From a bacterium (GTDB taxonomy: Bacteria; Zhuqueibacterota; Zhuqueibacteria; Oceanimicrobiales; Oceanimicrobiaceae): DNA of 14,841 bases. Under the pieces are notes generated by a model. That model did no database searches. It was not told the DNA's origin and saw nothing but the letters and a program-made list of their open reading frames with translations. Location of the stretch: assembly GCA_046757025.1 (NCBI GenBank), contig JBHHXN010000130.1, positions 1 to 14,841 on the forward strand, in the 5' to 3' direction. A program made the translations under genes and the position numbers. Of the stretch, positions 1-14,841 are shown piece after piece; positions within the stretch are counted from its first letter, which is position 1, and each line of letters begins with the position of its first letter.

Positions 1-146
1 GTTTATCAACAGTTCACATCTGTTACTCATACCATCGTTCCTGGCTCCCCTCCCGTGTGATACTAACAGGAATTGAGTTTCCCTCACGGTTCGCTCTTTC
101 GACTATTGTCGAGGGCTTCGTTGTCCCCTGAGCTTCAGACCCTGTT
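1..146 (-). mobile_element. Probable group II intron domain I fragment, 5'-truncated, continuing beyond the window start
   Basis: Minus strand reads GGTCTGAAGCTCAGGGGACAACGAAGCC...AACCGTGAGGG...GGTATGAGTAACAGATGTGAACTGTTGATAAAC, a word order I recognise from domain I of bacterial group II introns. There is a small hairpin TCGAC-TATT-GTCGA at 99-112. No GTGCG 5' end is present. Recognised from memory, not searched. Confidence 0.6.
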
Positions 147-251
147 CTGCAGTATAACGGGTTCTCTTAGACATAGAGCAGCCTCCTTTTGGGGTTTTGA
201 ACCACCTTAAAGATAAGCCTTTTTTTGTCAAATTCCAAGAGAGGCATTACA
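142..251 (-). mobile_element. Left end of an IS3-family-like insertion sequence with the first 11 codons of OrfA
   Basis: Minus strand starts TGTAATGCCTCTC...TTTGACA at 251 (IS3-type 5'-TG end), followed by RBS AGGAGG (187-182) and ATG at 174. It encodes MSKRTRYTAEQ, typical of IS3 OrfA N-termini. The frame then runs into intron-like sequence and stops at 105-103. Confidence 0.7.
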
Positions 252-1535
252 GCGATGGCACCAAAACCATTGCCAAGCTCAATCGTTTAATTTTGAACCC
301 AACAGATCAATCGGCATTTACGGATTTTTTTTACCTATAGCCCTTGGAACTATTCTGAATTTCGCCAGGAAATCCGTCGCGCGTTAGTAAAGTGGGTTCT
401 GGGTGACAATCAAACGGCCTTGGAACCCGAACCTTTTTACATAAAAATCGACGATTCCAAAAGCTCCAAGCCCAAAACAAGTTTACATTTTGAAGTCACC
501 GACTGGCATTTCAACACCGCCGAGAACCGAGGTTACGGTTATGGCGTGGTGTTTGTTACCGTTCATATAGCACGCGGTAAACGTTCAACACCTTTGAGCT
601 TAGAACTTTACCTGCGTGAAAAAACCGTACGCCGCATCAATCGCTACCGTGAGAAAGGACGCCGCGTACCGTTCAAAACTAAATATACAATCGTCAGAAG
701 AATTTTGCAACAACTGGCACAACTGATTCCTGAAAATGTGCCAGTCTATGTTCTCTTTGATAGTTGGTATGCAAGTGCAAAACTCATCAAGTTTTGCCGC
801 CGTCACCGATGGCATGTGATTTGTGCACTAAAACGCAACCGAACCTTTCTGAAAAAAGGCAAATCTAAAATGCGGCAGCTATCTCAATGGGCCCGTTATA
901 TTAGAACCAAGGATTTCAAGCCGGTAATGGTGAAATCCTCAGACTCGTCGACCTGTTATTGGGTATGCTCCCTCAAGGGACACCTAAAGGACATCAAACA
1001 CGAAGTCTGTATAATGATTTCCAAAAGGCACCAACGGGACAAAAGTCCTGAGTTCTTCATGACCACCGACCTCTCATTGAGTGTTCAAGAAGCACTGAGT
1101 CGCTATATGCGGCGTTGGGCAGTTGAGATAGACCACTTGTACCTGAAAGTCCGGTTGGGTTTGGGCGATTTCCGCTTGCGTTCCTATGAAGGCATCTCAA
1201 AATATTTTGATCTGGTCTGTATGGCGTTAGCCTACTTGCACTGGCGAAAATTTGAAGAAAATACAGCCGACTTCAAAACTTTGAGCGATGTCATTGCCCT
1301 GCACCGCCAAGAACAGCAGGAAGCTTTTTTGCGCACTTTCTGCCAATGCGTTTTAAACCTCGGCTCTGTAGAGCAAGCACTCAACAAATGGTATAAGCAA
1401 GCGGCATAATCGCACAAAGCGCACAATTTATCAAAACATCTAGACGGGGCAAAGGGTGAATGCGCTTAAAACCAACAAATAGTCGGTTTAAATGACCTAT
1501 TTTTTTAAAGAACAATATATTTTGCCAAACTACAG
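252..1535 (+). mobile_element. IS701/IS4-superfamily-like insertion sequence, left part missing from this window
   Basis: DDE transposase remnant followed by a candidate right terminus TTTGCCAAACTACAG (1521-1535), beyond which sequence is AT-rich intergenic DNA. No matching left inverted repeat is visible. Confidence 0.7.
254..1409 (+). pseudogene. DDE transposase (IS701-like), 5'-interrupted and frameshifted
   Basis: ORF 420-1409 has IDDS, VLFDSWY and YMRRWAVEIDHLYLK motifs. The same frame extends upstream to 333 (TYSPWNYSEFRQEIRR). A second frame at 254-331 (DGTKTIAKLNRLILNPTDQSAFTDFF) joins it if one T is removed from the 8-T run at 325-332. Confidence 0.8.
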
Positions 1536-1699
1536 TATAGTTATGGAAATTGATTCCAAAAAAAGTCTCTAAAATTTCAGCAATTATGATAGTCTTAAAA
1601 TATTTTTTTTACAATTTACAGTAGCTGTTGATGATCAGTGCTCCCATGTATGAAAAGAGTCTCTCTCTGTAATCACAGTTTAACATCCTTCTTACCTAA

Positions 1700-1879
1700 C
1701 CCGGACAAGCCGGAACCAAAAAAAATATTTAATAGCGCACGCAAAGTCGCCGAGACGCAAAGAATACGCAAAGGTTTTCTTTGCAATCCCTTTCGCCTTA
1801 GCGTGAAATCTTTGTTTTTTGGGATTTGAATTTTCATTTCTTGCCAAAAAAGGACAGAATTTGACTTCTCAAATATTAA
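1700..1879. mobile_element. 180-bp non-coding hairpin element flanked by TAA direct repeats (copy 1)
   Basis: TAA at 1697-1699 (within CCTAA) and at 1877-1879. Left motif AAGCCGGAACCAAAA and right motif TTCTTGCCAAAAAA. Three internal ACGCAAAG units (1739, 1755, 1766) with complementary CTTTGC and CTTAGCGTG downstream. Boundaries inferred by comparison with the copy at 6262-6421. Confidence 0.65.
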
Positions 1880-2218
1880 GTTATCACGACTGTTGTAGGA
1901 GTGTATGATTTATCTTCACTAAGAATGAATGAAAAAAAAGAGGTTATGTGATTAGGATAATTTCAATTCTAATCAGGATTGTATTAGATAATGCGCAACT
2001 TGACCGAGCAGTGCACAAATTTTTCAGTTTTGAGAGATTTTGAAATTTAATTGTATCTACTATATTAAGGCCAGTTTCAGGCCGTGGCGGGTGAGTTGAG
2101 AATATTATATTATTACACAGATACTCGCCTGGTCACAAAGTAGTTCAAGTTTACTTCAAAGCAAGGGGTAAAATGATTTTACCCTCCCCAAATACTTTCA
2201 ATGATTGGAGGTACCGTT

Positions 2219-2965
2219 ATGACTCTATTCATATCCATTGCTATCGCCATCGGGGGCACTGTGATAGTCGGAATCGCCTTGCGCGAAATCTTCCGTAGTC
2301 TTAATCCAGCATTATTATCTGGATATCGTCCCTGCAAGGGCGGCTGGTGGGAAGCTGAGCTCAACAATTGCAGTCTCGGTTTGAAAAAGCTTCCTCAGCA
2401 GCCGGTCAATACCTACACCAACGTCGCGTATGTTACCGGCGGTTTGTTCCTCATGTTCACGCTGAATACGCTGCCAACCTACGTCCTTTCCTTAACCTTA
2501 CTCTATCTTTGCGCCGGTTCTGCGTTGTATCACGCAACTTCTACGCGCTGGGCTGGCAGTCTCGACGCCAGCGCCATGTATGCGCTGTTTTCTGCACTGA
2601 CCGCGTACGCTGCTTTCCGTTTTTTGGGTCTGACCGATGCGTTGGCGGCTTTTCTGATGATTTTGGTGGCCACTTTAGCGGGTTATTTTTTGCGCTACAA
2701 ATATCGCGGCAACATGTCGCTCAAGATCGGTGTGTTTTTGGTGCTCACTTATGCTTTCCTGATCTGGAATATGCTGAGAAGCCAGCAGTCGCTTTTGAAC
2801 GCCTATTTGATCGGTTCGTTTGCGCTGTTTGCTGTGGCCTATTTGATCTGGAATCTCGATAAAGCGCGGAGTTTCCCGCTTAGACGCTGGGGGCATGGGC
2901 TTTGGCATGTGCTGACGGCGGCGGCCATCGCCATGCTGTATTACGTGACGCATCAGACGCTTTGA
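2219..2965 (+). CDS. CREST-superfamily (ceramidase-like) multi-pass membrane hydrolase
   Basis: About 7-8 hydrophobic segments with QPVNTYTN, GSALYHA (SxxxH-type), LD and HGLWH (HxxxH) motifs. GGAGG at 2207-2211 favours ATG 2219 over ATG 2201. Confidence 0.8.
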   Translation: MTLFISIAIAIGGTVIVGIALREIFRSLNPALLSGYRPCKGGWWEAELNNCSLGLKKLPQQPVNTYTNVAYVTGGLFLMFTLNTLPTYVLSLTLLYLCAGSALYHATSTRWAGSLDASAMYALFSALTAYAAFRFLGLTDALAAFLMILVATLAGYFLRYKYRGNMSLKIGVFLVLTYAFLIWNMLRSQQSLLNAYLIGSFALFAVAYLIWNLDKARSFPLRRWGHGLWHVLTAAAIAMLYYVTHQTL

Positions 2966-3308
2966 GAGAATCTTCGAGCGGTAAAATCATCATCCACAGT
3001 CGTCCATTTATGCAATCCTGCTTGGCAAACCACCGATTGATTCGACATCCTGCTCTCCATCGTAACTATTCAGGGATTTTCAACGCGGTCGTACTGTAAA
3101 TTGATTTTTCATGTTTATTAACTGGCTGGAATGGCGGTTATCCTGTTTGCTTGGCACTGTTCCAGGATAGTCATACTGAGCAAATTGGATGACCGTAGAA
3201 AGGCATGCATAACCAGTCGTGACTTCTCATTTTAACTATCATGATGAAACGGGACGCCGGCAAAATGACTAATTGGCGATTCCGTGAGACATCATGAAAG
3301 GAGGTAAC

Positions 3309-4427
3309 ATGGTTCCTAAATATAAAGACAATCAACACAAAATTCTGGAGGCGCCGATGACCAACGAGGATCTGGTGCAACTGGACAACAAGTTAGATCA
3401 GGCAGATTCGCCGGAGCTTTTAGAGCTGCGCCGCAATGCCGCGCTTTACATCACGGCTTTGAGCGACGAATTGGATGCGGACGATTTTAAGATGACAAAA
3501 ATCGGTAAAAAAGGCATGTGGTCGTTTCAGCTCGGCAGCAATTTTACGGTAGGTCAACTGGGGGATGAGATCGAGGAGCTGCCGCGTTCCGATGACCTCG
3601 TTTTTGAAGCTGAAAATCTCGATCCGCATATTCCGAGTTGGAGTGGGATTGCCTATCATCCCAAAATAAGCGGGCCACGCGAAGTGCGCTCCATGCGACG
3701 AGTTCGAGGCAGCCGGGTAACGCCGCACTACATCTTTGGTCCGGATGACCGGCAAGTGTACTACCCCAGCGCCTATCCCTGGCGTTGTGTGGGTCGAGTT
3801 TTCGCATGGACCGATCCCAGCAGCCCGGGCCCTTCCTGGTCGGGTGCCGGCGCCCTGGTGGGCAGAAATGTAGTGGTCACAGCCAGTCACGTGGTCCCCT
3901 GGGGTAGCAGCCCCTGGATGATGCAGTTCATCCCGGCTTATTACGATGGCGCCTCTTTGCTGGGCAGCGGGGTTTACTCTTATGTACAATCCGTGCGCGG
4001 GTACAAGAATCACGGCCAGGGTGACGATATGGCGGTGCTTAAATTGTACACGCCGCTGGGAAATACCCTGGGCTGGTTCGGTACCAAAACTTATCACGAC
4101 AGCTGGGAAGACGGCAACTACTGGACGAAATGTGGGTATCCGGGCGCGGTGGCGTTTGGGCAACGTCCCAGCCGCATAACTTGGTTTCCCATCATCGATG
4201 ACGACAACGATGGCGCCGGCGTGGAGCTGGAGTATCGCGCCGATTCCAGCGGCGGCGATTCTGGCGGTCCGGTATTCGGCTGGTGGAGTGGTTTACCTTA
4301 TATAATTGGCGCGCACTCCGGCGGCGAGCAAGAGTACCACTTCCCATTCAGCATCGTCAAAAACAACGTGGCAGCGGGCGGAAGCGCTTTGCCGAATCTG
4401 GTTATCTGGGCGCACAACAACTGGTAA
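3309..4427 (+). CDS. Trypsin-like serine protease (V8/glutamyl endopeptidase-like) with acidic N-terminal extension
   Basis: Catalytic triad motifs TASHV, DMAVLKL and GDSGGP, plus YPWRCVG and GAHSGG. AGGAGG at 3299-3304 favours ATG 3309. Confidence 0.88.
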   Translation: MVPKYKDNQHKILEAPMTNEDLVQLDNKLDQADSPELLELRRNAALYITALSDELDADDFKMTKIGKKGMWSFQLGSNFTVGQLGDEIEELPRSDDLVFEAENLDPHIPSWSGIAYHPKISGPREVRSMRRVRGSRVTPHYIFGPDDRQVYYPSAYPWRCVGRVFAWTDPSSPGPSWSGAGALVGRNVVVTASHVVPWGSSPWMMQFIPAYYDGASLLGSGVYSYVQSVRGYKNHGQGDDMAVLKLYTPLGNTLGWFGTKTYHDSWEDGNYWTKCGYPGAVAFGQRPSRITWFPIIDDDNDGAGVELEYRADSSGGDSGGPVFGWWSGLPYIIGAHSGGEQEYHFPFSIVKNNVAAGGSALPNLVIWAHNNW

Positions 4428-4434
4428 GACGGCT

Positions 4435-4485
4435 CCCACGGCCCGCCGTCAAATGAAAAAATGATGGCGGCCGTGGGTATTTTTT
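4435..4485 (+). terminator. Rho-independent terminator
   Basis: CCCACGGC-C-CGCCGTCA pairs with TGATGGCG-GCCGTGGG and is followed by TATTTTTT, starting 8 nt after the protease stop. Confidence 0.8.
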
Positions 4486-4824
4486 AAACATTCTGTCCGG
4501 ATGTAGTTAACCATCGTCTTTGATGCCTTTTTGTTATCGATATTTTGGGCACGATCCCTTATTTCATCTCACACCATCCAACGGTTTTCATCTCACCTGA
4601 AATTTGTCGGTACGGGACGCTTCTTAGAATTGAGAATTTCAAAAAATATATTCTCATTTTTGAGAGTTTAGGGAGAATAGTGATTTTCGAGTTCAGGAGA
4701 ATCAAAATACCTAAGGTAAATATTTATTGTGACTTAGGGTGCGCTATTCAAGCTGCCAACTCTCTTAAGAATCTGGTATGGTTTTTGACTAAAGTAGAGC
4801 TGGAGATTTAACGCCTGCAGCGCC

Positions 4825-6003
4825 ATGAAAAACAAAATCAGTTCTAAACTCATTTTAGCTGTTGGAAGTGTCGCCATCTTCATCATCTCGATATTTTCCT
4901 ACTTCATCGTCAATTCACAGCGCCAGGCCCTCATTTCACAAATCGAACACAATGCCAATCAATTGAGCGAAACCATCAAAAGCAGCACGAAATACGATAT
5001 GCTGCTCAACCAGCGCCAGCGTGTACATCGCATCATCGACACCATCGGCCAGCAGGAGGGTATCGAAAAAATCCGCATTTTTAACAAAGAAGGGGAGATC
5101 TTCTATTCATCGGATAAAACCGAAATTGGACAGTTGGTGGATAAACAAGCCGAGTCCTGCTACGCCTGCCATCTCGCGGATCAGGCGCTGGAGCGGTTGA
5201 CGATCCCCGAATGTACGCGCACTTTCAACGCAAAAGAAAATGAAAAGAATCTCGGCATCATCAACCCCATATACAACGAGCCCGGTTGCTGGCAGGCATC
5301 CTGTCATGCCCACCAGGTGCAGCAAAAAGTGCTGGGTGTTTTGGACGTCACCATGTCGCTGTGGAAAGTGGAGGAGCAAATCAATGCCGAACAGGCTAAA
5401 TTGGCTTTGTTTGCTTTGAGCGCCATCGTCGCCATCAGCGTTATGCTCTGGTTTCTGGTCCAAAAATTCGTCGGCAAACCGGTTAGCCAATTGGTGGAGG
5501 CTACCGGCAAAGCGGCTGCAGGCCATCTCAATTACAGGATCAAAGTCGTCACCAATGATGAGATGGGACATCTCAGTGATTCTTTCAATGAAATGACCCA
5601 AAAGCTGGCGGAAGCGCAAAGACAACTGGTGCAATCGGACAAGCTGGCTTTACTGGGCCGATTCGCCGCAGGAGTGGCGCATGAAATTAACAACCCGCTG
5701 ACCGGTGTGTTAACCTACAGCAGTTACCTGTTGAAGCGGGTCGATTTTGACGGTGAAAAGAAAAAAGCCCAGGAAGTCATCGTGCGGGAAACCAAGCGCT
5801 GCCGCGAAATCGTGAAAGATTTGCTGGACTTTGCTCGCCAGAATCCATCAAAAAAGATCGATTGTAACGTCATACAGATTATTTTGATGATTTCTGGATC
5901 GACTGTAAAATTTGTCATCATGAAAAAAAAACACCGGTTTTGGCCCAGACGTGTTCCAATTGTCATCACACCTCGCCAGCAAATATTGCGGATGAAACTT
6001 TGA
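4825..6003 (+). pseudogene. Membrane sensor histidine kinase with c-type heme motifs, lacking the ATPase domain
   Basis: TM, then an extracytoplasmic domain with CYACH (5158-5172) and CWQASCH (5287-5307), then TM, HAMP (DEMGHLSDSFNEM) and H-box (AHEINNPL). Kinase-like sequence stops near 5867; no N/G1/F/G2 boxes follow. Confidence 0.85.
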
Positions 6004-6116
6004 GATCCAAGGTGGTTATCCACAAGAATTGCTGGCAATGTCATGAAATTGGCCAGGGCGCGGAAGCCAGCGCCAATTGTGGTTTTTGCCATTCGGGCAA
6101 GAAAAGCCGGTTTTGA
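5868..6116 (+). pseudogene. Tetraheme cytochrome c3-like C-terminal fragment (82 codons, 5' end lost); not in the ORF track
   Basis: Hand translation: RHTDYFDDFWIDCKICHHEKKTPVLAQTCSNCHHTSPANIADETLRSKVVIHKNCWQCHEIGQGAEASANCGFCHSGKKSRF*. It contains four CxxCH motifs and is preceded in frame by TAA 5865-5867. Confidence 0.88.
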
Positions 6117-6169
6117 AATGAACAGGCAGGTTGCACCACTTAACACTCCTGCCTGAAAGGAGGCTGCAA

Positions 6170-7187
6170 TTGGATAGACGAAATTTTTTAAAATTAGCCG
6201 GCGCGGCTGGCACCGCTCTGGCTAGCCAGAAACTCAACGCAGAAGAGGCAGTAAAGCCTAATGCAGCGAAAAGCCGCAAACCGAAAAGCGAAATTCGCAA
6301 AAAGGAATTCCAGAGTTGGCTTGTCTATTTCAAAATCTATAGACGACGAATTTCGGTTTCCGGTTTTCGATTTTTATTTTTCTTGGCAAAAAAATGCAAA
6401 AGTTCAGAAGTAATACTATAAAGAATTTGTGGGTGTGCTGGTGGATACGACCCGCTGTATCGGCTGCCGTTCCTGCGAGAGAGCCTGCTCGGAAGCTCAC
6501 GATCTCTTCGTGCCGGATATCGAAAACGATTTGGCCCTGGAAAATGAGCGGCAGACCAGCGAAAAACAATGGACCGTAGTCAATCGTTATGAAACAGAAA
6601 AAGGGCAAGTGTTTGTCAAAAGACAATGCTTGCACTGCTGGCAGCCGGCCTGCGCCGCGGCTTGTTTGACCAATGCCATGTACAAAACCAAAGACGGGCC
6701 GGTTATCTGGAGATCCGACAAGTGCATGGGTTGTCGATTTTGCATGGTTTCCTGCCCTTTTAACATTCCAAAATTTGAGTACCATGAATGGAATCCTAAA
6801 ATCCAGAAGTGCAATATGTGCTGGGAACGGCTGCAGCAGGGCAAAAAGCCGGCTTGTATCGCAGCCTGCCCCACCGATGCGTTGATGTTCGGTATGAAGC
6901 GAGACTTGATGGAAGTCGCCCGCGTGCGGGTTTACCACCATCCCACAAAATATGTACACCAAATTTACGGAGAACACGAAGTTGGCGGCACCGGCTGGCT
7001 GTATCTGTCGGCGGTTCCGTTTGAGCAGTTGGGATTCCGCACCGATTTGGGAACCACGCCGTACCCAGAATATACCAGAGATTTTTTGTATGCGGTACCC
7101 GTCATTCTGTTTGGATTCCCAGCTTTGCTGCGGGGGCTGAGCTTTTTAACCGACAACAAAGAAGAGGAAGCTGATCAGGAAGGGTAA
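6170..7187 (+). pseudogene. HybA/HmcB-like 4x[4Fe-4S] protein with Tat signal, interrupted by a 160-bp insertion
   Basis: AGGAGG 6158-6163 and TTG 6170 give MDRRNFLKLAGAAGTALA (twin-arginine). The body (6423-7187, different frame) has CIGCRSCERAC, CLHCWQPACAAAC, CMGCRFCMVSC, CNMC...CIAAC, YGEHEVGGTGWLYLS and a C-terminal TM. Removing 6262-6421 gives a 285-aa ORF. Confidence 0.88.
6262..6421. mobile_element. 160-bp non-coding hairpin element flanked by TAA direct repeats (copy 2)
   Basis: TAA at 6259-6261 (within CCTAA) and at 6419-6421. Internal 18/20 inverted repeat at 6278-6297 and 6347-6366. End motifs AAGCCGCAAACCGAAAA and TTCTTGGCAAAAAAA. Removal restores the host reading frame. Confidence 0.85.
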
Positions 7188-7191
7188 TCAA

Positions 7192-8409
7192 ATGCGAAAC
7201 AAACCTAACCGCAATCGCACATCAAAAAGTGTTGCAAAATTTCTGCTGCAGGAAATGAAACCGAAAGGTAAAATAATCACGCCATTTAACATCATTTCGG
7301 TTCCGGTCATGCTGGCGGGTTTCATTATTTTGGTAGTACAGTTTACGAAAGGGCTGGGCGCGGTGACCAACCTCTCTCAGGATTCCCCCTGGGGGTTCTG
7401 GATTGGCTTCGATGTGGTGACGGGCGTTGCGTTTGCCGCTGGCGCCTACATCATCACCTTTGTGGTTTATGTCATGCGGGTGGAAAAATACCATCCCATC
7501 GTACGGGCGACCGTTCTTAACGGGCTGCTGGCTTACATCTTTTATGCGGGCGCTCTGGTTCTGGATCTCGGCCGACCTTGGAACATCATCAAGCCTATCA
7601 TCGGCAATTCATTTGGATATAATTCGGTTTTGTTTTTGATGTCGTGGCATTTCTTACTCTATATGCTGACAGAGTTCGTTGAGTTTTCGCCGGTTATCGC
7701 AGAGTGGCTGGTATGGCCTAAAATTCGTAAATTTATGATGAGTTTGACGCTGGCTGCCGTGATTTTCGGTATTACGCTTTCGACTCTGCATCAATCCGGA
7801 CTCGGCGCGTTATTTTTACTGGCCAAATCTAAAATACCTCCTCTTTGGTACACCGAGTTTATCCCAATTCTCTTTTTACTCTCCAGCATTTTTGCGGGCC
7901 TATCCATGATCCTTTTTGAAGGAACGATTAGCCATCGTGTTTTCAAACACTTGCTCGATCCCCGCAAGCACGCATCCTCCGAAGAGATCGTCATCGGATT
8001 AGCGAAAGGAGCGGCCATTTCCATGTTTGTTTATTATTTTTTCAAAGCGCTTATTTTTATACATGAAAGACACTGGGCGATGATCAACGATTTCTGGGGA
8101 ATCTGGTATCTGGTGGAAGTCATCGGATTTGTGCTCGTTCCGTGTTTCATGTTTGCTTATGGTGTGCGCAATCGCAGTCTGGGCATCATTCGCACAGCGG
8201 CAGTCATGACGTTGATTGGCATTATTCTGAATAGATTAAATAATTCAGTTATCGCCTTCAATTGGAACGCACCCGTCAAATATTATCCTTCATGGATGGA
8301 GATAATGGTGACGCTTACCGTGGTTTTTGCTGAAATCTGGGTTTTCCGGTGGATTGTAAATCGCATGCCGGTATTCAAAGAATCTCAAGTTTTTGCGCTT
8401 GAATCTTAA
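7192..8409 (+). CDS. NrfD/PsrC-family membrane subunit (HybB/HmcC-like)
   Basis: GLGAVTNLSQDSPWGFWIGFDV, LDLGRPW, LSTLHQSGLGALF and YYPSWME motifs, about 10 TM segments, directly after the Fe-S gene. Confidence 0.92.
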   Translation: MRNKPNRNRTSKSVAKFLLQEMKPKGKIITPFNIISVPVMLAGFIILVVQFTKGLGAVTNLSQDSPWGFWIGFDVVTGVAFAAGAYIITFVVYVMRVEKYHPIVRATVLNGLLAYIFYAGALVLDLGRPWNIIKPIIGNSFGYNSVLFLMSWHFLLYMLTEFVEFSPVIAEWLVWPKIRKFMMSLTLAAVIFGITLSTLHQSGLGALFLLAKSKIPPLWYTEFIPILFLLSSIFAGLSMILFEGTISHRVFKHLLDPRKHASSEEIVIGLAKGAAISMFVYYFFKALIFIHERHWAMINDFWGIWYLVEVIGFVLVPCFMFAYGVRNRSLGIIRTAAVMTLIGIILNRLNNSVIAFNWNAPVKYYPSWMEIMVTLTVVFAEIWVFRWIVNRMPVFKESQVFALES

Positions 8410-8424
8410 CATGGAGTCATATCG

Positions 8425-8556
8425 ATGGAATCGTACACGTATGTAAACATTTTTGAAACAAAAGGCCTGGAATACCTGCTGCTTATATGCTTTTTGGTTT
8501 TATTCATTTTGTTGGTCAAATATCTTCGAGGTGTGCGGGAAAAAGCGGATCAATAA
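8425..8556 (+). CDS. 43-aa single-TM protein, HmcD-like; not in the ORF track
   Basis: GGAG at 8413-8416, then MESYTYVNIFETKGLEYLLLICFLVLFILLVKYLRGVREKADQ*. TKGxxY followed by a TM helix, positioned right after the HmcC-like gene. Confidence 0.75.
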   Translation: MESYTYVNIFETKGLEYLLLICFLVLFILLVKYLRGVREKADQ

Positions 8557-8810
8557 AATTTCAGGTTTGTTATAAATTCTGTTTTTTTTGTTGCCAATTT
8601 CCTTAACTCTTTTATATTTAGTGAAAACATTATTGTTAATAAAATCAGCATGTACCAGGGAATGAATGGATAGGCACGCACAGAATGAATGTTTGTGCCG
8701 ATTGCATTATTCAATGAATAAATGATCTATGTGAAGTCGAATGTGAAAATGTGTTTGGGCTGGAGCCGAGTTAGGCAGAATTAACATAATGTGAGGAGCT
8801 GGGTAATTGT

Positions 8811-10208
8811 ATGTCTTCCAAAGCGAAAATTTTAATCATCGATGATGATAAACAACTGTTGGTGAGCTGTTCGAAAATATTTAAAAACAACGGTCGCTAT
8901 CAGGTCGTGACCATGCACGATAGCCGGCAGGCTTTGTCAGAAATCGAGACCGGCCAATATGATGTGATCATCAGTGATCTGTCCATGCCGGACATGAGCG
9001 GAATGGACCTGCTACACAAAGCCAAGTTGATTGCCCCGGACGTGCCATTTGTGATTTTCAGTGCTTATGGCAATGTGGAGCGGGTGGTGGAAGCCATGCG
9101 CGAGGGCGCCTTCGATTTTATCGAAAAGCCGTTTAAAGCGGATCGGCTGAAAGTGGTGGTGGAGAAATCGCTGAGCCATCGAAATTTATACAAAGAAAAG
9201 CGGGCGCTGGAAAATCAACTGCAGCAGCGTTATAGTTTTGACAACATCATCGGAAAGAGCCCGGTCATGCAGCGGGTGTTCGACATGATTGCGCGGGTGG
9301 CAGATGGTGAATCCAATATCGCCATCATTGGCGAAAGTGGCACCGGCAAAGAGCTGGTTGCCCGCAGTATCCACGTGCACAGCTACCGCAGCTCCCGCGC
9401 CTTTGTACCGGTAAATTGCGGGGCATTTCCGGAAAATCTATTTGAAAGTGAGCTATTTGGATATGAAAAAGGCGCGTTCACCGGCGCCTTTCGACGCAAA
9501 CCCGGGCTACTGGAATTTGCAGACGGCGGCACGTTTTTCCTGGACGAAATCTGCGAATTGAGTCCGACTTTGCAGGTGAAATTGCTGCGTATGCTGCAGG
9601 ATAAAAAAATCCGACGAGTGGGCGGCACCGAGCTGGTCGACGTGGACGTCCGCATCATTTCAGCATCAAATCTCAAAATGGAAGAAGCCCTCGAAAGCGG
9701 TGCGCTGCGTGAAGATTTGTACTACCGCTTGAATGTTATTTCCATTCACCTGCCGCCTCTCCGCGAACGCCGGGAAGATATTCCGATTTTATGCAAACAT
9801 TTCATCGAGAAATATATAAAACTTTCACCCAAAAATATCAAAGGCTTTTCCGAAGAAGCGTTGCGCTATTTGGAAAACTACAACTGGCCTGGAAACGTAC
9901 GTGAGTTAGAAAACGTTATCGAACGCGCCATCACGCTGGCTGCAACGGACTGGATCCAGCCCGTGGATTTGCCTGATAAAATTGTGGGTCGCCAGGACAG
10001 CGTTCAAACCGTACAAATTGACACGCCGCTCAAAGTAGCCAAAGACCAAGTGCTGGCGCAATTTGAATGCGAATATCTGGTCAAAATGTTGACACGACAT
10101 AACGGCAACATTACACAGGCCGCCAAAAACAGCGGCATCGATCGCCGCTCGTTTCACCGACTGCTCAATCGATATAAGATCAACTCACGAGATTGGAAAC
10201 AGAATTAA
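8811..10208 (+). CDS. Sigma54-dependent NtrC/AtoC-family response regulator
   Basis: Receiver domain (IIDDD, DLSMP, KPF), AAA+ domain (GESGTGKE, GAFTGA, FLDEI, REDLYYRLNV, WPGNVRELEN) and a Fis-type HTH. Confidence 0.96.
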   Translation: MSSKAKILIIDDDKQLLVSCSKIFKNNGRYQVVTMHDSRQALSEIETGQYDVIISDLSMPDMSGMDLLHKAKLIAPDVPFVIFSAYGNVERVVEAMREGAFDFIEKPFKADRLKVVVEKSLSHRNLYKEKRALENQLQQRYSFDNIIGKSPVMQRVFDMIARVADGESNIAIIGESGTGKELVARSIHVHSYRSSRAFVPVNCGAFPENLFESELFGYEKGAFTGAFRRKPGLLEFADGGTFFLDEICELSPTLQVKLLRMLQDKKIRRVGGTELVDVDVRIISASNLKMEEALESGALREDLYYRLNVISIHLPPLRERREDIPILCKHFIEKYIKLSPKNIKGFSEEALRYLENYNWPGNVRELENVIERAITLAATDWIQPVDLPDKIVGRQDSVQTVQIDTPLKVAKDQVLAQFECEYLVKMLTRHNGNITQAAKNSGIDRRSFHRLLNRYKINSRDWKQN

Positions 10209-10567
10209 TGCACGAGCTTGCCATTGCCAACTCCATTTTTGAGACGGTCATGCAGGAAATGCAAGCGCGCAAAATCTCCTCGGTGAAACAAGTGGGCATT
10301 CAGATTGGGGTGCTGAGCTGCGTGGATGCGGAATCGTTACGCTTTAATTTTGAAGTGATCACCAGCCAAACCCCTTTGAGCCAAACCCGTCTTGAAATCG
10401 AAAATGTCGCTGTGCAGGGCGTGTGTCGCGACTGTGCGCACGACTTTGAAGTGCATGATTTTGTTTTTGCCTGCCCAAACTGTCATTCGGGACATATTCA
10501 GGTGACCAAAGGAGAAGAACTACAAATCGTCTATTTGGAAGTGGATGACGAATCATTCACTTGCTGA
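10208..10567 (+). CDS. hypA: Hydrogenase nickel metallochaperone HypA
   Basis: MHE start overlapping the upstream stop (TAATG), CRDC and CPNC zinc motifs, GEEL. Confidence 0.95.
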   Translation: MHELAIANSIFETVMQEMQARKISSVKQVGIQIGVLSCVDAESLRFNFEVITSQTPLSQTRLEIENVAVQGVCRDCAHDFEVHDFVFACPNCHSGHIQVTKGEELQIVYLEVDDESFTC

Positions 10568-10765
10568 TGTTTGATTTGCACGTGCGGCGCATTTGTACGA
10601 TTTCTTCTGCAAAATATTCGCTCGAAAATGCCCACGATGTTGGAGGTGGCCCCCAGGGTTTTGATCACACAGCTTTAATACGAGCGTTTTCTAAACATTC
10701 CATTCTTCTGTTTACGCAAAACCGCAGCACAGAAGGAGACGGTATTATTCTCGAAAGGACAAAGG

Positions 10766-11431
10766 ATGGCTGAAAAAATTTCCATTGAAAAAAAGGTGCT
10801 TTCTGAAAATGATCGGCTGGCAGCCGCGATTCGGCAGCGGCTCACTTCGCAAAAGATTCTCACGCTCAATCTGGTGAGCTCGCCGGGCTCCGGCAAAACC
10901 AGTTTGCTGGAGAAAACCATTGGCGCGCTCAATGCCTTGTTTGGCATCGGTCATATCGCCGGCGACGTGCAAACCGAAAACGACGCCGACCGGCTTTTGC
11001 GGGCCGGCGGTAAAATGGTGCGGCCGTTGGTCACTGGCGGCGCCTGCCATCTGGACGCCAAAATGATCACTGGCGTACTGCCGGAATTAAACCTCGAGGA
11101 GCTGGAGATTTTGTTCATCGAAAATGTCGGCAATTTGGTTTGCCCCTCTTCGTACGATCTGGGCGAAGACATGAAAGTCGTTTTGATCAGCACCACCGAA
11201 GGCGACGATAAGCCGTTAAAATATCCCGGCATGTTTCGACGCTCGTCCGTAATGGTGGTGAATAAAATCGATCTCCTTGGCACTTCTGATTTTGATGTGG
11301 ATAGAGTGAAAAACAACGCCCGGCGCATCAACGCCGATCTGAAGATATTTGAAATTTCGTGTCGCACCGGCGACGGACTGGACGCTTGGTTTGCCTGGCT
11401 GAAAGACATGGTGATGAAAAAACAATCTTAG
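10766..11431 (+). CDS. hypB: Hydrogenase nickel-insertion GTPase HypB
   Basis: SSPGSGKT, GGACHLDA, ENVGNLVCP, EGDDKPLKYP and NKIDL motifs. Confidence 0.96.
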   Translation: MAEKISIEKKVLSENDRLAAAIRQRLTSQKILTLNLVSSPGSGKTSLLEKTIGALNALFGIGHIAGDVQTENDADRLLRAGGKMVRPLVTGGACHLDAKMITGVLPELNLEELEILFIENVGNLVCPSSYDLGEDMKVVLISTTEGDDKPLKYPGMFRRSSVMVVNKIDLLGTSDFDVDRVKNNARRINADLKIFEISCRTGDGLDAWFAWLKDMVMKKQS

Positions 11432-11445
11432 TTTAGGTAAGGATG

Positions 11446-11484
11446 GAGATCGCTTCGTCTCACAAAAAACACAGTGCAATGACA
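11446..11484. repeat. Degenerate half of a REP-like palindromic repeat
   Basis: GAGATCGCTTCGTC...GCAATGACA resembles the right arm of the common GTCATTGCGA...GAAGCAATCTC / GAGATTGCTTC...CGCAATGAC intergenic repeats. Recognised from memory; the left arm is absent. Confidence 0.4.
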
Positions 11485-11569
11485 AATTAATCGTTTTCGT
11501 GCTTGCTCTTCATTCTCAAAATCAATCTTCGAGCGAACGTTTCAAATAGCTAAATTGTGTGTGATTTCG

Positions 11570-13846
11570 ATGAATCTCAGACGTGAAAAATTGGTCATCA
11601 ATGGCATCGTGCAGGGAGTGGGCTTTCGGCCGTTTGTGTACCGGCTGGCCCGAGAGTACCGCCTGGGCGGATTTGTCAACAACCGCAGCGACGGCGTGCT
11701 CATCGAAGTGGAAGGCTCCGCGCAGCGGTTGCAAGACTTCCGACAGCGACTGCGTTCAGAGGCGCCGCCCATGGCGAAAATCGTGGAATTGTGCACTGCA
11801 GAAATCGACCCACTCGGCGAAAATGAGTTTGTCATCCAGGCCAGTGACGGTAAAACTCAACCCACTACGCTGATCTCGCCGGATATCGGCATCTGCGAAG
11901 ATTGCTTGCGGGAGCTGTTCGATCCCCACGACCGTCGATATCGCTATCCGTTTATCAATTGCACCAATTGCGGTCCGCGCTTCACCATTGTGGAGCGCAT
12001 CCCCTACGACCGGCCGTTTACGTCCATGAAAGTGTTTCCCATGTGCCCGGCTTGTTCAGAGGAATATCACAATCCCGGCAACCGCCGATTTCATGCGCAG
12101 CCCAATGCCTGTCCCCAATGCGGTCCCAAATTGAGTTTGCACGACCAGGATGGCCGAGAGGTGGCCGCTGACGACGTCATCGAATCGGCGGTAAATTTGC
12201 TGAGGGCCGGCAAGATTCTGGCCGTGCGCGGGGTCGGCGGTTTTCATCTGGCCGTGGACGCCCGCAACGAGTCGGCGGTGCAGGAGCTGCGCCGGCGTAA
12301 GGGCCGGGCCGAGAAACCGTTCGCCATGATGGCCGCGGATCTCGACAGCATCGGCAAATATGGTCAGATTTCTGAATTAGAAGCGCAGGCATTGCAGCAG
12401 CCCACCCGGCCCATCGTGCTTTTACAAGCGCATGCCGAACACAGCCTGGCGCCTGCGGTGGCGCCGGGTAACCGCTACCTGGGATTTATGCTGCCGTACA
12501 CCCCGTTGCACTATCTTCTGCTGCGGGAGCCTTTCGACGCGCTGGTGATGACCAGCGGCAATTTCAGCGAAGAGCCCATTGCCATCGGCAATCAGGAAGC
12601 GCTGGACAGGCTGGCGCCGCTGGCGGATTATTTTCTGCTGCACGACCGGGAAATCCGGCAGCGCGCTGACGATTCTATCGTCCGCTGTGTTGCGGGAGAG
12701 ATGCGGGCGATTCGGCGTGCTCGCGGTTACGTGCCGGCGCCAGTTTTTCTCGCCCATCCCACGCGCAAACGCATCCTCGCTTGCGGCGGCGAGCTGAAAA
12801 ACACCTTCGCCCTCTGCCGCGATGAGGCGGTGTTTTTAAGCCAGCACATCGGGGATCTGGACAATCCCTCCGCGCTGGACTTCTTTGAATACAGCATCGA
12901 ATATCTGCAACAGATTTTGCAAATTACGCCGGAGGTTATCGCGTATGATTTGCACCCGGAATACCTTTCCACCAAATGGGCTTTAAAACAGACGGATTGC
13001 CCTAAAATCGGGGTGCAGCATCATCACGCACATCTGGTTGCGGTGATGGCAGAAAACGGCGTGGAAACGCCGACCATCGGCATCATTCTCGACGGCACCG
13101 GCTACGGCACCGACGGCACCATCTGGGGCGGCGAAGTGCTCATCGGCGACGCTCGCAGATTTGAAAGGTATGCCTGGCTCGAACCGGTGGCTTTGCCCGG
13201 TGGCGCGGCGGCCATTCGTCAGCCCTGGCGTATGGCGCTGAGCTACCTGTTCCAGGCGTTCGGCCGCGAGCTTTTCCAGCTGGAGCTGACGTTCGTGCAA
13301 AGGGTGCGCCGGCAGCAGGCCGAGGTCATCGTTCAGATGATCGAAAAACAGGTCAACGCGCCGCTGACTTCCAGCTGCGGCCGGCTGTTCGATGCGGTGT
13401 CGGCGCTGCTGAACATCCGCCATGAAATCAACTTTGAGGCGCAGGCCGCCATCGAGCTGGAGATGGCCCTCGATCCTGGTTGTCTGGACACCTATGAAGA
13501 TCGGCTGCTGGCGAGGCCTTCAAAAGGCGCTTTGCCTGTGGACAGGTTGATTAAAGCCGTGGTGGCGGATATTCAAAAGGGCACGGCTGTTGGGAAGATT
13601 TCAGCCCGTTTTCACCGCACGCTTGGTGAAATTTTTCTCAAATCGGCCCAATTGGCTCGCACCGAAGCCGGCATAAATCGGGTAGGCTTGAGCGGCGGCG
13701 TGTTTCAAAATCCGTATTTATTTGAATATCTGATTCAGCGACTCAAAGCGCACGATTTTGAGGTGCTCACGCACAAACAGGTGCCCGCCAACGACGGCGG
13801 GCTGGCCCTGGGGCAGCTGGTGATCGCGGATGCGGCGAGTCATTGA
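11570..13846 (+). CDS. hypF: Carbamoyltransferase HypF
   Basis: GIVQGVGFRPFVY acylphosphatase-like domain, zinc fingers (CEDC, CTNCGPR, CPAC, CPQCGP), QHHHAH, DGTGYG and PANDGGLALGQ. Start taken at ATG 11570; the track's TTG 11555 is an alternative. Confidence 0.96.
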   Translation: MNLRREKLVINGIVQGVGFRPFVYRLAREYRLGGFVNNRSDGVLIEVEGSAQRLQDFRQRLRSEAPPMAKIVELCTAEIDPLGENEFVIQASDGKTQPTTLISPDIGICEDCLRELFDPHDRRYRYPFINCTNCGPRFTIVERIPYDRPFTSMKVFPMCPACSEEYHNPGNRRFHAQPNACPQCGPKLSLHDQDGREVAADDVIESAVNLLRAGKILAVRGVGGFHLAVDARNESAVQELRRRKGRAEKPFAMMAADLDSIGKYGQISELEAQALQQPTRPIVLLQAHAEHSLAPAVAPGNRYLGFMLPYTPLHYLLLREPFDALVMTSGNFSEEPIAIGNQEALDRLAPLADYFLLHDREIRQRADDSIVRCVAGEMRAIRRARGYVPAPVFLAHPTRKRILACGGELKNTFALCRDEAVFLSQHIGDLDNPSALDFFEYSIEYLQQILQITPEVIAYDLHPEYLSTKWALKQTDCPKIGVQHHHAHLVAVMAENGVETPTIGIILDGTGYGTDGTIWGGEVLIGDARRFERYAWLEPVALPGGAAAIRQPWRMALSYLFQAFGRELFQLELTFVQRVRRQQAEVIVQMIEKQVNAPLTSSCGRLFDAVSALLNIRHEINFEAQAAIELEMALDPGCLDTYEDRLLARPSKGALPVDRLIKAVVADIQKGTAVGKISARFHRTLGEIFLKSAQLARTEAGINRVGLSGGVFQNPYLFEYLIQRLKAHDFEVLTHKQVPANDGGLALGQLVIADAASH

Positions 13847-13883
13847 AGCAGCCCTATTAGAATGGAGTTGTCAAGCAATAGCA

Positions 13884-13936
13884 TTGACAATGACAAATCA
13901 CTAATGTACTTTTATTTAGAAAAAGAAAAGTACATT
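13884..13936 (+). promoter_or_regulatory. Sigma70-type promoter for hypCD overlapped by a palindromic operator
   Basis: TTGACA (13884-13889), a 17-nt spacer, then TACTTT (13907-13912). Perfect 11-bp inverted repeat AATGTACTTTT (13903-13913) / AAAAGTACATT (13926-13936). Confidence 0.6.
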
Positions 13937-13997
13937 TTCACTGCAGAAGTAAAGTAAATAAGTGTGACAAATTATTTTCAAATAATAGAGGTGCGAT

Positions 13998-14303
13998 ATG
14001 TGTTTAGCCATTCCCGGGAAAGTTCTCGGAATCTACGATGAAAACGGTTTAAAAATGGGGCGAATTGATTATGCGGGCACCGTCAATACCGCCTGTCTGG
14101 AATACGTTCCGGAAATTGAAATCGGGCAATATGCCATCGTGCACGCGGGATTTGCCATCAGCATCATCGATGAAGAGGAGGCGCAGAAAACCTACGAAGT
14201 CTGGAACGAGCTGGTGGAAGCCGCGGCCGAAGAGGGCACCGATATTTTCGGCATGCCGCTGGAGGAAAGCCAGCAAAAACAGAAAAAGGAGGACGGATCA
14301 TGA
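13998..14303 (+). CDS. hypC: Hydrogenase maturation chaperone HypC/HybG/HupF
   Basis: MCLAIPG N-terminus, VHAGFAI motif, GAGG RBS upstream. Confidence 0.96.
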
Positions 14304-14841
14304 AGTACCTCGACGAATACCGCAACCCGGACATTGCCAGACGCATTCTGAAAGAAATCCGCGCGGTCACCACCCGTCCGTGGATCATCATGGAAATTTG
14401 CGGCGGTCAGACCCATTCCATCATCAAAAACGGCATCGACCAACTGCTGCCTAAAGAAATCGAACTGGTGCACGGTCCGGGCTGTCCGGTGTGCGTGACG
14501 CCTCTGGAGCAGATCGACAAAGCGCTGCAAATCGCCGGCCGGCCGGAGGTGATCTTCACTTCTTTTGGCGACATGCTGCGGGTGCCGGGCTCTGAGAAAG
14601 ATCTGTTCATGGTCAAATCCGAGGGCGGCGACGTGCGGGTGGTGTATTCGCCCCTGGACGCGGTGAAAATCGCCCGGGAAAATCCCGACAAAAAAGTGGT
14701 GTTTTTTGCGGTGGGCTTTGAAACCACCGCCCCCAACAACGCCATGGCGGTCTGGCAGGCGCACCGGGAAGGTTTGAAAAATTTTTCCATTCTGGTTTCG
14801 CATGTGCTGGTGCCGCCAGCCATGAAAGCGCTGCTGTCCTC
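14300..14841 (+). CDS. hypD: Hydrogenase formation protein HypD (partial, runs off the window)
   Basis: ATGA overlap with the hypC stop, then [43 protein letters not shown] and GFETTAP. Confidence 0.95.

Follow-up and report, generated by a model that had tools for sequence, protein, structure and literature searches.

The window (the whole stretch of DNA that was analysed, 14,841 nt) contains two short elements on the plus strand, E1 (1696..1875, 180 nt net) and E2 (6258..6417, 160 nt net, young subfamily). Both stretches follow CCTAA and end in TAA, and the spacing from TTCTTG to the last TAA is exactly 33 nt in both, as the sequence-only reading had described for stretches of 180 and 160 nt. 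Its left and right patterns occurred twice each in the window and in none of 300 dinucleotide-preserving shuffles; genome-wide, the left pattern occurred 28 times and the right pattern 21 times. The core repeats of both copies were also present as described, and the two cores are unrelated. The mobile bounds lie 4 nt to the left of those first proposed, and the C at 1695 or 6257 is ambiguous, possibly being part of E1 or E2, respectively.

E1 carries a CCGG-type left end, repeat arms of the GxxExxY type and a right end of class C. Sequence, fold and family profile placed its left end at 1696..1713 (plus strand), with CTAA followed by a GC hairpin (stem 1701-1704 / 1710-1713). The core (1739..1805, plus) consists of three ACGCAAAG units, at 1739, 1755 and 1766, facing CTTTGC-type units. 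The right end (1838..1875, plus) is an imperfect palindrome round an A-tract, with 35 nt from TTG to the putative cut, and TTAA follows at 1876-1879. Two other full copies, with 92% and 87% identity, bring E1 to three copies in total in the genome. A class C right end was fused straight to position 1696 in one contig of one run (depth 4.9). This joint may be a circular intermediate or, equally, a nested insertion. Because no empty allele of E1 was seen, its bounds were taken from the family.

The left end of E2 (6258..6278, plus) comprises CTAA and a hairpin at 6262-6267 / 6273-6278. Its core (6269..6375, plus) has 29-nt inverted arms (6269-6297 / 6347-6375) of 7-mer units that are 83% complementary. 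The right end, of class A (6381..6417, plus), is a palindrome round an A-tract followed by TAATA and two bases, and the target remnant ATAA lies to its right at 6418-6421.

E2 splits a gene for a Tat-exported 4Fe-4S protein. The 5′ piece (6170..6256, plus) was annotated as a Tat signal peptide (PF10518, E 4.3e-5), and the 3′ piece (6418..7187, plus) as a HybA-like 4Fe-4S dicluster protein (PF13247, E 1.1e-21). An NrfD-family gene lies downstream. The 5′ piece matched the N-termini of three orthologs, with 81-82% identity in the downstream part. Taking out exactly 160 nt brought back the frame and length of the three orthologs, and with E2 present the frame runs into a stop codon at the element's end. 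The codon at the insertion point does not discriminate between candidate targets.

A histidine kinase frame (4825-6003) ends past its HisKA domain, at about the 5870-6120 region. It adjoins an out-of-frame fragment of a multi-heme cytochrome c (CxxCH), which matches the gene upstream of the orthologs. From these coding remnants, the kinase/cytochrome fusion seems to be a deletion, and the hydrogenase-linked operon seems to be decaying. This decay may be why E2 is tolerated. A group II intron fragment (45-161, minus strand; RF02012, 47.2 bits against a gathering score of 34, E 2.6e-7) extends past the window start. A DDE transposase was annotated at 420-1409 (PF01609, E 6e-15), with a likely inverted end near about 1517-1537; its ends are unrelated to the E1/E2 family.

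Ends, copies and hosts of the family

The left end of the family consists of CTAA or CTAG (CCAG or ATAG in other subfamilies), one base and a GC stem of 5-6 bp with a loop of three, mostly purine, bases. The right end consists of a 7-bp palindrome round six mostly A bases and a spacer of about 16 nt that ends in TAATA and two bases. The distance from TTG to the cut was 34-35 nt in every right-end class seen. The right ends of E1 and E2 belong to different classes, and the profile of the 6258 type misses the 1696 type; only the stretch from TTCTTG to the start of the A-tract and the spacing are common to both. The left and right hairpins are unrelated to each other, and no terminal inverted repeat was found (3 and 8 matching bases among 25 at the ends). 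On the bottom strand, the left hairpin has a paired closing position (G.T or A-T) in 51 of 52 distinct ends, and the top strand shows a C.A mismatch there in 44 of the 52, an asymmetry that is weak evidence because the ends are related. In IS200/IS605 elements, a guide at the foot of the hairpin pairs with the target and the end motif. No consistent guide-like covariation with the target was seen by eye across the right-end classes. E1, E2, the 234-nt subfamily and the minimal element had no match in Rfam 15 at the gathering score.

The longest ATG frame within the 63 source-genome pairs described below was 53 aa. The elements therefore lack coding capacity and would move in trans, in line with the earlier proposal. 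A TAnnAT hexamer (-10-like) arises across the right junctions of all classes, from element and target together. An outward promoter was considered and set aside, as downstream genes showed no directional bias (24 vs 22). The upstream genes of the relatives were in the same direction in 55 cases vs 33, in a related, non-independent sample.

The paired asymmetric ends, fixed spacing and unrelated cores noticed in the window belong to a real mobile family, of which 63 paired elements were found in the source genome. Profiles matched 81 class A right ends, 21 class B right ends and 104 left ends, with 0 matches each in the locally shuffled genome. The catalogue of right ends reached 107, including 4 of class C (the E1 type), and 63 of these had a left end within 700 nt. 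Element lengths ranged from 124 to 552 nt in the 54 source-genome pairs with enough flank. Twenty right ends away from contig edges had no left end within 700 nt, and left ends that lack a right end also occur.

A third subfamily, E3 (234 nt, with another core), was reached via the right end of E2. The left ends comprised 23 of the E2 and 35 of the E3 subfamily. Thirteen near-full E2 copies had 95.6-100% identity, and the mean identity was 98.3% for 10 E2 copies and 99.5% for 18 E3 copies. Contig depth over the cores was about 20 and 50 times the flank depth, which roughly agrees with the counts, depth being no copy number. The E1-type left end was paired with class B in 4 and with class C in 2 source-genome pairs, and a contig joining it to a class A right end was seen in three runs. 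The ends combine freely, and middles are swappable between the same kinds of ends.

Facing left ends occur at contig C166 and at a relative's locus (L316). A fourth class of right end, with GTAGTA before CAG/CGG, was seen in C72 (minus strand, 16227-16540) and in L315. The copy in C72 keeps the 34-nt spacing, and this class is sited in or beside GxxExxY cassette arms.

Among relatives, a blastn search for the right end gave matches in 12 out of 20 genomes within the bacterial family and in none of 20 others. With a degenerate pattern, 21 of the 167 genomes in the phylum were positive; they belong to four families, and the reversed control gave a single hit. The titled carrier records were candidate division KSB1, Neomarinimicrobiota, uncultured Cytophagia and 'bacterium'. 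The fetched loci held 123 right ends, 69 of them with a left end at 90-436 nt, in a sample whose pattern favours ATA/CTA flanks and whose loci were hand-picked from hit lists. One genome (G121) carried a dozen copies of about 91 nt (90-91 nt). A 63-nt E1-type copy lies over the stop codon of a gene in a viral contig (L365, 2960-3023, minus strand); from its sequence, the gene is probably terminase-like. Judging from the 63-nt viral and the 90-91-nt G121 copies, the ends alone appear to suffice for movement. Collection scans yielded short elements only, at 5 genome loci, 8 metagenome loci, and 0, 0, 5, 0 and 1 viral loci. Four of the 5 viral left-end hits had no recognisable right end, and the fifth (L261) had a possible different one, judged by eye. 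The plasmid records contained no match to the ends, and the only match in the phage records was 40 nt long and lay within a coding region.

Cores and GxxExxY or four-helix-bundle cassettes

The cores range from almost nothing to nested repeats, and unrelated hairpins also occur. Many contain 7-9-mers in facing arrays that resemble the repeats next to four-helix-bundle and GxxExxY genes. Such a resemblance had been proposed from the window alone, and the cores bore it out. The core of one relative's element (L026) matched PF13366 (E 1.1e-9) and contains an internally deleted GxxExxY gene between paired ends. Other cores hold similar GxxExxY relics, judged by eye, and the E1 core unit ACGCAAAG also flanks GxxExxY remnants inside the elements of relatives.

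The longer, cargo-carrying versions that had been anticipated did not emerge: no intact cargo gene was seen inside any left/right pair. A GxxExxY or four-helix-bundle gene lay between the two ends at 0 of 60 relatives' loci, and at none of 15 source-genome loci inspected by eye. GxxExxY genes were present in 13 of 13 genomes searched. At L316 (G013:C56:6900-7700), a stop-free GxxExxY gene lies between the two facing left ends, with no right end. A complete element is inserted in or beside a cassette arm at L315 and in C72 of the source genome, so the cassette is here a target. Because of this insertion and the count of 0/60, GxxExxY and four-helix-bundle cassettes are best read as passengers and targets of the family.

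Target sites and the base before the cut

Many copies lie inside other repeats, and paralogous empty sites were therefore available. At the C241 site, empty paralogs read TAATTC-ATAG, the filled left junction reads TAATTC-CTAA and the filled right junction TAATACT-ATAG; C precedes the cut in 7 of 7 paralogs. In the paralogs of the C51 site, ATA follows the cut in most. In C324, E3 is inserted in the left junction of another element, and its right flank is CTAA, as the target predicts. In C56, a frame is restored by taking out 234 nt. The comparison of filled and empty sites therefore assigns the leading CTA to the element and the right flank to the target, with no duplication.

Class A junctions read C-CTA on the left and T-ATA on the right, and the paralogous empty sites read C-ATA. 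ATAA follows 53 of 60 young class A right ends, and the base preceding the left end is C in 56 of 58 young copies and in 66 of the 69 copies from relatives. The relatives' elements start with CCAG in 24 of 69 paired copies, and their right flank is mostly ATA(A/G). The target information amounts to only about 5-6 bases. A TA or TAA core with a CCTAA target was dropped for class A once the empty sites showed ATA(A/G) past the cut; the two class A junctions differ, so that a TAA core at both, as first read, does not apply to them. In the 1696 type, most copies have CTAA on both sides. The right flank of class C was CTAA in 5 of 8 junctions read, with CTAC, CTTA and TTAA once each. Since these flanks are mostly CTAA, CCTAA may hold for the E1 type. 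The CCTAA target of the sequence-only reading thus gave way to N^ATA(A/G) for the two young subfamilies and may stand for the 1696 type.

One sequencing run (X3) yielded a 7,548-nt contig (depth 13.1) that spans the C56 site and skips the 234 nt of E3, with 30 nt on its short side in this one contig. The joint was not listed for the other three runs of the same study. It shows natural presence/absence of one E3 copy. The family is active now: its subfamilies are 98-99.5% identical, one copy is absent in the fourth run, and one gene is broken. No empty allele of E1 or E2 was found in the four runs of this one study, whose contigs drop rare variants.

The X3 allele has T before ATAA, and the filled left junction at this site has C. 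The majority base before the cut among paralogs was C at 12 of 24 sites and G, A or T at some, several of the 24 sites being self-matches or loose matches. One fixed single cut therefore cannot explain both the T of X3 and the C of the paralogs at the position of the filled T. Both cuts may slip by one base, the X3 allele may be an excision product, or the element may supply both bases and replace one base of the target.

Candidate mechanisms and known systems

The sequence-only reading had envisaged a recombinase or transposase gene bounded by the same ends. None was found at 128 enzyme loci among the matches listed (63 Y1, 15 Y2, 17 IS110, 32 tyrosine and 1 serine, from source and carrier genomes), each with at most 1.5 kb of flank and many shortened by contig ends. 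For HUH genes, the counts were 0 of 63 Y1 and 0 of 15 Y2 loci. The source genome, a draft of 374 contigs, had no Y2 and no TnpB match. Y1 HUH genes were present in the source genome, in every one of the 14 carriers tested and also in 6 of the 14 controls. IS110 matches were present in 9 of 14 carriers; the 5 others included a 50-contig assembly. Y2 matches occurred in 7 of 21 and 4 of 13 genomes. The absence of the enzyme gene is not established by these counts, because assemblies of this kind frequently lose multi-copy elements. Several candidate partners of the source genome were rejected, none being bounded by the ends: IS110 (C372), IS200-like (C146), RAYT-like (C220), XerD-like (C96), a partial integrase (C300) and a serine recombinase (C210). 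An end match was nearby at 7 of 93 and 2 of 30 enzyme loci, and the ones examined proved to be separate mini-elements or weak hits.

In our preferred reading, an HUH-type single-strand transposase, IS91- or PATE-like, moves E1 and E2 in trans; we give it a probability of about 0.45. The enzyme would cut the bottom strand after the target tetranucleotide TTAT, beside the A-tract palindrome, and would make a second cut there after TTAG/CTAG, immediately past the GC hairpin. The released strand would then be joined into a new TTAT^G site, as in IS91 and IS200/IS605. The cores would be passengers, that is, GxxExxY/four-helix-bundle cassettes, deleted relics or other hairpins that happen to lie between the ends. 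The unlike ends, the blunt duplication-free joint and the palindrome at each end argue for such an enzyme. The listed loci with no HUH gene between the ends, and hairpins that are unrelated to each other, argue against it. No strand bias was seen with gene direction (24 vs 22) or with contig GC skew (44/77), which is a weak test in a 374-contig draft.

The X3 allele speaks against the single-strand reading and favours a staggered double-strand cut. In that case a recombinase or transposase, IS110/DEDD-like, IS607-like serine or undescribed, would cut with a 1-2 nt stagger at the base before ATAA, and the element would bring the left C and the right T while one target base is replaced. This is possible but doubtful. 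It would cover the T of X3 as well as the C, G or A of the paralogs, despite the C at filled left junctions (56/58 and 66/69). The right junction is quasi-palindromic about three bases, and the right-end palindrome could serve as a double-strand binding site. Known IS110 and serine-type enzymes rely on the same core at either junction, which class A junctions lack. The shared core that a tyrosine or IS110 recombinase, both named in the sequence-only reading, would require is thus missing in class A; 0 of 32 tyrosine and 0 of 17 IS110 loci were bounded by the ends, nor was the one resolvase locus, and 5 of 14 carriers, the 50-contig assembly among them, had no IS110 match. The target of about 5-6 bases and an X3 allele of one contig with a 30-nt short side also count against a staggered cut. 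An undescribed class of transposase, encoded elsewhere in these genomes, is rather unlikely. It would move anything between two short ends (63 nt suffice), replace one target base and spread GxxExxY/four-helix-bundle cassettes, together with their relics, to phages and among uncultured lineages.

The GxxExxY nuclease or the four-helix-bundle protein might itself be the mobiliser, the ends being the outer ends of its cassette. Deleted GxxExxY genes inside paired ends, the stop-free gene between facing left ends and the presence of GxxExxY in all 13 genomes would fit. We consider it improbable, as no such gene lay between the ends at the 60 relatives' or the 15 source-genome loci, elements are inserted in or beside an arm (L315, C72), and some cores are unrelated hairpins or near nil. 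The prospects are also poor for a domesticated RAYT (TnpA-REP) that spreads the unit by reading the CTAG/CTAA-tagged left hairpin as a REP. The left end is indeed a short GC hairpin with a four-base tag, as are the REPs in the available text of PMC8266576, facing left-end pairs occur (C166, L316), and the RAYT-like gene of the source genome has a left end at a distance of about 190 nt. The tag is, however, CTAG, CTAA, CCAG or ATAG and not GTAG, and the unit combines one hairpin with a conserved end of another kind instead of having two inverted REPs. The hairpin beside the RAYT-like gene is a different one, judged by eye, and 60 carrier Y1 loci among the matches listed are not flanked by the ends. 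A DDE-driven MITE of the usual kind, with inverted ends lost to decay, is very improbable. The size and copy number are MITE-like, and DDE transposases occur in the genome (window 420-1409). The subfamilies of 98.3% and 99.5% identity, however, already lack inverted ends and duplications at this young age, so decay cannot be the reason. This agrees with the earlier judgement that the elements are not a classical MITE.

The family was compared with known systems. PATEs of IS200/IS605 are described as non-coding elements with no inverted ends, palindromes near both ends and no target duplication (PMC3119063). They have a short target motif, form homogeneous and heterogeneous subfamilies and often hit other mobile repeats (PMC3119063, PMC10055086). 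The family agrees with the definition in PMC3119063 in its ends, palindromes, lack of duplication, non-coding nature and target motif. Its bottom-strand target (T)TTAT also resembles TTTAT, a known IS200/IS605 target motif in the accessible text of PMC10055086. The family differs from PATEs in its unrelated hairpins, one of which abuts the end directly, in the conserved base beyond the cut and in that no guide covariation was seen by eye. In addition, no IS200/IS605 element with its ends was found (0 of 63 Y1 loci listed, in draft assemblies).

The IS91 family (IS91, IS801, IS1294) has two distinct ends, no duplication and a tetranucleotide target at one end. Its palindrome adjoins a terminal cleavage tetranucleotide that is equal or nearly equal to the target; mini-IS consisting of the ends alone move in trans (PMC13181058, in the part available). 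The present family shares this layout, with a bottom-strand hairpin and then TTAG/CTAG, vs the target TTAT. In IS91, the target is CTTG/GTTC, and the ends of mini-IS91 measure 82 and 89 bp, longer than those found here (same source). Unlike IS91, the source assembly has no Y2 gene, and 0 of 15 Y2 loci carried the family's ends.

REP/REPIN sequences likewise have a short GC hairpin with a four-base tag, many intergenic copies and no enzyme inside. As described in the text available from PMC8266576, they differ from the family in the tag, and the family adds a second, unrelated end at a fixed distance from the cut and an AT-rich target. The family also has no GTAG-tagged hairpins, and Y1 loci are not flanked by its ends. 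The bcr1 repeats are short, non-coding, mobile and linked to TTTAT, their enzyme is not known, and they are described as restricted to B. cereus (PMC6542083). By that description, the family resembles these repeats of the Bacillus cereus group as a short non-coding mobile repeat with a TTTAT motif. Swappable cores belong to the family and are not among the bcr1 features in the available part of PMC6542083. Unlike IS110/IS1111, class A junctions have no common short core, although one is possible in the 1696 type, and 0 of 17 DEDD loci are end-bounded; unlike MITEs, terminal inverted repeats and target duplication are absent.

The family works like a PATE or a mini-IS91, but none of the listed Y1 and Y2 loci had the transposase gene between its ends. 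It agrees with no catalogued type of end among those compared. Neither the family nor four end motifs as text were found in the papers searched, whose supplementary repeat tables could list such ends. After matching against Rfam, plasmid and phage records, our verdict is an undescribed family of a known kind of element. Given a minimal form of 63-92 nt and a defined target, the missing enzyme is directly screenable. If it is a known HUH protein, the family adds a new type of carrier to the PATEs. Replacement of a target base on insertion would point to new chemistry. The family also offers a concrete amplification route for the unexplained repeat-armed GxxExxY and four-helix-bundle cassettes.

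Some enzyme loci had features of their own. The IS110 of C372 (L001) stands alone on a 1,674-nt contig and has a long 3′ non-coding stretch with a repeated motif; its flank was not found elsewhere in the assembly. The IS91-family loci of relatives, rejected as partners, carried other ends. At L033, L034, L035 and L039, an integrase is paired with an IS91-type transposase between GTT(G)RACGAAGCCGC-like inverted ends, and these gene pairs apparently lie among integron-like cassettes.

Follow-up and report, generated by a model that had tools for sequence, protein, structure and literature searches.

The locus examined here raises the question of why the Tat leader and the iron-sulfur body of one predicted redox protein lie in two reading frames on either side of a 160-bp stretch of DNA. 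The initial annotation allowed two answers, an inactivating insertion of a non-autonomous element, or an excisable or spliced switch controlling export of the protein. We analyzed the whole 14,841-nt stretch (contig JBHHXN010000130.1 of assembly GCA_046757025.1; hereafter the window), together with its host genome (G000) and related genomes. All coordinates without a contig name refer to the window; the genes at 4825-7187 and the two gene-less elements lie on its forward strand.

An hmcB/hybA-like gene interrupted by a 160-bp insert

The 5′ piece of the split gene (6170..6257) opens at a TTG start and encodes a Tat signal, identified by PF10518, TIGR01409 and the leaders of homologues; the 4Fe-4S body begins at 6423, within the 3′ piece (6418..7187), and is in a different frame, as had been claimed at the outset. 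The best NCBIfam matches of the 3′ piece are HmcB (323 bits, cut-off 420) and HybA (200 bits, cut-off 263), both below their cut-offs, and it is 81-85% identical to its best intact homologues. Removal of 160 bp from the split gene gives an open reading frame of 285 codons with a spacing of 40 between the RR motif and the first cysteine. Homologues have this spacing most often: of 120 listed, 110 have an RR motif that can be read, and 65 of these show the modal value of 40, within a range of 38-47. Alignment with intact homologues, which had been proposed as a check, supports an insertion: the orthologues in four related genomes (G014, G012, G005 and G025) have no long linker. Since the two frames differ, removal of 160 bp restores an open reading frame of normal spacing, and the orthologues of relatives are intact, the hmcB/hybA-like gene is interrupted by an insertion. 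No other close copy of the Fe-S gene is present in the host genome, where the best match reaches 28%. The next gene in the 3′ direction is HmcC/HybB-like, under the NCBIfam cut-offs, and is followed by hyp genes. A further hydrogenase locus is present on contig C158 of the host genome, where positions 2191-3624 encode the large subunit of a hydrogenase and include a single in-frame TGA that may be a selenocysteine codon.

The leader frame stays open across the entire insert until a TAA at 6419-6421, one base ahead of the frame of the body. This arrangement could in principle allow expression of the split gene, either by a +1 frameshift at the leader stop or by a restart at GTG 6429; we consider this extremely improbable. 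The frameshift product would carry 53 extra residues, whereas 47 is the widest spacing among the homologues counted, and a restart product would be devoid of the Tat signal. Presumably, the CTA codon that precedes the stop would also allow only poor +1 re-pairing of the kind seen at a prfB-type site, which counts against the frameshift.

The genes upstream of the insert are also damaged. A sensor kinase gene (4825..5870) contains HAMP and HisKA domains and ends before the ATPase domain, with no HATPase; at about 5870 an out-of-frame fusion joins it to the 3′ part of a five-heme cytochrome c gene, whose last 81 codons survive as a headless remnant (5871..6116) with four CxxCH motifs. In relatives the five-heme cytochrome gene precedes hmcB, and it is whole in G014, G012 and G005. 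On this comparison, a deletion just upstream of the split gene has destroyed both the kinase and the cytochrome genes, independently of the insert. Contigs from four DNA runs match the window from 5800-5824 to 6286 with no differences. Elsewhere in the window, at 420-1409, there is an IS701/IS4-like DDE transposase gene that scores below every NCBIfam cut-off.

Boundaries, target and copies of the element

The boundaries of the element can be read from a second repeat of the host genome that occurs in filled and empty forms. A filled copy on C241 matches the empty ones on C188, C266 and C288 for 16 bases on the left and about 50 bases on the right of ATTC^ATAG, where the caret marks the cut; at the opposite end of the repeat, the right side shows the same geometry in the comparison of C288, C266 and C109 with C1, C95 and C178. 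The 12 filled ends of this repeat run on with CTA in 11 cases and with TTA in one, and no unfilled copy with a matching repeat body has such a continuation. The empty sites are paralogous copies of the host repeat, not real pre-insertion alleles, and their comparison with filled copies fixes the cut, and with it a precise insertion, at C^ATA(A/G). With the cut at C^ATA, the element comprises positions 6258..6417, starts with CTA and ends with TAATACT, and the ATA(A/G) on its right is target. The length of 160 bp and the frame given initially are thus unchanged, and the bounds, first placed at 6262-6421, are corrected. The same holds for the claim that exact removal restores the gene: the 285-aa reading frame is recovered as described, with the joined codons CAT-AAA (His-Lys) and not CCT-AAA (Pro-Lys), since a cut at C^ATA would make the empty codon His. 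The host repeat, which is found on the contigs named above and on others, is short, with terminal inverted repeats from ACCTG and several middles, and is a preferred target of the CTA…TAATACT-type elements.

The window copy belongs to the family that we call family 1 (CTAATG…TAATACT). Its left end (6258..6279) consists of CTA, two bases, a GC hairpin (GCAGC-GAAAA-GCCGC) and AA; this build recurs in other element families and ahead of transposase genes, and a swap of G-C to A-T in the hairpin occurs in 5 of 39 left ends, a covariation that was counted with a constrained pattern and is descriptive only. The right end, designated type A (6380..6417; 78 matrix hits in the host genome), is made up of a short inverted repeat and A-rich spacer, GTT, six variable bases and TAATACT. 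The six bases (6405-6410) vary between copies that are otherwise near-identical, reading CAGAAG, CAGTGT, CTGAAG or CAGATG. The middle (6269..6375) is an imperfect long hairpin with arms at 6269-6297 and 6347-6375, and is exchangeable, other families having unrelated middles. Within these 29-nt arms lies the inverted repeat of 18 in 20 positions described initially (6278-6297 and 6347-6366; DNA fold z -2.75). The earlier statement that the insert has no terminal inverted repeats and no transposase also holds: there is no open reading frame of note, the hairpins are subterminal, and the two ends differ. A promoter scan of the element found no site, and the right end is promoter-like by eye only.

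Full copies number 13 in the host genome; they are 153-160 bp long and share 153-160 identities with the window copy. There are 12 further matches to the left end only and 11 to the right end only, nearly all at contig ends; among the 11, one is another family and one is a truncated copy in mid-contig. In the contigs of four hydrothermal-vent DNA runs from one study, the depth of the core is 145-276, against 5-15 for the flanks. About 30 additional elements in the host genome combine the same two ends with unrelated middles, and a second type of right end occurs 22 times. The paired elements number 42: 13 of family 1, 20 of a 233-234-bp family, and nine others. When one mismatch is allowed, the type-A right-end pattern is present in 16 of 125 genomes of the class, and the reversed control gave two hits in all; the named contigs with this end include candidate division KSB1 and Neomarinimicrobiota.

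Many of the middles are 7-8-base periodic repeats, like the flanks of GxxExxY and four-helix-bundle genes. Some elements are stacked, in tandem or head to head, so that a right end directly adjoins the left end of its neighbor; such stacks are seen on C324, C47 and C60 of the host genome and at loci L228 and L060. Very short palindromic forms with right-end sequence only occur at L129 (G098:C131) and L016 (G007:C18) and on host contigs C150 and C256. At L054 (G014:C120), the remnant just before the right end is what we take to be a GxxExxY gene. Our comparison suggests that the middles may derive from captured GxxExxY or four-helix-bundle cassettes.

Counts over the junctions give a consensus for the target. 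The base before the left end is C in 59 of 61 cases, with A at -4 in 50 of 61; at 57 right ends the bases that follow are A (56), T (56), A (57) and A or G (56). In the window, the left half of the target (6252..6257) is AT-rich with C as its final base, and the right half (6418..6421) is ATAA, whose TAA ends the leader frame after 83 codons. The insert had been described as flanked by TAA, and we can rule out TAA as a target duplication: TAA is present at both junctions in just 14 of the 42 paired elements, the 234-bp family having CTAG on its left, and there is no duplication at all in 39 of the 42 or in the filled and empty pair. The other three paired elements have duplications of 2 bp in one case and 7 bp (ATAATTC) in two (C76 and C355). 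The 7-bp duplications would come about if the ends had been joined to two different ATA sites at a distance of seven bases, which would fit separate joining steps on one strand.

Genes are clearly split by three of the 42 paired elements, namely the window Fe-S gene, a 4Fe-4S protein gene on C178 (near its end) and a nucleotidyltransferase-like gene on C56; all three copies are in the sense orientation, a number too small to test. Export of the Fe-S subunit could in principle be controlled by a DNA switch, regulated and reversible, or by splicing of an RNA element, and this reading would be consistent with this orientation, with the normal spacing of the restored reading frame, and with a cut geometry that predicts precise excision. 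We nevertheless regard such a switch as very unlikely. Most copies are intergenic, relatives carry the plain gene, and the kinase and cytochrome genes upstream are destroyed by the deletion. The initial annotation had proposed a search for excised and circle junctions; the contigs of the four runs, which come from one study, have about 40-45x summed flank depth and tend to drop rare variants, contain neither the joined form nor a circle junction. The lack of a joined form in these contigs excludes a common excised allele and leaves room for a rare one; as precise excision is predicted to be mechanistically possible, rare reversion may occur. No Rfam family matches the element at or near the gathering level. 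A group I or group II intron or an IStron is likewise improbable, on the basis of the ribozyme families of Rfam, none of which comes near its gathering score, the length of 160 nt, and the exchangeable middles. The switch proposed as one of the two initial alternatives is therefore unsupported, and the other, inactivation by a non-autonomous element, is strengthened and extended by a multicopy, precisely inserted element for which an autonomous family has likely been found. The window copy has most likely knocked out its gene to neutral effect, in an operon that a deletion also breaks, and a knockout in a decaying operon is the simplest reading of the locus. We note that a split gene which becomes whole on exact removal of an insert can simply have been knocked out by a scarless element and need not be a switch.

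One-gene elements and a candidate mobilizing enzyme

Elements of about 1.7 kb in related genomes have ends similar to those of the window element and encode a single protein of 500-520 amino acids. In G052, a gene for a 502-aa member is preceded by the same left end as a second gene-less element of the window (1696..1877). This element is of the same superfamily and has the ends of another subfamily (CTAACCCGG…AAATATT), which are of the G052/G007 type; its left end is as in the transposase-bearing loci L150 and L154, and seven such left ends are present in the host genome. A left end of the same build stands ahead of the gene in G052, G007, G044, G008, two G124 copies and a Paraburkholderia plasmid, and two copies in G124 have GTAGCGCGGC-loop-GCCGCAACC before the transposase start (chance about 2e-7). 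No such left end was seen before the gene in G003, G071, G147, G115 and G124:C41, and two contigs were too short. Right ends that terminate in ACT follow the transposase stop in G082, G007, G003, G072, G062, G087 and G117. In G117, GTAATACT^ATA is found about 40 nt past the 3′ end of the transposase gene at two junctions (chance about 3e-5); it is the same as the right junction in the window, the shared identity being just the last 8 bases and the target. That family of genomes has many mini elements with the right end seen in G117 (12 of 19). A whole element is present on G007:C340, where the right end has the type-A inverted repeat but another last octamer, and no gene-bearing element with a full type-A right end was found among the genomes examined, all of them draft assemblies. 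The protein family comprises 1,951 long homologues among 4,662 candidates and is spread over 22 of 167 genomes of the phylum and 14 plasmid records. One plasmid copy (L182, NZ_CP014580.1) is annotated as an ArsR-family regulator, probably owing to its winged-helix tail.

An intact cognate transposase gene was not found in the host genome. Its sole member of the family (C46:14649-16242) is frameshifted and distant and has other ends, and the C-terminal half is 61% identical to an intact copy in G001. No match to the transposase alignment was obtained from seven further genomes that carry the right end (G098, G012, G096, G018, G086, G020 and G167); the genomes searched are drafts, and multicopy elements are frequently collapsed or missing in such assemblies. 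Scans for the exact right-end pattern in genome, metagenome and viral contigs returned 17, 23 and 2 loci, respectively, which are mini elements and chance promoter matches with no autonomous element among them, and the viral contigs held no relative of the L150 protein.

The lack of a cognate gene in the host and in the seven other genomes would be explained if the elements were moved by some other enzyme, be it a tyrosine recombinase, an IS110-type enzyme or an unknown one, with the ends shared with the unannotated family being convergent or borrowed; the host genome does have an IS110 gene and two integrase hits. We find this doubtful. The filled and empty comparison leaves no shared core, and thus no core dinucleotide at the cut as for IS110, and the IS110 contig (C372) is without these ends. 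The two ends are seen again flanking the unannotated gene in several genomes, and mini elements with the G117 right end occur in the same genomes as the gene. Candidate partners among the IS110, Y1/RAYT, TnpB, IS91 and integrase genes of the host were rejected, as none of those viewed carried the element ends (the C96 integrase and the C137 Y1 remnant were left out). The GxxExxY and four-helix-bundle genes were also rejected, with none of the 14 listed copies in the host genome flanked by element ends.

The protein encoded by the one-gene elements is not recognized by sequence models. Four members gave no meaningful Pfam hit, with no PF02486 up to E 1 and no PF04986; two members gave no NCBIfam hit, and the family profile has no sequence match in the PDB. 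Structural models of the protein are confident (pLDDT 90 and 94). In these models the C-terminus is a MarR-like winged helix (Z 9.6), and the top whole-domain matches of residues 1-384 are TBP-family structures (Z up to 8.4), RepDE (Z 7.4; 177 aligned, rmsd 4.5) and RepSTK1 (Z 6.6). These scores are middling: half-domain matches to phosphoglucomutase score similarly, and a Foldseek search of the PDB gave no hit that reached E 0.001. The conservation of residues carries more weight for a likeness to Rep_trans than do the fold scores. Among 85 sequences E243, K310, Y312, R320 and E322 are invariant and D20 is near-invariant, and all six are on strands in the model (pLDDT 94). The order K310-x-Y312…R320-x-E322 is paralleled by the Rep_trans motifs (PMC5714925); RepD uses R189, Y191, R212 and E214 (PMC4797284), and the archaeal Rep-Arvir has E25/D207/K281-x-Y283/E303 together with a MarR-like winged helix (PMC13107129). 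Two of the viral structure hits given for Rep-Arvir (PMC13107129) recur among the matches of our transposase model. We assign to the protein, with moderate confidence, a predicted TBP-like core that resembles the Rep_trans nickases of rolling-circle plasmids.

We propose that this enzyme would nick a single strand at three places, C^CTA at the left end, T^ATA at the right end and C^ATA in the target, with its tyrosine holding the base 3′ of each nick and the 5′ side bound. The element strand would be released as a single-stranded circle and joined into the target, and replication would fix the joined product. All three sites read ^(C/A)TA(A/G) on the plus strand, which fits one recognition rule, and if only the two ends matter, then middles could be swapped freely. 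Exact excision would restore the target, as is the case for IS608 (PMC10055086).

Taken together, the copy number, the boundaries, the target consensus, the lack of duplication and the ends common to one-gene elements describe a multicopy, gene-less element that inserts precisely at C^ATA without duplication and here breaks an hmcB/hybA-like gene; we think it probable that such elements are mobilized in trans by the ~510-residue protein, a predicted Rep_trans-like tyrosine nickase. On balance, we lean towards the broader reading of a new class of insertion sequences that would have these elements as their mini cargo and, as transposase, a tyrosine nickase of the Rep_trans/TBP fold, unrelated to the DDE, HUH, serine and DEDD enzymes. 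Such an enzyme would leave no scar when inserting at C^ATA(A/G) any DNA placed between a left end of ~22 nt and a right end of ~40 nt, and would be able to remove it exactly, which would make an insertion like the window copy reversible. If this is true, the HUH transposases are no longer the sole enzyme class for single-strand transposition that leaves no duplication, and this large protein family, so far unannotated, is one of transposases. For this system the window locus supplies the cut site, a target consensus from about 60 junctions and the minimal ends, and it proves that middles can be exchanged.

Comparison with known systems

Classical MITEs with a TA or TAA duplication are known from IS630 and from subgroups of IS5. 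The element is like them in being short, multicopy and gene-less, and unlike them in having neither terminal inverted repeats nor a fixed target duplication.

PATEs of the IS200/IS605 (IS608) type are, like the element, gene-less and free of terminal inverted repeats, with subterminal hairpins, no duplication, a scarless joint and mobilization in trans (PMC3119063, PMC10055086). The features that define a PATE (PMC3119063) would accommodate the insert as an IS200/IS605-family element on the minus strand, moved by a HUH Y1 transposase to follow the target YTAT; an intact-looking Y1 TnpA is present on C146 of the host genome, and YTAT on the minus strand fits the one-sided target of 4-5 nt expected of IS200/IS605, which a guide beside the hairpin reads, this guide rule having been judged by eye only. 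This assignment is unlikely. On the far side of the cut, too, the base is fixed (59 of 61), so that the target is conserved on both sides, and two copies have a 7-bp duplication. The C146 TnpA element has unrelated ends, and no TnpB was found in the host genome with a working control. The elements with these ends encode a non-HUH protein whose tyrosine is on a strand in the model. The element thus works like a PATE as described (PMC3119063) but fails on the enzyme, its ends being common to a non-HUH gene.

A search of the host genome for the IS91 Y2 transposase (PF04986) gave no match, although the control also matched nowhere. The IS91 target differs from C^ATA(A/G). IS91 and ISCR are like the system described here in their asymmetric ends, their lack of duplication, and a tyrosine nickase related to replication initiators (PMC5714925); IS91 uses a HUH Y2 enzyme (PMC5714925), whereas the partner protein of our elements has a predicted, unrelated TBP-like fold.

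We found no description of the element or of the transposase family in the literature, subscription journals and ISfinder being outside the scope of the search. The partner protein is unlike Rep_trans (PF02486) in having no Pfam or sequence match to it, and the available portions of two accounts of Rep_trans-type enzymes list them in plasmids, filamentous phages, conjugative elements and archaeal viruses, and not as transposases (PMC4797284, PMC13107129). In its modeled structure, the partner protein is like RepD, RepSTK1 and Rep-Arvir, with a putative TBP-like core, basic-x-Tyr and Arg-x-Glu motifs on strands, and acidic residues upstream (PMC4797284, PMC13107129). With Rep-Arvir the likeness of the model extends to what is predicted to be the same fold, the same order of residues and a C-terminal winged helix (PMC13107129).
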